From an uncultured Methanoregulaceae archaeon (GTDB lineage Archaea > Halobacteriota > Methanomicrobia > Methanomicrobiales > Methanospirillaceae), in the NCBI GenBank assembly GCA_963841015.1, contig CAWJAX010000003.1, positions 842,043 to 906,042 of the forward strand: a DNA stretch of 64,000 nucleotides. The letters are read 5' to 3'. Below the pieces are notes generated by a model, which was given only the letters and a program-made list of their open reading frames with translations, was not told the origin of the DNA and made no database searches. Positions 1 to 64,000 of this stretch are shown in pieces. The translations under genes and the position numbers were made by a program. The number at the start of each line of letters is the position of its first letter. Position 1 is the first letter of the stretch.

Positions 1-931
1 TACATTCCGCAGCTACCTGAGCAGCAAGTCTTCCGGTATACATACTGTTGTAGATCCCACCACCGGTGAGCGGGTCTACGACACGGGCTGCATCACCGGC
101 AATTATGAGACCATTCGCAACCGTACAGTCAAGAGGCTTGCAGACGGATACACCACCGGCAATACATTCGATAAATTTCCCCTGAGGAAAGGTCTTTTTA
201 ACAAACCTGTCAAGGTAGTCTTTCGCCCGGTGACCTTCCCCGCTTTTTTTGCCGGAGATCCCTACCCCGACATTTGCGGACCGTTCGCCCTTCGGAAAAA
301 CCCAGAGGTATCCCTGGGGTGCAATTTCGTTGCCCAGATAAAAGACGGTTGAGTGCTGATCGATATCGATATCAGCCATCACATACTGGGCAGAGCTCAT
401 AATTTCACGGACAGGTACGGTGGTATCAATACCACACCATTTTGAGAATTTTGATTCAACACCATCAGCAGCAATGACCACGTCAGCAGTAACATTCGAT
501 ACTGTCCCACAGCACTCAATCTTTGCCCCTCTGACAAATCCATTTTCCATAATCGGGGCTGATGCACGGGTCTTGACTATAACATCCGCCCCGGCATCGG
601 CCGCTTTCCAGACCAGCTCACGGTCAAAGAACTTTCGGTCAAGGATATATCCGACTTTGTTGCCTGCGAGCCCGGATTCGAGTTTCATTAAAAAACCATC
701 GGGAGCTACGATGCTCGCCCCGGTCATCTCGACTGAGATACATTTTGGGTCGGGATCCATGAACTCATGAAGGGCTTCTTTCCCGATTCCCTCGGCACAG
801 CGGATGGGGACACCAATTGCCGGACGCTTTTCGACCAGACATGCAGAGAGTCCCTTCTCAACGGCAGTTTTGGCGGCAAGCGCACCTGCCGGACCTCCCC
901 CGATGACCAAAACATCGTACTTATTTTTCAT
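1..931 (-). CDS. Digeranylgeranylglycerophospholipid reductase (geranylgeranyl reductase family); 3' end runs off the window
   Basis: Manual translation from ATG 931: [16 protein letters not shown] (FAD-binding), [37 protein letters not shown]. Not in the ORF track. Confidence 0.92.
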
Positions 932-1097
932 GCACGACCTCCAGAGCACCCAGAGGGCAGACTTTTGCACAGATACCACAGCTCGTGCAATTTTTCTCAA
1001 CGCAGAGGTATGCGTCAATCAGTTCAAGGGCGCCTTCCGGGCAGACTGACACACAACAACCGCAATATCCACAGATATCCCGATGTACTTTGAGCAT
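921..1097 (-). CDS. 2x[4Fe-4S] ferredoxin (58 aa), likely electron donor for the reductase
   Basis: Manual translation [24 protein letters not shown]...[22 protein letters not shown]; two CxxCxxCxxxCP motifs; stop overlaps the reductase start. Confidence 0.92.
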
Positions 1098-1175
1098 TGA
1101 CTAATCATGTTGTTGTTCTGTTTCATTAATATTTACGATTAGATGCCTTGATGCAATCCCCTGTTGTGCAGGACA

Positions 1176-2297
1176 TCAGACGAGCGAGAAGGTACCGTAC
1201 TTCCCACCGCCGCCCGGGTGCAGAGTGACATGCCCGCTCCGCAGGGCTTCAATGGCATCTGAGGTTTCAGCATGGATGGTGCGGATTTCAGGAATCGGGG
1301 CATTGATTAGCACCTCAATCTCATTGCCAAACGTGCTGATAAAGCACTCATAAAGGGACCTGCACTTCCTGGTGTGCGGAGATGAGACCCCCATCACGGT
1401 CTGGATGATCTGGCCGAGGGGAATAATATGGAGATAGGGGGGACGTTTCCCGGGTTTACCACCGGAAGCCAGCTCGTGCGCCCGGTCATACACACCTTTC
1501 TTGATGATGCCCCCATCAGCGGGGCACCGCCAGTTCTGCCGGATTGCCAGTTCCGGTGAATACTGGGTAAAGCATCGGGTGCAGGCCGTCCTGTTATATT
1601 TTCCTTCCTCCGGAAAGAACCCGGCGTTCATCTCAATGGCCCCGTTCCTGATGCACGCCATTACATCTTTGGGGGATAGATTCGCAATCTGAAGTCGGTT
1701 GAATTCCCTGCCGATCTTATCCGTTTGCGGACTATGAGCATCCGAATTTGAAAGGAACGGCACATTGTAGAGATCCGGAATCGCTGCACCGTACGAGCTG
1801 TCTGCTGAGAGACCGAGTTCCAGAAAGTCGATCGACTGGCTGCCATAGCAATCCGCAACGCGATCAAAATACGCGTACATCGCTGTCCACGGAGTAAACG
1901 CATGTGCCGGGCCGATCATTGCCCCGACTTCATGCACATATTCTGCGATTTTCTCTCCTGACAGGTAGACATGCGGGCGACCACTGGTGAGAAAACTTTT
2001 GCATGTTCCTTCTAAGAGTCCCTGCAGTTCATTGAACTGTGAGAAATCCTCTGCCAATATCAGGTGATGAACCCGGTGTTCGTCTTCAACTTCGCTGGTC
2101 GGGAGGATCAAAGTGCCGGCATCATTCTCAAGAAACGGTTCCCAGGTTTTCCGCCATACCGGATGGAGCGCGTCACCAGTGCCGAGAATATGGATACCTT
2201 TTGTCAGGCAGGCTGATAGCAGGTGCTCCGGTTGCATAAAGCGGGAGACAGCCATCGAATACGGAGAGTGTATATGCAGGTCGGCATTTGCTAGCAT
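1176..2297 (-). CDS. TIGR00375 / endonuclease Q family PHP-domain protein
   Basis: DLHIHS, GTGD, PAHAFTPW, ELGLSAD, NSDAHS, GKY..TAC..C zinc motif, PGGGGKYG. Confidence 0.9.
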   Translation of the reverse strand: MLANADLHIHSPYSMAVSRFMQPEHLLSACLTKGIHILGTGDALHPVWRKTWEPFLENDAGTLILPTSEVEDEHRVHHLILAEDFSQFNELQGLLEGTCKSFLTSGRPHVYLSGEKIAEYVHEVGAMIGPAHAFTPWTAMYAYFDRVADCYGSQSIDFLELGLSADSSYGAAIPDLYNVPFLSNSDAHSPQTDKIGREFNRLQIANLSPKDVMACIRNGAIEMNAGFFPEEGKYNRTACTRCFTQYSPELAIRQNWRCPADGGIIKKGVYDRAHELASGGKPGKRPPYLHIIPLGQIIQTVMGVSSPHTRKCRSLYECFISTFGNEIEVLINAPIPEIRTIHAETSDAIEALRSGHVTLHPGGGGKYGTFSLV

Positions 2298-2298
2298 A

Positions 2299-3057
2299 TT
2301 AACCGATATAGCTCAGTTCTTCATCCTTTTGCAACTTGTTGCCTTCGACTAATCCTTCGATGACTTTTTCCATTTCAGAAGCACGGTCGTTGAGCTTTGT
2401 AGGATCGACCGGTACATCTATCAGTTTTGAGAGTGTTGTGAGAACGTTTGCCGCGCTCATCGGGTCGACAAGATACCCGCTCGTTTCGCCCATCAGGCAT
2501 GCTGCATCTATCCCGCGTTTTGCAGAAAGTCCGAGCATCAGTCCGGCTGCGCCGATGATCCCGCCGCCGGGTTCATTCCGGTCAAACGTGACACCTGCCT
2601 CTTCGAGTTCCGGGCGGAGCTCCGCGCGGTTCACAGCTCCCAGCACCCTTGGCTCATTTACCAGGTGACCGACACCAAATCCACCAAGCGTGAAAATGCG
2701 TTGTACCTTCAGATCCTGTGCGATTTCGCAGTACTGGTCGGCAAGGAGATAGTGCCCTTCGTTTGAGGTACTCTGGTGATCACCGACGAGAAAAATGAGG
2801 TCTTTTCCTGGTGCCCGGTAAAAATAGAGTTCGTTTCGTGCCAACCGGGCAAGACCATTTTCTTCAAGGATCACCTGTGGAGGAAAATAGATCGAATGGA
2901 TCTCCCCTATCTTCTCTGCGCCAAGCATGTGGATCATATATTCGGCAACCAGTTTGCCCACCTGCCCGATTCCGGGGAGTCCTTCGATCATAACAGGATT
3001 GACAAGGTTCTTTTCCCTGAAACCATCGAGATAACCGACAGAGATCTCTTCAATCAT
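2299..3057 (-). CDS. Proteasome assembly chaperone (PAC2) family protein
   Basis: IEGLPGIGQVGKL, TLGG, CLMGETSGYLVDP, C-terminal YIG; start moved to MIEE, overlapping the nop10 stop. Confidence 0.9.
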   Translation of the reverse strand: MIEEISVGYLDGFREKNLVNPVMIEGLPGIGQVGKLVAEYMIHMLGAEKIGEIHSIYFPPQVILEENGLARLARNELYFYRAPGKDLIFLVGDHQSTSNEGHYLLADQYCEIAQDLKVQRIFTLGGFGVGHLVNEPRVLGAVNRAELRPELEEAGVTFDRNEPGGGIIGAAGLMLGLSAKRGIDAACLMGETSGYLVDPMSAANVLTTLSKLIDVPVDPTKLNDRASEMEKVIEGLVEGNKLQKDEELSYIG

Positions 3058-3205
3058 TTTTTGCCAGCCTCCGGTATTTCCCATACCGATCCTCAAGAGA
3101 AAATCGTGCCGGGTGGGCAATCGCAGTCGGTTTGCCACATACAGGACATGTGGGAGAAAGGGTATAAATTCGATCTTCTGCGCAGTGACGGATGTGACCG
3201 CTCAT
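3050..3205 (-). CDS. nop10: H/ACA RNP protein Nop10 (51 aa)
   Basis: Manual translation MSGHIRHCAEDRIYTLSPTCPVCGKPTAIAHPARFSLEDRYGKYRR; canonical position after aIF2alpha. Confidence 0.93.
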   Translation of the reverse strand: MSGHIRHCAEDRIYTLSPTCPVCGKPTAIAHPARFSLEDRYGKYRRLAKND

Positions 3206-3990
3206 TGACTCTTCCCGGACTTCGGTTTCTTGACAAGTTTACCTTCGCCGCCGGACTTTTCCATAACAGAGATCGCTGCATTGGCGGCTTTTTCAATTGC
3301 CTTCTCTGCCTTCTTATAATCTGGAGCGGTCACTTTGATTCTGTAGGTCGGCGCGCCAAGATACAGGATCTCAATATCAACTCCGGCAATTTTTGGTTCA
3401 GCACTTTTCAGTGCTTTTTTGATTACGGAGATTCCATCAGGCAGGGTTGAAGTGAGGTAAAGATGCCCCGTTACTTCGACTTTGGGGACTTTTACATTTT
3501 CCTGTGCAACATTCAGAAGAGTCTCGGCAGCCTTCTTTGAGAGATTCAGTTTTTTCAGGGTTGTTTCGCTGTCGATCACAAGATCTTCAAATACCGGATA
3601 GAAAGCCCCGTATTTACTGAAAATCTCGTTCTCAAGAGATTGAGCGGGTTCACCAGTCTGTTCTGCTACAAAACCCAGCCACTTCTGGGCTTTACTCTCG
3701 TTTTTCCATTCACGTATTTTCTCGCGGCGCTGGTGTTCGTTGACATCTTTTAAGGAAAGATCAATGTGACCACGAGTCCGGTCAACGTTGAGCACCTTAC
3801 AGACAATCTTCTGTCCTTCACGAATGTGGTCGCGGATATACTTGATCCAGCCGGTTGCAATTTCAGAGATGGGGATGAGACCCTGGCGGCCACCGTACTC
3901 ATCCAGAGATACAAATGCTACGAAGTCCTTGACATTCTGTACGGTGCATACAACCAGCTCCGATTCCTGTGGCCATTCTCTGTCCAGCAT
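3202..3990 (-). CDS. eif2a: Translation initiation factor 2 subunit alpha
   Basis: WPQESELVVCTV S1 domain, GHIDLSLKDV, YLGAPTYRI. Confidence 0.96.
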   Translation of the reverse strand: MLDREWPQESELVVCTVQNVKDFVAFVSLDEYGGRQGLIPISEIATGWIKYIRDHIREGQKIVCKVLNVDRTRGHIDLSLKDVNEHQRREKIREWKNESKAQKWLGFVAEQTGEPAQSLENEIFSKYGAFYPVFEDLVIDSETTLKKLNLSKKAAETLLNVAQENVKVPKVEVTGHLYLTSTLPDGISVIKKALKSAEPKIAGVDIEILYLGAPTYRIKVTAPDYKKAEKAIEKAANAAISVMEKSGGEGKLVKKPKSGKSQ

Positions 3991-3998
3991 GGGAAGTA

Positions 3999-4187
3999 TC
4001 ACTTGAGCTCTGAGAGGATCTCAGCCCGGATACTTGCCTTTCCCCCGGTGGGAAGCGCAAGATCATGTCCGCAGACGATACACTTCACCAATGTACTTGC
4101 TTTTTCAAATACCGTCTGCTCGTTCTCACAGTCCGGACACTTTACTTTGAAAAATTTACTTCGGTTTTCCCGAATCTCGCGTACCAT
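3999..4187 (-). CDS. rps27e: 30S ribosomal protein S27e
   Basis: SKFFKVKCPDCENEQTVF...C..CG..L..PTGGKA. Confidence 0.97.
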   Translation of the reverse strand: MVREIRENRSKFFKVKCPDCENEQTVFEKASTLVKCIVCGHDLALPTGGKASIRAEILSELK

Positions 4188-4194
4188 TATACAC

Positions 4195-4473
4195 TCACTC
4201 CGTCAGCTCAAACTTTGCGACCCGGTAACCTTTGCGCAGATGTGCCTTTCCGCAGGTAACACAGCGGTACCGCACATTTATCTTTTTGGTCGGCTTGTCG
4301 CCTCCAGGCACTTTTGAGAATTTTCCCATATTGCCTACTTTTCCTCTGCGGGCCTTCTGGCGATCAATCCAGTGAAGGCCGGTTGTCTTGCCTTTTTTTA
4401 CCCTCTCGACCTCGTGCATCTGATGATTCCTGCAGTGAGGACAATAGGTGTTGAATTTTGCTGGCATTTTCAT
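4195..4473 (-). CDS. rpl44e: 50S ribosomal protein L44e
   Basis: [34 protein letters not shown]. Confidence 0.97.
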
Positions 4474-4511
4474 AAAATTTTCACCGATAATTTTGATATA
4501 GAATACCAATA

Positions 4512-5177
4512 TTATTTACAAAGATTCATATTTAAGACTATGTTGCGTTCACTTAAGACCGCAGCATTCCGCTCAGGAAGCGTCACTATATCTCCCTTTG
4601 AAAGAGTATAAATCCTCCCATCAATCCCCATAAAGGATTCCATGTCCTCAAGTACCCGTACGAGTACACATTGTAGCGAGAGGGGTGCCTCTGTCTTTGG
4701 TGTTGCATGAAGGGTATCAGATAGACCCGAATCTTCGTCCTGCTCCATCCCGGGTTCGTCACTTTCGACTATTTCAGGTGTAACACTATTTTTTTGACGG
4801 TGGGGCACATTGTGAAGAAGGATTCCCTTGCACTGTTCAATACTGGCAGTGACTGTTTCAAACATTTCTTTCTCAACGGGGACCATCCGTTTCACTTCTT
4901 CGCGATCGTAATAATTACCTTCAGCATGCATGATGGTAAGCGCAAGAATTTTGCGCGACCGTAGTGCAAAAAGCTCCCGGAGGGTCTCTTTTATCGCGAG
5001 TGTTTCCTCAATAAGGGAGCGGGCTTCTTCAGAGAGCGGGTCTTCAAAAGCGTACACTTTGCTAATCAGTGAGGCAAGTTCCGTATGCCCCTTGTCAAAG
5101 AGATCAGGGGCAACTGCGGTAAGTCTTCCCGTCTCCCGCTCTGAAAGCAGGATGATACGCAAATCGTCCAACCCCAT
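4512..5177 (-). CDS. Probable GINS subunit (Gins51-like)
   Basis: Lies between priS and rpl44e; C-terminal B-domain [32 protein letters not shown]. Confidence 0.8.
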
Positions 5178-5199
5178 TGGCCCCACGTGTCTTCTCCTT

Positions 5200-6330
5200 T
5201 TAGCTGATTTCCGCCATGCCACGGCAGCAAAGAAACACTGCTACCGCTTCCGGTACTGTAATGATGCCTTTTTGGAGTTCATAAGTACTTCCGAGCATCG
5301 GTATCGTGACAGCATGGATAAGGTCAACCCTTACATCCCGCATTGAAAAGACTACGGCGTCTACAAGCGGTTCAAAGTCCTGGAGATCGCGGAGTTCAAG
5401 GGGTTGAACCCGCATACCGCTCCCGCCATGCAGCGATGTTGGCATTCGTATCAGCCTTTTTGTATCCGTGGTGACAGGCTCATCTGCAAGAGCGGCACGT
5501 GAAAGGAGACGTTTTTTAAATTCCCCTTCCTGTTGAATGAAAATAGCATGAAGTACACGGTTCTTTGCGATCATACTCGTGGGATGTCGTTCGATGGACC
5601 AAATAATCTCCTCGCGGTTTTTCAGGAAGGTGGTTGCTGAATCCCTGCCAATTCCCTCAATTCCCGTGAGATGTGCTATTGCTTCCTCATCAGTCAGGGT
5701 TCCAAGCCAGTGAATATATTCAAGAAGCGTTTCACGATATCGCGACTGCCATCCCGGAGATGCAGGTTTTTTACCGGAAAGCATTGCGGCAGGATCGATG
5801 CCGATCCCACAGACATAGTCAATCAGTTCCCGGCGTTCTGCACTTCCCCATCCTCTGAAGGCGATATCCTTGACATGCACATGATACCCACGACCGCCGG
5901 AAAAGACGAGCTCTATAGTTTTTGAATCGATACAAAATTCAAGGGTGAGCATCGCTATGAGCTTCTCTGTTTCCTCCTTCACTCTGGCCAGCATCTGGTC
6001 ATAAGGGCCTCGTATTATATGGTCTGCATCGAGATCAAAAATGAGATCTGCCCCGCACCAGCCTTTTTCTGCCATGGTTCCGGCATCTGGTTTCTCATAG
6101 TATGCCGTCGAGTAGTAGGCATGCTGGGGCACGAGATTATGGATGAACTGGAAGAGTTCATCCTTTCCTGAAAAACCGACATGCCGGCGCATCCGGAGAC
6201 TGGGGGTATGAGGGTTGAACAGCACAAAACCCCATTCCCGCTGTTCAAGCGATGAAGGAGCAACAAGAATGGTTTTTTTATAATAATCAGTGAAGCGCTG
6301 TCGGAGAAATTCGGTTGTCGCCGGGTTCAT
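5200..6330 (-). CDS. priS: DNA primase catalytic subunit
   Basis: REWGF, GADLIFDLDAD, FSGGRGYH, DEPVTTDTKRLIRMPTSLH. Confidence 0.97.
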   Translation of the reverse strand: MNPATTEFLRQRFTDYYKKTILVAPSSLEQREWGFVLFNPHTPSLRMRRHVGFSGKDELFQFIHNLVPQHAYYSTAYYEKPDAGTMAEKGWCGADLIFDLDADHIIRGPYDQMLARVKEETEKLIAMLTLEFCIDSKTIELVFSGGRGYHVHVKDIAFRGWGSAERRELIDYVCGIGIDPAAMLSGKKPASPGWQSRYRETLLEYIHWLGTLTDEEAIAHLTGIEGIGRDSATTFLKNREEIIWSIERHPTSMIAKNRVLHAIFIQQEGEFKKRLLSRAALADEPVTTDTKRLIRMPTSLHGGSGMRVQPLELRDLQDFEPLVDAVVFSMRDVRVDLIHAVTIPMLGSTYELQKGIITVPEAVAVFLCCRGMAEIS

Positions 6331-7904
6331 GGCAGCTCCTTAATCATATAGGGTCCTTTGCGTTCATATCCCTGTTTTTCGTAATAGGGGCGGACACCGA
6401 TACCACTCATAATCGCCAGACAGGAGAATCCTGCGTCAAGGGTGATCTCTTCTGCCCGGGCGATGAGCACTTTTCCAAAATTCCTGTGCTGCCATTCTTC
6501 AGACTCAGCATCTTTCCCCACCGGAACGAGGCTTCCGTACACATGGAGCTCCCTCATGACTGCGGCATTTTCAAGCTCAGCACGGTATACAAGGGAAGGG
6601 AACCGGAGCCGGGTAAACCCGATTATTGAATCATCAGACACTGCGGAGATAAAATGTTCCTGCCCACCGCAGGACACATACTTCGATACGTGGATTTCTG
6701 ATTCTGCAAGGGAGGGAAGTCTTCCAATCTCCCTGCACCGGATGCAGCGGCAACCCCTGCCGGTTACCTTGAGACGGTGCTGGGCAAGCTGCCGGAAATT
6801 GGAGTGCCGGGAACCGGCAACGATCAGTTTTGCCGGAATATCGCGCTGGATCCGCTGGAGGCGGGTATACTCAGGGATCAGCGACTTTGCGTAGGCGACC
6901 AGATCGATCATGTCCTCCTCATCGTAGGGCATGTATGCACCCCGTTTCCAGTGTTCTTCAATTTCAGATCCCGGCGTAACAAGCGTAGGATAGATTTTTA
7001 GGAAATCCGGCAGGAAACGGGGATCGGAAAAGAGGGTTTCGAACATTTTTTTATCCAGGTCAATAGTTGAACCGGGAAGATTTGGCATGATATGAAAACC
7101 CACTTTCATTCCTGCATCACGAAGGAGTGTGTTTGCTTCAACGGTATCTGCCACACTACATCCGCGCCGGTTATACGACAGGATAGTATCATCGACATGC
7201 TGCACACCAAGTTCCACTTTGGTTACACCGAGATGCAACATCCGATCAATATGTTCACGCCGGCACCAGTCAGGGCGGGTTTCAAACGTGATCGCAACAC
7301 AGCGGATGGCTGAGGTCTCATTTTCTTCCTGCATGGCGGTCACACTTCGTGGCATAGCTTCTGCTGTTCCACCCGGGTAGGTGTTCATCGCTTCAATGCA
7401 GCGTGAAACAAACTGCTCCTGGTATTCCGGTGTCCGTGCAGTCATAGTACCCCCCATTACGATCAGCTCCACCTTGTCTACACGGTGCCCGAGGAGTTCA
7501 AACTGCTCAAGCCGGGCATGCACCTGGGCAAACGGGTCGTAGGAATGCTCCCGTGCCCGCAAAGCGGCGGGTTCCTCACCGGTATAGCTTTGCGGGGATT
7601 TGTACGGGTGGTCGGGTCCACCTGGACATGGCAGGCATTTGCCATGCGGACAGGGCGATGGAGAGGTCATCACCGCAACAGGAGCTACTCCCGAAAGGGT
7701 CCGTGTGGGTTTCACGAGAAGGATCTTCCGGAGTATCTCCCGATCCGCTGGTTGAGCGATCGCAAGAATGGCGGAATTTTTGGGAACGGCAGGCAACCGG
7801 TATTTCCGGCAGATATCGATCTTCACTGCAACGATAGCATCATCACCGGGCTGAAGGGTGAGGATGCGGGAGATCATCTCCCGGAACGCCTTCTCCTCAT
7901 CCAT
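6327..7904 (-). CDS. elp3: Elp3 tRNA uridine(34) 5-carboxymethylation enzyme (radical SAM + GNAT)
   Basis: KPTRTLSGVAPVAVM, CPHGKCLPCPGG, ETRPD, LKIYPTLV, RELHVYG, QHRNFG. Confidence 0.96.
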   Translation of the reverse strand: MDEEKAFREMISRILTLQPGDDAIVAVKIDICRKYRLPAVPKNSAILAIAQPADREILRKILLVKPTRTLSGVAPVAVMTSPSPCPHGKCLPCPGGPDHPYKSPQSYTGEEPAALRAREHSYDPFAQVHARLEQFELLGHRVDKVELIVMGGTMTARTPEYQEQFVSRCIEAMNTYPGGTAEAMPRSVTAMQEENETSAIRCVAITFETRPDWCRREHIDRMLHLGVTKVELGVQHVDDTILSYNRRGCSVADTVEANTLLRDAGMKVGFHIMPNLPGSTIDLDKKMFETLFSDPRFLPDFLKIYPTLVTPGSEIEEHWKRGAYMPYDEEDMIDLVAYAKSLIPEYTRLQRIQRDIPAKLIVAGSRHSNFRQLAQHRLKVTGRGCRCIRCREIGRLPSLAESEIHVSKYVSCGGQEHFISAVSDDSIIGFTRLRFPSLVYRAELENAAVMRELHVYGSLVPVGKDAESEEWQHRNFGKVLIARAEEITLDAGFSCLAIMSGIGVRPYYEKQGYERKGPYMIKELP

Positions 7905-7911
7905 GAATGGT

Positions 7912-8178
7912 TTAATGTTCTGCTGCAACTTTTGTGGATGCAGTCTCTGAAGAATAGTTCACCACAGGAATATGATGCCCGTGGATATGGGTCACAATCT
8001 CATCTCCCAGCGTGAGAAGAGCATCTTTGTGGGCTTTTTTGTCCTTGTGAATGTGGACCGGGGAAATTTCAAGGGAATTATAACGACTGGTTCCGATTTC
8101 TTCACTGGTGAGTCCTTCGTAGTACTTTTTGATGTGAATCATCAACATGTGTAAATGCAGCAACTCTTCCTTTTGCAC
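7912..8178 (-). CDS. UPF0058 family protein
   Basis: KEELLHLH...Y..L.ISPVHIHKDK..HK.A. Confidence 0.85.
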   Translation of the reverse strand: MQKEELLHLHMLMIHIKKYYEGLTSEEIGTSRYNSLEISPVHIHKDKKAHKDALLTLGDEIVTHIHGHHIPVVNYSSETASTKVAAEH

Positions 8179-8230
8179 ACTATCACCTTCTGCAAGCTGA
8201 TTCTATTTCCTGTGATACACATATACCTTT

Positions 8231-9130
8231 TTGGTGAGGTTTATAACAGGAAACCTGCATGCTGTGGGATCGTTCGTTGCGCTGGCAATTGGGGATGCTT
8301 TGGGTGCGCCCCTGGAAGGATCTGCCCGGACTGAATCGTGGGTGGCCGAAATGCTTCCCGGAGGGCGGCATTCCCGGAAAAAAGGGCAAATTACGGATGA
8401 TACATTACAGGCAATGGCAGTGGCTGAATCGCTGACTGCATGCGGGGAATTTAACCAAATAGACCTTATTTTAAGGTTACTTCACGGGTACGAGAAGCGT
8501 CCGGAATGGTACGGCCCGACCTCTTCTGCTTTCTTTAAACTGGTCAAATCCGGCACCCTGCCGCATCAGGCCGCGTGGCTGGTGCATAAACGACTGCACG
8601 GAAGCCGTAGCAATGGGAGCGTAATGCGAGGATTTCCTCTAGGCATCTTCTATCCCTCACCATTCGTTTATGAGGTGAGTCTTGCGTGCTCGCAGCTCAC
8701 GCACTTTGATCCGGTTGCCGCGCATTGTTCAGCCTGGCTGAACGTGATGGTGAGTGATATGTGCCGCGGAATTTCCCGAAATAAGGCATTCCGTCATGCA
8801 CGATCGCTGTGTACGATTCAGGAAGTGCATACAATACTCGGAAACTATACGGAGTATACCCCGGTTGCCTCGCTTGACGCGGTGCTCTGTTCACATGCAT
8901 CGTTATCCTGCTTCATGAACGCCCACACACTTGAAGGTGCAATCCTCTCGGCGATCAATCTCGGGGGGGATGCTGACACCGTTGGTGCCTGCTGCGGTGC
9001 ACTGGCCGGGGCACACTGGGGGTTTGGAACAATTCCAAAGCGGTGGATAAAGGATATTGAAGACTACGAAAATATCCTGCATTGCGCAGAACATCTCTGG
9101 TATTGTGCAGAACAATTCCTTACACGATAA
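8231..9130 (+). CDS. ADP-ribosylglycohydrolase family protein
   Basis: LAIGDALGAPLE, TDDT, SNGSVMR, TH, GGDADT. Confidence 0.92.
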   Translation: MVRFITGNLHAVGSFVALAIGDALGAPLEGSARTESWVAEMLPGGRHSRKKGQITDDTLQAMAVAESLTACGEFNQIDLILRLLHGYEKRPEWYGPTSSAFFKLVKSGTLPHQAAWLVHKRLHGSRSNGSVMRGFPLGIFYPSPFVYEVSLACSQLTHFDPVAAHCSAWLNVMVSDMCRGISRNKAFRHARSLCTIQEVHTILGNYTEYTPVASLDAVLCSHASLSCFMNAHTLEGAILSAINLGGDADTVGACCGALAGAHWGFGTIPKRWIKDIEDYENILHCAEHLWYCAEQFLTR

Positions 9131-9222
9131 TCGTATCAGTACCTTTTCGCACCAGGATCAAAGACCGGGTCTTTATGAAAAACAGATACTGTGATTTTTA
9201 ATCCATTTATCTGGAAAGTCAA

Positions 9223-9669
9223 TTACGCCGGCTTAATTTCAACAAGCTTCAGCATCCGCCCTTTCTCGCAGATATCCGAAGCATTACCAAGTACCGAAGC
9301 AACGATGTATTTTTCTCCTTCCACTACACCCTCCGGGTGACAGAGCGGGAAACTCCTGCAATCGCTCCTTGAACAGGATAATTCAGGTTTGATCTTTGAA
9401 TTGACAATAGCCATATCTGCATTAATAAGCACCGTGATCGGGGCCTCCATAACCTCAACAGCAATGGCACCATCGAGATGAACCGTGCATTCGTGGTGAG
9501 TTGTCCTTACAGATACGATGCGGTATTTCCTGCCTGCCTGCAGATTATTGCATGCCTTTTTTACTTTACAGGTATTACATCCGGCGACTTCACCTTCGTA
9601 AATGAACTCGATTCCCTGTTTTGCCAGAACCGTGCCCACCAGCGTCACTTTCGTTTTTGCCTCTGCCAT
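9223..9669 (-). CDS. UPF0179 family protein
   Basis: VTLVGTVLAK.G.EF.Y, C..C.....C.NL..GR.Y; usual neighbour of egsA. Confidence 0.85.
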   Translation of the reverse strand: MAEAKTKVTLVGTVLAKQGIEFIYEGEVAGCNTCKVKKACNNLQAGRKYRIVSVRTTHHECTVHLDGAIAVEVMEAPITVLINADMAIVNSKIKPELSCSRSDCRSFPLCHPEGVVEGEKYIVASVLGNASDICEKGRMLKLVEIKPA

Positions 9670-9681
9670 CGCAACTATACC

Positions 9682-10761
9682 TCAATCTGCGTAAAGCATC
9701 TTTACAAGATTCTGTGCTGATTCGCGTGTTAATCCCATGTCGAGAATTGTGAAGCGTTCCGGGCGGATAGTCTTTGCCAGAAGAAGCGCCTCAACAGCTG
9801 TTTCATCATCAATTCCAACTTCGGAAGGGGTGACCGGAGCACCGATACTTTTGAGTGATGCGCGGATTCCCTTCCAGTCACCACCATGCAGGTACATGGA
9901 AATAATCGTCCCGATCCCACAACTCTCACCATGAAGTGCCTTACCGGGTGCGAGCTTATCAAGCGCATGGGAGAACTTGTGTTCACCACCGCTAGCCGGG
10001 CGGGATGAGCCTGCGATGCTCATCGCAACACCGCTGGATACAAGAGCTGTTGTAACAAACCATGCAGACTGTTCCTGGTGTGGCTTGATCAGATGGGCAT
10101 TCTTTACCAGTATCTCAGCCGTCATCTTTGAGAGTGCTATTGCGTACTCACTCATCGACTCCCCTTTTACCCGATGGGCGAGCTCCCAGTCAAGGATAGC
10201 GGTGTAGTTGGAAATCACGTCCGCACACCCGGCTGCGAGGAGCCGGTGCGGGGCGGAGGCGATGATGCCGGTATCTGCAACAATTGCAATTGGCGGTTGG
10301 GCATCCAGCGAAGCATGCCCCTCAACGGTTGGAACTGATGCGCGGGAAGAAGCAATACCGTCATGTGATGCAGCAGTAGGGACAGAAATAAACTGGAGAT
10401 CGAGGTTGTAAGAAACAATTTTTGCAGTATCGATGACCCGCCCCCCACCGATACCGATAACAAAGTCCATCCCTGCCGCCGCTTTTTGTGCCCTCTTAAT
10501 GATTGGAACACTGATCTCTTCTGCAATAAATGGCTTTACAGAATAGTCTTTTCCAAAGATCTTCCGGACGTTTTCTCCGGCGAGATTCATCGTATTCTTT
10601 CCTGATATCAGGAGAGCAGACGTTCCAAGTTTGAGATCTTCACAGACCGAAGGTATCTGCCTGAACACATCATGCCCGATGATAACGTCGCGTGGCAGTT
10701 GCATCCACTTGGACTTGTCAAAAACTTTCGGTTTGAGTAATTTTATTGCATCTGCGCTCAT
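9682..10761 (-). CDS. egsA: sn-glycerol-1-phosphate dehydrogenase
   Basis: GIGGGRVID, PTAASHDG, SSRPASGGEH, HGE, RPERFTIL. Confidence 0.96.
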   Translation of the reverse strand: MSADAIKLLKPKVFDKSKWMQLPRDVIIGHDVFRQIPSVCEDLKLGTSALLISGKNTMNLAGENVRKIFGKDYSVKPFIAEEISVPIIKRAQKAAAGMDFVIGIGGGRVIDTAKIVSYNLDLQFISVPTAASHDGIASSRASVPTVEGHASLDAQPPIAIVADTGIIASAPHRLLAAGCADVISNYTAILDWELAHRVKGESMSEYAIALSKMTAEILVKNAHLIKPHQEQSAWFVTTALVSSGVAMSIAGSSRPASGGEHKFSHALDKLAPGKALHGESCGIGTIISMYLHGGDWKGIRASLKSIGAPVTPSEVGIDDETAVEALLLAKTIRPERFTILDMGLTRESAQNLVKMLYAD

Positions 10762-10772
10762 TCTGATCATGG

Positions 10773-11639
10773 ATGATTAGTGATTTCATATACAAATATT
10801 ACATCGATCCCATCAGGATGGGACAACCCTATAACATAGTTGACACGCTCACCTATGCGTTAATACTGGTCCTGGGTGTATATTTGTTGTACCGCTGGAT
10901 GTCGCAATCGACCTGGCTTTCTGATATCGGATTTAAAATTGATGCCAGATTTATCCTTGCCACGCTCCCCTATGTGGTTCTTGGAGGGCTGTTGCGTGTT
11001 GTGCAGGATACCGGCATGATTACGGGTGATTTCCAGTTTTTACTTGTGACACCGCTCATCTATTTCGTGCTCTTTTTTTTTACCATCAGTATGCTGTTTC
11101 TCTCCCGCTACCTTACTCTTCAGGGATTTACGAAGAGTTTTCTCACATTTTATACTTTCGCCGGTATTATGTCAGCATTTGTCGTTTTACTCGTCCTTTT
11201 TGCATGGGGTATCAACTATGCCCATGTTGACCTCTTTATCCTCGCGATTATCCCCCTAATGGCTCTTACCGCAACCTTCCTGGTCTGGGCATGTATGCGC
11301 TATCTCCTCCGGTGGGAATACGTCACTGACCCCCTGTACCTGATACTTATTTTCGGTCAGCTGCTGGATGCAAGTGCAACGAGTTACGGCATAGACCTTC
11401 ACCCGTCAGTCCGGTATATCGAACAACATGTTGTCGGTTCTGGTCTTATTGAGCTGACCCATACCGCATTTGTAATGTTCCCGTTAAAACTGGTCGTGCT
11501 CTTCCCGGCAATCTATATCATGGAGCTCTACCGTAAAGAGGCAAATCCCGCGTTCTGGCATCTTGTGCTGCTCGCCATGATTGTAGTGGGGCTTGCACCG
11601 GGGATCCGTGATATGATGCGGATGGTACTCTATGTCTAA
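10773..11639 (+). CDS. DUF63 family membrane protein
   Basis: YNIVDTLTY, GGLLRV..D, TPLIY, LDASAT..G, Y.EQH, GLAPGIRD. Confidence 0.88.
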   Translation: MISDFIYKYYIDPIRMGQPYNIVDTLTYALILVLGVYLLYRWMSQSTWLSDIGFKIDARFILATLPYVVLGGLLRVVQDTGMITGDFQFLLVTPLIYFVLFFFTISMLFLSRYLTLQGFTKSFLTFYTFAGIMSAFVVLLVLFAWGINYAHVDLFILAIIPLMALTATFLVWACMRYLLRWEYVTDPLYLILIFGQLLDASATSYGIDLHPSVRYIEQHVVGSGLIELTHTAFVMFPLKLVVLFPAIYIMELYRKEANPAFWHLVLLAMIVVGLAPGIRDMMRMVLYV

Positions 11640-12198
11640 TTCCCCGTTGACAAATGCAATAATTGTAATACTCCTTCTTTTTTGCGCTACGATAACGGTA
11701 GGCTGGGTCGGAACAATGCAAAATCCGGTTATCGGTGAAAACCTGATGAAACTATTTGAAAAAGAGGTCGCAGGTCAGATATTGGGGAAAGATTCCGCGG
11801 ATATCTTTGTCAAGCTCTTCTTTAACAATCTTGAGGCATGTATCCTGCTCTTTTTAGGTGGGGCATCGTTTGCAATTCTTACGATATTCATCATAACCCT
11901 GAATGGTATTCTCATTGGAGCAATCATGGAGATCGTACATAAAGATCACTCTGTCGCATTTGTTGCCGCTGCAATCCTGCCCCACGGTATTTTCGAGATT
12001 CCTGCTTTTATCATTTCAGGAGCGATCGGCATCCTGCTCGCTCAATCCCTTATCAACGAGTGGTATAACGGAACGGATACTGCAGAAGATGCAAAGAAAT
12101 TCGCCAGGATATTCGTCCTGTACGTAATACCGCTTGTAGCAATCGCGGCCTTTATCGAGGCTTTTATTACACCAATAATCATACATTTAGTAGTTTAA
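11632..12198 (+). CDS. SpoIIM / DUF95 family membrane protein
   Basis: FFNN, NG..IG, ILPHGIFEIPA, AAFIEAFITP. Confidence 0.9.
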   Translation: MSNSPLTNAIIVILLLFCATITVGWVGTMQNPVIGENLMKLFEKEVAGQILGKDSADIFVKLFFNNLEACILLFLGGASFAILTIFIITLNGILIGAIMEIVHKDHSVAFVAAAILPHGIFEIPAFIISGAIGILLAQSLINEWYNGTDTAEDAKKFARIFVLYVIPLVAIAAFIEAFITPIIIHLVV

Positions 12199-12210
12199 AG
12201 GATCTGATTC

Positions 12211-13647
12211 ATGGATGATGATGCGGGCGCCCTGCCGTTAAAAGAAGATTTTTCTGCATGGTATAATGATTTGTTATGGCGGGCAGAGATCATGGATGTC
12301 CGCTATCCGGTCAAGGGACTGTATGTCTGGTTTCCTTATGGTTTTGCCCTTCGCAAATACGTATACCAGAGACTACGGGATATTCTCGACCGTGACCACC
12401 AGGAAACCCTTTTTCCCCTTCTGATTCCTGAACAGGAATTTATGAAGGAAGCCGAACATATCAAGGGATTTGAGGAGGAAGTCTACTGGGTGACGCATGG
12501 CGGTACAACACCTCTCGAGGTAAAACTGGCACTGCGTCCAACAAGTGAGACCGCTATCTATCCTATGTATGCACTCTGGATCCGGTCGCATGCTGATTTG
12601 CCTATTAAATATTACCAGATTGTAAACACGTTCCGGTACGAAACGAAACAGACCCGTCCACTGATACGTTTGAGGGAAATCACATCATTTAAAGAAGCTC
12701 ATACAGTACATGCGACCTGGGAAGAGGCAGAAGAACAAGTTGAGGATGCAATCCGGCTCTACCGTGAATTCTATGACGGGCTCTGCATCCCGACACTCGT
12801 ATCAAAACGCCCGGACTGGGACAAGTTCCCCGGCGCTGATTACACAATAGCGGTTGATGCAATAATGCCAAATGGCAAGACACTCCAGATCGGCACCGTG
12901 CACCATCTTGGCGATCACTTTTCCCGGACATTCAACATTACCTACGAGGATAAAAACGGTGAGCAGAAGCTCGCACAGCAGACCTGTTACGGTATATCAG
13001 AGCGCTCAATTGCAGCCCTGATCAGCATACATGGCGATGACAAAGGCCTCATCCTCCCCCCGGCAGTTGCCACACTCCAGGCAGTGATTGTCCCTATTAC
13101 TATCGGAAAACGCCATGCGGATGTGATGGCTGCAGCGCAGAAACTGAAAACAGACCTCACCGCTGCGGGCTTCCGGGTGAAACTTGACACCCGTGATATG
13201 CGACCCGGGGCGAAATACTACTGGTGGGAACTTCGTGGTGTCCCGCTCCGGCTTGAGCTGGGGCCAAGGGACCTTGATGCAGGAAAAGTGATGGCAGTGA
13301 AGCGTACCGGTGAGAAAACGTCCATTGATCTTGCTTCGGTTATAGCAGGAGTGACCAAGGTGTTTGAAGAGATCACCGATACAATTCGTGCCGTTGCGGA
13401 AGAAAATATGAAAGCACATCTCTGTGCTGTTGGATCTCTGGATAATCTCAATACAACACTTGACGAGGGCAAAGTTGCGGTGATCCACTGGTGTCAGCAA
13501 AAGGGGTGTGGAGACGCTGTTGAAACACAGACAAACGCGAGTATTCTTGGGACCGAGGTACGTTCACCGTATGTTCCCGCCGTATCTGGGATCTGTATAA
13601 TATGCGGGAAACCAGGGAAACCGACACTGGTTGGAAGAGCGTACTGA
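12211..13647 (+). CDS. proS: Prolyl-tRNA synthetase (archaeal type)
   Basis: FSAWY, RYPVKG, LRPTSET, FRYETK.TRPLIR.REI, YGISER, C-terminal RAY. Confidence 0.98.
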
Positions 13648-13674
13648 ATTGAAAGGCCGGAATGTTTGTCATCC

Positions 13675-13693
13675 TTTTTCACTTCTTTTTTTT
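13675..13693 (+). terminator. Probable oligo-T archaeal terminator after proS
   Basis: TTTTTCACTTCTTTTTTTT about 30 nt after the stop codon. Confidence 0.45.
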
Positions 13694-13806
13694 ACCGGCA
13701 TTAATAACCACGAGAAAAAACCTATTCCTGATGCCGGACACAATTTTTTCCCCGTTCTTTTTTTACTGGAAAAGAACATATTACTAGACTATCAGAGGCG
13801 GCAATA

Positions 13807-15147
13807 GTGAATAAAAATCCAAAAGACACAGGCCCGATATATCTCCCGGAACGGTACAAGCAGAAGATTGAAGCAAAGAAGCGATGGCGCCTTATTAAAA
13901 ATATCGTTGTAATCTGTACAATTGTCGCAATAAGTAGTGTGTTATTTCTGATATTGAGTGGAGCACTATCAAATTCACTGAACCAACCCCCGCTCGAAAT
14001 TCCCGGGTCACTGGTATCCGTCCCGGAAATTACCCCGACAACTCTCCCCGTTGAGTCCGTTATACGTCTGGCACAGAACACGACCGCTATGAGACCTGGC
14101 GACACCACGGAAAACAAGGGAGGGACAACGCAATCAATCCACGATATGCAGTCCCAGAATAATGCAACTGCTTATCTTCGGCAGGATTATCCGGAATCCG
14201 ATTATACTCTCATCAGCGTTAATGTAACGGATTTGTATGCAGACCGTACCTTGTATGAGTATAAAATAAAACAGATAACTGCCGCACCGGATAGTGCAGG
14301 ATTTTCGGTGTTCATTGATCCCAGAACGGGCGATTTCTTTACGCCGGGACAGGAAAAAGCCAAAATTACTGCTGACAGGGCAGAATATCTTGTAACAGAA
14401 GCGTTTCCACTGCTTCATTCAGAAAGGGTCTGGGTGAGATACAACAACAGTCCGGATTCTGCACGGGCATGGGAATTTACCAAGTACCGGGATAATTCGA
14501 TAATCCTCACCGGAGCAATGGACCCGGAGACCGGCCAGATATTTTCATTCACCCGCAGCATACCATGGACGGGGCGACAGACCGATCCAATACTTGATGT
14601 GAATGCGGCACAAAAAATTGCAGATCGCTACATTTCTGATAAGAACAGGGCTTCACTTACCCTTAACATGAGTGAGGTACGGTATAACCCGCTGCAATTT
14701 CCCCAGAAAACGGTTGCCGGGCTTTACGTTTTTGTCTACAACAGACTGGTTCAGGACATTCCCTGTGATACGGAAGGATTCACCATTTCAGTGGATTCAC
14801 TTACCGGGGAGATCAGTGGATATGACCGCCGCTGGAACATACCGGATAGTGCCTTTTCCCTGGCCACTGATCCCCTTATAACACGGACCGGAGCAACGTT
14901 TGTAGTGTTGAAAAAGGCTCAGGAAACGTACCCGACAGCAGTGGACGGACTTGCCATTATCTCTGCTGAAATCAGATGGAAAGACTACCCACCTCAAGGC
15001 AGCACTCCCCGCCCGGGAAGTATTCCCCTTGCCTGGAAAATACTATTTTCCGATGAGGTCATCCGTGCAAAACCGTTGTCTTCACCCGCGGTAGCCTGGG
15101 TCGATGTGCAGACGGGGAAAATCCTCGACTTTTATTACGAACACTGA
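13807..15147 (+). CDS. Membrane-anchored extracellular protein with PepSY/YcdB-like repeats
   Basis: N-terminal TM segment; four repeats ending in [IVM]D..TG[DQEK][FI] (IDPRTGD, MDPETGQ, VDSLTGE, VDVQTGK). Confidence 0.7.
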   Translation: MNKNPKDTGPIYLPERYKQKIEAKKRWRLIKNIVVICTIVAISSVLFLILSGALSNSLNQPPLEIPGSLVSVPEITPTTLPVESVIRLAQNTTAMRPGDTTENKGGTTQSIHDMQSQNNATAYLRQDYPESDYTLISVNVTDLYADRTLYEYKIKQITAAPDSAGFSVFIDPRTGDFFTPGQEKAKITADRAEYLVTEAFPLLHSERVWVRYNNSPDSARAWEFTKYRDNSIILTGAMDPETGQIFSFTRSIPWTGRQTDPILDVNAAQKIADRYISDKNRASLTLNMSEVRYNPLQFPQKTVAGLYVFVYNRLVQDIPCDTEGFTISVDSLTGEISGYDRRWNIPDSAFSLATDPLITRTGATFVVLKKAQETYPTAVDGLAIISAEIRWKDYPPQGSTPRPGSIPLAWKILFSDEVIRAKPLSSPAVAWVDVQTGKILDFYYEH

Positions 15148-15233
15148 TCTTTTTATAGATCTGTTAATCTTTTTAGTTACCTTAAATTTCAGAGAGTTAC
15201 ATACCATTGCATCGGCTCACAAAAAATGAGTAA

Positions 15234-15684
15234 TTATTGGCTCTTTGAGAAACAGACATGAATCGTGGTGCTTCACTCCCGAACCATGAAAATCTTAATA
15301 TTTTCGATGGAAAACCGCTTCAGCGCCTCTCCGAGGCACAGCGGGCAGGGTTTTTTTGAATTGTTTGTTCCTGATCCGCCGTGGGGGGCGACCGTTTCCG
15401 GGCCGGCGGCGATTATCGTACATGGAGGCGTGTGAAAAAAATCTCGTATCATAACTGAATAGTTCAATTTTCAGGGGAATTCCTCATTTATACAAGGAAA
15501 TAAAATATCAGGGCCTGCAACGATGAAAAAGGGCATACTGCCTGACACCTCAAACCATAACAGCACTCAGGAGCGAGGCTGATGTCTTATCTGTTTGGGG
15601 AGTATCGCATCTGATGGGAACTACCATGGCGAACCGAAACCACTGTTCGAATGGAGCAGGTTATTGAGCATTTCTCTCGACCCT
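15234..15684. repeat. Dispersed non-coding repeat, copy 1 (MITE-like or structured RNA)
   Basis: 15247-15482 aligns with 24322-24559 at about 88% (manual count); weaker similarity continues to the shared ATTGAGCATTTCT end. Confidence 0.85.
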
Positions 15685-15814
15685 GATTCTTAAAAGGGGA
15701 CTAAGGTACTATCTCTAATCCCGCAGGAGAAGGATCTGATTCGGAACTGCCATTTCCTCTCCATCGTCACATTCACCATTTAACCAGCATCGTTAAAAAA
15801 AAATTGTGCAAAGA

Positions 15815-16270
15815 TCAGCACCGTTCGCATGCATATTCAACCACAAGTCGTGTATGGCGCATGTCGCCGCGGATTGACTTTTTTCCTCCACGGAAGAATA
15901 ATTTTTGGCACTTTACACAGTGCTTGGGTTTGATCTGGTCCCAGGAATTCATCGGGATCTCAAGGGTGAACTCTGTTTTTGTCCACTCTTCAGGGGGCTT
16001 CTCCGCATTCTGTTCATAGGTTGCAACAAATTCCATAATCTGGTGGGGAGGGACACCCAGATCGACAAATTTTTTAAAGACAAAATAATTGAAGATCAGC
16101 CAGGAGAGATCCGAACGATCGAGGATTCCTTCATACTCTCCGAACGACTCATCAAAATCCTCAAGTGAGCACCCACAAAGCGGGCATTTTCCACCAACAA
16201 GCTCGTCGAGAAAAACCTCTTCCTGGCACCCGGGACATGTTGTGTGCGGGGATTGCATGCGTGATGTCAT
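15815..16270 (-). CDS. Hypothetical zinc-binding protein
   Basis: CPGC..CPLC at the N-terminus, CVKC..CERC at the C-terminus. Confidence 0.75.
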   Translation of the reverse strand: MTSRMQSPHTTCPGCQEEVFLDELVGGKCPLCGCSLEDFDESFGEYEGILDRSDLSWLIFNYFVFKKFVDLGVPPHQIMEFVATYEQNAEKPPEEWTKTEFTLEIPMNSWDQIKPKHCVKCQKLFFRGGKKSIRGDMRHTRLVVEYACERC

Positions 16271-16431
16271 TCGTATCTCCTGAAGTGTGAAAGATTAGGG
16301 ATATTCATCGGTAGTTTTCGTAAAACTGTTACAGCAGTAGTAATTGGTGCTAGTATTGATCGGGTCTGCACATATAGGTATCACCATTGCATGTGCACCC
16401 CGATAAAAATTTTCTGGTCATCCTGGAAATA

Positions 16432-16740
16432 TTAGTCTGCGGAGGGTTCTTCAGGCTCCATAACCAGAGAACCGAAAATCACTTTTTCAAGAACCTGTGC
16501 AACGTACTTGATGTGCATAGCTTTTTCCAGATCTTCGTTACGGTGGACATCTGCATACAGCTGGAGCCGCATCAGTGAGAACCGGAACCTGTCCAGGGTG
16601 TCATCATCAAGTTTCATAGCCTCACGGTAAATCGGTTCGAGCAGGTCGGGAAATGAGAGCGGATTTTCAAGGCAGGTAATAACGCCACGGTAAATCGGGA
16701 GTGGCAATTCCTTACCGGAGAGGATCCGCAGGAAATCCAT
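16432..16740 (-). CDS. Hypothetical protein downstream of Mrp (102 aa)
   Basis: MDFLRILSGKELPL... begins 1 nt after the Mrp stop; the ORF-track extension overlaps Mrp. Confidence 0.7.
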   Translation of the reverse strand: MDFLRILSGKELPLPIYRGVITCLENPLSFPDLLEPIYREAMKLDDDTLDRFRFSLMRLQLYADVHRNEDLEKAMHIKYVAQVLEKVIFGSLVMEPEEPSAD

Positions 16741-16741
16741 C

Positions 16742-17635
16742 TTATCCCTCAACAACTTCGATGAGTGCTTCCATAACCTTGTCAACAGCCGCCCAGGTAG
16801 GGCTGTCACCACGCCGTATAATAAACGGGCGTCCCTCATCCCCTGCTTTCCGCATCTCGATATCGATGGGAATTGCACCAAGGAATGGGACCGACAGTTC
16901 CTCTGCTATCTTATGGCCACCGCCCCTGCCAAAGAGATCGATCTCCTCTCCACAGTGGGGACAGACCATCCCGCTCATGTTTTCAATAATCCCCAGCACG
17001 GGAACATCAAGTTTCTGGATAAATTTCGCAGATTTCCGCGCATCAAGTGTCGCGACATCCTGAGGTGTTGTGACGATTACTGCACCCCGGAGATTAGGCG
17101 CGAGCTGGGCGATCGTGAGTGCTTCATCACCGGTTCCCGGGGGGAGGTCCACAACCAGATAATCCAGCGATCCCCAGTTCACCTCACTGAGGAACTGCTG
17201 GATGGCAGCCATTTTCATTGGGCCACGCCAGATGATCGGAGTGCTCGTGTCCGGCAGGAGGAACGCCATAGAGATGACGGATAACTTTCCGGTGATGTGC
17301 ACGGGTTCAATCATTTCACCCATAATCGCAAGCTTGTGATCCTCAATACCCAGCATCTTGGGGATGTTGGGGCCATGCATGTCAAGGTCCAGAAGCCCGA
17401 CTCTGAACCCATGGTTGGAGAGGGCATAGGCAAGGTTAACCGAGACCGTGGATTTACCAACACCACCTTTTCCCGAGAGAACCATTATGACATGCCTGAC
17501 ATCAAGCTTTGCTTTCGGGGGCAGACCTGCAGGCCCGCTCTTTGCTGATGAACAGGTTGTGGCAGTCGGGCAGCTCGAACACTCATTTGCGCATTCTTCA
17601 TCAGATGTCTTTTTTTTTGTATCTTTTTTTGTCAT
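16742..17635 (-). CDS. Mrp/NBP35 Fe-S cluster carrier ATPase
   Basis: N-terminal Cys cluster, SGKGGVGKS, WRGP, DLPPGTGD, VTTPQ, ENMS..CPHC. Confidence 0.96.
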   Translation of the reverse strand: MTKKDTKKKTSDEECANECSSCPTATTCSSAKSGPAGLPPKAKLDVRHVIMVLSGKGGVGKSTVSVNLAYALSNHGFRVGLLDLDMHGPNIPKMLGIEDHKLAIMGEMIEPVHITGKLSVISMAFLLPDTSTPIIWRGPMKMAAIQQFLSEVNWGSLDYLVVDLPPGTGDEALTIAQLAPNLRGAVIVTTPQDVATLDARKSAKFIQKLDVPVLGIIENMSGMVCPHCGEEIDLFGRGGGHKIAEELSVPFLGAIPIDIEMRKAGDEGRPFIIRRGDSPTWAAVDKVMEALIEVVEG

Positions 17636-17755
17636 GGATGCCTCTTGAAAAAAATATAGTTCTGTACTCTCATCAGTTATCTTTCGTATACAATAAAGAT
17701 GTGGAGATGTCTGCAGGGAAAGAAAGGTAAATTTTCCTGTGTCTGATTCTGATAA

Positions 17756-18088
17756 ATGGAGCGCCTCAATATTTCACTGGATTTCCTTAAGTTCCCGCGA
17801 ACAGTATGCCGGTGATGGCGAAAACCTCTCTCCGGGTCTCCCGCTCAGGGGATTGAACGCGGCATCCGTCGCTACATCTCAGCTGTGCAGGGTATAACTG
17901 ATTATGGGACTATCGGTTATGCAGGTCCCTGCCCCCCGCAAGGTCAGATGATCCAATACCAGTTCAAGGTATATTGACTCGACGCGATTCTCGACATCAC
18001 TGCAGGGTCCAATAAACATGAGCTGGTATCTGCGATGAAAGGTCACGTGATCCGGTTTGGTGAAGCAATCGCGATTTACTCACGATAA
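17756..18088 (+). pseudogene. Decayed YbhB/YbcL (PEBP) paralog
   Basis: Fragments YAGDGENLSP and GYAGPCPPQG..YQFKVY*LD..GHVIRFGE match the adjacent gene; has a frameshift, loss of the DPDAP/HW segment and an in-frame TGA. Confidence 0.85.
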
Positions 18089-18171
18089 TCGGCATTCCGA
18101 TCGATTATGGTGACACACTACTTTTATTATGCACCCCGCATATCATGCATCGTAAAGGAGGGAAAAACAGT

Positions 18172-18633
18172 ATGGAAGTGCTTAACGTAAAAATTTCTGT
18201 AAAAATTCTCCCGGGCGATTACAGCTGTGATGGTCAGGACATATCACCGGAAATTGATGTTGGAGGAGTGAACACAAAGATCTCAAAATCTCTGGCAATT
18301 ATTGTTAACGATCCCGATGCTCCAGGGGGTGGGGGTTTTATTCACTGGATAGCATGGAACATGGAACTGGTCAGGATGATCCCGGAAAACATCCCGAAAA
18401 CGCCGGTTGTCACCTTCCCGCTCAAAGCGGTGCAGGGAAAAAACAGCTTCGGAAAGATTGGATACAATGGTCCCTGCCCACCCCGTGGACAGACCCACCG
18501 GTACTTCTTTAAAGTCTACGGACTGGATACCAATCTTGATCTTGCCGCAGGAGCTGAAAAAGATCAGTTCTTCAGGGCAACGGAAGGACATGTCGTTCAG
18601 TATGGCGAGACGTTTGTTACGTACGGGCGATAA
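18172..18633 (+). CDS. YbhB/YbcL family Raf-kinase-inhibitor-like (PEBP) protein
   Basis: CDG.DISP, DPDAP, HW, GYNGPCPP, HRYFFKVYGLD; GGAGG RBS upstream of 18172. Confidence 0.93.
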   Translation: MEVLNVKISVKILPGDYSCDGQDISPEIDVGGVNTKISKSLAIIVNDPDAPGGGGFIHWIAWNMELVRMIPENIPKTPVVTFPLKAVQGKNSFGKIGYNGPCPPRGQTHRYFFKVYGLDTNLDLAAGAEKDQFFRATEGHVVQYGETFVTYGR

Positions 18634-18798
18634 TTTATTCTTTTTTTTGATCCTGCACAAAGACCAGGTATGCTTTTTGTCACCTACTCAGAAATTGATG
18701 AGATATTCGAATATCATCGATCACGCAGCCAGGAGCATGATTATTGCGGTTTATCAATGAGGGAAATTGTTATTAACCCATATCCGCTATCATGTTGT

Positions 18799-19284
18799 AT
18801 GCTGCAAAAAGGTCCGTGTATAAAGGCAGTTATTTTCCTGTCATTTCTCCTGATCTGCATTGTTCCCGTTGTTGCACAAGATGTCCCGTACAGGTTCACC
18901 GTCTCTCCCGTGTCTGCTGAAGGGAGACCCGGAGATACCATTACGTATTCCATCGCCATCACTGCTGATCCGGGATTTAAAAATCCGATTGATTTCACCA
19001 TGGATGTCAGCTCAATGGGGTATAGTAAGAACTTTGTTCTTGGAACCTATGAGGGGCCGTATCCCAGATCATCTACCTACGTTCTGACCATCCCCCAGAA
19101 TGTTCCAACCGGAGTGACTGCCGATGTTACAATAAACGGCAGAAGCGGAGGATACCTCCAGCAACAGAGTCTCAAACTCAAAATTAAAGGATCGGGAGGG
19201 CCAATAGAGGATATCACCAGCATCATAACCGATCTTATCAACACAGCTTTGAAGGAAATAGCCCGCCTGACCGGAGGAAAATAA
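18799..19284 (+). CDS. Hypothetical secreted protein (Ig-like beta sandwich)
   Basis: Hydrophobic signal ending VVA-Q; beta-rich PGDTITYSIAIT; start codon uncertain. Confidence 0.65.
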   Translation: MLQKGPCIKAVIFLSFLLICIVPVVAQDVPYRFTVSPVSAEGRPGDTITYSIAITADPGFKNPIDFTMDVSSMGYSKNFVLGTYEGPYPRSSTYVLTIPQNVPTGVTADVTINGRSGGYLQQQSLKLKIKGSGGPIEDITSIITDLINTALKEIARLTGGK

Positions 19285-19514
19285 TCCACAACATCGCAAT
19301 TTTTCTCCCCGTTTACAAAACCAATTTCTGAGTCGGGCATCCCCGCCCTGTTGTGAACCTATTCAGGAGATTACACCGGTTGAAAGTTCGCACCGGTTAT
19401 TCACTTTCATTCCCAAAGAACTGACAGCAGGAGATTTTCTTAATTCCCGAATACAACCACTGCTCCTTTTTATATTACGGTACAATTAAACTACATAAGG
19501 AAGATGTCCTGTCA

Positions 19515-20705
19515 ATGAATCCCGTTCACGATCATAAACGTTCATTTGATCCCGGGCAGGAATCATCTATTCTGGCATATATCGCCAAGCGGGAATCACT
19601 TCTTTCACCTTTGGCCTCGATTAGTGCCGATGCTGTTCGGAGGCATAATCGAAAGCCTGAAGATATCCGTACCCCCTATTCCCGTGATACTGACCGTATT
19701 ATCCACACGCGGGCGTACACCCGATACATAGACAAAACCCAGGTCTTTTCACTTGTAGACAATGACCACATCACTCATCGCGTCATCCATGTCCAGCTCG
19801 TTTCCAAAATTGCAAGAACTATCGGGCGCTGCCTCCGCTTAAACGAGGATCTCATTGAGGCAATTGCCCTTGGCCATGATATAGGGCATATCCCGTACGG
19901 GCATTATGGGGAAACCTGCTTATCGGAGCTCTGCGAACGGTTCGGGATTGGAAAATTCTTCCACAACGTTCAGAGCGTGCAATTCCTCGACAGGATCGAA
20001 GACTGTGACCTGACCATGCAGGTGCTGGACGGAATACTCTGCCACAATGGGGAAACTGATGATGTTAAAATTTCTCCTGAACCTTGTGCAACATGGCTGG
20101 CATTTGACAAAAAAGTGCAGGATAATGCAGATGGCAGACGCACAAAGGCTCCGATGACCCTTGAAGGATGTGTTGTTAAGTTTGCCGACACCATCGCTTT
20201 CATCGGCAGGGATTTGCAGGACGCACGGGAGGTGGGGTTGATAGGAAGTTCAACACTCCTTCCTCAGGAATGCAGGGATACCCTCGGTGACTGCAACAGG
20301 GACATTATCAATACACTGATTTACGATTTGCTCGAAAACAGTGATACCGAGGATACGGGGTATATTTCGTACAGTCCTGAGGTAGAAGATGCACTTATTG
20401 CACTGCGCCAGTTTTCCCGGATTCATATCTATGAGAACAAAAAACTTACCACAGAGCGTGAAAAGGTCAGGCAGATGTATGCAACACTGTTTATAAATTA
20501 CCTCGAAGATCTTGAAAAAAATACAAGGGATGCGGCAATTTTTACTGATTTTATTGACACAAGCTGGATCAGCCGGAATTACATTCAGTCTGCTACCTGC
20601 GCCGAGCTGGTCCGGGACTTTATCGCCGGGATGACCGACAGGTATTTTGCTAAACGCTATGAGGAATGCGTAATTCCCCGCAGGGTAAATGGGAAATTCC
20701 GATAA
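19515..20705 (+). CDS. dGTP triphosphohydrolase-like HD protein
   Basis: RD..RI.H..A..R..DKTQVF, HR..H, GHDIGH.PYGH.GE, DFIAGMTD. Confidence 0.92.
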   Translation: MNPVHDHKRSFDPGQESSILAYIAKRESLLSPLASISADAVRRHNRKPEDIRTPYSRDTDRIIHTRAYTRYIDKTQVFSLVDNDHITHRVIHVQLVSKIARTIGRCLRLNEDLIEAIALGHDIGHIPYGHYGETCLSELCERFGIGKFFHNVQSVQFLDRIEDCDLTMQVLDGILCHNGETDDVKISPEPCATWLAFDKKVQDNADGRRTKAPMTLEGCVVKFADTIAFIGRDLQDAREVGLIGSSTLLPQECRDTLGDCNRDIINTLIYDLLENSDTEDTGYISYSPEVEDALIALRQFSRIHIYENKKLTTEREKVRQMYATLFINYLEDLEKNTRDAAIFTDFIDTSWISRNYIQSATCAELVRDFIAGMTDRYFAKRYEECVIPRRVNGKFR

Positions 20706-20723
20706 AAACCCGGATACATACAC

Positions 20724-20915
20724 TCACTCATACTTTCCCTTTAGGCCAGCCCAGCCGGTAAATCCGCAGTATATGCACCCAATGCCTTCACAATAATGGC
20801 ACTGCTGTTTAGGTGCGGTCACCAGTACGACTCCGGTTTTGTTGCAGTAGAGACACCCTATACCGCAACAGTGAGCACAGGTCGCGGATTCGTAGATTTT
20901 TTGTCTTTGTGTTAT
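20724..20915 (-). CDS. Small DnaJ-type zinc-finger protein (63 aa), apparent ATA start
   Basis: Manual translation (M)TQRQKIYESATCAHCCGIGCLYCNKTGVVLVTAPKQQCHYCEGIGCIYCGFTGWAGLKGKYE; two CxxCxGxGCxxCxxTG units; AGGGGG RBS upstream. Confidence 0.75.
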   Translation of the reverse strand: MTQRQKIYESATCAHCCGIGCLYCNKTGVVLVTAPKQQCHYCEGIGCIYCGFTGWAGLKGKYE

Positions 20916-20971
20916 GGTAAGAATCCCCCTTTTGACATCATCTTATCCTCAATAATAATCTGAAAACAGGG

Positions 20972-23057
20972 TCATTCATCTTCCTCATCAAGGTACCCGT
21001 CTAGTGCATCAAGAAGTTCTGCCGATGACTGATAGCGTTTGGCCGGATCTTTTTCAAGGCATTTGAGGATAATCTTCTCCACAACTGCTGCATCAGAATT
21101 GAACTCTGATGGAGGAATCGGCTGCTCTCTCAGGATCGCATTTCCGACTTCAACAATACTCTCACCCCCAAACGGAACAGAGCCGGTTACCAGTTCGTAA
21201 AAGACCACTCCGAGCTGGTAGATATCGGTCCGTTCATCGGTCCTTCCAAACTCCGAAGGAGAGACCTGTTCGGGAGCCGCATAGGCAAGTGAAAAGCCTG
21301 CAATGCTGGACTTTTTTACCTCATTGGCAAGCACTTTGCTCATCCCCCAGTCGGTGATTTTAGGAACGAAGTCTGTATCAAGAAGGATATTATGTGGCTT
21401 GATATCCCGGTGGATGAAACCCTGCTGATGGGCATATTTCAAACCGTCCGCTATACCCCGAATAAGGTGTACCGCTTTCCAGACGGGGATTGGTTTCTCA
21501 ATCGACTCGAGAGCATCGGGTACATATTCCATCTCAACGAAGGGAACAGGGAGGATATTAACAGCCGTAACTTTTACAATATTAGGATGTCGCAGGGTCT
21601 CCCATGCCGCAATCTCGTTGAGAAAAGATTTTCCCGTCATTTCATCGAAACTTATCGGGATCTTCACTGCGACCATCATTGCATCCGATTTTCGGCGAGC
21701 TGAGAAAACCCATGCAATGCCTCCTCGTCCGATATATTTTATCTCAGTATATTTGCTCTCCAGTTCATTCGGGAAGAAGTTCATTTGTTCTGCAACCGAG
21801 GTGAAAGTCCTGGTTGTCCCCGGAACTGTCGTACCCGTTTCGGGGATCGTTGCAGCCGGGCTAACCCTGGGGGCAGTCCTTGATATCTTTTGTGGGGAGG
21901 TTGAATCCTTACTGATAAAAATAACCTCCTGCCTGCTTTCTTTATGTTTCAGCTGCCTGAAAATGATCAACACTACTGCACCTGCAACCAGCAGCACAAT
22001 AAGCTCTACGACAAGAAGGGTAGTAGGTTGACCATTGCCGGTTTTATCTGCAGGTGTTGGAAGGGGAGAAATGGGAATCTGCGTTGCATCAGGAAGGGTA
22101 GTTTCAGGGCGTGCCGTTTGTTCAATTACGGGAAAAGTCGGCAAGGCGAATGGCTGAGGTGTAATCACCCCTCGGGTGACAGGGAGAACCTCGTAGTAAA
22201 ACGGTAACGGATCCATCAGGGGAAATGCATCATTAATGTTCTGGTAGGATTCAAGGATCGCTTTCGGATTTGCCCCGATCATTATGCCATACGGTGTATC
22301 TCCAATCCCGTCACCATTTTTATCCTTTCCACGGTAATCACTCCAAAAATTACCCATGTTGCTCTGTTCATGAACGCCAAGATAGGTATACGCAAAAGGA
22401 TCCGGGGACGACCAGAGCGAAGTCGGACTCTTGGAAATTACGTTCTGTGGATTGTCAAAATTGTTCCGGTAGATCTGGTTTGAGAGGGAATACTCGTCAA
22501 GCGTGATCCCGATTGTATTTTTTGATACGATATTTTCTTCGATCAGGTTATTATTTGAGTATTCAAGCGCTACTCCGACCTGGCGGCTGTTGGAAATATT
22601 GTTGCCATAAATGGTATTTTTCGTCAGCTGACTCGAGCAGGATTCCTTTGGAATTGTTCAGGAATGTATTGTGCCGGATGGTGTTCTCACTGGACCTGAT
22701 GCGCATTCCATTGAGTAACTCAATGTTCTGAAATGTAAATCCTTCAACTCTGCATCCATCGGCAAGAATTTCCATCGCGCTTCCATTATTTGCCAGATCA
22801 ATTATGGGTGGCCCGCCTCCGCTGTCTACCCCGGAAAGAATTATCCTTTTATCAAGCAGGAGATTTTCCGGGTATGTTCCACTATTCACAATAATGGAAT
22901 CCCCGGGAAAAGCCTGATTAATTGCTGCCTGGATGCTGGTAAATTCAGCACCGTTGGGAGCAACGGTATATTCTGAGGCATGCGCTGCAGGTATGCTGAT
23001 AATTGAAATAAGGATAATGATAACCAGGGAGCAGACAAGACGATGAACTGGAATCAT
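20972..23057 (-). CDS. Membrane Ser/Thr protein kinase with extracellular NosD/CASH beta-helix; one +1 frameshift near 22627
   Basis: Signal peptide, SIQAAI/GTYPEN, GNFWSDY..D.NGDGIGD, TM segment, IGRGG, VAVK, HRDIKPHN, TDWG, APEQ. Removing one base joins ORF 22563-23057 in frame with 20972-22357. Confidence 0.9.
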
Positions 23058-23147
23058 AGGCAGCGACTGTAATATTTTATTTCCTGTTGAATTAGAGTTT
23101 TTGATATTTTTCTCTCTCTCCTTACGAGCGAGATTAGTTTATGCTAA

Positions 23148-23931
23148 TCAGTCTTTCTGCGGGATGATGATAAGAAGTTTAACCCCGGATACTCCTTTGG
23201 AGAACTCAATGAGATCTCCATCATGGATTAAAACGCGTGTATTTTTTTCAAGGCGCCGGGTGTTGAGCTGGTACCTCCTGTGCTCCCACAGTCTTCGATG
23301 TGCCAGCCTTCGTTAATATGAATAAATCTGCCATGAGGTTTTGATACCCGGGTCACCGCAGTATAACCATCAGAGAAAACGATATCAGTGTCAGGAGAAA
23401 ACGCAGCCTGATTCTCAGGATCGATCCGGCCGATACGGATTTGATCCTGTTTCAGCATGAACACTTTCCCATCGTCAGGACCGCCAAGTACTATTGCGGT
23501 GGGTACATTTCCCAGAACCTCTTTCGAGAGAGTATTTTTTACCTCTTCCAAACGGCGGGAAATATCGCTTCCCATGATCTGTACCGGGTGTTGGAAAAAA
23601 GACCCAGATTCCTTATGATTGCTTCAAGCCCACCGGGTACTATGGAATATTCCCAGACCGGATGAATGCCCTTGGATGTGGGGGCACCCAGTCCTGCCTC
23701 TTTTTTTATCACACCTACACTCAGGAGCTTGTCAAGATGTTTTTTAGTATTTTCATAGCTGGTTTCGATCTCTTTTGAAATGGCACGGGCGTCACGGGGC
23801 TTTTTTTCGAGAAATTTTAGTATTCTAAGCCGCGCGCTACTTGAGAGCACATCGAGATACTCTGACAGTTCTTCCAGTGAGTCTGAATCTTCACGAATTA
23901 TAATTGTCGGACTTTTGTCCGCCTGATTCAT
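23148..23931 (-). CDS. ArsR-type winged-HTH plus FHA domain regulator; two -1 frameshifts (about 23585 and 23270)
   Basis: RLRILKFL...TKKHLDKL...G.I wHTH; FHA motifs IGR, VSKPHG, DCGSTGGT, then in the shifted frame QLN...IHDGDLIEF. Confidence 0.88.
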
Positions 23932-24312
23932 TGCACTCCTCCAGGGTCACATCGGATTTGTTCCATAACCCAATAGTAAATAGACTATACGGTCGTAACG
24001 GTTTATATTCTCTCCCTGTACTGTCATTCCTGTTTGTTCATGGCTGTAACTCATCGGTTCAATAGTCCAACCAATATGATTTTGGGTATTTATCAGTACC
24101 TGCCATTAAACAATATACTCAGGTGATACACGAAACGCATTCGGGGTGTCACCGACCCATCCAATGCACATTGAACCAGATTAAAACCCCATACTAAAAG
24201 ACAACAAAGGAACGTTCAAAAACAAGATCTCACTCCAGAGAAAGAGGGATCCAAACCCCTCTGCAATCATACATTAAAAATAACTAATATTCTTTTTTAA
24301 AAAACAGATTAA

Positions 24313-24758
24313 AGGGTTCTGGAGAAGCAGACATGAATCCAGATGGTTCAATCCCGAACCATGAAAATCGTAATACATTCGATGGAACCCCGCCTCAGGG
24401 ATTCTCCGAGGCACGGCGGGCAGGGTTTTTTTAAAATTGTTTGTTCCTGATCCGCCGCGGGGGCGACCGTTTGCGGGGCGGCGGCGATCATCGTACATGG
24501 AGGCGTGTGAAAAAAAATCTCGTATTATACCTGAATAGTTCAATTTTCAGGGAAATTCCATTTCCATTGATATGAAACTCAGGATGCTGGTGCGATGAAG
24601 GAGGGACCCGTGCCTGTTCCCTCATACCATCCCTGCGCTTAACACGAATACAACGTAATACCTGTTCTGGAGTTATCGCGTCAGGGGTGCCACAGCAGTG
24701 GGGGGTAAACCCTCTTGAGCGTGTAGCTTGTAATTGAGCATTTCTAAAGAGCCAATAA
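24313..24758. repeat. Dispersed non-coding repeat, copy 2
   Basis: Same orientation as copy 1; its right end TTTCTAAAGAGCCAATAA is the reverse complement of the copy 1 left end, with one indel. Confidence 0.85.
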
Positions 24759-24763
24759 AAGGG

Positions 24764-25705
24764 TTAGTTCTGTTTCTTTCCTGCCAGAACTCCGCACAGA
24801 CCAATAATACCAAGCGCAGCAATAGCAAGGACACCGGGAGAAGGTGAGGTGGGTGTACTGGCGGGATAGGATGTCGGCACAGCAGTCGTTAATTTTGGGG
24901 TCAGTGTTTTTGGAGGGGTAGTTGTGGTTGCCGGTACTTTGGTAACATCTGTTGTTGTGATGGTGACCGCCAGAGGTTCAGTAAGCCGGACATTATCGAT
25001 ATTGCCTTCTGCATAAATACCCATCATACCATAATCACCCTTGGAACCCGTATATACCCTGTTCATGCCGTTCAGGTTCTCAGCGGTGTTCAGATAATAA
25101 CTCCAGATCTCCCGCCCGGTCAACCAATCTTTTACCTTCATGCTGGTGGTTTTTTGATCATCATCGTAATGTATGGTTACGTGATAGGTTTTGTTTACTT
25201 CATACTTTACCGTGGGCCCGTTATAGGCATTTGGCCCCATTTCTGCTGCCGCATGCTGGCTGTTCACCTCTAACAGCTTGCCGCCCGTTGTCACCAGGTG
25301 AAGCCACATAATCTGCCCATATTTTGCATTGCTAAACATTGAGAGGACGTTTGGACCTTTTGAAGGATCCATCTCAGTTCCTGATAATCCGAACCTGAAC
25401 GTTGCTCCATTATCTATTCTGGTCAGAATGAGGTCATATTCAAACGTGAAGGAGCCTCTTTCATAATCGACCGGTATATATGCATATCCGCCAGTACTGG
25501 GTTCATTGGAAAAATGATACATTCCAAGGTTCGGATCCCAGTAATTGGTTGAGGGATTGTTTGTCAGCCAATGAGGATCCGTGGTGAATGAAGTCTGGTA
25601 TATTACCTTGACGGTATTGTCATCGGAAAGCGCCTGCGGGGAAGGAATTGACGCCAGCAGGAATACTGCAATGATAAGGTGCAGGGAATATTTTCGTATC
25701 TTCAT
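24764..25705 (-). CDS. Secreted or surface protein with Thr/Pro linker and C-terminal TM-basic anchor (PGF-CTERM-like)
   Basis: Signal peptide, beta-rich domain, TTTTPP linker, PSPGVLAIAALGIIGLCGVLAGKKQN. Confidence 0.8.
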   Translation of the reverse strand: MKIRKYSLHLIIAVFLLASIPSPQALSDDNTVKVIYQTSFTTDPHWLTNNPSTNYWDPNLGMYHFSNEPSTGGYAYIPVDYERGSFTFEYDLILTRIDNGATFRFGLSGTEMDPSKGPNVLSMFSNAKYGQIMWLHLVTTGGKLLEVNSQHAAAEMGPNAYNGPTVKYEVNKTYHVTIHYDDDQKTTSMKVKDWLTGREIWSYYLNTAENLNGMNRVYTGSKGDYGMMGIYAEGNIDNVRLTEPLAVTITTTDVTKVPATTTTPPKTLTPKLTTAVPTSYPASTPTSPSPGVLAIAALGIIGLCGVLAGKKQN

Positions 25706-25825
25706 AGGTTCTTCTCCGGTTATTTCTCTGAAATGGGGAAACATGTCCGATCTGGTTTTTTCACACCGCTGTCCGATAGAATGTTCGCACTCTTCACTCA
25801 GGGACGTTGGAATCGTAGTGTAAAT

Positions 25826-26089
25826 CTACTGTACATATGCTGTCCAGCCTTTCTTAAAAATATCGAGCCTTGTATGGGAAAAGCAAGACCTCGGGTGTTT
25901 GAAAGGTTTTCGAGGTGACATAACCAAAGTCATCGGGTTGAGAATAGGTGTCAGGCGGGGGGTTACCGGATTTTTCGATGCGGAAAGATACGCTTCCCCA
26001 AGGTTTGTGCCGGTCATATTTTTGATTTCTTTTTTTGGCTGGTCGGCAAGGTTCAAATAAACACTATATTTATCTTTAAAATCACGCAA
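25826..26089 (-). CDS. Short hypothetical protein
   Basis: Open frame filling the gap; no recognisable motif. Confidence 0.35.
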   Translation of the reverse strand: MRDFKDKYSVYLNLADQPKKEIKNMTGTNLGEAYLSASKNPVTPRLTPILNPMTLVMSPRKPFKHPRSCFSHTRLDIFKKGWTAYVQ

Positions 26090-26114
26090 TATTAGACAGC
26101 AGAAAAGTGATTGC

Positions 26115-26185
26115 GCGATAATAGTCTAGCGGTAGGACAGGAGCTTCCCAAGCTTCTAACCCGGGTTCGATCCCCGGTTATCGCA
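26115..26185 (+). tRNA. tRNA-Gly (CCC)
   Basis: Acceptor GCGATAA/TTATCGC, anticodon arm GGAGC-TTCCCAA-GCTTC, T-arm CCGGG-TTCGATC-CCCGG. Confidence 0.95.
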
Positions 26186-26193
26186 TCGGTTTT

Positions 26194-26877
26194 ATGGAGA
26201 TGGAACCCGAACGCTGTGCAATACGGATTATCGCGGAGAACCGCCAGGGTGTCCTTCGGGATATCGCAACGATAGTTGCTGAGCACGAAGCAAATATCGT
26301 GATGATCAACCAGGAAGTGTTCGATTCCGGCCCCTATACAGGAATGGCGGAACTCTATTTCGAATATGATGCGGGGCAGGGTAGTGATCACAACAAGCTT
26401 ATTGAGGATTTAAACAATATTCCCTCGGTTCGGAATGTTAAGTCATACCAGCCGTTTGGCCATATTTTCGGGTCAAGGGTTATCATCATTGGCGGGGGGG
26501 CGCAGGTTGCACAGGTTGCACTTGGTGCTGTAAATGAAGCAGACCGGCACAATATCCGTGGTGAAAGAATTTCGGTAGACACTATTCCGCTTGTCGGTGA
26601 ACGGACACTCGCGCTCGCAGTGGATGCAGTTGCACGGCTTCCCCGTGCATCAATTCTCGTTCTCGCGGGTTCTATTATGGGGGGTGAGATTTCAAAGGCA
26701 GTAGACCGGGTCCGTGAAGCCGGAATCCCGGTCATTGCACTGAAGATGGCGGGAACGGTTCCCGAACATGCTGACCTCGTAGTTACCGATCCTATCCAGG
26801 CGGGAGTTTTTGCAGTAATGCATATCAGCAGCAAAGCGGTATTCGACATCAACCGGGTCCGTGGGCGTGAGTTCTAG
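26194..26877 (+). CDS. ACT-domain / DUF5612 family protein
   Basis: ACT motif ENRQGVLRDI; GGGAQVAQVA.GA..EADRHNIRGERISVDT. Confidence 0.88.
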   Translation: MEMEPERCAIRIIAENRQGVLRDIATIVAEHEANIVMINQEVFDSGPYTGMAELYFEYDAGQGSDHNKLIEDLNNIPSVRNVKSYQPFGHIFGSRVIIIGGGAQVAQVALGAVNEADRHNIRGERISVDTIPLVGERTLALAVDAVARLPRASILVLAGSIMGGEISKAVDRVREAGIPVIALKMAGTVPEHADLVVTDPIQAGVFAVMHISSKAVFDINRVRGREF

Positions 26878-27450
26878 ATGGATATCATCGAAAAAGCAGT
26901 ATCAGTGCTTATGCATGACGGGACGATCATCTATCCTACAGAAACAATCTACGGTCTCGGCGCTGATGCTTTTTCTGATGAGGCAATTCTGAAAGTTTAC
27001 GAAGCAAAAAAACGCCCCCTGGGTATGCCAATTTCCATTGCTGTATCTGATTTTGATATGCTCGCCGCGGTTGCTCATGTTGAGCCCCACATGCATGCAT
27101 TTATTGAGGCTTTTCTTCCCGGCCCGGTCACCGTAATTCTTTGCGCCCGCAGACTGGTTCCGGATATCCTTACCGGGGGCACGGGAATGATCGGCATCAG
27201 GATGCCGGCGCACGACCTTGCACTGCAAATCATCGAACGATTCGATGCTCCCATCACCGCTACAAGCGCAAACCTCCACGGAGCAAAAGACCCGCAGACA
27301 CCAGACGAATGCACGGTACCACGCGAGCTTCTTATCGATGGAGGCAGGCTGCCAGGCACTTCGAGCACCGTTGTCGATCTCAGAAATAAAACAATCCTCC
27401 GCAGAGGCGTACAGGCAGAAGCGGTCGAAGCGTTCCTTAAAAAACTCTGA
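26878..27450 (+). CDS. L-threonylcarbamoyladenylate synthase (TsaC/YrdC-Sua5 family, short form)
   Basis: YPTETIYGLG, K.R, PGPVT, GIRMP, TSAN, SSTVVD. Confidence 0.95.
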   Translation: MDIIEKAVSVLMHDGTIIYPTETIYGLGADAFSDEAILKVYEAKKRPLGMPISIAVSDFDMLAAVAHVEPHMHAFIEAFLPGPVTVILCARRLVPDILTGGTGMIGIRMPAHDLALQIIERFDAPITATSANLHGAKDPQTPDECTVPRELLIDGGRLPGTSSTVVDLRNKTILRRGVQAEAVEAFLKKL

Positions 27451-27456
27451 TTTTTT

Positions 27457-28383
27457 ATGATGCCTGTCCGTTTGCGTGATTTTATCGAGGACTCTGATGG
27501 CTGGCTCTATGCAGTTTCTACGTACGATAATGATGAGAAGGTCGGCTGCGTACTCCGGTATGTTCCCGATGAGACTGGCGAACGTGTAAACCCTTTTGGA
27601 ATGCGATATAAAAAATATGATTTTGAAGATGCCTACGCTTTCATCGAACAGTACAAACCGCAGTATTCAAATCTGGTCCAGCGCGTCCCGATTCAGGACA
27701 TAAAAAAAGTGTTGAAACCAGAAATTGAAATTCCCCATATTGCCCGGAAACATCTATGGGTTAAAAAACTCCTTGATCTTTTCGGCCTTCCTGCAGGGAC
27801 CATAGGTTGTACCGGCTCACTCCTGTGCGGACTGGAGAATGATGCATCTGATATCGACATGGTTGTTTATGGAAAGCACTGGTTTTCCGCACAGAAACTG
27901 GTCCGGCAGGGAATTCTTGATGGTCGTATGGAGGGGCTTTCATCCGAAATGTGGCGGAAAGTGTATGAGAAGCGTAAACCTGATATTTCGTATGACCAGT
28001 TTGTGCTTCACGAGCTGCGGAAATGGAACCGTGGACAGATTGATGGCACCTATTTCGATATTCTCTATACGCGTTCCTATGACGAAATGAAAAGTGCACC
28101 GATGGGAAGAGGAAAGGTACTTGGCAAAATGGAGATAGAAGCACAAGTAAGCGATGCTTCCCTTGCATTTGACAGCCCGGCAGTGTATGAAGTGGAGCAC
28201 AAATCAGTGAGAAGGGTCCTCTCATTTACCCACACCTATAGCGGCCAGGCACTTGAGGGGGAGACCATGGAGGCATGTGGTATCTGCGAGCAGCATGGCG
28301 ATGAACTCTGGCTGGTTGTAGGGACGACGCGCGAAGCGAGGGGAGAATATATTTTGTCAAAGACGCTGCTGGAACAGGGTTGA
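27457..28383 (+). CDS. Archaeal nucleotidyltransferase (Pol-beta fold) family protein
   Basis: RLRDF, LRY.P, GCTGS.L.G....SDID.VVYG, GTTRE. Confidence 0.85.
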   Translation: MMPVRLRDFIEDSDGWLYAVSTYDNDEKVGCVLRYVPDETGERVNPFGMRYKKYDFEDAYAFIEQYKPQYSNLVQRVPIQDIKKVLKPEIEIPHIARKHLWVKKLLDLFGLPAGTIGCTGSLLCGLENDASDIDMVVYGKHWFSAQKLVRQGILDGRMEGLSSEMWRKVYEKRKPDISYDQFVLHELRKWNRGQIDGTYFDILYTRSYDEMKSAPMGRGKVLGKMEIEAQVSDASLAFDSPAVYEVEHKSVRRVLSFTHTYSGQALEGETMEACGICEQHGDELWLVVGTTREARGEYILSKTLLEQG

Positions 28384-28445
28384 AAAAAGATGAGAAATTC
28401 ATGCTGTTTTTACCTGCACAGTAAGCAATCCAGAGTGAGACCTCA

Positions 28446-28830
28446 TTGAAAACAAAACTCATTGCCCCTTGTGGTATGACCTGTGCAATTTGTAGAGCTT
28501 TTCTCCTGGAGAGAAACAGGTGTGAGGGGTGCTGGTCACCGGAAAGATAATGCAATAAACACTGCACAATTCGTTCATGCATCATGCGGAAAGGGAAATA
28601 CTGTTTTGATTGTGATCTTTTTCCCTGTACAAGACTCCGGCAGTCAGACTCACGATACAGGAAAAACTGTCGGGTGAGCAGGATAGAAAATCTTTGAATC
28701 TGTCAGGAACCAGGGTATCCGCAAATTTAACAGAACTGAGAAACAGCGATGGACCCGCTCAAAAATGCGGCGGAATAGTGTGTGTTCACCGAGGGGTTTG
28801 TTTTACCTGTGGGAACCGCAAAGAATAATC
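28446..28830 (+). pseudogene. Decayed DUF3795-family Cys-rich protein
   Basis: LIAPCGMTCAICRAF..RCEGCW..*C...CTIRSC...YCFDCDLFPC.RL...D.RYR...IENL; in-frame stop and frameshifts; tail CGGIVCVHRGVCFTCG. End approximate. Confidence 0.75.
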
Positions 28831-28860
28831 CTGCCTTTTTAAAAAGGAGGATTGCCCTGT

Positions 28861-29535
28861 TCACAACAGCTCCGACAGCCGGTGTCCACTACTGCTCTCG
28901 CACCGCTCTTTGTATTTACACTGGTTGCAGGGAGCGTTCAGCGGGTGCCGGGGTAGTTCTCCTTTCCGGATTGACCGGATTTTGTGCAGGGTGGTAATAA
29001 CCTGACGCCGGTCCCGGGGCTGGACAGTATGAAATCGTGAGATTCCATCAGGAATATATTCCACATTCCCGCCAGTCACTTCTTTTCCGGTCATCTCCTC
29101 AATACAGAACGCGATGCATGCAATCCGTAACCGGTCTGCTGCATATGTACCAAACGGCATTGCGCCAGCAGCACGTATGATGGAATAGGTCCCATCATCA
29201 GTTACACGGTCTGCCATGCCAACAAGGCCGTGTTTTTCTGAAAAAACCCGCACATCAGATTGAGCTGCCGGCATCCAGTCTGTTTTATTGCAGGAAGTAA
29301 TGCAGGTATCCAGGAATAAACGCAGATTAGGATCTATATCAGGGCGAACCGCGAGTACCTCACTCCAGATAATCTCTGAATCGAGAGGACTCCCAAGATG
29401 ATAGGAAAGCTGTTTACAGATCGTGTACCGCCCTGATTCAGTGAGGGGATCGTTTCTTTCGTAGTAATACCGTACCGGGCATGCATGCACCCGGATCAGA
29501 TCCGATACTGCGACGTGGTCCCTGTTTTCTGTCAG
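28861..29535 (-). CDS. Solo Cas4/Dna2-like Fe-S protein, catalytic motif degenerate
   Basis: VAVSDL....CP, GLVGMAD, C-terminal CNQCKYKERC; probable CTG start at 29535 behind GAGGAG. Confidence 0.8.
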   Translation of the reverse strand: MTENRDHVAVSDLIRVHACPVRYYYERNDPLTESGRYTICKQLSYHLGSPLDSEIIWSEVLAVRPDIDPNLRLFLDTCITSCNKTDWMPAAQSDVRVFSEKHGLVGMADRVTDDGTYSIIRAAGAMPFGTYAADRLRIACIAFCIEEMTGKEVTGGNVEYIPDGISRFHTVQPRDRRQVITTLHKIRSIRKGELPRHPLNAPCNQCKYKERCESSSGHRLSELL

Positions 29536-29685
29536 GATATCTCCTCATACAAGCGTAGGGAACCGGGGGGATTATACTTATTGAATCGATATCAGCCGCA
29601 AACGAGGGAATGAGTATCAGAAATTGAGTATCAGGAATTTTTTAGAGCCAACATATTTCATTCCGGTAGTGCAAACCTGATCATC

Positions 29686-29982
29686 ATGACAGGACAGGAA
29701 ATTTCAGTCAATATTCCACCCACACTCGACCCGGTGTACAGCAACATGATCCAGATCGCCTATAAGGATGACGAGTTCACGTTTATGTTTCTCCATCAGC
29801 TTCCGCAGGTGAACCAGGCTCGGGCTAAGGCAATTGTCTCTATTACACCAGCCCATGCAAAAAACCTGCTTGGTGTGCTGACAAAGACTGTTGCTGACTA
29901 TGAGTTAAAATTCGGCACCATATCCCCCCCAAAAGAGACTCAGGGTTCCGAGAAGGTTACTACACTGAGCGGGTATTCCTGA
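29686..29982 (+). CDS. DUF3467 family protein
   Basis: VYSN, EF.F.F, I.P.HAK, YE.KFG.I. Confidence 0.88.
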   Translation: MTGQEISVNIPPTLDPVYSNMIQIAYKDDEFTFMFLHQLPQVNQARAKAIVSITPAHAKNLLGVLTKTVADYELKFGTISPPKETQGSEKVTTLSGYS

Positions 29983-30027
29983 AACGCATATTTTATTAGA
30001 GCATGCGTCGATATTGTGAGATATTGC

Positions 30028-30099
30028 GCCGCCGTGGCTTAGCGGCATAGCGGCTGATTCGTAATCAGCAGGTCGAGGGTTCAATTCCCTCCGGCGGCT
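30028..30099 (+). tRNA. tRNA-Thr (CGT)
   Basis: Acceptor GCCGCCG/CGGCGGC, anticodon arm GCTGA-TTCGTAA-TCAGC, T-arm GAGGG-TTCAATT-CCCTC. Confidence 0.95.
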
Positions 30100-30233
30100 T
30101 TTAGACAAAACGTTGGATTTCTCTGACGGATATTTTTAAAATTAAACCACTTCCCGGTCAGCTCACTCTGCCGGAAATACTGCATTCCTCATAGCCTGTT
30201 CTTTAAAGAGTAACGGATGATGCACTAAAAAAA

Positions 30234-31739
30234 TTATTTTTGGATGTACCACCCGGTCATGGTCTCATCAAGAATCTTTTCGCTGGTCGGTTTGGTCATA
30301 AGGCTGACCACAATCATTGCAACGACTGCAATGACAAATGCATAGAAGGAGAAATGCATCGGTAATTTTGCCAGCTTGAAGTAGGATATTCCGCCAAAGA
30401 TGAGGGATACAATCAATCCCAGCGCCATCGAGACGAGTGCACCTTCACGGGTTGCCCGTCTCCAGTATAATCCGGCAAGCATGGGTACAGCAAACGTTGC
30501 AAACATGATCCCAATCCCGGCCCAGATTAGCCAGACCAGCATATCCGGGGGACTGATGGCAAGGAGCAGCGTTACTGCTGCTGCTGCAAATACCGAGATC
30601 TGGCTGACAAGAAGAACCTGTTTGTCCGGTGCATCGGGTTTGAGGATTTTCTTGTAAATATCCCAGGAAAAGTAGGTCCCGATGGTCAGCATGAGACGGT
30701 CGGTTGTGGACATGACAGCAGCCAGCACAATCACTGCAAATATTCCCCACAGGAACATGCTGGGCAATGCAGCCTGGACACCATAGACAAAGACAAAGTC
30801 TGAAGCATTCGGGACTTTAGGCAGCTGCATAACACCCTCATTGACAAGAACGATACCGGCAAACCCGGAAAATTTGAGCAGGAACATCACGACTGCATAG
30901 ATCCCGAACGCTACGAGTGGCGCCCACTTAAAGGTATTTGCATTTTTTACTGACAGGATATTATTGATCACGTGAGGTGCGCAGGCAAGGCCGATGGTGA
31001 GGAGGAGGACAAACGAGAAGATATATTCCGGTGTAAATACAGCCCCCGCTCCGGTCACCCATGGATCAACATTTGTCGGGTTTACCGCTGCCATCACTTC
31101 ATTGATATGGGTGAATCCACCGGCTGCCATTATGACAATAGGAGCCATGATAAGGACTCCGAGGATCAGCATCAGGCCCTGAATGAGTGTTGTCCAGGCA
31201 ACTGCATAGAGCCCCCCGATAACGGTATAGAGGGTCACAATGGCCGCCCCGATGAGAAGTGCCATCCAGTGGGGAATCCCGAACAACCACATAAGGACAA
31301 TACTTATCGCCGTATACTGTCCGGCAAGATAGATCATCGATACAATGATTCCTGCAGTCGCACTCATGCCCCGCAATGATCTATCGCTCCCAAACCGGTG
31401 GGCAAGATAGTCCTGGACTGTCATGTACCCGGATTTTTTTGCAACGGCATGCATCTTGACACCAAAAAAGATGATACAGAATGCAATCGAAAGAGGGACG
31501 GCAAGCTGTTCCCAGATGGTAGGCCAGGCAAACTTATATCCCAGACCCGAGACACCCAGCAGGGACATCCCGGAACAGACAGACCCAATCATGAGAAAGG
31601 TGAATACCCAGAAATCCAGGGAACGCCCGGCAACGACATAGTCCGACATGTTCTGGATCTTTTTTGAAGCCCAGATTCCTATCGCGATCATTGCGATGAA
31701 ATAGATGACAACGAGAGCGGCTGCGACAGGATCAATCAT
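30234..31739 (-). CDS. Sodium:solute symporter (SSS family)
   Basis: DY.VAGRSL, T..DYL..RF, Y..IGGL.AV.WT..IQ, AAVMST.D, GLYWRRAT..GA. Confidence 0.95.
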   Translation of the reverse strand: MIDPVAAALVVIYFIAMIAIGIWASKKIQNMSDYVVAGRSLDFWVFTFLMIGSVCSGMSLLGVSGLGYKFAWPTIWEQLAVPLSIAFCIIFFGVKMHAVAKKSGYMTVQDYLAHRFGSDRSLRGMSATAGIIVSMIYLAGQYTAISIVLMWLFGIPHWMALLIGAAIVTLYTVIGGLYAVAWTTLIQGLMLILGVLIMAPIVIMAAGGFTHINEVMAAVNPTNVDPWVTGAGAVFTPEYIFSFVLLLTIGLACAPHVINNILSVKNANTFKWAPLVAFGIYAVVMFLLKFSGFAGIVLVNEGVMQLPKVPNASDFVFVYGVQAALPSMFLWGIFAVIVLAAVMSTTDRLMLTIGTYFSWDIYKKILKPDAPDKQVLLVSQISVFAAAAVTLLLAISPPDMLVWLIWAGIGIMFATFAVPMLAGLYWRRATREGALVSMALGLIVSLIFGGISYFKLAKLPMHFSFYAFVIAVVAMIVVSLMTKPTSEKILDETMTGWYIQK

Positions 31740-31843
31740 GAGGGTATCTCCTTGAACGTAAGTCCCCAGTAGAGCAATGCAATGATAATCAGGAGGAATG
31801 CTCCCCCGACTAAAACGATAGTTGTAGTAGGCAGTCCAAACAT
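31736..31843 (-). CDS. Small single-TM accessory protein of the symporter (35 aa)
   Basis: MFGLPTTTIVLVGGAFLLIIIALLYWGLTFKEIPS; ATGA overlap with the symporter start. Confidence 0.75.
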   Translation of the reverse strand: MFGLPTTTIVLVGGAFLLIIIALLYWGLTFKEIPS

Positions 31844-32287
31844 TCTATCAAAATACTTTGTGGTATGTTAACATATAACATAATCGAAATTTATTCAGCT
31901 CTTGGGCGCCAAAAGGTAAAAAGAGCCATATATAGACTCTGATATAAAATATTATATTTTTTCACACGGATAAATGAGGAATGCACGAATGCTATCGCTT
32001 TATTGCTCTTTTCTGTCATGGCTCTCCTGTATTTGGCTTAAAAGATTGTGGGGATTGCAAAAAGACGGGGACAAAAGCTACAAACGCCGATGCAGGACTG
32101 GTTTTCTCCCTGCAATCCGAGTGACATCAGCGTAATAGTATTTGGGGTAACCTACGTAAAAAATTCGCTCTATAGATGATACGACCCGGTTATACCGTAT
32201 TCTCCGGTTTGCACAAAATACGGATCAAAAACTGAATCTGAACATCATGGTTATTATATAATCGACAACCACCCCTTTCTTTGAAGA

Positions 32288-32827
32288 ATGAAACCTTTTT
32301 TTCAGTTTACAAATGGCTTAAAACTTATAGCAATTGCGCTCATCGGCTTAATAGGTATCATAGAAATCCCCCTTGTTGTTGGTTTATATAATCAGAATAC
32401 AGCAGGCGAAATATTCGGGCTGGTTGTATCCATCTTTATCCTCCAGCCCCTGGCTGTTGCTATCGGACTCGGGCTCGGTATACATCCCGTTCAGGTAATG
32501 CTCATTATGGTGTCATTTGGTATTACGGTTATTTTGGTAGTATTCGGAATATGTGATATGTTTGCAGAACGATCGGATTGGCTCAACGGGCACCTTAAGA
32601 AAATTGAAACAATTACTCAAAAATCCGAAATGTTCAGGAAATATGGAATGTATGCTTTTATTCCTTTCATCTGGGTTCCTGGTGTCGGACTATATGGATG
32701 TATCATGATTGCATGGCTGTTCAAATGGAGGAGTGTACGGGCAGGAACAATTATTCTTTCAGGATGGATTCTTGCAGCACTTATTGTCCTGCTGACATCT
32801 ATCGGGATTTTTCAGATTATCCGATAA
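32288..32827 (+). CDS. Small multidrug export family membrane protein
   Basis: Multiple TM segments; KYG....IPF..VPGVG.Y motif. Confidence 0.75.
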   Translation: MKPFFQFTNGLKLIAIALIGLIGIIEIPLVVGLYNQNTAGEIFGLVVSIFILQPLAVAIGLGLGIHPVQVMLIMVSFGITVILVVFGICDMFAERSDWLNGHLKKIETITQKSEMFRKYGMYAFIPFIWVPGVGLYGCIMIAWLFKWRSVRAGTIILSGWILAALIVLLTSIGIFQIIR

Positions 32828-32888
32828 AAAAAGAAAAGATATTGCTGAAATCGTAATGATGGTGCTGCCGATATGCAAATAGAGACGT

Positions 32889-33527
32889 TTAGGTTTTCAG
32901 TGTTGCTTTGCTCTCGGAGATTCGCTTTCTGAGTTCCTGTGCAGCTGCGGTAATATCCTTACTACCGACCACAGAAGAGATCACCGCCACACCGTCTGCT
33001 CCTGCTGTGATAACCTCATGTACATTGTCCAGGTTTATCCCCCCTATGGCAATTACCGGAACAGAAACTTTCTGCCGTATTTCCCGTAAAACCCTAAGAC
33101 CGCGACCAGGTCCTGCATCATTTTTCGATGCCGTGGAAAATATTGGGCTTACAGCAAGGTAATCTGCACCATCCTGTTCTGCCTTTAAGGCTTCATCAAC
33201 AGTTCCCACAGAGACCCCGATAATAAAACCAGGCGGGGCAATCTGCCGGGCAACGCCAGCACGTATGTCATCCTGCCCGAGATGAACACCATCTGCTCCG
33301 CAGGCAAGGGCTGCATCAAGACGATCATTGACAATGAACAATGTACCGGTTTTCATCGTTATGGTGCGGAGAACCCTGCCGATCTGACAGAGCTTCAGGC
33401 ACCCGCACGTCTTGTCTCTTAACTGAATGGCATCTGCTCCCCCGGCAATTGCCCGCTCTGCAATCTCTGCGTGGGTTAAACCACCGGCAATTGTCTCATC
33501 GGTAATGACATACAGGGCGTACTTCAT
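32889..33527 (-). CDS. thiE: Thiamine-phosphate synthase
   Basis: LYVITD, QLRDK, IVNDR, GVHLGQDD, T.SK, AIGGI. Confidence 0.97.
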   Translation of the reverse strand: MKYALYVITDETIAGGLTHAEIAERAIAGGADAIQLRDKTCGCLKLCQIGRVLRTITMKTGTLFIVNDRLDAALACGADGVHLGQDDIRAGVARQIAPPGFIIGVSVGTVDEALKAEQDGADYLAVSPIFSTASKNDAGPGRGLRVLREIRQKVSVPVIAIGGINLDNVHEVITAGADGVAVISSVVGSKDITAAAQELRKRISESKATLKT

Positions 33528-33537
33528 GATACCATGA

Positions 33538-34338
33538 TTATCGTGTCCTTATCCTTGCACCAGATATCAGATCTTCAGGTTTTAATGCTGCCATCTCATC
33601 AAATAGTGCAGTCTTGAACGAATACGGACCCCTTGCACCGGCAGCTGCTCTCTCACCGGCTAAGCCGAATGCCGCCAGTGCTGCTGCCGATGAAATGACA
33701 GGACTGTCAGCTGCTGCAGAAAATGCCCCAATGACGGATGCTGCCATGCAACCAGTACCGGAAATACTGCCCAGCATCGGATGGCCATTTTCCACAAGAA
33801 GATGGCTTTTGCCATCAGTCACGATGTCCGTTGCACCGCTTACGACTACTGTCAAACCAGCTTCTTTTGCATAGTGTTGTGCAATCCTAAACAAATCACC
33901 AGTCACACCACAAGAGTCAACCCCTCTCACGTGTGCTTCTGCACCGGCAAGGATACCTATCTCCCCGGCATTACCCTTGAGGATCGTTATCTTCAGTTCA
34001 TCGAGCAGCCTCTGTGCACTTTCGGTCCTGAACCGGGTCGCACCGGCTCCTACAGGATCAAGAATAATCGGGACCCGCCGATCGTTTGCCATGCCCCCGG
34101 CAAGCAGCATTGACTCTATCTGTCCCATGTTGAGTGTACCGATATTGAGGACAAGTGCACCGGCAAAGGTAACCATTTCACAAACCTCCTCCGGGGCATC
34201 CGCCATAACCGGGGCAGCACCGGCAGAGATCGTGATATTGGCACAGTCATTGACCGTGACATAATTGGTAATATGATGGACAAGCGGGCGCTTCTCCCGC
34301 ACACTGGCGAACACCTCAGAGATTTGTGTATTTTTCAT
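33538..34338 (-). CDS. thiM: Hydroxyethylthiazole kinase
   Basis: [44 protein letters not shown]. Confidence 0.97.
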
Positions 34339-34478
34339 GGGGATTCTCCGGTCTTTAAAAATCCTGGTATCTTTGAACAGGAAGTCAAAGAGTAGTTTAG
34401 ACGGGGATTTATTAAATCATGTCCGCGCCGGCTGTAAAGGACAAAAAACGGTAATTCCGGTTTGCCAGGGTAATTTTG

Positions 34479-37111
34479 TCATCGTGTGAGTTCTTCCAGC
34501 GTCGCCAGGAGCATATCGATTTCATGATCCGTGTTGTAAAGTGCAAGGCTCGCCCGCACCGTCCCTTCGGGTAATTTGAGATAGTCAGTCAGCGGCTGGC
34601 AGCAGTGGTGTCCGGATCGCACCATGATATCCGCAGTCTCATCAAGCTGCTGGGAAACTTCATGCGGGTGCATGCCATCAACGGTGAATGAGACCACCCC
34701 AATTCCTGGGACGGGATGAGAAGGAGCAAAGACATGAACGTGTTTGATCTGTGCCAGCCCGTCAATCAACCGATTCGTAAGCCCTTCTTCGTAGTTTCGT
34801 ATCTTTTCCATGCCGACTTTCTGGAGATATTCAGCAGCAACGCCAAGACCGATCCCCCCGGCTATATTGGGGGTGCCGGCTTCGTATTTCTGGAAACCTT
34901 CTGCGGTTTTGAAACCTGTGGCGGTTACCGTCTCGACCATCCCGCCGCCGAATATCGAAGGCTCAAGCACAGGTTCCTTCATCCAGAGTACTCCTGTTCC
35001 GGTAGGCCCGAGCATCTTGTGACCCGAAAAGGCAAAAAAGTCACAGCCCAGACGAGCAACATTTACCGGCAGGTGAGGTACTGACTGGGCGCCATCAACC
35101 AGCAGGAGGATGCCTTTTTCGTGGCAGATCTCTGCAATCTCTGGAACAGGAGTAACCACGCCGATAACGTTCGATGCATGACTGATCGTGATAAGCCGGT
35201 GGCCGGGGTGATCGCCCGTTTCAGTGCATCAAGATCAAGCGAGTAGTCAGCGTTTATACCGACGACATCGAGGCTTACTCCCCACCTGGTGAGATTTCTC
35301 CACGGCAGCAGGTTTGAGTGATGCTCAAGAATTGTGGTGATCACACGGTCCCCGGTTTTCCAGACAAGCCCCTGCGCAACCATGTTGATTGCTTCAGTGG
35401 TATTTTTGGTAAAAACCGTGACTCCATCGTTACCGCCAATAAACTGTGCGACTTTGTCGTGGGCATGCCAGTAACGCTGTGAGGAGATCCGGGTGAAACG
35501 GTGAACACCCCGCCCCACATTTGCCCGGTAACGGTGTTCAAACTCGACCATCGCTTCAATAACAGGCTCCGGAGAAAAGCTTGTTGCTGCATTGTCGAGA
35601 TAAATGATGTCACCGAGAATCGGGAAATCCTTGCGGATCTCGTTAACCGCAAATCCCGCACCAGACTGTTTTTCGATTGTTGGTTCCATGGTTGTTCCTT
35701 CCTTCATATCAACGGATTCCTTCTTTCTCATGGGGACGGTCTGCAGCGTATAATCATCATTGACATTAATCCCCTTCGATTTACACAATTCCCTCATTTT
35801 CGGGGGCAATGCCCGCCAGCGCCAGAGCCCCCACGAGCAAAAAGACTCCGGAAACCCTTTTTTATCAGCCCATGTATCGAGGAATGCATCCCACCGCTTC
35901 GCATACTCAGGATGGATGATCCGGAGTTCCTCATACTCACTTTCAAGCATCGCGGGGCAAAGGTAGCATCCGATTCGTTCGAGTCCTTTATCGTAAAGCG
36001 GGTTAATTTCCGCTTTCTGCCACCATAAATAGAGGAATACTTCAAGCGCCCGCCAGTTCCTGATCGGTGAGACGTTCAGCTGGAGGGGGTTGGCCGGATT
36101 CTGGCTCGTCTCATCAAGGTCAGCCCGGTTCCAGGATTCGTACCAGCGGTTTCCCTGTATCGTAACGCACGGCCCAACCCCGGCAAGGTAGAGCTTGAGC
36201 GGGTGTAGTTTCAGAAGTTTGCAGCACCAGCGGTTATCCTTTCCCGGAGGTCCAGCCTTCTCTACGGCCTGCCAGAAGTCCCCCGCTTTCTGGACGACCT
36301 CGACACCCTGGGATCGCACAAACTCCACTGTTTCGGGAAATTCGATACCGGTGTCAATAAAGAATGCTTTTGTTACACCGGCTTTCCGTGCAAGATGCAG
36401 GATTGCAGTACTGTCCTTACCTCCTGAGAAGGAAACATTTGCAGTCGGACGGTCATGGATATGGTGTTTAATGCTGCGGATGGCATTGCGCTCCAGGTTC
36501 TTTAAATGGTACCGGTTCTTTTCGATTGCTACATCCCAGCCGGGATTTGGCGGTGTGCGGAAAGCGACGGCAATGAGCTCTCTGACTTTGACCGAGCCCT
36601 CTTTGACCATGCCAGTCCCGAACCGGTTTTTATATTTCACAATCACCGTACCCTCAGGTGCAGGAATTTTGAGGGGAATCCTTTTGCCACCGATCCGTCC
36701 CTGCTCTTTTCTGGCATCGGTCTGGAGATCAAGATCCACTATCCCCTGCTTCACGAAAGACAGGATATACGGGAGTGCTTCCGGCGCGAGATCGAAACTG
36801 AACTGTCTCGATACCGGATCGAACGTGAGCCAGCCAAACCGTTCCCCGTGCATTATCACCAGATCCGCACGATCAACACCGCCGGTTTTGTTCAGGAGAA
36901 GAATTTTTGCAAGAGGAACAGTGCCAAAACGTTCATGGACGAGTTTTTTGATGAGTGCTGCATCCGCTGCAAGTGCAGGGCGGACATCGTAAGGCTGGAG
37001 AAGCTCGATCTTTTTCCCCTCGTTACCACACGCACAGCTCTTTGCAATCAGCGGGACATTGCAGGTCTCGCACCAGTAAAGTATCTTTTTTACCGGCGGT
37101 TCGCGTAACAC
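34479..37111 (-). CDS. PAPS-reductase-family (PP-loop, Fe-S) domain fused to a SufS-type cysteine desulfurase; -1 frameshift near 35198
   Basis: Zn ribbon WCETC..CAC, SFSGGKDS, WCCK..K, IGCYLC; same frame continues into IYLDNAATS and EHHSN; after the shift HASNV, DGAQS, SGHKM, RSGHHC. Confidence 0.9.
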
Positions 37112-37280
37112 ACACAGTGATTTCGCGCTTCAGGAGATAAGAGAAACGATCGGGGGATATGTTTAAGGTGATATTTTAACCTTGGATAACCGTTAATTGA
37201 AAAGATCCTCGGGTAGTCCCGCATTTTCAACACTAAAGTATATAAAAAGGGAATCCTGAATCAACATTGGTGAAGGTACC

Positions 37281-37685
37281 ATGGTGAAATTAACCGCAGA
37301 GATGAAGGAGGCTTTCGGGAAGATGAAGGTGTTCCCGGTTGCCACGGCGACAAAAGAGGGAACTCCGAATGTAATCCCTCTCGGGATTGCATGGCTCATG
37401 AGTGATGATACCGTCTGGTTTGTGGACAATTTCATGAACAAGACGCTTTCCAACCTAAGGGTTAACCCCAGGATCGCGTTCTATCTCTGGGGACCCGAGA
37501 TCAAGGGCTGTTACCAGGTCAAAGGTGTAGCGGAAATCAAAGCCAGCGGCAGGGAATACGATGAAATGAAGGCAAAGATCAATGAGAAGAACCCGGCTCT
37601 CCCGGCGCGCTCTCTGGTCATCGTTAAGATAACCGAGATCTTTGAGTGCAAACCCGGACCTACAGCCGGGGCTAAAATTCTCTGA
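37281..37685 (+). CDS. Pyridoxamine 5'-phosphate oxidase-like FMN-binding protein
   Basis: VATA.K.G.PNV, DNFM.KT..NL..NP, YQVKG, PGP.AG. Confidence 0.88.
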   Translation: MVKLTAEMKEAFGKMKVFPVATATKEGTPNVIPLGIAWLMSDDTVWFVDNFMNKTLSNLRVNPRIAFYLWGPEIKGCYQVKGVAEIKASGREYDEMKAKINEKNPALPARSLVIVKITEIFECKPGPTAGAKIL

Positions 37686-37770
37686 TTTTTTTAATTTCTT
37701 ATTCTTACAAGAAAGGGCAAGAAGATGCCAGCAGTATATACGAAGAGTGATTTTGGTACATCACTCTTGC

Positions 37771-37995
37771 TTACGCTTCAATATTGATGATCTGCACCGG
37801 GCAGAGATCTGATGCTTCCTGCGCACAGGCTCCGTGTTCTTCAGTGATCGTCCCCTCAGCAATGTTGCCATTGATCCGGTATTTTTCAATGATCCGGCTG
37901 AATGAATCATCCGGGTCCTGCTCAAACAATCCCGGGCAGGTTTCCCAGCATGAACCACAGCTCACGCATGTCGCACGTTCAATAATCACGTTCAC
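37771..37995 (-). CDS. Single-cluster [4Fe-4S] ferredoxin
   Basis: CVSCGSC...CP..F and distal A...CPVQII. Confidence 0.9.
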   Translation of the reverse strand: MNVIIERATCVSCGSCWETCPGLFEQDPDDSFSRIIEKYRINGNIAEGTITEEHGACAQEASDLCPVQIINIEA

Positions 37996-38136
37996 ACGTA
38001 TTCACCTTGATTACTGGTTCATGGTTAAGCCGGAACAATAAAGGTGCCGGTTGTACAACAGTGCTGCTTTTTTGTAAACGGTATATTACACCGAGCAGGT
38101 GCAAATCCACACATCTAAATATACACCCGTTTTGTA

Positions 38137-38908
38137 TTATTTTGCACGGTAATTTTTGATCATCAGCGTACCTTTCCCACGGTTGGCTATATCGCCTTTG
38201 AACACATCTGCGGTAATCTTCCATTCAGGGAGCATTTTTCTTTCAGTTTTTTCAAATGTGGGAATCATATCATGGACTGTCCCAAGAATCACGCATGAAC
38301 CATCCTTCATGTTAGCACAGGGACGGGTTGCTTCACCTTCGATAATCAGCTCTCCGCCACGCATCTCCACACCAGGGAAATCTCCGGCACTCCCATGAAT
38401 ATGCACCCTGCCACCTGCAAGGTATTCAGCACAGAAATCACCCGCATTGCCAAACACCTCCACGCTCCCACCCTGCATACCTTTTTTCTCACCACGGTAA
38501 CCGGTCGCGCAATAATGGCCGGCATTGCCACGGCAGAGAATCGTCCCGCCACGCATCTCGCGCCCGAGCCAGGCATCCGCATTTCCAAGGATCTCGATCG
38601 TCCCCCCGCTCATGAAATTCCCGCAATGCATACCGATATCCCCGCTGATCAGGATACTGCCGGTATCCATGTATTCCCCTACCCGCTTGATTCTTGATGT
38701 GTCACCTTTGAGAACAACCTCGATATTTTCCGGGGAAACTGCAGTGCCTTCAACAAAGATCCAGAACAGTTCGGAAAGCGTGCGTTCCTTATTACCCTCA
38801 TATACCAGAAGATCCTGTACCTTTCAGGAAATTGCGGGGAATGATTGCTTCTGCTTCTATGGGGAGGGTGGGCTTTTTACGCACCTTGCTCTCAAGGATC
38901 ACCCTCAT
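38137..38908 (-). CDS. fwdC: Formylmethanofuran dehydrogenase subunit C; +1 frameshift near 38815
   Basis: PIEAEAIIP, EGN..R.LSELF, KRVGEYM, GxxMxGG repeats, GDIANRGKG. Confidence 0.92.
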
Positions 38909-40606
38909 GTGAATGCCTCCGTATCAACCCGGCGCCCCCTGGGGAGATACAGGTCCTGTACCGGGTAATTGCTCATTCTCACCGTGTAGAACTCCTGGAA
39001 CCTCCGGATGAATTCAGGATCGTTGTCAACACGGAGATCTTCGGGAATTTTTGCATTTGCCCAGAACGTGGCATTTGCACCATCGACAACAATCTCCCCC
39101 TCCCGCGATACCACTCGTCCCCTCTTTATCGTGTACCGGGTCTTCTGGAAGCCTTCCACTACTTTACGATATTCCCGGGCAGGGTCAACGGAATCAGTCC
39201 GGATGGGGTAGATCGCAATATCGGCTTCTGCACCAATTCCCAGGTGTCCTTTGCCCTGGTTGATGATACCCAGGGCCTTAGCCTGCCCTGCACGGGTCAT
39301 AACGGCAATATCATGCCAGTCCATCTCCCGCTCAAGAGCACAAAGCGAAGTTCTTTTCTCCGTATCAGCATGGAGCGTGGCACATTCCTCGTCACGGTAC
39401 CGCTTGCTCATCAGGAGACCTATCACTTCAGGGTACTTCACGAACGGAGCACCATTGGGATTGTCTGTTTCGAGCAGGCACTGCCAGGGGCTTTTCGTGA
39501 GAAGTGCCAGTTCAAGACCGATAGCCCACATTATACAGTTAACTGCACTTTTCTTGGAGTAGGTAACGGGGATAATACCGGATCCTGTTTCCAGCTCCAC
39601 GTCATGGTTGCTCCACTTGTTGTGGTGCAGGCAGTGAAGATTGAACTCCATGGGTCCGTCAGCGGTCATGGTCATGGTCCGGCAGAACATGATCTGGCCC
39701 ATGTCAATGACAATCTGGGGTTTGCTGTTGACCGATCGCGTAATGTCTTCTGCCTTTGAACAGATATTGCGCCATGTCCCGCCACCGTATGCGTGGAACT
39801 GCACATGGGTGGCATACAGGGTCTGGCGATCAGGGTTTAAATCAGGCACGAGCTCGAACGTATCAAGGGTGGTCTGGTAATTTCCGGGCTTTCCCAGGTT
39901 ATTGCAGTGCAGGTGCACTGAATGAGGGAGCCGGAGGCAGCTCGTTTGCCCGTATCATGGTGCTGATGATCTCGGCAGGTGTTACCTCAAAGTGCGGAAC
40001 CTTTTCATGGATGCTGGTTAAGTCCTCGCCCCAGCCCCAGGCTTCAGTTCCACCAGGGTTTGTCAGTTTAATCCCGTAGCCTTTTACCGCATTTAACGTC
40101 CAGCCGACGACAGCAGCTGCCTTTTTGATGTTCTTCTCCCGCACCGCGTCCATGACTGCCCAGTTGCCGTCAAAGAGGGTGTTTGCCATCATGTCCTGGT
40201 GAGGAGTCGCCGTGAATTCTTCATGGGTGTGCCGGGCTTCAAGAGGTGCCATCGCACCTTCGAGCAGGGTCGTATAGCCCATGGCACTATACCGGTAGCT
40301 GTTCCCGAACGTGGTGGGGACGTAGTATCCGCTCGTCACATGCATCTTTCCATGCCGCCGGGTCCTGCCAGCCCGCATATCCTCAGGGCTCATGTACCGC
40401 CCGAAGTTCACCTTGGTACCGCAGACATGGGTGTGGGAGTCAATGCCTCCGGGTAGCGTAAGACACCGTTGTGCATCGATCATTTCAGACCGGTCAGATA
40501 CTGATTCCACAATCCGTCCGTCACGGATCGCGATATCCATAATTTCGCCGTTGATACCCCGTATCGGATCAATGACGCATGCATTTTTCACCAGTAACTC
40601 AGTCAT
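38905..40606 (-). CDS. fwdA: Formylmethanofuran dehydrogenase subunit A; +1 frameshift near 39938
   Basis: PGGIDSHTH, EARHTH, NPGG, PHSVHLHCNNLG.PGN, HVQFHAY, E.GSG, TD.PNG. Confidence 0.95.
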
Positions 40607-41892
40607 GGTCCCATCCCCCCGTTTAAACGATCATAGATCTTTTTTAAGATTTCTGCGTCATCAGGATACCCGCGTTCGATCACTTTTTTCAGCCGTATGG
40701 GCACCCCGTCCATCCGGTATGCGGTTCCCGCGGCATCAATACCTGCAGCTGTGCAGGGAATATGGATACGGGAGAGGGCAGTTGTGGCATTCACGTGTGG
40801 ATCAATAACCACCGTGGGGATCTTTGCAAGGTGGGCAGCAGCGTCCCGGGGGAAGTTGGCACCCGGATCGCTTGCCACGATAAGAGCGGCGTCGCATTCT
40901 TCCCGCCGCAGGATATCCACGGCAGTTGTCTCACCCGGGTTGTAGAATGCAATACCCCGGGCAAAATCGACAGCAAAGGGATACCCGGTCATCCAGGTGA
41001 AGACTTCATTGGAACCATAGACATTCCCATGCCCTCTCATGGGGGAAATTACAAATTTCGTATGCCGGTTAAGTTCATCGGTGAGCTCAATGGCATTTCT
41101 GATGTTCTTGTATTTTCCCCGGCTCATGGTCAGCCCGAGACCAAAGAAGATCGCGCCGAACTTTGCGTTTTTGCACAACTCTGCGACACGGATCAGTTGC
41201 TCTTTTGCAATACCGGCAACTTTTTTGGGGACGACCGCCTCTTTCCCCCTCACAATTGCCCGGAGGGCGGAAAGAACGGCATAATCACCTCCGGGTTCAA
41301 CCTGCAGGAATTCATCGGCAATTCCCGTGGTGTCGTTCCTGCGGGTATCAACTACAATCACGGTGCGTTCCCGTTGTGCATCCGGTACAAAAAAGCCCGT
41401 GGCGTAGGTGGTATACCTGCTCATATGGCGGGGATGCGCCTCGATCGGGTTGCATCCCCAGTAGATGATCACATCAGCCCTGTTTTTTACCTGCCCGAGA
41501 GTGCAGCCGGGGTGGCCAACTTCCTGGATTGCAAGGATGGACGGGCCATGACAGACGGTGCTTGTATTGTCAATAACCGCCCCGATCAGCTCGGCAATAT
41601 GGACACCCACGCTCTGTGCCTCCCCGTGCGTGCTGCTCCACCCGTACAGGAGCGGCCGGTCTGCTTCTTTTAAGATATCCGCGGTCTCTTTAATCGCCTC
41701 ATCGTACGAGATATCCTCCCAGCCGGTTTTTGTACGGCGGATTGGGCTTGGCAGCCGGGTATCATGCATGAACGTTGCCTCGGCAAGGGAGCAGCCGTTC
41801 TGCACCCGCACTACCCGGTCTCCCTCCACCTCAAGTTCGAGGTCATCGCAGAGACAACCGCAGAACGGGCAGACCACATCACTCACGATCAT
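40603..41892 (-). CDS. fwdB: Formylmethanofuran dehydrogenase subunit B (Mo/W-pterin, Cys ligand)
   Basis: CPFCGCLCDD, VCHGPS, TLGQVKNRAD, HPRHMSRY, PMRGH.NV, YRMDGVP. Confidence 0.96.
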   Translation of the reverse strand: MIVSDVVCPFCGCLCDDLELEVEGDRVVRVQNGCSLAEATFMHDTRLPSPIRRTKTGWEDISYDEAIKETADILKEADRPLLYGWSSTHGEAQSVGVHIAELIGAVIDNTSTVCHGPSILAIQEVGHPGCTLGQVKNRADVIIYWGCNPIEAHPRHMSRYTTYATGFFVPDAQRERTVIVVDTRRNDTTGIADEFLQVEPGGDYAVLSALRAIVRGKEAVVPKKVAGIAKEQLIRVAELCKNAKFGAIFFGLGLTMSRGKYKNIRNAIELTDELNRHTKFVISPMRGHGNVYGSNEVFTWMTGYPFAVDFARGIAFYNPGETTAVDILRREECDAALIVASDPGANFPRDAAAHLAKIPTVVIDPHVNATTALSRIHIPCTAAGIDAAGTAYRMDGVPIRLKKVIERGYPDDAEILKKIYDRLNGGMGP

Positions 41893-42272
41893 AGCGCAGC
41901 CCTCCTATCTCTTCCATAAGTTCTCCGACACTCAGAATCCGGTCTTCGGTCGGCTCCACATCTACGGACTGGCTTTTGAAATCGGGCATGCCGGTGCCGT
42001 GGGTTTCTGATGAGATGATGTGGTTTGCATAGGGCCCAATCGTCACAAAAATCTCACCACGGGTTACTCCCTCAGACTGAAAGGGCGCTCAGTACGATAG
42101 AACCGGTAGAGGTAGTGATCCTGATCCGGGCTCCGTTCTCGATTCCCAGCACCATCATATCCACAGGATTGAGGAAACAGGAAGACGTTACAGCACGGTA
42201 CGCATCCGAACCCTTGTGTTCGACTGCTGCCCCTTGTGGGACGGTGCGCCCGGTGTTGAGGATGCACTTCAC
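41879..42272 (-). CDS. fwdD: Formylmethanofuran dehydrogenase subunit D; +1 frameshift near 42085
   Basis: LNTGRT..QG, NP.DM, then in the shifted frame GPYAN....THGTGMPDFK. Confidence 0.92.
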
Positions 42273-42886
42273 TGCAATCCCTCCTGAACAGGCTGCTGGT
42301 ATCCTTCAAGGATCCGGGCAATACGGATGGCCCCTGTCGGGCAACTGACTTCGCAGGTCTTACAGCCCGTGCATTTATCCTCGTGGATTACCACAATATC
42401 CCCTTTTTGTACCCGCATGATCACTTCATCGTTTGAGGAATGCCCGCCTGCACCCATCTGTGCGTCAATCCCCTTATTGACCGGGCAGGCAGTACAGCAG
42501 TTCCCGCAACCCGTACACAGTTCCAGGTCGATGGCAATGCGGAATGAGAACAGGAGCGATGTCCCTTCGCGCTCCATAGTCTGGAGAATCCGCCCGCTTT
42601 TCAGCACTCCGTTCGGACACGCCTCAACGCAGAGCCCGCAGCGGATGCAGTGCCCTTTGTGGATCCGCGGCATCCAGCCGTCCCCTGCATGCACAACCTC
42701 GATCGCTCCTGGTGCCGGGCATGCCATCATACAGAAAAGAGCATGCTGGCAGGTCTTCCCTGTAGGTTCGGGAAATCCCCGGAAGTGTGAAGGGGTTACC
42801 AGCGGGGCGGTTTTTGCAAACAGGAACTTTTTGATCCACTCCGTGCGGGCGAATTCTTTCAGGTACCAGACCAGCGACAGTCCCAT
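42269..42886 (-). CDS. Polyferredoxin; EhaP-like N-terminal half, FwdG-like C-terminal half
   Basis: WYLKEFAR..W...F..AKT start; four cluster motifs; CTGCGNC..ACPVN..GG....EVIM.V..G....DKC..C..C...CP..AI. Confidence 0.85.
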   Translation of the reverse strand: MGLSLVWYLKEFARTEWIKKFLFAKTAPLVTPSHFRGFPEPTGKTCQHALFCMMACPAPGAIEVVHAGDGWMPRIHKGHCIRCGLCVEACPNGVLKSGRILQTMEREGTSLLFSFRIAIDLELCTGCGNCCTACPVNKGIDAQMGAGGHSSNDEVIMRVQKGDIVVIHEDKCTGCKTCEVSCPTGAIRIARILEGYQQPVQEGLQ

Positions 42887-42887
42887 G

Positions 42888-43973
42888 TTACCGCTCCGTA
42901 CATGCAATGCAGGGATCAGCAGAAACAAACGTCGATGTGACATCGGCAATCGAATCTGCTCCGATGATCATCTCATGGCAGCATGCCTCGATATTCATAA
43001 TGGACGGAGTCTGGATCTGGATCTCAACGATCCGTCCGAACTCGTCGCTTTTAATAAAGTATGTCAGCTCCCCGCGGGGTGCCTCGCCACTGTATCGCGT
43101 CTCTCCCGCTTTGCAGACACCACCACCCCGTATGACCCCTTTGGGAAGATCGTTTAAGCATTTCCTGATAAGGCCGATGCTCTGGAAGACCTCGTCGAAC
43201 CGGAGCATAACCCGCGCAAAGTTATCACAATCCGGACGGCTGACCGGCACAAACCCGAGGTACCGGTAGGTAGGATGGCTGACCCGGCAGTCAACCGCGA
43301 TCCCGCTTGCCCGTGCAGTCGGGCCAACTACATGGGCCCTTTGTGCTGCTTCCTTCGTGAGGATACCGACACCCCGGCTGCGCAGTGCGATCATCGGACC
43401 TTCGGCAAACATCCCGGAATACCTGTGCAGATCCCGCTCGATCCGGTCAAGCGATGCGCGTAACAATTCTGCGTCCGGCAGGGGGATATCACACCGGACA
43501 CCCCCAGGAATAATATAGGCGCAGGTGACACGGGCACCGGTTAAGCGTTCAAGTTCATCCATGACCTGTTCCCGCAGATCAAGCAGGTACATTCCCAGAG
43601 TCTCATGCTCGATGGTGTAGCAATACGAAAAGTTTGCCAGAAGATGGCTCTGCATCCGGTCAAGTTCGTTTGCGATCACCCGGAGGTATGCAGCGCGTGG
43701 CGGCACGGAAATACCACTGATCTGTTCCATTGCTTCGATAAAGACCATGTTATGGATGACCGAGCAGATCCCGCAGACCCGTTCTGCGAGGAACATGACT
43801 TCCTGCCATGGGCGTCCTTTCATGATCCGCTCGATCCCCTTCTTCATGTACCCGAGCTCGACTTCAGCGGCGACAATGCGTTCACCTTTCGCCTCGCACT
43901 TGAGCCGGGCCGGTTCTTTAAAACAGGGATGAATAGGCCCCAGGGGAATATTGACATCCACCGTCCGTTTCAT
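42888..43973 (-). CDS. ehaO: Energy-converting [NiFe] hydrogenase A large subunit
   Basis: GPIHP..KEP, ERVCGICS..H, EAPRGE, DPCIACTER with no C-terminal extension (group 4). Confidence 0.93.
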   Translation of the reverse strand: MKRTVDVNIPLGPIHPCFKEPARLKCEAKGERIVAAEVELGYMKKGIERIMKGRPWQEVMFLAERVCGICSVIHNMVFIEAMEQISGISVPPRAAYLRVIANELDRMQSHLLANFSYCYTIEHETLGMYLLDLREQVMDELERLTGARVTCAYIIPGGVRCDIPLPDAELLRASLDRIERDLHRYSGMFAEGPMIALRSRGVGILTKEAAQRAHVVGPTARASGIAVDCRVSHPTYRYLGFVPVSRPDCDNFARVMLRFDEVFQSIGLIRKCLNDLPKGVIRGGGVCKAGETRYSGEAPRGELTYFIKSDEFGRIVEIQIQTPSIMNIEACCHEMIIGADSIADVTSTFVSADPCIACTER

Positions 43974-44425
43974 GGGTGACTTTCCTCCCAGTTGGCAAAG
44001 ACCGAATCGCGAACCGAAAGAATTGCTAAAAGGATCTCGGTAGGACGGGGCGGACAGCCTGGTACTTCTGCTGCGATCGGGATGTGTTTTTTTACCGGGG
44101 GGTCAACAAAGGATCCCTTCCGGTCGAACAGGCACCCGGATATCGGGCAATTCCCGATAGCAACAGCTGCTTTGGGATCCGGAATCTTCTCCCAGACCAT
44201 GGCAAGTTTCTCTTCCCATCCCGGGGTATAAGCACCAATGACAAGGAGTACATCTGCCTCCCGCGGGTTATTGTGGACGAAGATGCCGTACTGTTCAATG
44301 TCATAGCGGGGTGCCAGGCAGGCCAGCACTTCGATATCGCACCCATTGCACGAGCCGACATCGACATACGCCACATGGATCGAGCGTGATCTGACCTTGT
44401 TTTTTATCCGCTGGAGTAGGGTCAT
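43970..44425 (-). CDS. ehaN: Eha small subunit
   Basis: GSCNGCDIE, YDIEQYG..VHNNPREAD, GNC, PGCPP. Confidence 0.93.
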   Translation of the reverse strand: MTLLQRIKNKVRSRSIHVAYVDVGSCNGCDIEVLACLAPRYDIEQYGIFVHNNPREADVLLVIGAYTPGWEEKLAMVWEKIPDPKAAVAIGNCPISGCLFDRKGSFVDPPVKKHIPIAAEVPGCPPRPTEILLAILSVRDSVFANWEESHP

Positions 44426-44811
44426 CTTCGCAATTCCTCCCGTATCTGTGCCCTGCCATACATAATCGCGTCCTGCACGGGAATACCTGTACGTACACGG
44501 TCGCTTACTGCATGGAAAATGGATTCCATTGCGGCACCGGATAGTATCTGGAGATACAGGGTATATTTTTCCCGGCCCAGTGCCCGTGCAACCGGATCAT
44601 CCGGATCACCATGAACATCAGCCATTTCAGCCCGGGCAGGGAGGTTTTCGAGCAGCATCATGTCAAGGTGCTCGATTAAATATTTTCGCAGTTCCTGGAC
44701 CGGTATATCCAGTTCTGCAGCAATATTCCGCACGAGGGTGTCGTGGCGGTTTGCAACCAGGATCCGGTATTTCTGGGGCACAAGATCTTTTTCATACAGA
44801 TACGTGGTCAC
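44422..44811 (-). CDS. ehaM: Eha subunit M (DUF1959)
   Basis: LIEHLDM..LENL.AR motif; lies immediately before ehaN. Confidence 0.8.
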   Translation of the reverse strand: MTTYLYEKDLVPQKYRILVANRHDTLVRNIAAELDIPVQELRKYLIEHLDMMLLENLPARAEMADVHGDPDDPVARALGREKYTLYLQILSGAAMESIFHAVSDRVRTGIPVQDAIMYGRAQIREELRR

Positions 44812-45050
44812 AGAAATCCCCCGTACTTCAACAAACCGTAGACCATGAACAGCAGCACCGCCGCCCAGAGAGCAATAATTTCTGATGTATGGAGCCGGTG
44901 TTCATCATGGATCAGGTAATACGCTGTGGCGATTGCGAGGATAATTGCTACAATAATCCCTTCAGACCATATAGACGGGCGGTCGATAATCTGGGCAATT
45001 GTAATGAGAACATACAGTACACCCCCGAAAAGGATTGCTTCACGGATCAT
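44808..45050 (-). CDS. Small Eha membrane subunit (EhaK-like)
   Basis: 80 aa, three TM segments, translationally coupled between ehaJ and ehaM. Confidence 0.65.
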   Translation of the reverse strand: MIREAILFGGVLYVLITIAQIIDRPSIWSEGIIVAIILAIATAYYLIHDEHRLHTSEIIALWAAVLLFMVYGLLKYGGFL

Positions 45051-45892
45051 GAAAGCACCACCAGAATGACTGCAGCATAGACAAGCATTATCCCGGTAAC
45101 CATTACCTGGATGGTCACTGAATCGAAGGGGGACATCATCGGCGTGATCGCACAGAAAAAAGCGAGGAGCACAACGAGAAGAATCATCCCGATAATAAGC
45201 CAGGGCAGCGACAGCGACCCGATAAATACCGCAAGGAAGGTGGCAAGCAGTACAAAGGTTTTAAGGCCATTACAGACCTCAAGCCCGGCCCGCCAGATGC
45301 CGAAGTGCTCGGTCTTGTACCCGCTCACCAGTTCCTTTGCTTCAACAATGGAGAAGGGTCCAAAGGGCATCTTGGACAGGATCACCAGGAACATTGCACA
45401 GGCTGCAGGAAATGCGATAAGGAGCAGCGGGCCATTCACTTCCTGGTACTGCATGATGGAACTGAGATCCAGCGATTGCGTATAGACTGCTATAACGGCG
45501 ACACTGACAAAGAGGGGAATCTCCGATGCTGCTGAGATGACCGACCTCACACCGCCATATTTACCGTATGGCGATCCTGAAGACAGGCCAAAACCGTGTT
45601 CTACAATCTTGTGGAGCATATAGATGCCCAGGATGACCAGCAGGCTCCCGCCACTGACCAGCACATAAAATGCTGCGGTCCAGATACCAATGGCAATAAG
45701 AACGACAGCAACAAAGAGAGTCGAACTTGCGGTCACCGGGATCCAGGTCGTTTTAAAGGAGAACTTGAGCATATGCAGGATCTCCTGCCAGATTGGAGGG
45801 CCTGGTCTGCGTTGGATCCGTGCGATCAGTTTCCGGTGAATGCCTAAGAGGAGCAGGCCAAAGAGCGTGGCAAGGACAAGTTCTGCGATCAT
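45047..45892 (-). CDS. ehaJ: Eha subunit J (NuoH-like)
   Basis: RK..ARIQ.RPGPP, SGSPYGK.G.VR, E..SGY.TEH. Confidence 0.9.
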   Translation of the reverse strand: MIAELVLATLFGLLLLGIHRKLIARIQRRPGPPIWQEILHMLKFSFKTTWIPVTASSTLFVAVVLIAIGIWTAAFYVLVSGGSLLVILGIYMLHKIVEHGFGLSSGSPYGKYGGVRSVISAASEIPLFVSVAVIAVYTQSLDLSSIMQYQEVNGPLLLIAFPAACAMFLVILSKMPFGPFSIVEAKELVSGYKTEHFGIWRAGLEVCNGLKTFVLLATFLAVFIGSLSLPWLIIGMILLVVLLAFFCAITPMMSPFDSVTIQVMVTGIMLVYAAVILVVLS

Positions 45893-45893
45893 A

Positions 45894-46100
45894 TCAGTAC
45901 CCGATGAACGGGATGTCACCTCCGGATTGTCCTGCCATCCACCAGAAAAAGAGTGCCAGGACTGTGATGGGGAACGTAGGTACAAGCACCGCTGCACAGA
46001 CAGGAAACGGTATCATCCCCATGAAATAGAGGCCGGACGCGATCATACAGATTGCCGCACCCACCCAGAAAATCCGTGCAATGGTTGTTTTCTTCATCAT
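45894..46100 (-). CDS. Small Eha membrane subunit (EhaI-like)
   Basis: 68 aa, two TM segments, C-terminal DIPFIGY; between ehaH and ehaJ. Confidence 0.65.
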   Translation of the reverse strand: MMKKTTIARIFWVGAAICMIASGLYFMGMIPFPVCAAVLVPTFPITVLALFFWWMAGQSGGDIPFIGY

Positions 46101-46102
46101 TG

Positions 46103-46762
46103 TCACCCCAGCATTACAATTTCGACTACCCGCAAAAAGATCAGGAGAGAGGAGAGAGAGCACATGATCACATACGGGGCTCCCGGGGCGCGGAACATCT
46201 CGGCTTTTGCCGCGTAGAACGGGGCCATTCCCTCACCAATCACGCCAATAACGAGCAGGGCTTTTGCTATCAGGGGGACAGGGGGCAGGGTACCTTTCAT
46301 GAGTTCGATCATGGAAAGCGAGCCGGTCACTGCTGCGTAGACTGCTGCACCCGCAAAAAGGGGGATCGTTGCCGCGAGCGCAACAAGCCCGTACTGGTAT
46401 GCAGCATCCTGCACGTGCGGGCTTTTTACCGCAGCGACAATCCCGACATTGGTGATCCCGACCATTGCAGTAAAGAGGGCAAAATTGAAGATATCCCCGG
46501 TCACCATTGCACCCATTGAGGCAAGACCACAGGCAATCGCCATAAAACGCCGGAACCGCATTTCAGACAGACTGATTTCCTTGGTCCGGTATGCATCACC
46601 GCCAAAGGCAATATCCACCTGTTTTTCCGGACGGCTGATGATTACCAGCACGGTAAATGTCAGCGCGAGCAGAAAGAGGGTGATTGTGTAGGGTGTGAAG
46701 TACACGAGCTCATCGCCGAACTCGAGAATATAGTAGGGTGTACCGCCGATGAGCTCAATCAT
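46103..46762 (-). CDS. ehaH: Eha subunit H (antiporter-like)
   Basis: RRFMAI.CG, GD.FNF, A.QYG, GE..APFYAAKAEMFR.PG.PY. Confidence 0.88.
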   Translation of the reverse strand: MIELIGGTPYYILEFGDELVYFTPYTITLFLLALTFTVLVIISRPEKQVDIAFGGDAYRTKEISLSEMRFRRFMAIACGLASMGAMVTGDIFNFALFTAMVGITNVGIVAAVKSPHVQDAAYQYGLVALAATIPLFAGAAVYAAVTGSLSMIELMKGTLPPVPLIAKALLVIGVIGEGMAPFYAAKAEMFRAPGAPYVIMCSLSSLLIFLRVVEIVMLG

Positions 46763-47360
46763 GCTTCTCACCCCACATGGTACCCACAAGGGACATTTTG
46801 ACGGTCACTTTCAGGAGGATCCCGATAGCAGCCAGCATGAGCGCAACAAACCAGTATTGTGGCAGGAACATGAAGACAAAAAAAGCAAAGATCCAGAGCG
46901 CCCATGAGAGGCCGCTTGCCATTTCGAGCAGGTTCAGATCCTCGCGGTAACTGCGGGATATGAAGAGAACGACGAGACCGAGCCCTGCCACGGCACCCCC
47001 GGTGAATCCCGAGAGGATCAGGCCATACGTGACAAGGAAGATAGAGATGATCAGCGGTGCGTCCGCCTTTGCGATCACTTCAATATTGAGCCCTCTGACG
47101 GGCATCTCCCGGATCCCTTCTTTTGTGCAATAGATCTGGGAGAGTGCGAGCAGTTCAGCGATTCCTACGGTAAGACCCGGAAGGATCAGGGCTTCTGCAA
47201 GATCGGTACCAAGCAGTGCGATCGCACCGAGTCCGGCGATCTCAACGAGATCGAGAAGGAGGAGTTTGTGGAGGTCATCTCTTTCCTTTGAAAGCGCAAA
47301 AAATGCGATGACCGCTGCGGCCATAACAATGAACAAACCGTAGCTGTACTGTCCCCACAT
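46755..47360 (-). CDS. ehaG: Eha subunit G
   Basis: GTDLAEALILPGL.V..AE, LSGFTGGAVAG. Confidence 0.88.
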   Translation of the reverse strand: MWGQYSYGLFIVMAAAVIAFFALSKERDDLHKLLLLDLVEIAGLGAIALLGTDLAEALILPGLTVGIAELLALSQIYCTKEGIREMPVRGLNIEVIAKADAPLIISIFLVTYGLILSGFTGGAVAGLGLVVLFISRSYREDLNLLEMASGLSWALWIFAFFVFMFLPQYWFVALMLAAIGILLKVTVKMSLVGTMWGEKHD

Positions 47361-47362
47361 GA

Positions 47363-47806
47363 CTACGGCCTCCGGTAGATGTACGAGGCGATAGCAAACG
47401 CTATGAAAAGGATCGTAGCCTCGACAACCGTATCCAGTCCCCGGGTGTTGTACAGGATTTCGTCAATAATTCCCCCGGGGTGGGCGACAATGGTAGTGCC
47501 CAGGTGCTGAGTCATCTGCGACAGGTAAAGAGACAAAGGCGTCAGGTATGATGTTACGAGACCAGCGGTGGGAGAATTTTCCGGGTACTGCGAGACGATA
47601 GTCACCTGTGTGAAAGGAGGTCCGCCACGATCGTACGGGTCAAGCGAGCTGTTACGGTCAATGGTTTTGGGATACAGCTGGTTCGGTTCGTACGTGAGGG
47701 GCAGCAGGAGAATTCCCGCAAAAAAGATAAGGGCACAGGCACCGGCAAACAGCGGCACGATGTTTTCATAATTGCACAGGAAATGCGAGATCTTTCGGAT
47801 GATCAT
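47363..47806 (-). CDS. ehaF: Eha subunit F
   Basis: QLYPK, PYDRGG, QYP, YLTP, GTTI..HPGGI.DEILY.TRG.DT..E. Confidence 0.88.
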   Translation of the reverse strand: MIIRKISHFLCNYENIVPLFAGACALIFFAGILLLPLTYEPNQLYPKTIDRNSSLDPYDRGGPPFTQVTIVSQYPENSPTAGLVTSYLTPLSLYLSQMTQHLGTTIVAHPGGIIDEILYNTRGLDTVVEATILFIAFAIASYIYRRP

Positions 47807-48054
47807 GCTGCAGCCTCCCGTTTTTGTATCACGCGGACATAGATGAACGTCGAGAGTACGGATATTGCCCCGAAGGTGAAAAGGGCGAGCGCCTCATTAT
47901 ACGAGAGCATGATGAGCAGGAGACCAAATCCGGGGATTTCGAGATTGATCAGCCGGGTCAGATAATTATGGGGACGGGGAAATGCTGCCGCGATCGTACC
48001 GGCAACAAGTATAAAGAGGCCGACAATGAATTCCGGAGCGTAACCATATATCAT
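47803..48054 (-). CDS. ehaE: Eha subunit E (DUF2107)
   Basis: R..NLE.P.FG..LI.L.YNE.LAL.TF. Confidence 0.82.
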   Translation of the reverse strand: MIYGYAPEFIVGLFILVAGTIAAAFPRPHNYLTRLINLEIPGFGLLLIMLSYNEALALFTFGAISVLSTFIYVRVIQKREAAA

Positions 48055-48284
48055 AAGGGCACTTTCCTCTGGCAGGCCATAAGGATAAAAATAGTGGAAA
48101 GCGGGGCAATCAGTGCCAGTGCAGCAGCCACATCAAGAAATCCGCGGTCGACAATAAACGGAAAGATCCCGGCGATCATAACAGAGAGCGAGATAAGCTT
48201 GTTAAACGGGTCGCGCTCGAGAATGGCAGAAAAGGTGCCGATCAGGACAAGCACAATGCTTGCGGCCATCACAATCTCATCCAT
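48051..48284 (-). CDS. ehaD: Eha subunit D (DUF2108)
   Basis: DP.NK.I, G.LDVA...ALI.PL.TI. Confidence 0.82.
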   Translation of the reverse strand: MDEIVMAASIVLVLIGTFSAILERDPFNKLISLSVMIAGIFPFIVDRGFLDVAAALALIAPLSTIFILMACQRKVPL

Positions 48285-48522
48285 TGCGTTTCATCCCTCC
48301 GGACCAGGTGCTCGCGATCGCATTTGATTCGAAGGTAGATCCCACAAAAAACGCTGCTGCTGCAAGGATGGTAAGCGGGTGTGGCAGCAGAAGTGCTATG
48401 ATCCCGGTAACGGCAAACGAGACCACATTTAAGAAAGGCAGTTTACGCATCGTGTTCCGCTCAATGATCACACGCAGTGCCGCATACACCGCAATAACTG
48501 CACAAACGTATATCGCGATCAT
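48277..48522 (-). CDS. ehaC: Eha subunit C (DUF2109)
   Basis: KLP.LN..SF....IAL...HP, F..ST.ESNAIA. Confidence 0.82.
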   Translation of the reverse strand: MIAIYVCAVIAVYAALRVIIERNTMRKLPFLNVVSFAVTGIIALLLPHPLTILAAAAFFVGSTFESNAIASTWSGGMKRNG

Positions 48523-49028
48523 GTGCACCCCCGCAACAACCGGCACCTGATCTTCCATAACCGCGCAATAAGCCGGCTCGCATGGACTGAAGATAATCCC
48601 TGGAGGGTAAGGATGGCAATCACCATGCCGGCGATGAAATCCGAAGCTGCAAACCAGCCCGACTGGACAGCCCCGTACACGATCAAGGTGGCAGTGATAC
48701 AACCCGTTGTGCCTGCATAACCGGGATCATAACAGATCCGGTTACCGATATACACGAGCAGTGCGGCAAAAAGGCCACCGGGAAGACCGGCGCAGTACAC
48801 CCCGCAGCTCGCAAGAAGGGTCCCTGCCGATGCATCAGGGGAAGAGACGATATTGCCCATCATGAAACCCCCGTTCAGGTTCCCACCGCCTTTCTCAACT
48901 TCCTGTGCGATCGCGGTTGCCCCGGAAACGCCGCCCCGCTCCGGTAATTTAAAGATCAGATCAATAATCATGAAGTTGAACCAGCAGATGAGAGCGGCAA
49001 CAAGAATCCGGAAGGGTTCATCAAGCAT
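48519..49028 (-). CDS. ehaB: Eha subunit B
   Basis: NF..ID....LPE..GV.GA, GG.L.GG...GNIV.SPDASAGTL, GNRIC.DPGYAGT. Confidence 0.85.
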   Translation of the reverse strand: MLDEPFRILVAALICWFNFMIIDLIFKLPERGGVSGATAIAQEVEKGGGNLNGGFMMGNIVSSPDASAGTLLASCGVYCAGLPGGLFAALLVYIGNRICYDPGYAGTTGCITATLIVYGAVQSGWFAASDFIAGMVIAILTLQGLSSVHASRLIARLWKIRCRLLRGCT

Positions 49029-49111
49029 GGGATGCACCGTATATAAACTAAACCTGATTAACACTGTAGATCAGAGGGATAACGGATAAAGGTTCTGATA
49101 TTAACGAATTA

Positions 49112-49174
49112 CAGTTAAAGTGGAAAAACAAGAAGTAAGAGAAGAAACCGAATTCGTAAAAGAAGAGGCTCCAG
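49112..49174 (+). repeat. 63-bp direct repeat of 53083-53145; remnant of a paralog of the small membrane protein gene
   Basis: 58/63 identical by manual comparison. Confidence 0.85.
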
Positions 49175-49665
49175 TTCCGCAGCAGGTGCAGTGGATCCTG
49201 ATCGTCTTTATCTCATCTGCCAGGCATTTCAGAGAGCACGCAAAAAGACGATTTTTTTCGTGTACAGCACGATAATACGATAGGGAACCGGAACAAACTG
49301 AGGTGAGCCCATAAAGTTACCCGATCCTCAGGTTGATATGGGTACCGTGAATGTATTAAAATACAGATAGATCCCGAATCACGTGCATGATCTGTTCACT
49401 CATGTCATCCAGAAACATGAAAACATAAGGGGATCTCGTATCTGCTTTACTCTATTTTCATACTAGGAGATTTCCCGGTATTGACCGGTGTATCAGGAAG
49501 GCAAAAAGAGCCTAAAATGGGCTTATTTTCTCTTATGTCTGTTATTATGGCATTCTATTTTCACTGCAAACGCAATAAAAATCAGACCGCAAAAAGGCAG
49601 AGGAACTGGGGATTACTTCCATTTATCCCATTTTTCAGGCCGTTACCCTATTGTGCATATAATGT

Positions 49666-50977
49666 TCAATCGGTAGATTTCGATGGAACTCGGGTGACCA
49701 GCACCTTGTCGATCCTGTTTCCGTCCATATCCACGACTTCATAGCGCAGTCCGCCGACTTCCAGATGATCACCGGTTTTTGGTATCCGCTCCAGGATGAA
49801 CAGGATCAGCCCGGCAATGGTCCGGTAATGTCCCTGTTCCTCTGCCGGAAAGGAATCCACAGATAAGATTTTCTTGATATCTTCAACAGGTGTATCCCCA
49901 TTGATCAGCCATGAGCCATCCTCCCTTACGACAACAGGTATATCCACCGGTTCTCCAAGAGTCCGGACATCGCCCACGATCGCTTCAAGGATATCATGCA
50001 GGGTAATGACGCCCTGAATGCTTCCGTATTCATCAGTGACCAGAGCAATATGCACACCGGTTTCTTTGAATGATGCAAGGAGTTTCAGGATGGGTAGGCC
50101 CTGAGGGGCCAAGAGCGGTTTCGTGACAGCGGATTTGATATCGGGTGTACAGCCATCAACCATCCTCGCCAGAACATCCTTTACGGAAACCATGCCAACA
50201 AGATTATCCAGATTTCCCTTATACACCGGAAAATTTGATCGAGCGCTCCTGGTCATTTTCCACAGGTTCTCCTCATCGTCATCATTCAGGTCGAGCGCGA
50301 TGACATCAGACCGGTGTGTCATCAGGGATTCAACCCGACGATCTCCAAGATTAAACACACCTTCTACCATGCTCACTTCGGCCTTCTCGAATACCCCGGA
50401 TTCAGTGCCTTCTTCGAGCATAATTTTTATTTCCTCTTCCGTTACCGGCGGTTCCCTGGTCTCCCGTACACGCATAATCCAAAGCACGGCTTCAGTTGAG
50501 CGACTGAGAATGAATACCAGCGGGGAAGCGATAACCGACAGGAGGCGCATCGGTTTTGCGACGGAAGAGGCGATATTTTCAGCATTATTCAGCGCGAGGT
50601 GTTTCGGGACGAGTTCTCCAAAGATTAAGGTCAGATACGTGATTACGACTACAACAAGAATGATTGCCAGAATCTCGCTGTAGGGCGCAAGCAGAGGGAA
50701 TTCTTTGAGATACGTTGCGAGCTCCTCAGCTATTATCAGCTCCACCGAACGCACCGGCCAGGATCCCCACAAGGGTAATGCCGATCTGTATTGTCGAGAG
50801 GAAATGGGTGGGTTCTTGTGCAAGTTCAAGTGCAGCTGCTGCCCGTTTGTCTCCTTCCAGTGCCCGTTGCTGGAGTCGTGTTTTTTTAGCTGAAACAATG
50901 GCAAATTCTGCCATAGCAAAAATGCCATTGATGAGGATAAGGACCAGGATGATAACGATTTCAAAGAGATACGACAT
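49666..50977 (-). CDS. HlyC/CorC (CNNM, DUF21-CBS-CorC) family transporter; +1 frameshift near 50737
   Basis: NGIFAMAEFAIVS, FLSTIQIGIT, GELVPK, CBS pair, DEYG...G..T..DILE.IVG, CorC domain. Confidence 0.92.
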
Positions 50978-51206
50978 TTTGCTGATAATATCTTTCGGAC
51001 TACAATTAAAACTATTTAACGAATCGAAGGGGGGTTGCGCCACCTTCATTTCAGGTACGCAAAAAGAATTTGCCGGATTATAATGGGGTAAGGAGGTTAT
51101 TCTCCTTGATTATGATGGGCAGAGAGACCCTGCGGATGCTCGGGAATCTATAGGGAAAACCAGATATTCTCTATGAATAATTATCCTTTGACAATAGGAG
51201 AACGCA

Positions 51207-52340
51207 ATGACGGAATTCAGTTTCCCGGTAGGCTACCACCAGTTCCATACCGTGAAGATCATAAATTTCCAGCTCAACCGCTGGCACTCGCTTGGGTATG
51301 CACGCTTTGGGGATCTTGTAAGAGCAGCCCAGATGATCAAAACGTTGGATGACTGGAAAGGTGTTATGGTGAACCTGGCACAGGAAGCCGAGGCTGAACA
51401 ACGGTGGATGAATGCTGCTTTCTATTACCGGGCTGCAGAATTCTTCGTGCTGCCCTCGGTGCCGGACAAAGAGGTCCTGTACAACAAATTCACCGATATT
51501 TTTTACACCAAAGTATTTGCCGGTGAATCGTTCAAACGATTTCTCGTCCCGTACGAACATACCCATCTCCCCGCCATTTGTATCCCCTCGGCACTGCCTG
51601 AATCCAAAGGGACGATTGTCATCCAGGGAGGATTTGACTCATTCATCGAAGAGTTTTACTCTCTGGCGGTATACTTCTCCAGTCAAAGGTTTGATACAAT
51701 CATGTTCGAGGGTCCGGGACAAGGGGCTGCATTAAAAAAATACGGTCTTCCGCTCACTTGTAAGTGGGAAAAACCGGTGAAGGCAATATTGGACTATTTT
51801 CATCTGGACGACGTGACCTTGCTCGGAATATCCATGGGAGGCTGGCTGTGTTTCCGTGCAGCGGCATATGAGCCAAGAATTCGCCGGGTTATCGCACTGA
51901 GTATCGCGTTTGACTACATGCAGATCCCCTCTCTGCCCATCCAGCTGCTGGTGAAGATCCTGCTGCAGTCGAGGGGGCTGATGGATTATCTTGCCCGGAT
52001 AAAAATGAACGCAAATTACCAGGAGCGGTGGGGGATCAACAATCTGATGTATATCACAAAAACAACAACGCCGATGGATGCAACGGATGTACTTCTCCAG
52101 TTCAATGAACACAACCTGCATTCAGAACTCGTGAAACAGGATGTCCTGATCCTGACCGGGGCTGAAGATCATTTCATCCCGTTAAAAATGCATTACAAAC
52201 AGGTAAATGCCCTCAAAAATGCCAAATCGGTGACCGCCCGCATCTTTACGCAAAAGGATCAAGCCCAGAACCACTGCCAGATCGGGAACATCGGGCTTGC
52301 CCTTGATGTCATGGAGAAATGGATCGAAGCGAAGTCGTAA
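51207..52340 (+). CDS. Alpha/beta hydrolase (YYRAAEF-type, 2,6-dihydroxypseudooxynicotine hydrolase-like)
   Basis: GGFDS..EE, FEGPGQG, GISMGG nucleophile elbow, HCQ.GN. Confidence 0.88.
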   Translation: MTEFSFPVGYHQFHTVKIINFQLNRWHSLGYARFGDLVRAAQMIKTLDDWKGVMVNLAQEAEAEQRWMNAAFYYRAAEFFVLPSVPDKEVLYNKFTDIFYTKVFAGESFKRFLVPYEHTHLPAICIPSALPESKGTIVIQGGFDSFIEEFYSLAVYFSSQRFDTIMFEGPGQGAALKKYGLPLTCKWEKPVKAILDYFHLDDVTLLGISMGGWLCFRAAAYEPRIRRVIALSIAFDYMQIPSLPIQLLVKILLQSRGLMDYLARIKMNANYQERWGINNLMYITKTTTPMDATDVLLQFNEHNLHSELVKQDVLILTGAEDHFIPLKMHYKQVNALKNAKSVTARIFTQKDQAQNHCQIGNIGLALDVMEKWIEAKS

Positions 52341-52412
52341 TCCATGGGTCAATTTTCCAGGTGAGGAGTTCTCCAGATTGAAAAATTAATAAATTTAACA
52401 CTAAATTTATCT

Positions 52413-52886
52413 ATGGGACTTTTTGTTGATTATGTCATAACATCTTCCACAATAATTGACGTGACTCCTGAACAGATCTGGAATTTTTTTTACCATATCG
52501 AGAAAAATTATGAAACCTGGCATGATGACCATGATTTTTGGCACTGGACGAAGGGAGACCCTCTTGAAGTAGGCTCAAAAATTGATTCTCAGGAAACCGT
52601 CGGGGGGCATAAAGGAGGAATAAAAGCAACGGTTATCGAGTCTGTTAAAAACCAAAAAATTGTGTTAAGGCCTGCCTGGCCTCTCTCTTTCATGTGTCCC
52701 AAACTCGAATGGATAATTGAAAAAAAAGGTGAAGATACATATTTTATCGCTCATACACACTATGTTTTCGGAAAAATATTCCTTACTTTTAAGAAAAAAT
52801 CCGTTGATGAAATTTTATTTTTAACACAGAAACACATGGAAGAAGAAGGAGAGAATTTGAAAAGAATCTTAGAGAAAAATAAATAG
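52413..52886 (+). CDS. SRPBCC-fold protein
   Basis: I..TPE.IW.F.......Y..WH.DH, HM.EEG.NLK..LE; noticeably AT-rich. Confidence 0.75.
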   Translation: MGLFVDYVITSSTIIDVTPEQIWNFFYHIEKNYETWHDDHDFWHWTKGDPLEVGSKIDSQETVGGHKGGIKATVIESVKNQKIVLRPAWPLSFMCPKLEWIIEKKGEDTYFIAHTHYVFGKIFLTFKKKSVDEILFLTQKHMEEEGENLKRILEKNK

Positions 52887-53060
52887 GATCTATTGAGTTC
52901 CTCATTGAGAATAAGAAGCAAGAACGTTGCATACAGTTTTACAAAGAGCGTTTGGTCGATACTCCCGGTTTCCGGAACCGGATGTCTGGCGTGTTTTCCC
53001 ATAAATGAAGAGAAATGCTTTGTAGAAGAGATTCATAGAGATATGCACAGTGAAAAAGTC

Positions 53061-53288
53061 ATGGCAAAAAAATCCAAGCCACCAGTTAAAGTGGAAAAAG
53101 CAGTAGTAAAAGAAGAAACCGAAGTCGTAAAAGAAGAGGCTCCAGCATCAGTTAAAGAAGAGACTACAGTATCAGGAAAAGAGGGGGAGGGAATTGATTT
53201 TTTCTATATACTTGCTGGGGGAGGGGCATTGATAGGAGTAATTCTTCTCATTTTTCTCATTTTCCGTTATGTGTTACATATGATATAA
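53061..53288 (+). CDS. Small Lys/Glu-rich protein with C-terminal TM anchor (75 aa)
   Basis: MAKKSKPPVKVEK, VKEE repeats, hydrophobic tail. Confidence 0.7.
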   Translation: MAKKSKPPVKVEKAVVKEETEVVKEEAPASVKEETTVSGKEGEGIDFFYILAGGGALIGVILLIFLIFRYVLHMI

Positions 53289-53431
53289 TTCTCGCAAATC
53301 GTCATTTTTTTACCCAATGCTGAACGATGCAGACAGATTTCATTTCTGAAGTTCCTCTCTTGTAGTCTTTTTTTATTTTAAAAAAATGAAAACGCAAATG
53401 TTTTCGTGTTTCCTTTCAAAACTACAGGGTA

Positions 53432-55246
53432 ATGGCTTTTCTCTCACCGTCGTCATCTAAAATTGTCAAAGCTCTTGGGGTTGTTTTTGGAGATATCGGC
53501 ACCAGCCCCATTTACACAATCGGTGCCATCCTGCTTTTTATCCTGCCCACAATAGAAAATATTCTCGGACTCCTCTCCCTCATTGTCTGGTCGCTAATTA
53601 TCATCATTTCCGTGCAATATGCATGGCTTGCCATGAATCTCGGAAGCAAGGGAGAGGGGGGAACAATAGTGCTCAAAGGTCTGCTCACTTCTGACCTGAA
53701 AAATCCACAGGCGATTTCGTTCGTATCTGTACTTACCCTAATCGGTGTAGCCCTTTTCATTGGGGATGGAGTGATTACTCCTGCCATCAGTATCCTGTCA
53801 GCGGTTGAAGGTATCCGGCTGATACCGGGGTTTGCCGGGATCTGGGGCGGGTGGATTCTATTGACCGGTATCTGTATTGCTTGTGCCTTGTTTATATTCC
53901 AGAAAAAAGGGACGGAGCGTGTCGCCTGGGCGTTCGGGCCGATCATGCTGGTCTGGTTTCTTTCTCTGGCGGTCACCGGGATAATCTCGATTGCATCCGC
54001 GCCGCAGGTTCTCCTTGCCCTCAGTCCATCATATGCCGTTGGCTTTCTGATGCAGAATGGCGTTGGATCGTTCATTATCCTTTCCGCAGTCCTTCTTTGT
54101 GTTACCGGGGGAGAAGCTCTCTATGCTGACATGGGTCATCTCGGGAAAGAGCCGATTATTAAGGGATGGTATTGTATATTCCCGGCCCTTGTTCTCAGCT
54201 ACTTCGGGCAGGGAGCCTACGTTCTCAATAATCCGGAATCACACAGCATTCTGTTCAGCATGGTACAGGATCAGGCAGCTTTGCTCTATGTCCCGTTCCT
54301 CCTTCTCAGTATTTGTGCAACCATCATCGCATCGCAGGCAATGATCTCAGGAATGTTCTCGATTATGTACCAGGGAATGATGACCCAGATCATTCCCAAG
54401 ATGAAAATTGAATTTACTTCACCGGAACTAAGATCGCAGATCTACATTGACGCCGTGAACTGGATGCTGCTTGCAGCTGTGCTTGTTGTTATGCTGGAGT
54501 TCAAAACCTCGGAAAACCTTGCATCAGCATATGGCCTTGCAGTTGCCGGCACCATGACTATCTCGGCAATTATGATGACTATGATCTTCACGATACGGTT
54601 GGATCTCTTCAGGGCAATTATTTCCAGTGTGCTGATTGTTGTGGATCTTATCTTCTTCCTCTCGGCATTTCTCAAGATCCCCCAGGGTGCGTACTGGTCG
54701 TTCATCATCGCAGCGGTACCATTGGTTATCATCGTTACATTCATACTTGGACAGGAGAAACTTCATCGCATGCTTAAACCTGTACAATTGGATGAGTTCC
54801 TTGCCGTCTACCAGAAAAAGTTCACCGAACTTCCTAAGGTTCATGGCACAGCACTCTTTTTTACCGCTGACAATGACCGCATATCCCCGTATATTCCCCA
54901 GGTGATGTTCAAGAACGAAATCCTGTACGAAAACAATATTCTCATCTCTATCCGGATAACCGATTTTCCGTTCGGAGTCTATACCGGATATGACCGCGAT
55001 ATTGCTCCGGGCCTTCATACGTTCATTGTAACAACCGGCTATATGGAAATCATTGATATCATCGGTCTCTTACGAAGTGAAGGTATCGAGGAAAAAACAA
55101 TCTTTTACGGCATGGAGAATGTTATCAGCGACAGATTCTTCTGGAAGCTGTACGGGCTGTTAAAGAAAGTGACCCCGGCTTTTGTCCACTTCTACGATCT
55201 GCCCCCGGAGAAAATTCACGGGGTCATAACTCGGGTGGTGATGTAG
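53432..55246 (+). CDS. kup: KUP/HAK/KT potassium transporter
   Basis: LGVVFGDIGTSPIY, GEGG, GDGVITPAIS, TGGEALYADMGH, IASQA.ISG, LASAYG.AV. Confidence 0.97.
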   Translation: MAFLSPSSSKIVKALGVVFGDIGTSPIYTIGAILLFILPTIENILGLLSLIVWSLIIIISVQYAWLAMNLGSKGEGGTIVLKGLLTSDLKNPQAISFVSVLTLIGVALFIGDGVITPAISILSAVEGIRLIPGFAGIWGGWILLTGICIACALFIFQKKGTERVAWAFGPIMLVWFLSLAVTGIISIASAPQVLLALSPSYAVGFLMQNGVGSFIILSAVLLCVTGGEALYADMGHLGKEPIIKGWYCIFPALVLSYFGQGAYVLNNPESHSILFSMVQDQAALLYVPFLLLSICATIIASQAMISGMFSIMYQGMMTQIIPKMKIEFTSPELRSQIYIDAVNWMLLAAVLVVMLEFKTSENLASAYGLAVAGTMTISAIMMTMIFTIRLDLFRAIISSVLIVVDLIFFLSAFLKIPQGAYWSFIIAAVPLVIIVTFILGQEKLHRMLKPVQLDEFLAVYQKKFTELPKVHGTALFFTADNDRISPYIPQVMFKNEILYENNILISIRITDFPFGVYTGYDRDIAPGLHTFIVTTGYMEIIDIIGLLRSEGIEEKTIFYGMENVISDRFFWKLYGLLKKVTPAFVHFYDLPPEKIHGVITRVVM

Positions 55247-55427
55247 CAAAAACGGGTTCCGCCGGAGCATGCAGTGTAAATTTTCAAAGTGAAAATATAC
55301 TACAGCACACTCCACCAGAAGGGGTTTGTCTTTCAGATTTCCGGATTTATCTCAACGGAATCTTTATAATGAAACGCAATAACTGTAGCAATAGGTTTCA
55401 TAGGTTCCTGTGAATGGGATTATTTCG

Positions 55428-56468
55428 ATGAAAAAAGTAGTGATTGAAGTTCCAAAAGATAAATCGGATAAAATTCAGTCTAAATTTAAGGATACTCTTT
55501 TTTCTATCGATGAAAGGGAAAAATCAACCAGATTCACTCTCTATGTTCCCGAGGAGATGCTGGATCAACTGATCCTTCAGACCAATGGTTCTATCAAGAA
55601 ACCAACAGGAATTCGGCCGGTCTGGACGGGAATTATTCCTGATTATGATAGTCTGGTCAATGAGGATGACCGTATCACGCTCATTGAAGTCTCCACACCA
55701 GATTTTGTTATCTCCCCCTTCGTACAAAAACTCAAAGAACGTTTAGGATACACCGAAAAAAAGGAGGATAAAACCCCGATCGAGAAGATTATTGCATCAA
55801 CGGAATCGTATACGGAATTCGATCAGAAAAAATTTATCCTCGCTGCCATTGCCGGATTAGTGGCAATGATTGGTTTATTTCTGAACAATATCGGCATCAT
55901 TATCGGTGCTATGCTGATATCTCCCTTGCTTGGTCCGATTTATGCATTGGCAGTCTATGTTGCGATTGGAGATGTAAAAACAACGCTGCGTTGTATCGAA
56001 ATATTGGGATTGATGGTGCTTATGCTGGTGAGCATTGCCGCGATTGCCTCTTTTGCACTCTCGTTTATCATCGACCTTTCGCTCACTCCGGAGATACTAT
56101 CCCGAACGGATCCTAATGCAATATATATTTTGATGGCAGTTTTGCTTGGATTTGCCACCATGATCGCTCTGTCAAAGGGAATTCCCGAAGGAATAGCCGG
56201 GGTGGCGATTGCAGCCGCACTCCTCCCTCCAGCGGTGGTGACAGGGATAACACTGGCTCTGTATCCCGAGGGAACCGTAAAAGCTTTTATTCTTACTCTT
56301 CAGAATGTCGTTGGCCTCATCGCGGGTAGTATCATCGGTGTCATGTTTCTTCATATCGGTCCAAGGAGTCTCTTTGCACAGATCCAGTCACGTAAGATTA
56401 TTATTCGTGTTGGGTGGTTCCTGGCGATTCTCATCGGATTTCTGGTGATCATCTCGTTCCTCGTATGA
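55428..56468 (+). CDS. TIGR00341 / DUF389 membrane protein
   Basis: IIGAMLISPLLGP, EILSRT.P, GVAIAAALLPP. Confidence 0.9.
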   Translation: MKKVVIEVPKDKSDKIQSKFKDTLFSIDEREKSTRFTLYVPEEMLDQLILQTNGSIKKPTGIRPVWTGIIPDYDSLVNEDDRITLIEVSTPDFVISPFVQKLKERLGYTEKKEDKTPIEKIIASTESYTEFDQKKFILAAIAGLVAMIGLFLNNIGIIIGAMLISPLLGPIYALAVYVAIGDVKTTLRCIEILGLMVLMLVSIAAIASFALSFIIDLSLTPEILSRTDPNAIYILMAVLLGFATMIALSKGIPEGIAGVAIAAALLPPAVVTGITLALYPEGTVKAFILTLQNVVGLIAGSIIGVMFLHIGPRSLFAQIQSRKIIIRVGWFLAILIGFLVIISFLV

Positions 56469-56579
56469 GAATGCTCAAGAGGTAGGAAGGTTTTTTCAGA
56501 GAAACTAAAACAGTGCGTTTTTATGTTTTATATGAGGTTTTATTGCGTTACTATGCCACAGACCCGAAACAATTACGGC

Positions 56580-57305
56580 TTATCGGAAAATATCCGGTTT
56601 TACAATCCGGTATTCCACCAGTCCCCCGGCATCGAATACTTTGATTTCAACCGGTCTGCCCTGCCGGTACCGCTGCATACGATCATAATACACTTCCGGA
56701 GCATGCCGGAGGTCATGCACGGTAAAATATTCGTGAATGGTTTCAAGGAATGATATCTGCTGGGTGAGGAATGCATTCTCATATTCCTTGACTTCCTGAG
56801 CAAGCGTGAGACACTCCCCGAAAAGGATTGTAGGATCATATCTCCCATGACTGCCCTTGCGGGCAAATTGTCGCCAGGCAACATGGCCAGGTGCACCAGC
56901 GCTTCGACGGAGCATATGTGGGTAGATACGACATCCGGAAAATCTCTGATCATAGATCCTGCATTTCCCGTCTTCAAAAAACCAGCAGGATCCGTTCGTA
57001 TCATCTTTCATCCGGAGTGCATACCCCGAAACATACAACATTCCGTTCTGGTCGCAGAACTCCGGGTCCGGAGCAGGCTCATACGCATCAGGATCGATCC
57101 TTCTCACCTCGGTCACATCGTGGTCCAGAAGAAAGATATGGTTGTTGATCACCCTTGTGCAGCACTCCCCGCAACAAGTACACCGGAACCTGGCTGACCA
57201 GATATCACTTGCCATCTGTTCAAGAGGATATGCAAAAAGACGGTTTCTTTCGTGTATTAGTGCGATAATACGGTAGGGAATCTGGATATCAGAAGCAGCG
57301 ACCAT
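56580..57305 (-). CDS. YkgJ family cysteine-cluster protein
   Basis: FRCTCCGECC, C.F.....C.IY..R...CRIYP. Confidence 0.88.
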   Translation of the reverse strand: MVAASDIQIPYRIIALIHERNRLFAYPLEQMASDIWSARFRCTCCGECCTRVINNHIFLLDHDVTEVRRIDPDAYEPAPDPEFCDQNGMLYVSGYALRMKDDTNGSCWFFEDGKCRIYDQRFSGCRIYPHMLRRSAGAPGHVAWRQFARKGSHGRYDPTILFGECLTLAQEVKEYENAFLTQQISFLETIHEYFTVHDLRHAPEVYYDRMQRYRQGRPVEIKVFDAGGLVEYRIVKPDIFR

Positions 57306-58150
57306 CAGGATACACCCCTTTCAAACTCGATACTGGTAATGGTAAACTCTCTATTTGCGTATTCGCCGTCAGGAAGGATCAGTTCCGATGAAATTTGCCG
57401 GGGTATTTTATATCCCTGCACATCTGTATAGTCAGAGAAATTGTGCATAAAATGGCCTGGGTAAGGCCTGCCGGTCTCCGAATGATCCCTGTGACATGCC
57501 TCGATGCTCCGGATTAGTCCTGTACCATCGAAATGGACAAGAGCTTCAGCGCGGAGATCGTTGTCCCTGATGAATGCCCGTGCCGTTGAATCACTCACGT
57601 TCTTCCATTCCAGCGATATACCCGGAACAAGGGCCATAGGGAAGAGGGGTGCACTGGCCAGATACCGGAAGAGTGAGGATGTTTTTATCTTTTCACCATA
57701 TGCATTGTCAAGAGGGTAGACCGAGAACAGGTTGAGATGCATTCCCGCTTCGCGATGCACGTAATAGTCGAACGCTTCGATCCATACACCGGGTAAATAG
57801 GCAATTTTTGCATACCACACAAAACCCGGTGTTGCAAGAGAGAAAACAGCCTCTCCCCGCATTTTCATCCATCGTCCTTTTTTCCCGTATCTGAACCTTC
57901 CCGCATGCTGGATATGTACGCACCCGACAGGATCGGTATTCTTACCTATCGTCCATGACAAATAGCGTGATACCGGTTCTGGATCAGATGGAATACACAT
58001 AGTCGCGGGTAAAGGTGCATAATCAATTATCAGGTGAAGAAAGAGGGACTGGTGCTCGACCATGGTGGCGAAAAGATCGCTCCCGATTATTATGATGAGC
58101 AGAAAAATCGCGGCCCACACAAGAAAACCGAACGTGAGCTCAACAAGCAT
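57305..58150 (-). CDS. DUF6544-like membrane-anchored protein
   Basis: N-terminal TM segment; P.PV.RYL, PGF.W.A, D.Y....G.M, RYL......P; family recalled, not verified. Confidence 0.65.
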   Translation of the reverse strand: MLVELTFGFLVWAAIFLLIIIIGSDLFATMVEHQSLFLHLIIDYAPLPATMCIPSDPEPVSRYLSWTIGKNTDPVGCVHIQHAGRFRYGKKGRWMKMRGEAVFSLATPGFVWYAKIAYLPGVWIEAFDYYVHREAGMHLNLFSVYPLDNAYGEKIKTSSLFRYLASAPLFPMALVPGISLEWKNVSDSTARAFIRDNDLRAEALVHFDGTGLIRSIEACHRDHSETGRPYPGHFMHNFSDYTDVQGYKIPRQISSELILPDGEYANREFTITSIEFERGVS

Positions 58151-59199
58151 CAGCTGTTCCCACTACTCCGCATCCAGATATCCACTTGCCGGAATGGAAT
58201 TTCAATTCCTTCATTACGGAAGTACTCATCGATACGGGAATTGACATAATCCTGGACATCCCATGAATTGTCAAAGTTGTTTGTCCAGAGAATAAGCTGT
58301 CCGTTCTTGCTGGATTCCCCGAATTCAAGAAAATACACTGATGGAGATGGATCTAATACCACCCACGGAGTCTTCTCTGCTGCCTCATGGGCTATTTCAA
58401 GGAGAATGCGTTTTACCCGGGCAATATCGGTTCCGTACGCTACAGAAAACGGAATCCTCACTTTCATTTTGAAATCCGGTTGGGCATAATTTACAACAAT
58501 ATTTGATGTGATTTTTGAATTTGGAATGGTAACGATTTGACTGTCCAGTGTTTTCAACCGCGTACTCCTAGGGCCGACACTGACGATATCGCCGAAATAA
58601 TTATCGAACTTGATCCGGTCACCGATCTTGAACGGTTTGTCCATGGTAATAATTGCTCCTCCGAGAAAATTCCCGAGGATATCCTGGGCGGCTAGAGCAA
58701 TAGCAAGTCCTGCAATCCCGGCAGCCGCGAGGAGCGGGGTAATATCTATATTAAAATTTTTTAAAAGGAGAAGAAAAGCAACAAACCATATCAGGTACTT
58801 GGAGGCAATCTCGAGCATCGGTAGCAGCCGGTCATGGAATTCCGGATCCGTTTTTGCTGCTATGATTGTTCCGTAGGTCACCAAAAGGGTATAGGAAAAT
58901 GACGATACAATCCACGCTCCGATCAGAATAAAAAATGCATTCACCCACTGATCAATATTAACGGGATATCCTGCGATAGTTTCGGGCAGAATCCCAAAAT
59001 AGGTCAACGCTATGTATATCGATACGGCAATAATCGTGATTACCAGCGGTTTTCCAACTGACGACAGCAGGATGTCATCAAGTTGTGACTCGGTTTCGGA
59101 TGCCTTCTTTTTCAACCAACGGATAATGATATAAGTAATTCCCGCTGCGAAGAAGCCGAAAATAATTGTGAGGATGGCATAGAATATTCCAGGATCCAT
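58150..59199 (-). CDS. mscS: Small-conductance mechanosensitive channel
   Basis: GIAGLAIALAAQD...N..GG, DKPFKIGD, R.T......V.IPNS, IEIPF.Q. Confidence 0.95.
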   Translation of the reverse strand: MDPGIFYAILTIIFGFFAAGITYIIIRWLKKKASETESQLDDILLSSVGKPLVITIIAVSIYIALTYFGILPETIAGYPVNIDQWVNAFFILIGAWIVSSFSYTLLVTYGTIIAAKTDPEFHDRLLPMLEIASKYLIWFVAFLLLLKNFNIDITPLLAAAGIAGLAIALAAQDILGNFLGGAIITMDKPFKIGDRIKFDNYFGDIVSVGPRSTRLKTLDSQIVTIPNSKITSNIVVNYAQPDFKMKVRIPFSVAYGTDIARVKRILLEIAHEAAEKTPWVVLDPSPSVYFLEFGESSKNGQLILWTNNFDNSWDVQDYVNSRIDEYFRNEGIEIPFRQVDIWMRSSGNS

Positions 59200-59247
59200 T
59201 ATATACCCATCCTTGTCCTGATCTCAGGTAAACCAGGCAAATTCACC

Positions 59248-60102
59248 TCAATCAACCCCAGATAATTTCTTATACCAGACATTCATGCTCTCCAGCGACC
59301 CGCAGATGTTGGTATTGTTGGGGAGCAGTCCCCCGTACTGGTATCCCGCACCGGCAAATACGATATTGACCGGGCGTGAAATGGCCCGTGCGATGGTATA
59401 TGTTAGCAGGATCCCCTCTTTTTTCAAATCGGTTTCCATCGAATGGAGGAGTATTCCGGCAAAGCCCATTCCCCGAAAGGATGGATTAGTGGCAAAATCA
59501 GACACCTCAGCATTCAGGTTCTCACCATCAATCTCACAGGATGCCACGGCCGCCAGCTGGTAGGATTTTCTGATGATAAAATACCGGACCTGCCCCTGCA
59601 TGGATTTGCGGATATATTCTGGATCAAAAATGGGAAACGGATAGGTCTTGAAAACCGAATGGTACAGTGCTGCAATCTCCTTTGAGTCTCCTGCATGGGC
59701 ATGCTTCAGAGAAAATCCCTCCAACAGCTCATACGAGGATCTCTCTCCTGCATACCCGAATGCTGCTGACAATACGTCCGCAATTATGGATGCATGGGGG
59801 ACCTCTTTCCTGCCAGGATCAGTATATTTCGCCATGAATACCGCAGAATCTTTACCACGGAAGAGGTATGGGACAGTAGCTTCCGTGACATACCCGGCAT
59901 TGGCAAAAATTTCCACGGAAGATTCCGGTACCTTGACAAAGATTTTGGTATAACCCTCCTTATGGGTGAGATCATCTGCGTATCGGATGATGTCAGGAAT
60001 ATCTCCCGGGGCTAGTCTCATGACATAGACCCGGTTGTTGATCCGGCCGTGCTGGACGACGCTGTTCCCACGGTGCAGGACTTCATCACACTGCATCGTC
60101 AT
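59248..60102 (-). CDS. ablB: beta-lysine N6-acetyltransferase
   Basis: QHG..N.R.Y, YTKIF.K, F.TYPFP, AE..DFAT....RG, TIARA, NNTNI.G..ESMNVWYK; AAGGAGG RBS. Confidence 0.93.
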   Translation of the reverse strand: MTMQCDEVLHRGNSVVQHGRINNRVYVMRLAPGDIPDIIRYADDLTHKEGYTKIFVKVPESSVEIFANAGYVTEATVPYLFRGKDSAVFMAKYTDPGRKEVPHASIIADVLSAAFGYAGERSSYELLEGFSLKHAHAGDSKEIAALYHSVFKTYPFPIFDPEYIRKSMQGQVRYFIIRKSYQLAAVASCEIDGENLNAEVSDFATNPSFRGMGFAGILLHSMETDLKKEGILLTYTIARAISRPVNIVFAGAGYQYGGLLPNNTNICGSLESMNVWYKKLSGVD

Positions 60103-61545
60103 TCCTCCTTTCAATCCGGTCGGTATTTGCCGGGATAAGGGTCGTAGTCTCATCGTAATCAGCAAGCAGTTTTGCTACACCAACGACTTTTGACTCATCA
60201 GCCCGGTCGATATTCAGCTGCAGCTTGCACACGTCACAATCGCCATTGCAGAAGATGCGGTCATAGTTCGCGGGTTCCTGGTATGTGCATATCATTCCTT
60301 CGTAATTGCGCAGCACGACTTTATGCACCGACCATGTCAGCAGGTAGTTGGGGAATATGGGGATCTTTCCCCGCCCCCCGGTGCATCGAGCACGTAGCGC
60401 GGGACGGCAAATCCACTGGTGTGGCCAACGAGGTTCTCCATGATCTCAATTCCTTTGGAGACCGGGGTACGGAAATGGCTGATACCTTCTGACAGGTCGC
60501 ACTGATACAGGTAATACGGGCGGATACGATTTTTTACGAGCTGGTGGACGAGCGCTTTCATAATACGGGGGCAGTCATTGATCCCGGCAAGGAGTACGGA
60601 CTGATTGCCAAGAGGGATGCCGGCGTCGGCGAGTTTTGCCACCGCGACCTGGGCGGATTCGGTCATCTCCTTGGGGTGGTTGAACTGCATGTTCACCCAG
60701 AGCGGATGGTGTTTTTTCAGCATGGCGACAAGTTCATCAGTGACCCTGAACGGCAGAGTAACTGGCACACGGGTCCCAATCCGTATTACTTCTACATGAG
60801 GGATGGCGCGGAGCTCAGTGAGGATCCAGTCAAGATAATCATCGCTGAGCATGAACGGGTCGCCCCCGGAAAGGAGTACGTCGCGAATTTGTGGCGTGTT
60901 CCGGATATAATCAATGCCCGCGAGGATCTCTTCCCGATCAGGAATCGAATCAACATCGCCGACTTTGCGTTTCCGCGTACAGTGCCGGCAGTACATCGCA
61001 CAGGTATTGCTGACAAGGAACAGCACCCGGTCAGGATACCTATGCGTGATACAGGAACAGGGGCTGTCTTTATCCTCTGCCAGTGGATCGGAGAGCTCAT
61101 AATGTTCGATGATCAGCTCCTGCGGTGACGGGAATGCCTGTTTGAAAATCGGATCATTCTGGTAATCATTCACATCAATTAGGGAGAGGTAATAAGGGGT
61201 GATGTTGAGAGGAAATTTATCGATCGTTTTCTGGAGCTGTTCCCGCTCCTCCCTATTGAAACGGATGCCAAGGACCTGTTCAACGGTGGCAAGATCCCGA
61301 ATTGCATGCCGGATCTGCCACCGCCAGTCCTTCCAGAACTCGGGAGTCTTTTCAGTATCAATGGTTTTCCTGATGATCGAAAGATCACCGGGTTTTTCTC
61401 CCCCCTCGTACAATCCTTTCAAGACAGATATTATGTCCTTAGCCCTGTTTTTTACCTGACTCCCAAGATCCTTTACGGAATTCAGGGTACCGGCAGATAC
61501 CCCGCTATCCTTTGGCTTTTTCAGGTCACTGGATTTACCGGTCAT
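60086..61545 (-). CDS. ablA: Lysine 2,3-aminomutase; -1 frameshift in the G-run near 60370
   Basis: [42 protein letters not shown](G)KIP, C-terminal C...C..C; directly upstream of ablB. Confidence 0.95.
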
Positions 61546-61559
61546 GATAACCTGACCCT

Positions 61560-62707
61560 TCAGAACAACCAGTGCATCTTCGGCATTTTCACGGGCAGGA
61601 TATCGCTGATTTGGGTAGCATGGTGCCGGTAATCGTCAAACCACCGGGCTACAGGGTTGCTCTTAAAGACCATAAACTTCCCTATGTTTGCCGTATCAGC
61701 TGACTGGTGATACCGCATGAAGACATGTTCAGCAGTCTTTCCTACAACCTCAATCTTGCCCGTAGCATGCGACATGACAAACCGGGCCCGTTTCGCAAGA
61801 CCGGAACAGGCCTGCCAGGATTTCTGGATAATCTCGTACGACTGTTCAACAGGTACCTGGAAGATAAGGTTACCCAGTGAAGGCCGGCACTGGAAGACAT
61901 AATAGGGGGAGATCCCCGCAAATGAGAGTTTCCGGAAGAGACTGGTGAATATTTCCGGCTCACTGTTAATACCATTGAGGATGGGAGTCTGGCTGACTAC
62001 CATGACACCCGCTTTCTGCAGTTCGTGAGCCGCCCGGATTGACACGTCCGTCAGTTCCTTTGGGTGGTTGAAATGTGCCATCAGGTAAACACGCTTTTCC
62101 GGTGTGCTGTACCGCGACAGGACATAGAGGAGATTCGGATCGTTGAGAATCCGGTAGGGGTTATAGGCAAGCATCTTGCTGCCGATACGGATAATGTTGA
62201 CATGCTCGATCTCCCGCGGACTGTCGCAGGACAGATTCAAGGTGCCGTGTTTCGAGCATGAGGGGATCACCCCCGGTTAATAAGACGTTTGTTATCTCTT
62301 TGTGATCACGGATATACTCGATATTTTCAGAAATATCCTTTACGGTCTCACGCTCACAGGACATGAACAACCGTTTCCGGAAACAGAAGCGGCAGATACC
62401 CCCACAGAGATCGGTAAGGAGCAGGAGGCCGGTCTGATTATATTTATGCTGAAGACCGGGTTTTTTGGTATAATCTTTTTCACACGAAGGATCCGTTGAT
62501 CCCCCGGTTTTGAGTTCATGAGAATCAGGAATAACAATCCTGCGCAGCGGATCGTGATCGTCTTTCCAATCGATAAGCGAGAGATAATACTCATTGGAAC
62601 GGAACGGGAACTTGTCCGTTACCATCTCCATCTTCTCTATCGCTTTCGGGGCGAGCCCGACAAAGTTGTCGAGATCGGAAATTGATGTTATGTACCTTAG
62701 GATTCAT
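61560..62707 (-). CDS. Second KamA-family radical SAM aminomutase-like protein; frameshifts near 62695 and 62220
   Basis: [62 protein letters not shown]. Confidence 0.9.
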
Positions 62708-62716
62708 TTCTTCACC

Positions 62717-62977
62717 TCAGTTAATGCTACATGGGATGTATCGTTCATGGACACACAATTTATTTCGATAGGTCAACCCTCTTTTCCTTAAAGCACCGAG
62801 TGCCCATTCCGCATCCTCGCTTCCTGCACGCTCAAGTGCCCCAAGAAATGTTAACGCTTCATGGCGAATTGCTCCATCTCGTGACGTTATTGCAAGTGAA
62901 TAGAGTTCATGTACTCGCTGATCTTTCCATTCCCTCATCTGTTCACTCACAATTTCCTCACTTCCGAAATAAAACAA
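62717..62977 (-). CDS. Short hypothetical helical protein
   Basis: Open frame ending 9 nt before the kamA-like start; HEAT-like IRHEAL..LG.L. Confidence 0.45.
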   Translation of the reverse strand: MFYFGSEEIVSEQMREWKDQRVHELYSLAITSRDGAIRHEALTFLGALERAGSEDAEWALGALRKRGLTYRNKLCVHERYIPCSIN

Positions 62978-63144
62978 TGAAGCGCAGATGGCTAACCTTG
63001 CAAGAGAAATTGGATTTTTATGAGTATACGAATAGAGTTAATAGTATGGAGCAGTAATAAATGTTATTACAAAAGATGCTCTTGTAGTTTAATCAAATCA
63101 GACAATGCAAAAAACTCGATAGAGTACATCGGAGAAATGCAACT

Positions 63145-63501
63145 ATGACATATAAACGGGAACTGACCTCTCCTATTTCTGTTCGTCTCCCACGAGAGAC
63201 GAAAACCAAACTGGAACAGATAGTCGAAGAAAAACACATGGAACTCTCACCCTTTATTGTGGCTATTGTTGAGGATTGGTTAAAAATGAGGAAGGAAATT
63301 GGAGAGAGTGCAATGAACTGGCATACGTATATCAATAATTCTGAGTATAAACAGGCAATGCAGGAGCTCATTAGAGATACATTTCTCGACTCAGTCATCA
63401 ATACCCCAAATTACCGGGATAATATCAAAGATGTGGTCAAAAGAGTTCTCTCCGAGGCTTCAGATGGAGGAGGGCTGTCTCAAACCAGCGAAAAAAAGTA
63501 A
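63145..63501 (+). CDS. Putative ribbon-helix-helix (CopG-like) DNA-binding protein
   Basis: PISVRLPRETKTKLEQIVEEKHMELSPFIVAIVEDWL matches the RHH pattern; GGAGA RBS. Confidence 0.7.
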   Translation: MTYKRELTSPISVRLPRETKTKLEQIVEEKHMELSPFIVAIVEDWLKMRKEIGESAMNWHTYINNSEYKQAMQELIRDTFLDSVINTPNYRDNIKDVVKRVLSEASDGGGLSQTSEKK

Positions 63502-63663
63502 GTGAGGCCTACTTTATGCCGTATCATATTTATGTGAACATTCAAATCCAGGACAACTTACAGTAATAATTTCAGATTCAACACGCTCCGGAAGCGGATT
63601 GTCAAGGGATTCTGCACATAAATCAGACGTTACTTTTGTGTAGTCGTCAAAGACATCAAAGAT

Positions 63664-63751
63664 GAGATACGTGTGAATGACGCGGAATGAGAATGTTTAT
63701 CTCACCGTCTCCATTGCCTCACGTTCCCTGGGTGCGAGCCCGACAAGGTTG
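63664..63751 (-). pseudogene. Decayed fragment of the 5' end of a kamA-like gene
   Basis: NLVGLAPREREAMETVR*TFSFR versus [23 protein letters not shown] at 62581-62668; shared GCGAGCCCGACAA. Confidence 0.75.
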
Positions 63752-64000
63752 AAATGGTACTCAGGTATTTCCGATTCATCGTACACATCAACTTATACGT
63801 TGTGCTCTGCCCGTCAGAGGGCAGGGTTTGAGTTATGCGGAAAAACTCTGATCCTAAACAAACGAAATTGATCGTATTGATTGCACTACTCAATGAAACG
63901 TACCAGGGAATTTATCTTTTAAACCCCTTGTGTTATTTTGACTTTCCATGGCAGAAAAGAGAAACAGGGTCAGAATATTGCCTTGACTGAAAAACTCCTG

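What the first reader, a model, noticed from the sequence alone, without database searches (positions are those of the whole stretch)
61560..62707. Second KamA paralog upstream of ablAB with charge-reversed substrate site: candidate beta-glutamate-forming aminomutase
Seen: the gene ends 14 nt before the ablA ORF start. It keeps the radical SAM CxxxCxxC, the following Arg and a plausible PLP Lys (TGK). AblA's YYLYQCD becomes YYVFQCR, DAPGGGGK becomes MSHATGK, and the C-terminal Cys triad is absent. Established: in Clostridium subterminale lysine 2,3-aminomutase, Asp293 and Asp330 bind the lysine side chain, and glutamate 2,3-aminomutase has Lys and Asn at those sites. beta-Glutamate and beta-glutamine are known methanogen osmolytes; to my knowledge the archaeal gene is unassigned. 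Inference: Asp-to-Arg suits an acidic substrate, so this operon may make two beta-amino-acid osmolytes.
Basis: partly seen in the sequence, partly recalled or inferred. Interest (0 to 1): 0.78.

Follow-up and report, generated by a model that had tools for sequence, protein, structure and literature searches.

The report
Uncharacterised aminomutase beside methanogen osmolyte genes
Next to its genes for the salt-protective solute acetyl-beta-lysine, this freshwater methanogen carries a second, related enzyme from a widespread and untested family whose active site looks built for an acidic amino acid, most likely to make beta-glutamate.

Summary
On the minus strand at 62707..61560 lies a divergent KamA-family radical SAM/PLP aminomutase, 14 nt upstream of ablA-ablB-mscS. 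The CxxxCxxC motif, the following Arg and the PLP Lys are kept. LAM Asp293 is Arg, and the C-terminal Zn/LAM_C part is absent.

The two frameshifts, and a third in ablA, are almost certainly assembly indels. Near-identical DNA from other metagenomes lacks them at every site covered. In this assembly 18 of 121 compared genes show such breaks.

Relatives carry an intact 374-381 aa gene. It occurs in 137 of 200 good Methanomicrobiales genomes and in many bacterial phyla, including Thermotoga. It reaches no NCBIfam equivalog cut-off. On a tree it lies outside the clade that holds lysine-type and clostridial glutamate-type enzymes. Arg274, Asn279, Ser312 and His313 are invariant in 353 of 353 members.

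In Methanomicrobiales it sits among ablAB, MscS, Kup and Na+/H+ exchanger genes. My best reading is a glutamate 2,3-aminomutase that makes beta-glutamate (about 0.5); the substrate is inferred only.

A Methanococcus enzyme was published in 2022. From my recollection of its abstract it has an N-terminal extension and seems to be a different subfamily; I could not obtain its sequence.

The parts
61560..62707 (-). Divergent KamA-family radical SAM/PLP aminomutase (about 381 aa when read through). Signature: HKY, CxxxCxxC-x-[16 protein letters not shown]. The assembly breaks it with two +1 insertions at about 62695 and about 62217-62220.
60086..61545 (-). ablA, lysine 2,3-aminomutase (TIGR03820 635.8 bits, cut-off 525.4). 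One base is missing in a G run at about 60368-60370, which splits off the LAM_C / Cys-rich tail.
59248..60165 (-). ablB, beta-lysine N-acetyltransferase (TIGR03827 314.7 bits, cut-off 205.1).
58150..59199 (-). MscS-type mechanosensitive channel, last gene of the same-strand cluster.
63690..63870 (-). Remnant of a second copy of the gene's first 30 or so codons together with an upstream region like that of genome G008. It lies about 1 kb upstream of the present start. A side observation, not part of the working gene.

Best explanation
The gene encodes a working enzyme (intact in nature) of a distinct and widespread KamA subfamily of radical SAM, PLP-dependent amino acid 2,3-aminomutases. It is the first gene of a same-strand cluster: paralog, ablA, ablB, mscS.

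Most likely it converts L-glutamate to beta-glutamate, an anionic compatible solute that balances K+.

Proposed mechanism, by analogy with lysine 2,3-aminomutase:
1. The CxxxCxxC [4Fe-4S] cluster cleaves SAM to a 5'-deoxyadenosyl radical.
2. That radical takes the 3-H of the glutamate-PLP aldimine. PLP is held by Lys317 in the resting enzyme.
3. The amino group migrates from C2 to C3 through an aziridinyl-type radical.
4. The hydrogen is returned.

Arg110 would hold the alpha-carboxylate. Arg274 (where LAM has Asp293) together with Ser312-His313 (where LAM has Asp330-Ala331) would hold the gamma-carboxylate.

Shown: family membership, fold, invariant signature, gene intactness in nature and osmotic gene neighbourhood.
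Inferred: the substrate, the product and the physiological role.
For: Family and fold.
- The intact orthologue P0001 passes the KamA subfamily model (TIGR00238 204.9 bits, cut-off 199.2) and no equivalog model.
- The AlphaFold model has pLDDT 92.1. Its only strong PDB match is LAM 2A5H (E 6e-31, TMq 0.78).

Active site.
- HMMER aligns LAM Asp293 to Arg274 and LAM Arg134 to Arg110.
- A profile alignment puts the AblA Asp of 'IDAPGGGGK' on Ser312 and the PLP Lys on Lys317.
- Arg274, Asn279, Ser312 and His313 are invariant in 353 of 353 family proteins and in 46 of 46 diverse members.
- Clostridial-type Eam-like representatives also carry a basic residue (Lys) at this position (P0233, P0252, P0258). 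On the tree they lie in the Asp-type clade, not with this family. The same charge logic therefore arose twice.

Context. In the loci, among Methanomicrobiales:
- AblB in 11 loci and AblA in 12;
- MscS in 8, the Kup K+ transporter in 7, a P-type cation ATPase in 6, Na+/H+ exchanger-TrkA in 4.
In bacteria:
- a trehalose-phosphate synthase/phosphatase (L099);
- an amino-acid permease with a TrkA_C domain (L055);
- glutamate formimidoyltransferase in 5 syntenic loci.

Inventory.
- In 101 genomes of the order only two KamA score classes exist: 54 AblA-type matches and 86 matches of this family.
- Thermotoga petrophila holds a member (P0426). The Thermotoga maritima control genome shows a fitting score fingerprint and no LAM_C.

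Background.
- Methanogens accumulate beta-glutamate (passages of Roberts 2005, PMC1224877).
- That Methanogenium cariaci and Thermotoga spp. accumulate it is recalled, not seen in any call.
Against: - No result tests the substrate.
- The second site is Ser-His, not the Asn of the characterised clostridial enzyme.
- No glutamate-specific partner is conserved across phyla. The FtcD link is 5 syntenic loci of related uncultured bacteria without a hut operon. The GluRS link is 3 related ANME-2 loci.
- The family is common in freshwater and soil lineages (Methanoregula, Acidobacteriota), where beta-glutamate has not been reported to my knowledge.
- Relatives of the wider HKY group are fused to an ATP-grasp ligase, an NRPS condensation domain or a Lys/Orn N-monooxygenase. 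The group therefore serves other beta-amino-acid chemistry too.
- The published methanococcal enzyme seems to be another subfamily, so function cannot be transferred by orthology.
Confidence: 0.5

Rival explanations
1. It performs the same 2,3-aminomutase chemistry on a different substrate. Candidates are L-glutamine, 2-aminoadipate or another polar or acidic amino acid. The beta-amino acid produced would have an unknown role, either as a solute or as a building block.
For: - The signature differs from both characterised glutamate and lysine enzymes: Ser-His at the second site, and HKY instead of HRY or RRY.
- The family scores about equally on the lysine, glutamate and arginine models: 226, 221 and 208 bits.
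- Wider relatives are fused to an ATP-grasp ligase, an NRPS condensation domain or an N-monooxygenase, and one member sits in an NRPS locus (L077).
- The family is widespread in non-saline lineages.
Against: - An invariant Arg at the side-chain site (353 of 353) fits an anionic side chain best.
- Aspartate would give back aspartate.
- The osmotic gene neighbourhoods fit a known methanogen solute, and beta-glutamate is the one known solute without an assigned gene in this order.
Confidence: 0.3
2. It is an orthologue of the already published archaeal glutamate 2,3-aminomutase of Methanococcus maripaludis C7. The function would then be known and only the annotation would lag.
For: - A 2022 paper reports such an enzyme in methanogens (citations seen).
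- The Methanocaldococcus jannaschii control genome has a KamA-family gene without a LAM_C domain, as this family does.
- Divergent signature-bearing relatives score as low on the AblA model as that gene does (P0129 and P0134).
Against: - As I recall the abstract (not seen here), the Methanococcus protein has an N-terminal extension of about 160 residues. This family has 374-381 residues and no extension.
- The M. jannaschii gene scores E <= 1e-75 on TIGR00238 but above 1e-55 on TIGR03820.
- By contrast, 9 of 9 core members tested score between 1e-59 and 1e-76 on TIGR03820 and no better than 4e-71 on TIGR00238.
- NCBI names the family only 'KamA family radical SAM protein'.
Confidence: 0.1
3. 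The frameshifts are real, and in this strain the gene (with ablA) is a decaying pseudogene.
For: - The assembly reads three 1-nt indels within 2.4 kb.
- The laid contigs are from 95-99% alike populations, not proven to be the same strain.
- A remnant 5' copy upstream shows past rearrangement.
Against: - All other populations lack the indels: 4 of 4, 4 of 4 and 2 of 2 runs.
- There is no stop and no decay within the three frame segments, which are 85% identical to an intact orthologue.
- The ablA break is in a G homopolymer.
- 18 of 121 genes across the assembly show the same kind of break.
Confidence: 0.1
4. It is a second lysine 2,3-aminomutase, redundant with AblA or feeding it.
For: - It lies directly upstream of ablA here and in 9 related loci.
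- JGI labels many members 'lysine 2,3-aminomutase'.
Against: - Both lysine-binding Asp residues are replaced, by Arg274 and Ser312.
- TIGR03820 gives 226 bits against a cut-off of 525.
- 28 of 101 genomes hold it without any AblA.
Confidence: 0.04

Closest known systems
Lysine 2,3-aminomutase (KamA/AblA; Clostridium subterminale LAM, PDB 2A5H)
   Same: Radical SAM CxxxCxxC motif, the Arg after the motif, a PLP Lys in a Gly-Lys loop, and the same fold. 34% identity over 358 aligned columns.
   Different: Asp293 is Arg and Asp330-Ala331 is Ser-His. HRY is HKY. There is no LAM_C or Zn-Cys tail. The protein is about 40-60 residues shorter. It lies outside the 100%-supported Asp-type clade.
Clostridial glutamate 2,3-aminomutase (Eam; NCBIfam TIGR04368)
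   Same: A basic residue replaces the first lysine-binding Asp, so the logic of an acidic substrate is shared (the Lys332/Asn369 identities are recalled from Ruzicka and Frey 2007, which is not held).
   Different: 221.5 bits against a cut-off of 650. Arg rather than Lys, and Ser-His rather than Asn. No N-terminal region and no LAM_C. Eam-like representatives nest inside the Asp-type clade, and this family does not.
Methanococcus maripaludis C7 glutamate 2,3-aminomutase (Tunckanat et al. 2022, Biochemistry 61:1077)
   Same: An archaeal KamA-family enzyme tied to beta-glutamate and salt tolerance (title seen).
   Different: I recall an N-terminal extension of about 160 residues, which is absent here. 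The sequence could not be obtained, so no alignment was made. The KamA gene of the M. jannaschii control genome has a different model-score fingerprint.
EpmB (YjeK) and arginine 2,3-aminomutase (BlsG)
   Same: The same superfamily and core motifs.
   Different: 171.0 bits against 369.3 for EpmB, and 208.5 against 600 for BlsG. Archaea lack EF-P. A basic residue at the side-chain site does not suit arginine.

Membership tests
KamA family (radical SAM / PLP 2,3-aminomutases, TIGR00238) | CxxxCxxC cluster motif followed by a conserved Arg | tested here: met
   [12 protein letters not shown] in the window. Cys101, Cys105, Cys108 and Arg110 are invariant in 46 of 46 members.
KamA family (radical SAM / PLP 2,3-aminomutases, TIGR00238) | PLP-binding Lys equivalent to LAM Lys337 | tested here: met
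   Lys317 aligns with the Lys of the AblA-type GGGGK loops. It is Lys in 352 of 353 family proteins.
KamA family (radical SAM / PLP 2,3-aminomutases, TIGR00238) | Score over the curated cut-off (199.2 bits) | tested here: met
   The intact orthologue P0001 scores 204.9 bits. The window's two pieces alone score 98.2 and 80.9.
KamA family (radical SAM / PLP 2,3-aminomutases, TIGR00238) | LAM-like fold | tested here: met
   Model pLDDT 92.1. Match to 2A5H at E 5.8e-31, TMq 0.78.
Lysine 2,3-aminomutase AblA (TIGR03820) | Equivalog score of at least 525.4 bits | tested here: not met
   226.2 bits.
Lysine 2,3-aminomutase AblA (TIGR03820) | Asp293 and Asp330, which bind the lysine epsilon-amino group (their role is recalled from the 2A5H literature) | tested here: not met
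   Arg274 and Ser312 stand at these positions.
Lysine 2,3-aminomutase AblA (TIGR03820) | C-terminal LAM_C domain with Zn-binding Cys residues | tested here: not met
   No PF12544 hit. No Cys in the tail.
Clostridial glutamate 2,3-aminomutase (TIGR04368) | Equivalog score of at least 650 bits | tested here: not met
   221.5 bits. Other family members score 199-253 bits.
Clostridial glutamate 2,3-aminomutase (TIGR04368) | Lys and Asn at the two side-chain sites (identities recalled) | tested here: not met
   This family has Arg and Ser-His instead. Eam-like representatives show RRY / H[AP]K, and P0233 reads IINAPGGYGK.
Methanococcal glutamate 2,3-aminomutase (Tunckanat 2022) | N-terminal extension of about 160 residues (recalled from the abstract) | tested here: not met
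   Orthologues are 374-381 aa and their N terminus aligns with the start of the LAM core.
Methanococcal glutamate 2,3-aminomutase (Tunckanat 2022) | Sequence orthology to MmarC7_1783 | not testable with these tools
   The paper is not held.
EpmB (TIGR03821) | Equivalog score of at least 369.3 bits | tested here: not met
   171.0 bits.

The most novel reading that the evidence does not exclude
This is a third, independently evolved lineage of glutamate 2,3-aminomutase, marked by HKY / Arg274 / Ser312-His313. It would be the missing source of beta-glutamate in Methanomicrobiales and Thermotogales and in hundreds of bacterial and archaeal species across more than ten phyla. Beta-glutamate would then be a far more common K+ counter-ion solute than the few NMR surveys suggest, even in freshwater methanogens.
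Probability: 0.42. Interest if true: 0.7.

Novelty: new variant of a known kind. Interest (0 to 1): 0.55.

Why it matters
Beta-glutamate has been known as a methanogen solute since about 1990. To my recollection its gene was assigned only in 2022, and only for Methanococcus. That assignment seems to involve a different subfamily.

In Methanomicrobiales the only KamA-family genes are AblA and this one, so this family is the obvious candidate there.

The family is large and conserved. There are at least 595 loci in species-representative genomes, and members share 50-60% identity between archaea and bacteria. NCBI names it only 'KamA family radical SAM protein'.

A single enzyme assay would annotate thousands of genes. 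It would also show whether a basic residue at the Asp293 site is a general predictor of acidic substrates, and it would add a radical SAM route to beta-amino acids of biotechnological interest.

Tried and rejected
- Reading Tunckanat 2022, Ruzicka and Frey 2007, Pflueger 2003, Robertson 1990 and Martins 1996: none is held. Citing papers gave only reference entries. Full-text searches for MmarC7_1783 and MJ0634 found 0 papers.
- A gamble that representative P0134 was methanococcal: it is an orphan from a metagenome contig with no close named relative.
- ESM Atlas: only generic KamA clusters; the top one is mostly Thermotogota.
- No Methanococcales genome could be reached with the genome search. 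I used the named control genomes as a crude score fingerprint instead. This is indirect, and the tool warns that long models can miss weak matches.
- FtcD neighbourhood as a glutamate link: it is real in 5 loci, but these are syntenic relatives. The surroundings are pyrB/pyrC and tol-pal genes, not a histidine-utilisation operon. I keep it only as a weak hint.
- A conserved operon partner across phyla: none found.
- The tandem 568-aa protein P0168, considered as a possible methanococcal type: it is a bona fide AblA (561.9 bits) with an internal partial duplication and is not relevant.
- Literature on beta-glutamate in Thermotoga, Aquifex or Methanogenium: nothing usable in the held library.

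Full report
WHAT IS THERE. All the genes concerned are on the minus strand.
- ablB lies at 60165..59248 (TIGR03827 314.7 bits, cut-off 205.1).
- ablA lies at 61545..60086 (TIGR03820 635.8 bits, cut-off 525.4).
- An MscS-type channel lies at 59199..58150.
- The paralog starts at an ATG at 62707 and stops at 61562-61560, 14 nt before the ablA ATG.

- [12 protein letters not shown];
- LLTGGDP;
- [12 protein letters not shown], where AblA has YYLYQCD;
- FVMSHATGK, where AblA-type proteins have DAPGGGGK;
- a Cys-free tail.

THE FRAMESHIFTS. The reading frame changes twice, after MNPK (about 62695) and between LESVLRQ and REIEHV (about 62217-62220). Against the orthologues of genomes G008, G001 and G022 both changes are one-base insertions. 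ablA lacks one base in a G run, which turns GGGGK into GGGERS. Read through with X at the two breaks, the paralog gives 380 residues without a stop, and 323 of 381 are identical to the G008 orthologue.

Three results say these are assembly errors.
1. Contigs of four public runs from four studies, 95-99% alike, carry the opposite 1-nt indel at each site. This holds at the ablA site in 4 of 4 runs, at 62217-62220 in 4 of 4, and at 62695 in the 2 of 2 that cover it.
2. Of 121 G008 genes with a good orthologue in this genome, 18 show a frame change here, about one per 6 kb. One of them is an unrelated gene at window position about 50735.
3. The assembly has only five contigs, which is typical of long reads.

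I cannot exclude that the particular strain carries the indels, since the laid contigs are from other populations. I put that at about 0.1.

WHAT FAMILY IT IS. The two pieces hit all six KamA-family models of NCBIfam at E 1e-16 to 1e-29. The intact G008 orthologue (P0001, 381 aa) scores as follows:

| Model | Family | Bits | Cut-off |
|---|---|---|---|
| TIGR03820 | AblA | 226.2 | 525.4 |
| TIGR04368 | clostridial Eam | 221.5 | 650 |
| TIGR04468 | arginine 2,3-aminomutase | 208.5 | 600 |
| TIGR00238 | KamA subfamily | 204.9 | 199.2 |
| TIGR03822 | AblA_like_2 | 191.8 | 396 |
| TIGR03821 | EpmB | 171.0 | 369.3 |

It is therefore a KamA-family protein that belongs to none of the named equivalogs. 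Pfam sees only Radical_SAM and no LAM_C.

An AlphaFold model built on 46 family sequences has pLDDT 92.1. Its only strong match among solved structures is lysine 2,3-aminomutase 2A5H (E 5.8e-31, TMq 0.78, 34% identity). The next match is at E 2e-06.

ACTIVE-SITE SIGNATURE. HMMER aligns LAM Arg134 to Arg110 and LAM Asp293 to Arg274. A profile alignment of 150 representative proteins plus AblA puts the AblA Asp of IDAPGGGGK on Ser312 and the PLP Lys on Lys317. The same table shows a clean co-variation:
- this family reads HKY / FQCRP..GN / SH..GK;
- lysine-type proteins read HRY / YQCD / D...GGGGK;
- clostridial Eam-like representatives (P0233, P0252, P0258) read RRY / H[AP]K.

Arg274, Asn279, Ser312 and His313 are invariant in 353 of 353 family proteins returned by three searches. 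Cys273 varies (C, N or G).

On a FastTree of 122 full-length sequences, all Asp-type and Eam-like rows form one clade with 100% local support (44 rows). Every HKY/Arg/Ser-His row lies outside it. Deep branches are weak, the tree is midpoint-rooted and it has no bootstrap. A basic residue at the Asp293 site therefore arose separately in the clostridial glutamate enzyme and in this family.

DISTRIBUTION.
- P0001-type genes (E <= 1e-60) occur in 137 of 201 Methanomicrobiales genomes (137 of 200 of good quality) and in 31 of 33 genera. In the window's own genus, Methanoregula by the names, they occur in 18 of 40 genomes. Almost all frames are open.
- A KamA-family inventory of 101 genomes at least 95% complete finds only two score classes on TIGR00238. 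There are 54 matches of 328-376 bits (AblA type) and 86 of 190-238 bits (this family). Nothing lies in between except split genes. Four genomes have AblA only and 28 have this family only.
- Outside the order, a scan of species-representative genomes found at least 595 loci. They include ANME-2/Methanogaster, Methanotrichaceae, Thermoplasmata, Thorarchaeota, Nitrospinota, Nitrospirota, Calditrichota, Acidobacteriota, Desulfobacterota, Aquificaceae, Petrotogales and Planctomycetia, at 47-61% identity.
- Named cultured holders include Kosmotoga, Mesotoga prima, Thermosipho and Thermotoga petrophila RKU-1. The Thermotoga protein has HKY, QNR and SH..GK.
- Every source names the family only 'KamA family radical SAM protein' or, loosely, 'lysine 2,3-aminomutase'.

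NEIGHBOURHOOD. In 73 of the 80 fetched loci my simple ORF caller found the gene. No partner is conserved across phyla.

Within Methanomicrobiales the gene lies in what looks like an osmoadaptation island:
- an AblA gene in 12 loci, directly downstream in 9;
- AblB in 11;
- MscS in 8;
- the Kup K+ transporter in 7;
- a PAS sensor in 7;
- a P-type cation ATPase in 6;
- a Na+/H+ exchanger with TrkA domains in 4.
These loci are kin, so they are not independent counts.

In bacteria there are single cases beside a fused trehalose-phosphate synthase/phosphatase (L099) and an amino-acid permease with a TrkA_C domain (L055). There are three cases beside a cNMP-PilZ protein and one inside an NRPS locus (L077). 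Five syntenic cases lie beside glutamate formimidoyltransferase-cyclodeaminase (confirmed as FtcD), but without a histidine-utilisation operon around them.

More distant HKY-group representatives are fused to a D-Ala-D-Ala-ligase-like ATP-grasp domain, an NRPS condensation domain, a Lys/Orn N-monooxygenase or RidA.

HOW IT MOST LIKELY WORKS. What is shown is a complete radical SAM/PLP aminomutase core with a LAM fold, kept under strong constraint. From the established LAM mechanism I infer a 2,3-shift of the amino group on a PLP-bound amino acid.

The substrate is inferred from three things:
1. an invariant Arg where LAM binds the lysine ammonium group, next to an invariant Ser-His at the second site;
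2. the osmotic and K+ transport neighbourhood, which suits an anionic solute that pairs with K+;
3. the fact that methanogens accumulate beta-glutamate (Roberts 2005, passages read), while in this order no other KamA-type gene exists besides AblA.

Thermotoga holds a member of this family. The T. maritima control genome has a single fitting fingerprint: no LAM_C, TIGR03820 between 1e-55 and 1e-100, TIGR00238 weaker than 1e-75, and no Eam-level score. I put glutamate at about 0.5 and another substrate at about 0.3.

WHAT IS KNOWN.
[quoted passage not shown] 2022 (passage read; reference entries). That paper is not held.
- From memory of its abstract, the Methanococcus maripaludis C7 enzyme carries an N-terminal extension of about 160 residues. 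It was assigned from its substrate-binding residues and by expression in a methanogen.
- This family has no such extension.
- The KamA gene of the M. jannaschii control genome has a different score fingerprint from 9 of 9 core family members tested. However, divergent signature-bearing relatives such as P0129 and P0134 score as low on the AblA model. Orthology is therefore unlikely rather than excluded (about 0.1).
- Searches of the held library for the locus tags found nothing. I found no paper that characterises this subfamily. Most subscription journals are not in the library, so this is not proof.

VERDICT. It is not the first archaeal route to beta-glutamate. The frameshifts are artefacts, and the pairing with ablAB is specific to some Methanoregulaceae and Methanospirillaceae lineages.

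Noticed in passing
window 63690-63870 (-): About 1 kb upstream of the gene's present start lies a remnant of a second copy of its first 30 or so codons. It comes with an upstream region, including a GC-rich hairpin, that matches genome G008's native upstream sequence better than the present one does. The present 5' end resembles the G001/G022 type. This suggests a past insertion or allele replacement at the 5' end.
   Followed up: partly
window 62717-62977 (-) and 63145-63501 (+): The 1-kb segment between the remnant and the gene holds an 86-aa ORF that ends 10 nt before the gene's ATG, and a 118-aa ORF on the other strand. Neither has a Pfam match.
   Followed up: partly
whole assembly; for example window about 50733-50738 (G000:C3:892775-892780): 18 of 121 genes compared with genome G008 show a frame change in this assembly, about one per 6 kb. 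Any 'pseudogene' or 'split gene' seen in this window should be distrusted.
   Followed up: yes
window 57305-58150 (-): A DUF6920/DUF6544 protein (281 aa) follows the MscS gene on the same strand and shares one base with it (58150). Its function is unknown.
   Followed up: no
protein P0152 (representative): A family member that shows W where all others have conserved G (for example in the GGD and GK motifs). It looks like a gene from a lineage that reads TGA as Gly (code 25) but was translated with TGA as Trp.
   Followed up: no
protein P0168 (representative): A 568-aa AblA (TIGR03820 561.9 bits, above the cut-off) with a degenerate internal duplicate of part of the barrel inserted before its LAM_C domain.
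   Followed up: partly
proteins P0163, P0164, P0256, P0125: Distant relatives of the HKY group are fused to a D-Ala-D-Ala-ligase-like ATP-grasp domain, an NRPS condensation domain, a Lys/Orn N-monooxygenase and a RidA domain. These are likely beta-amino-acid steps of secondary metabolism.
   Followed up: partly
G072:C1:1032114-1033124 and G113:C39:7036-8103; G110:C102:9303-10273: Two relatives' copies of the family gene carry one in-frame TGA each, and one genome has a split AblA. I did not examine whether these are errors, pseudogenes or recoding.
   Followed up: no
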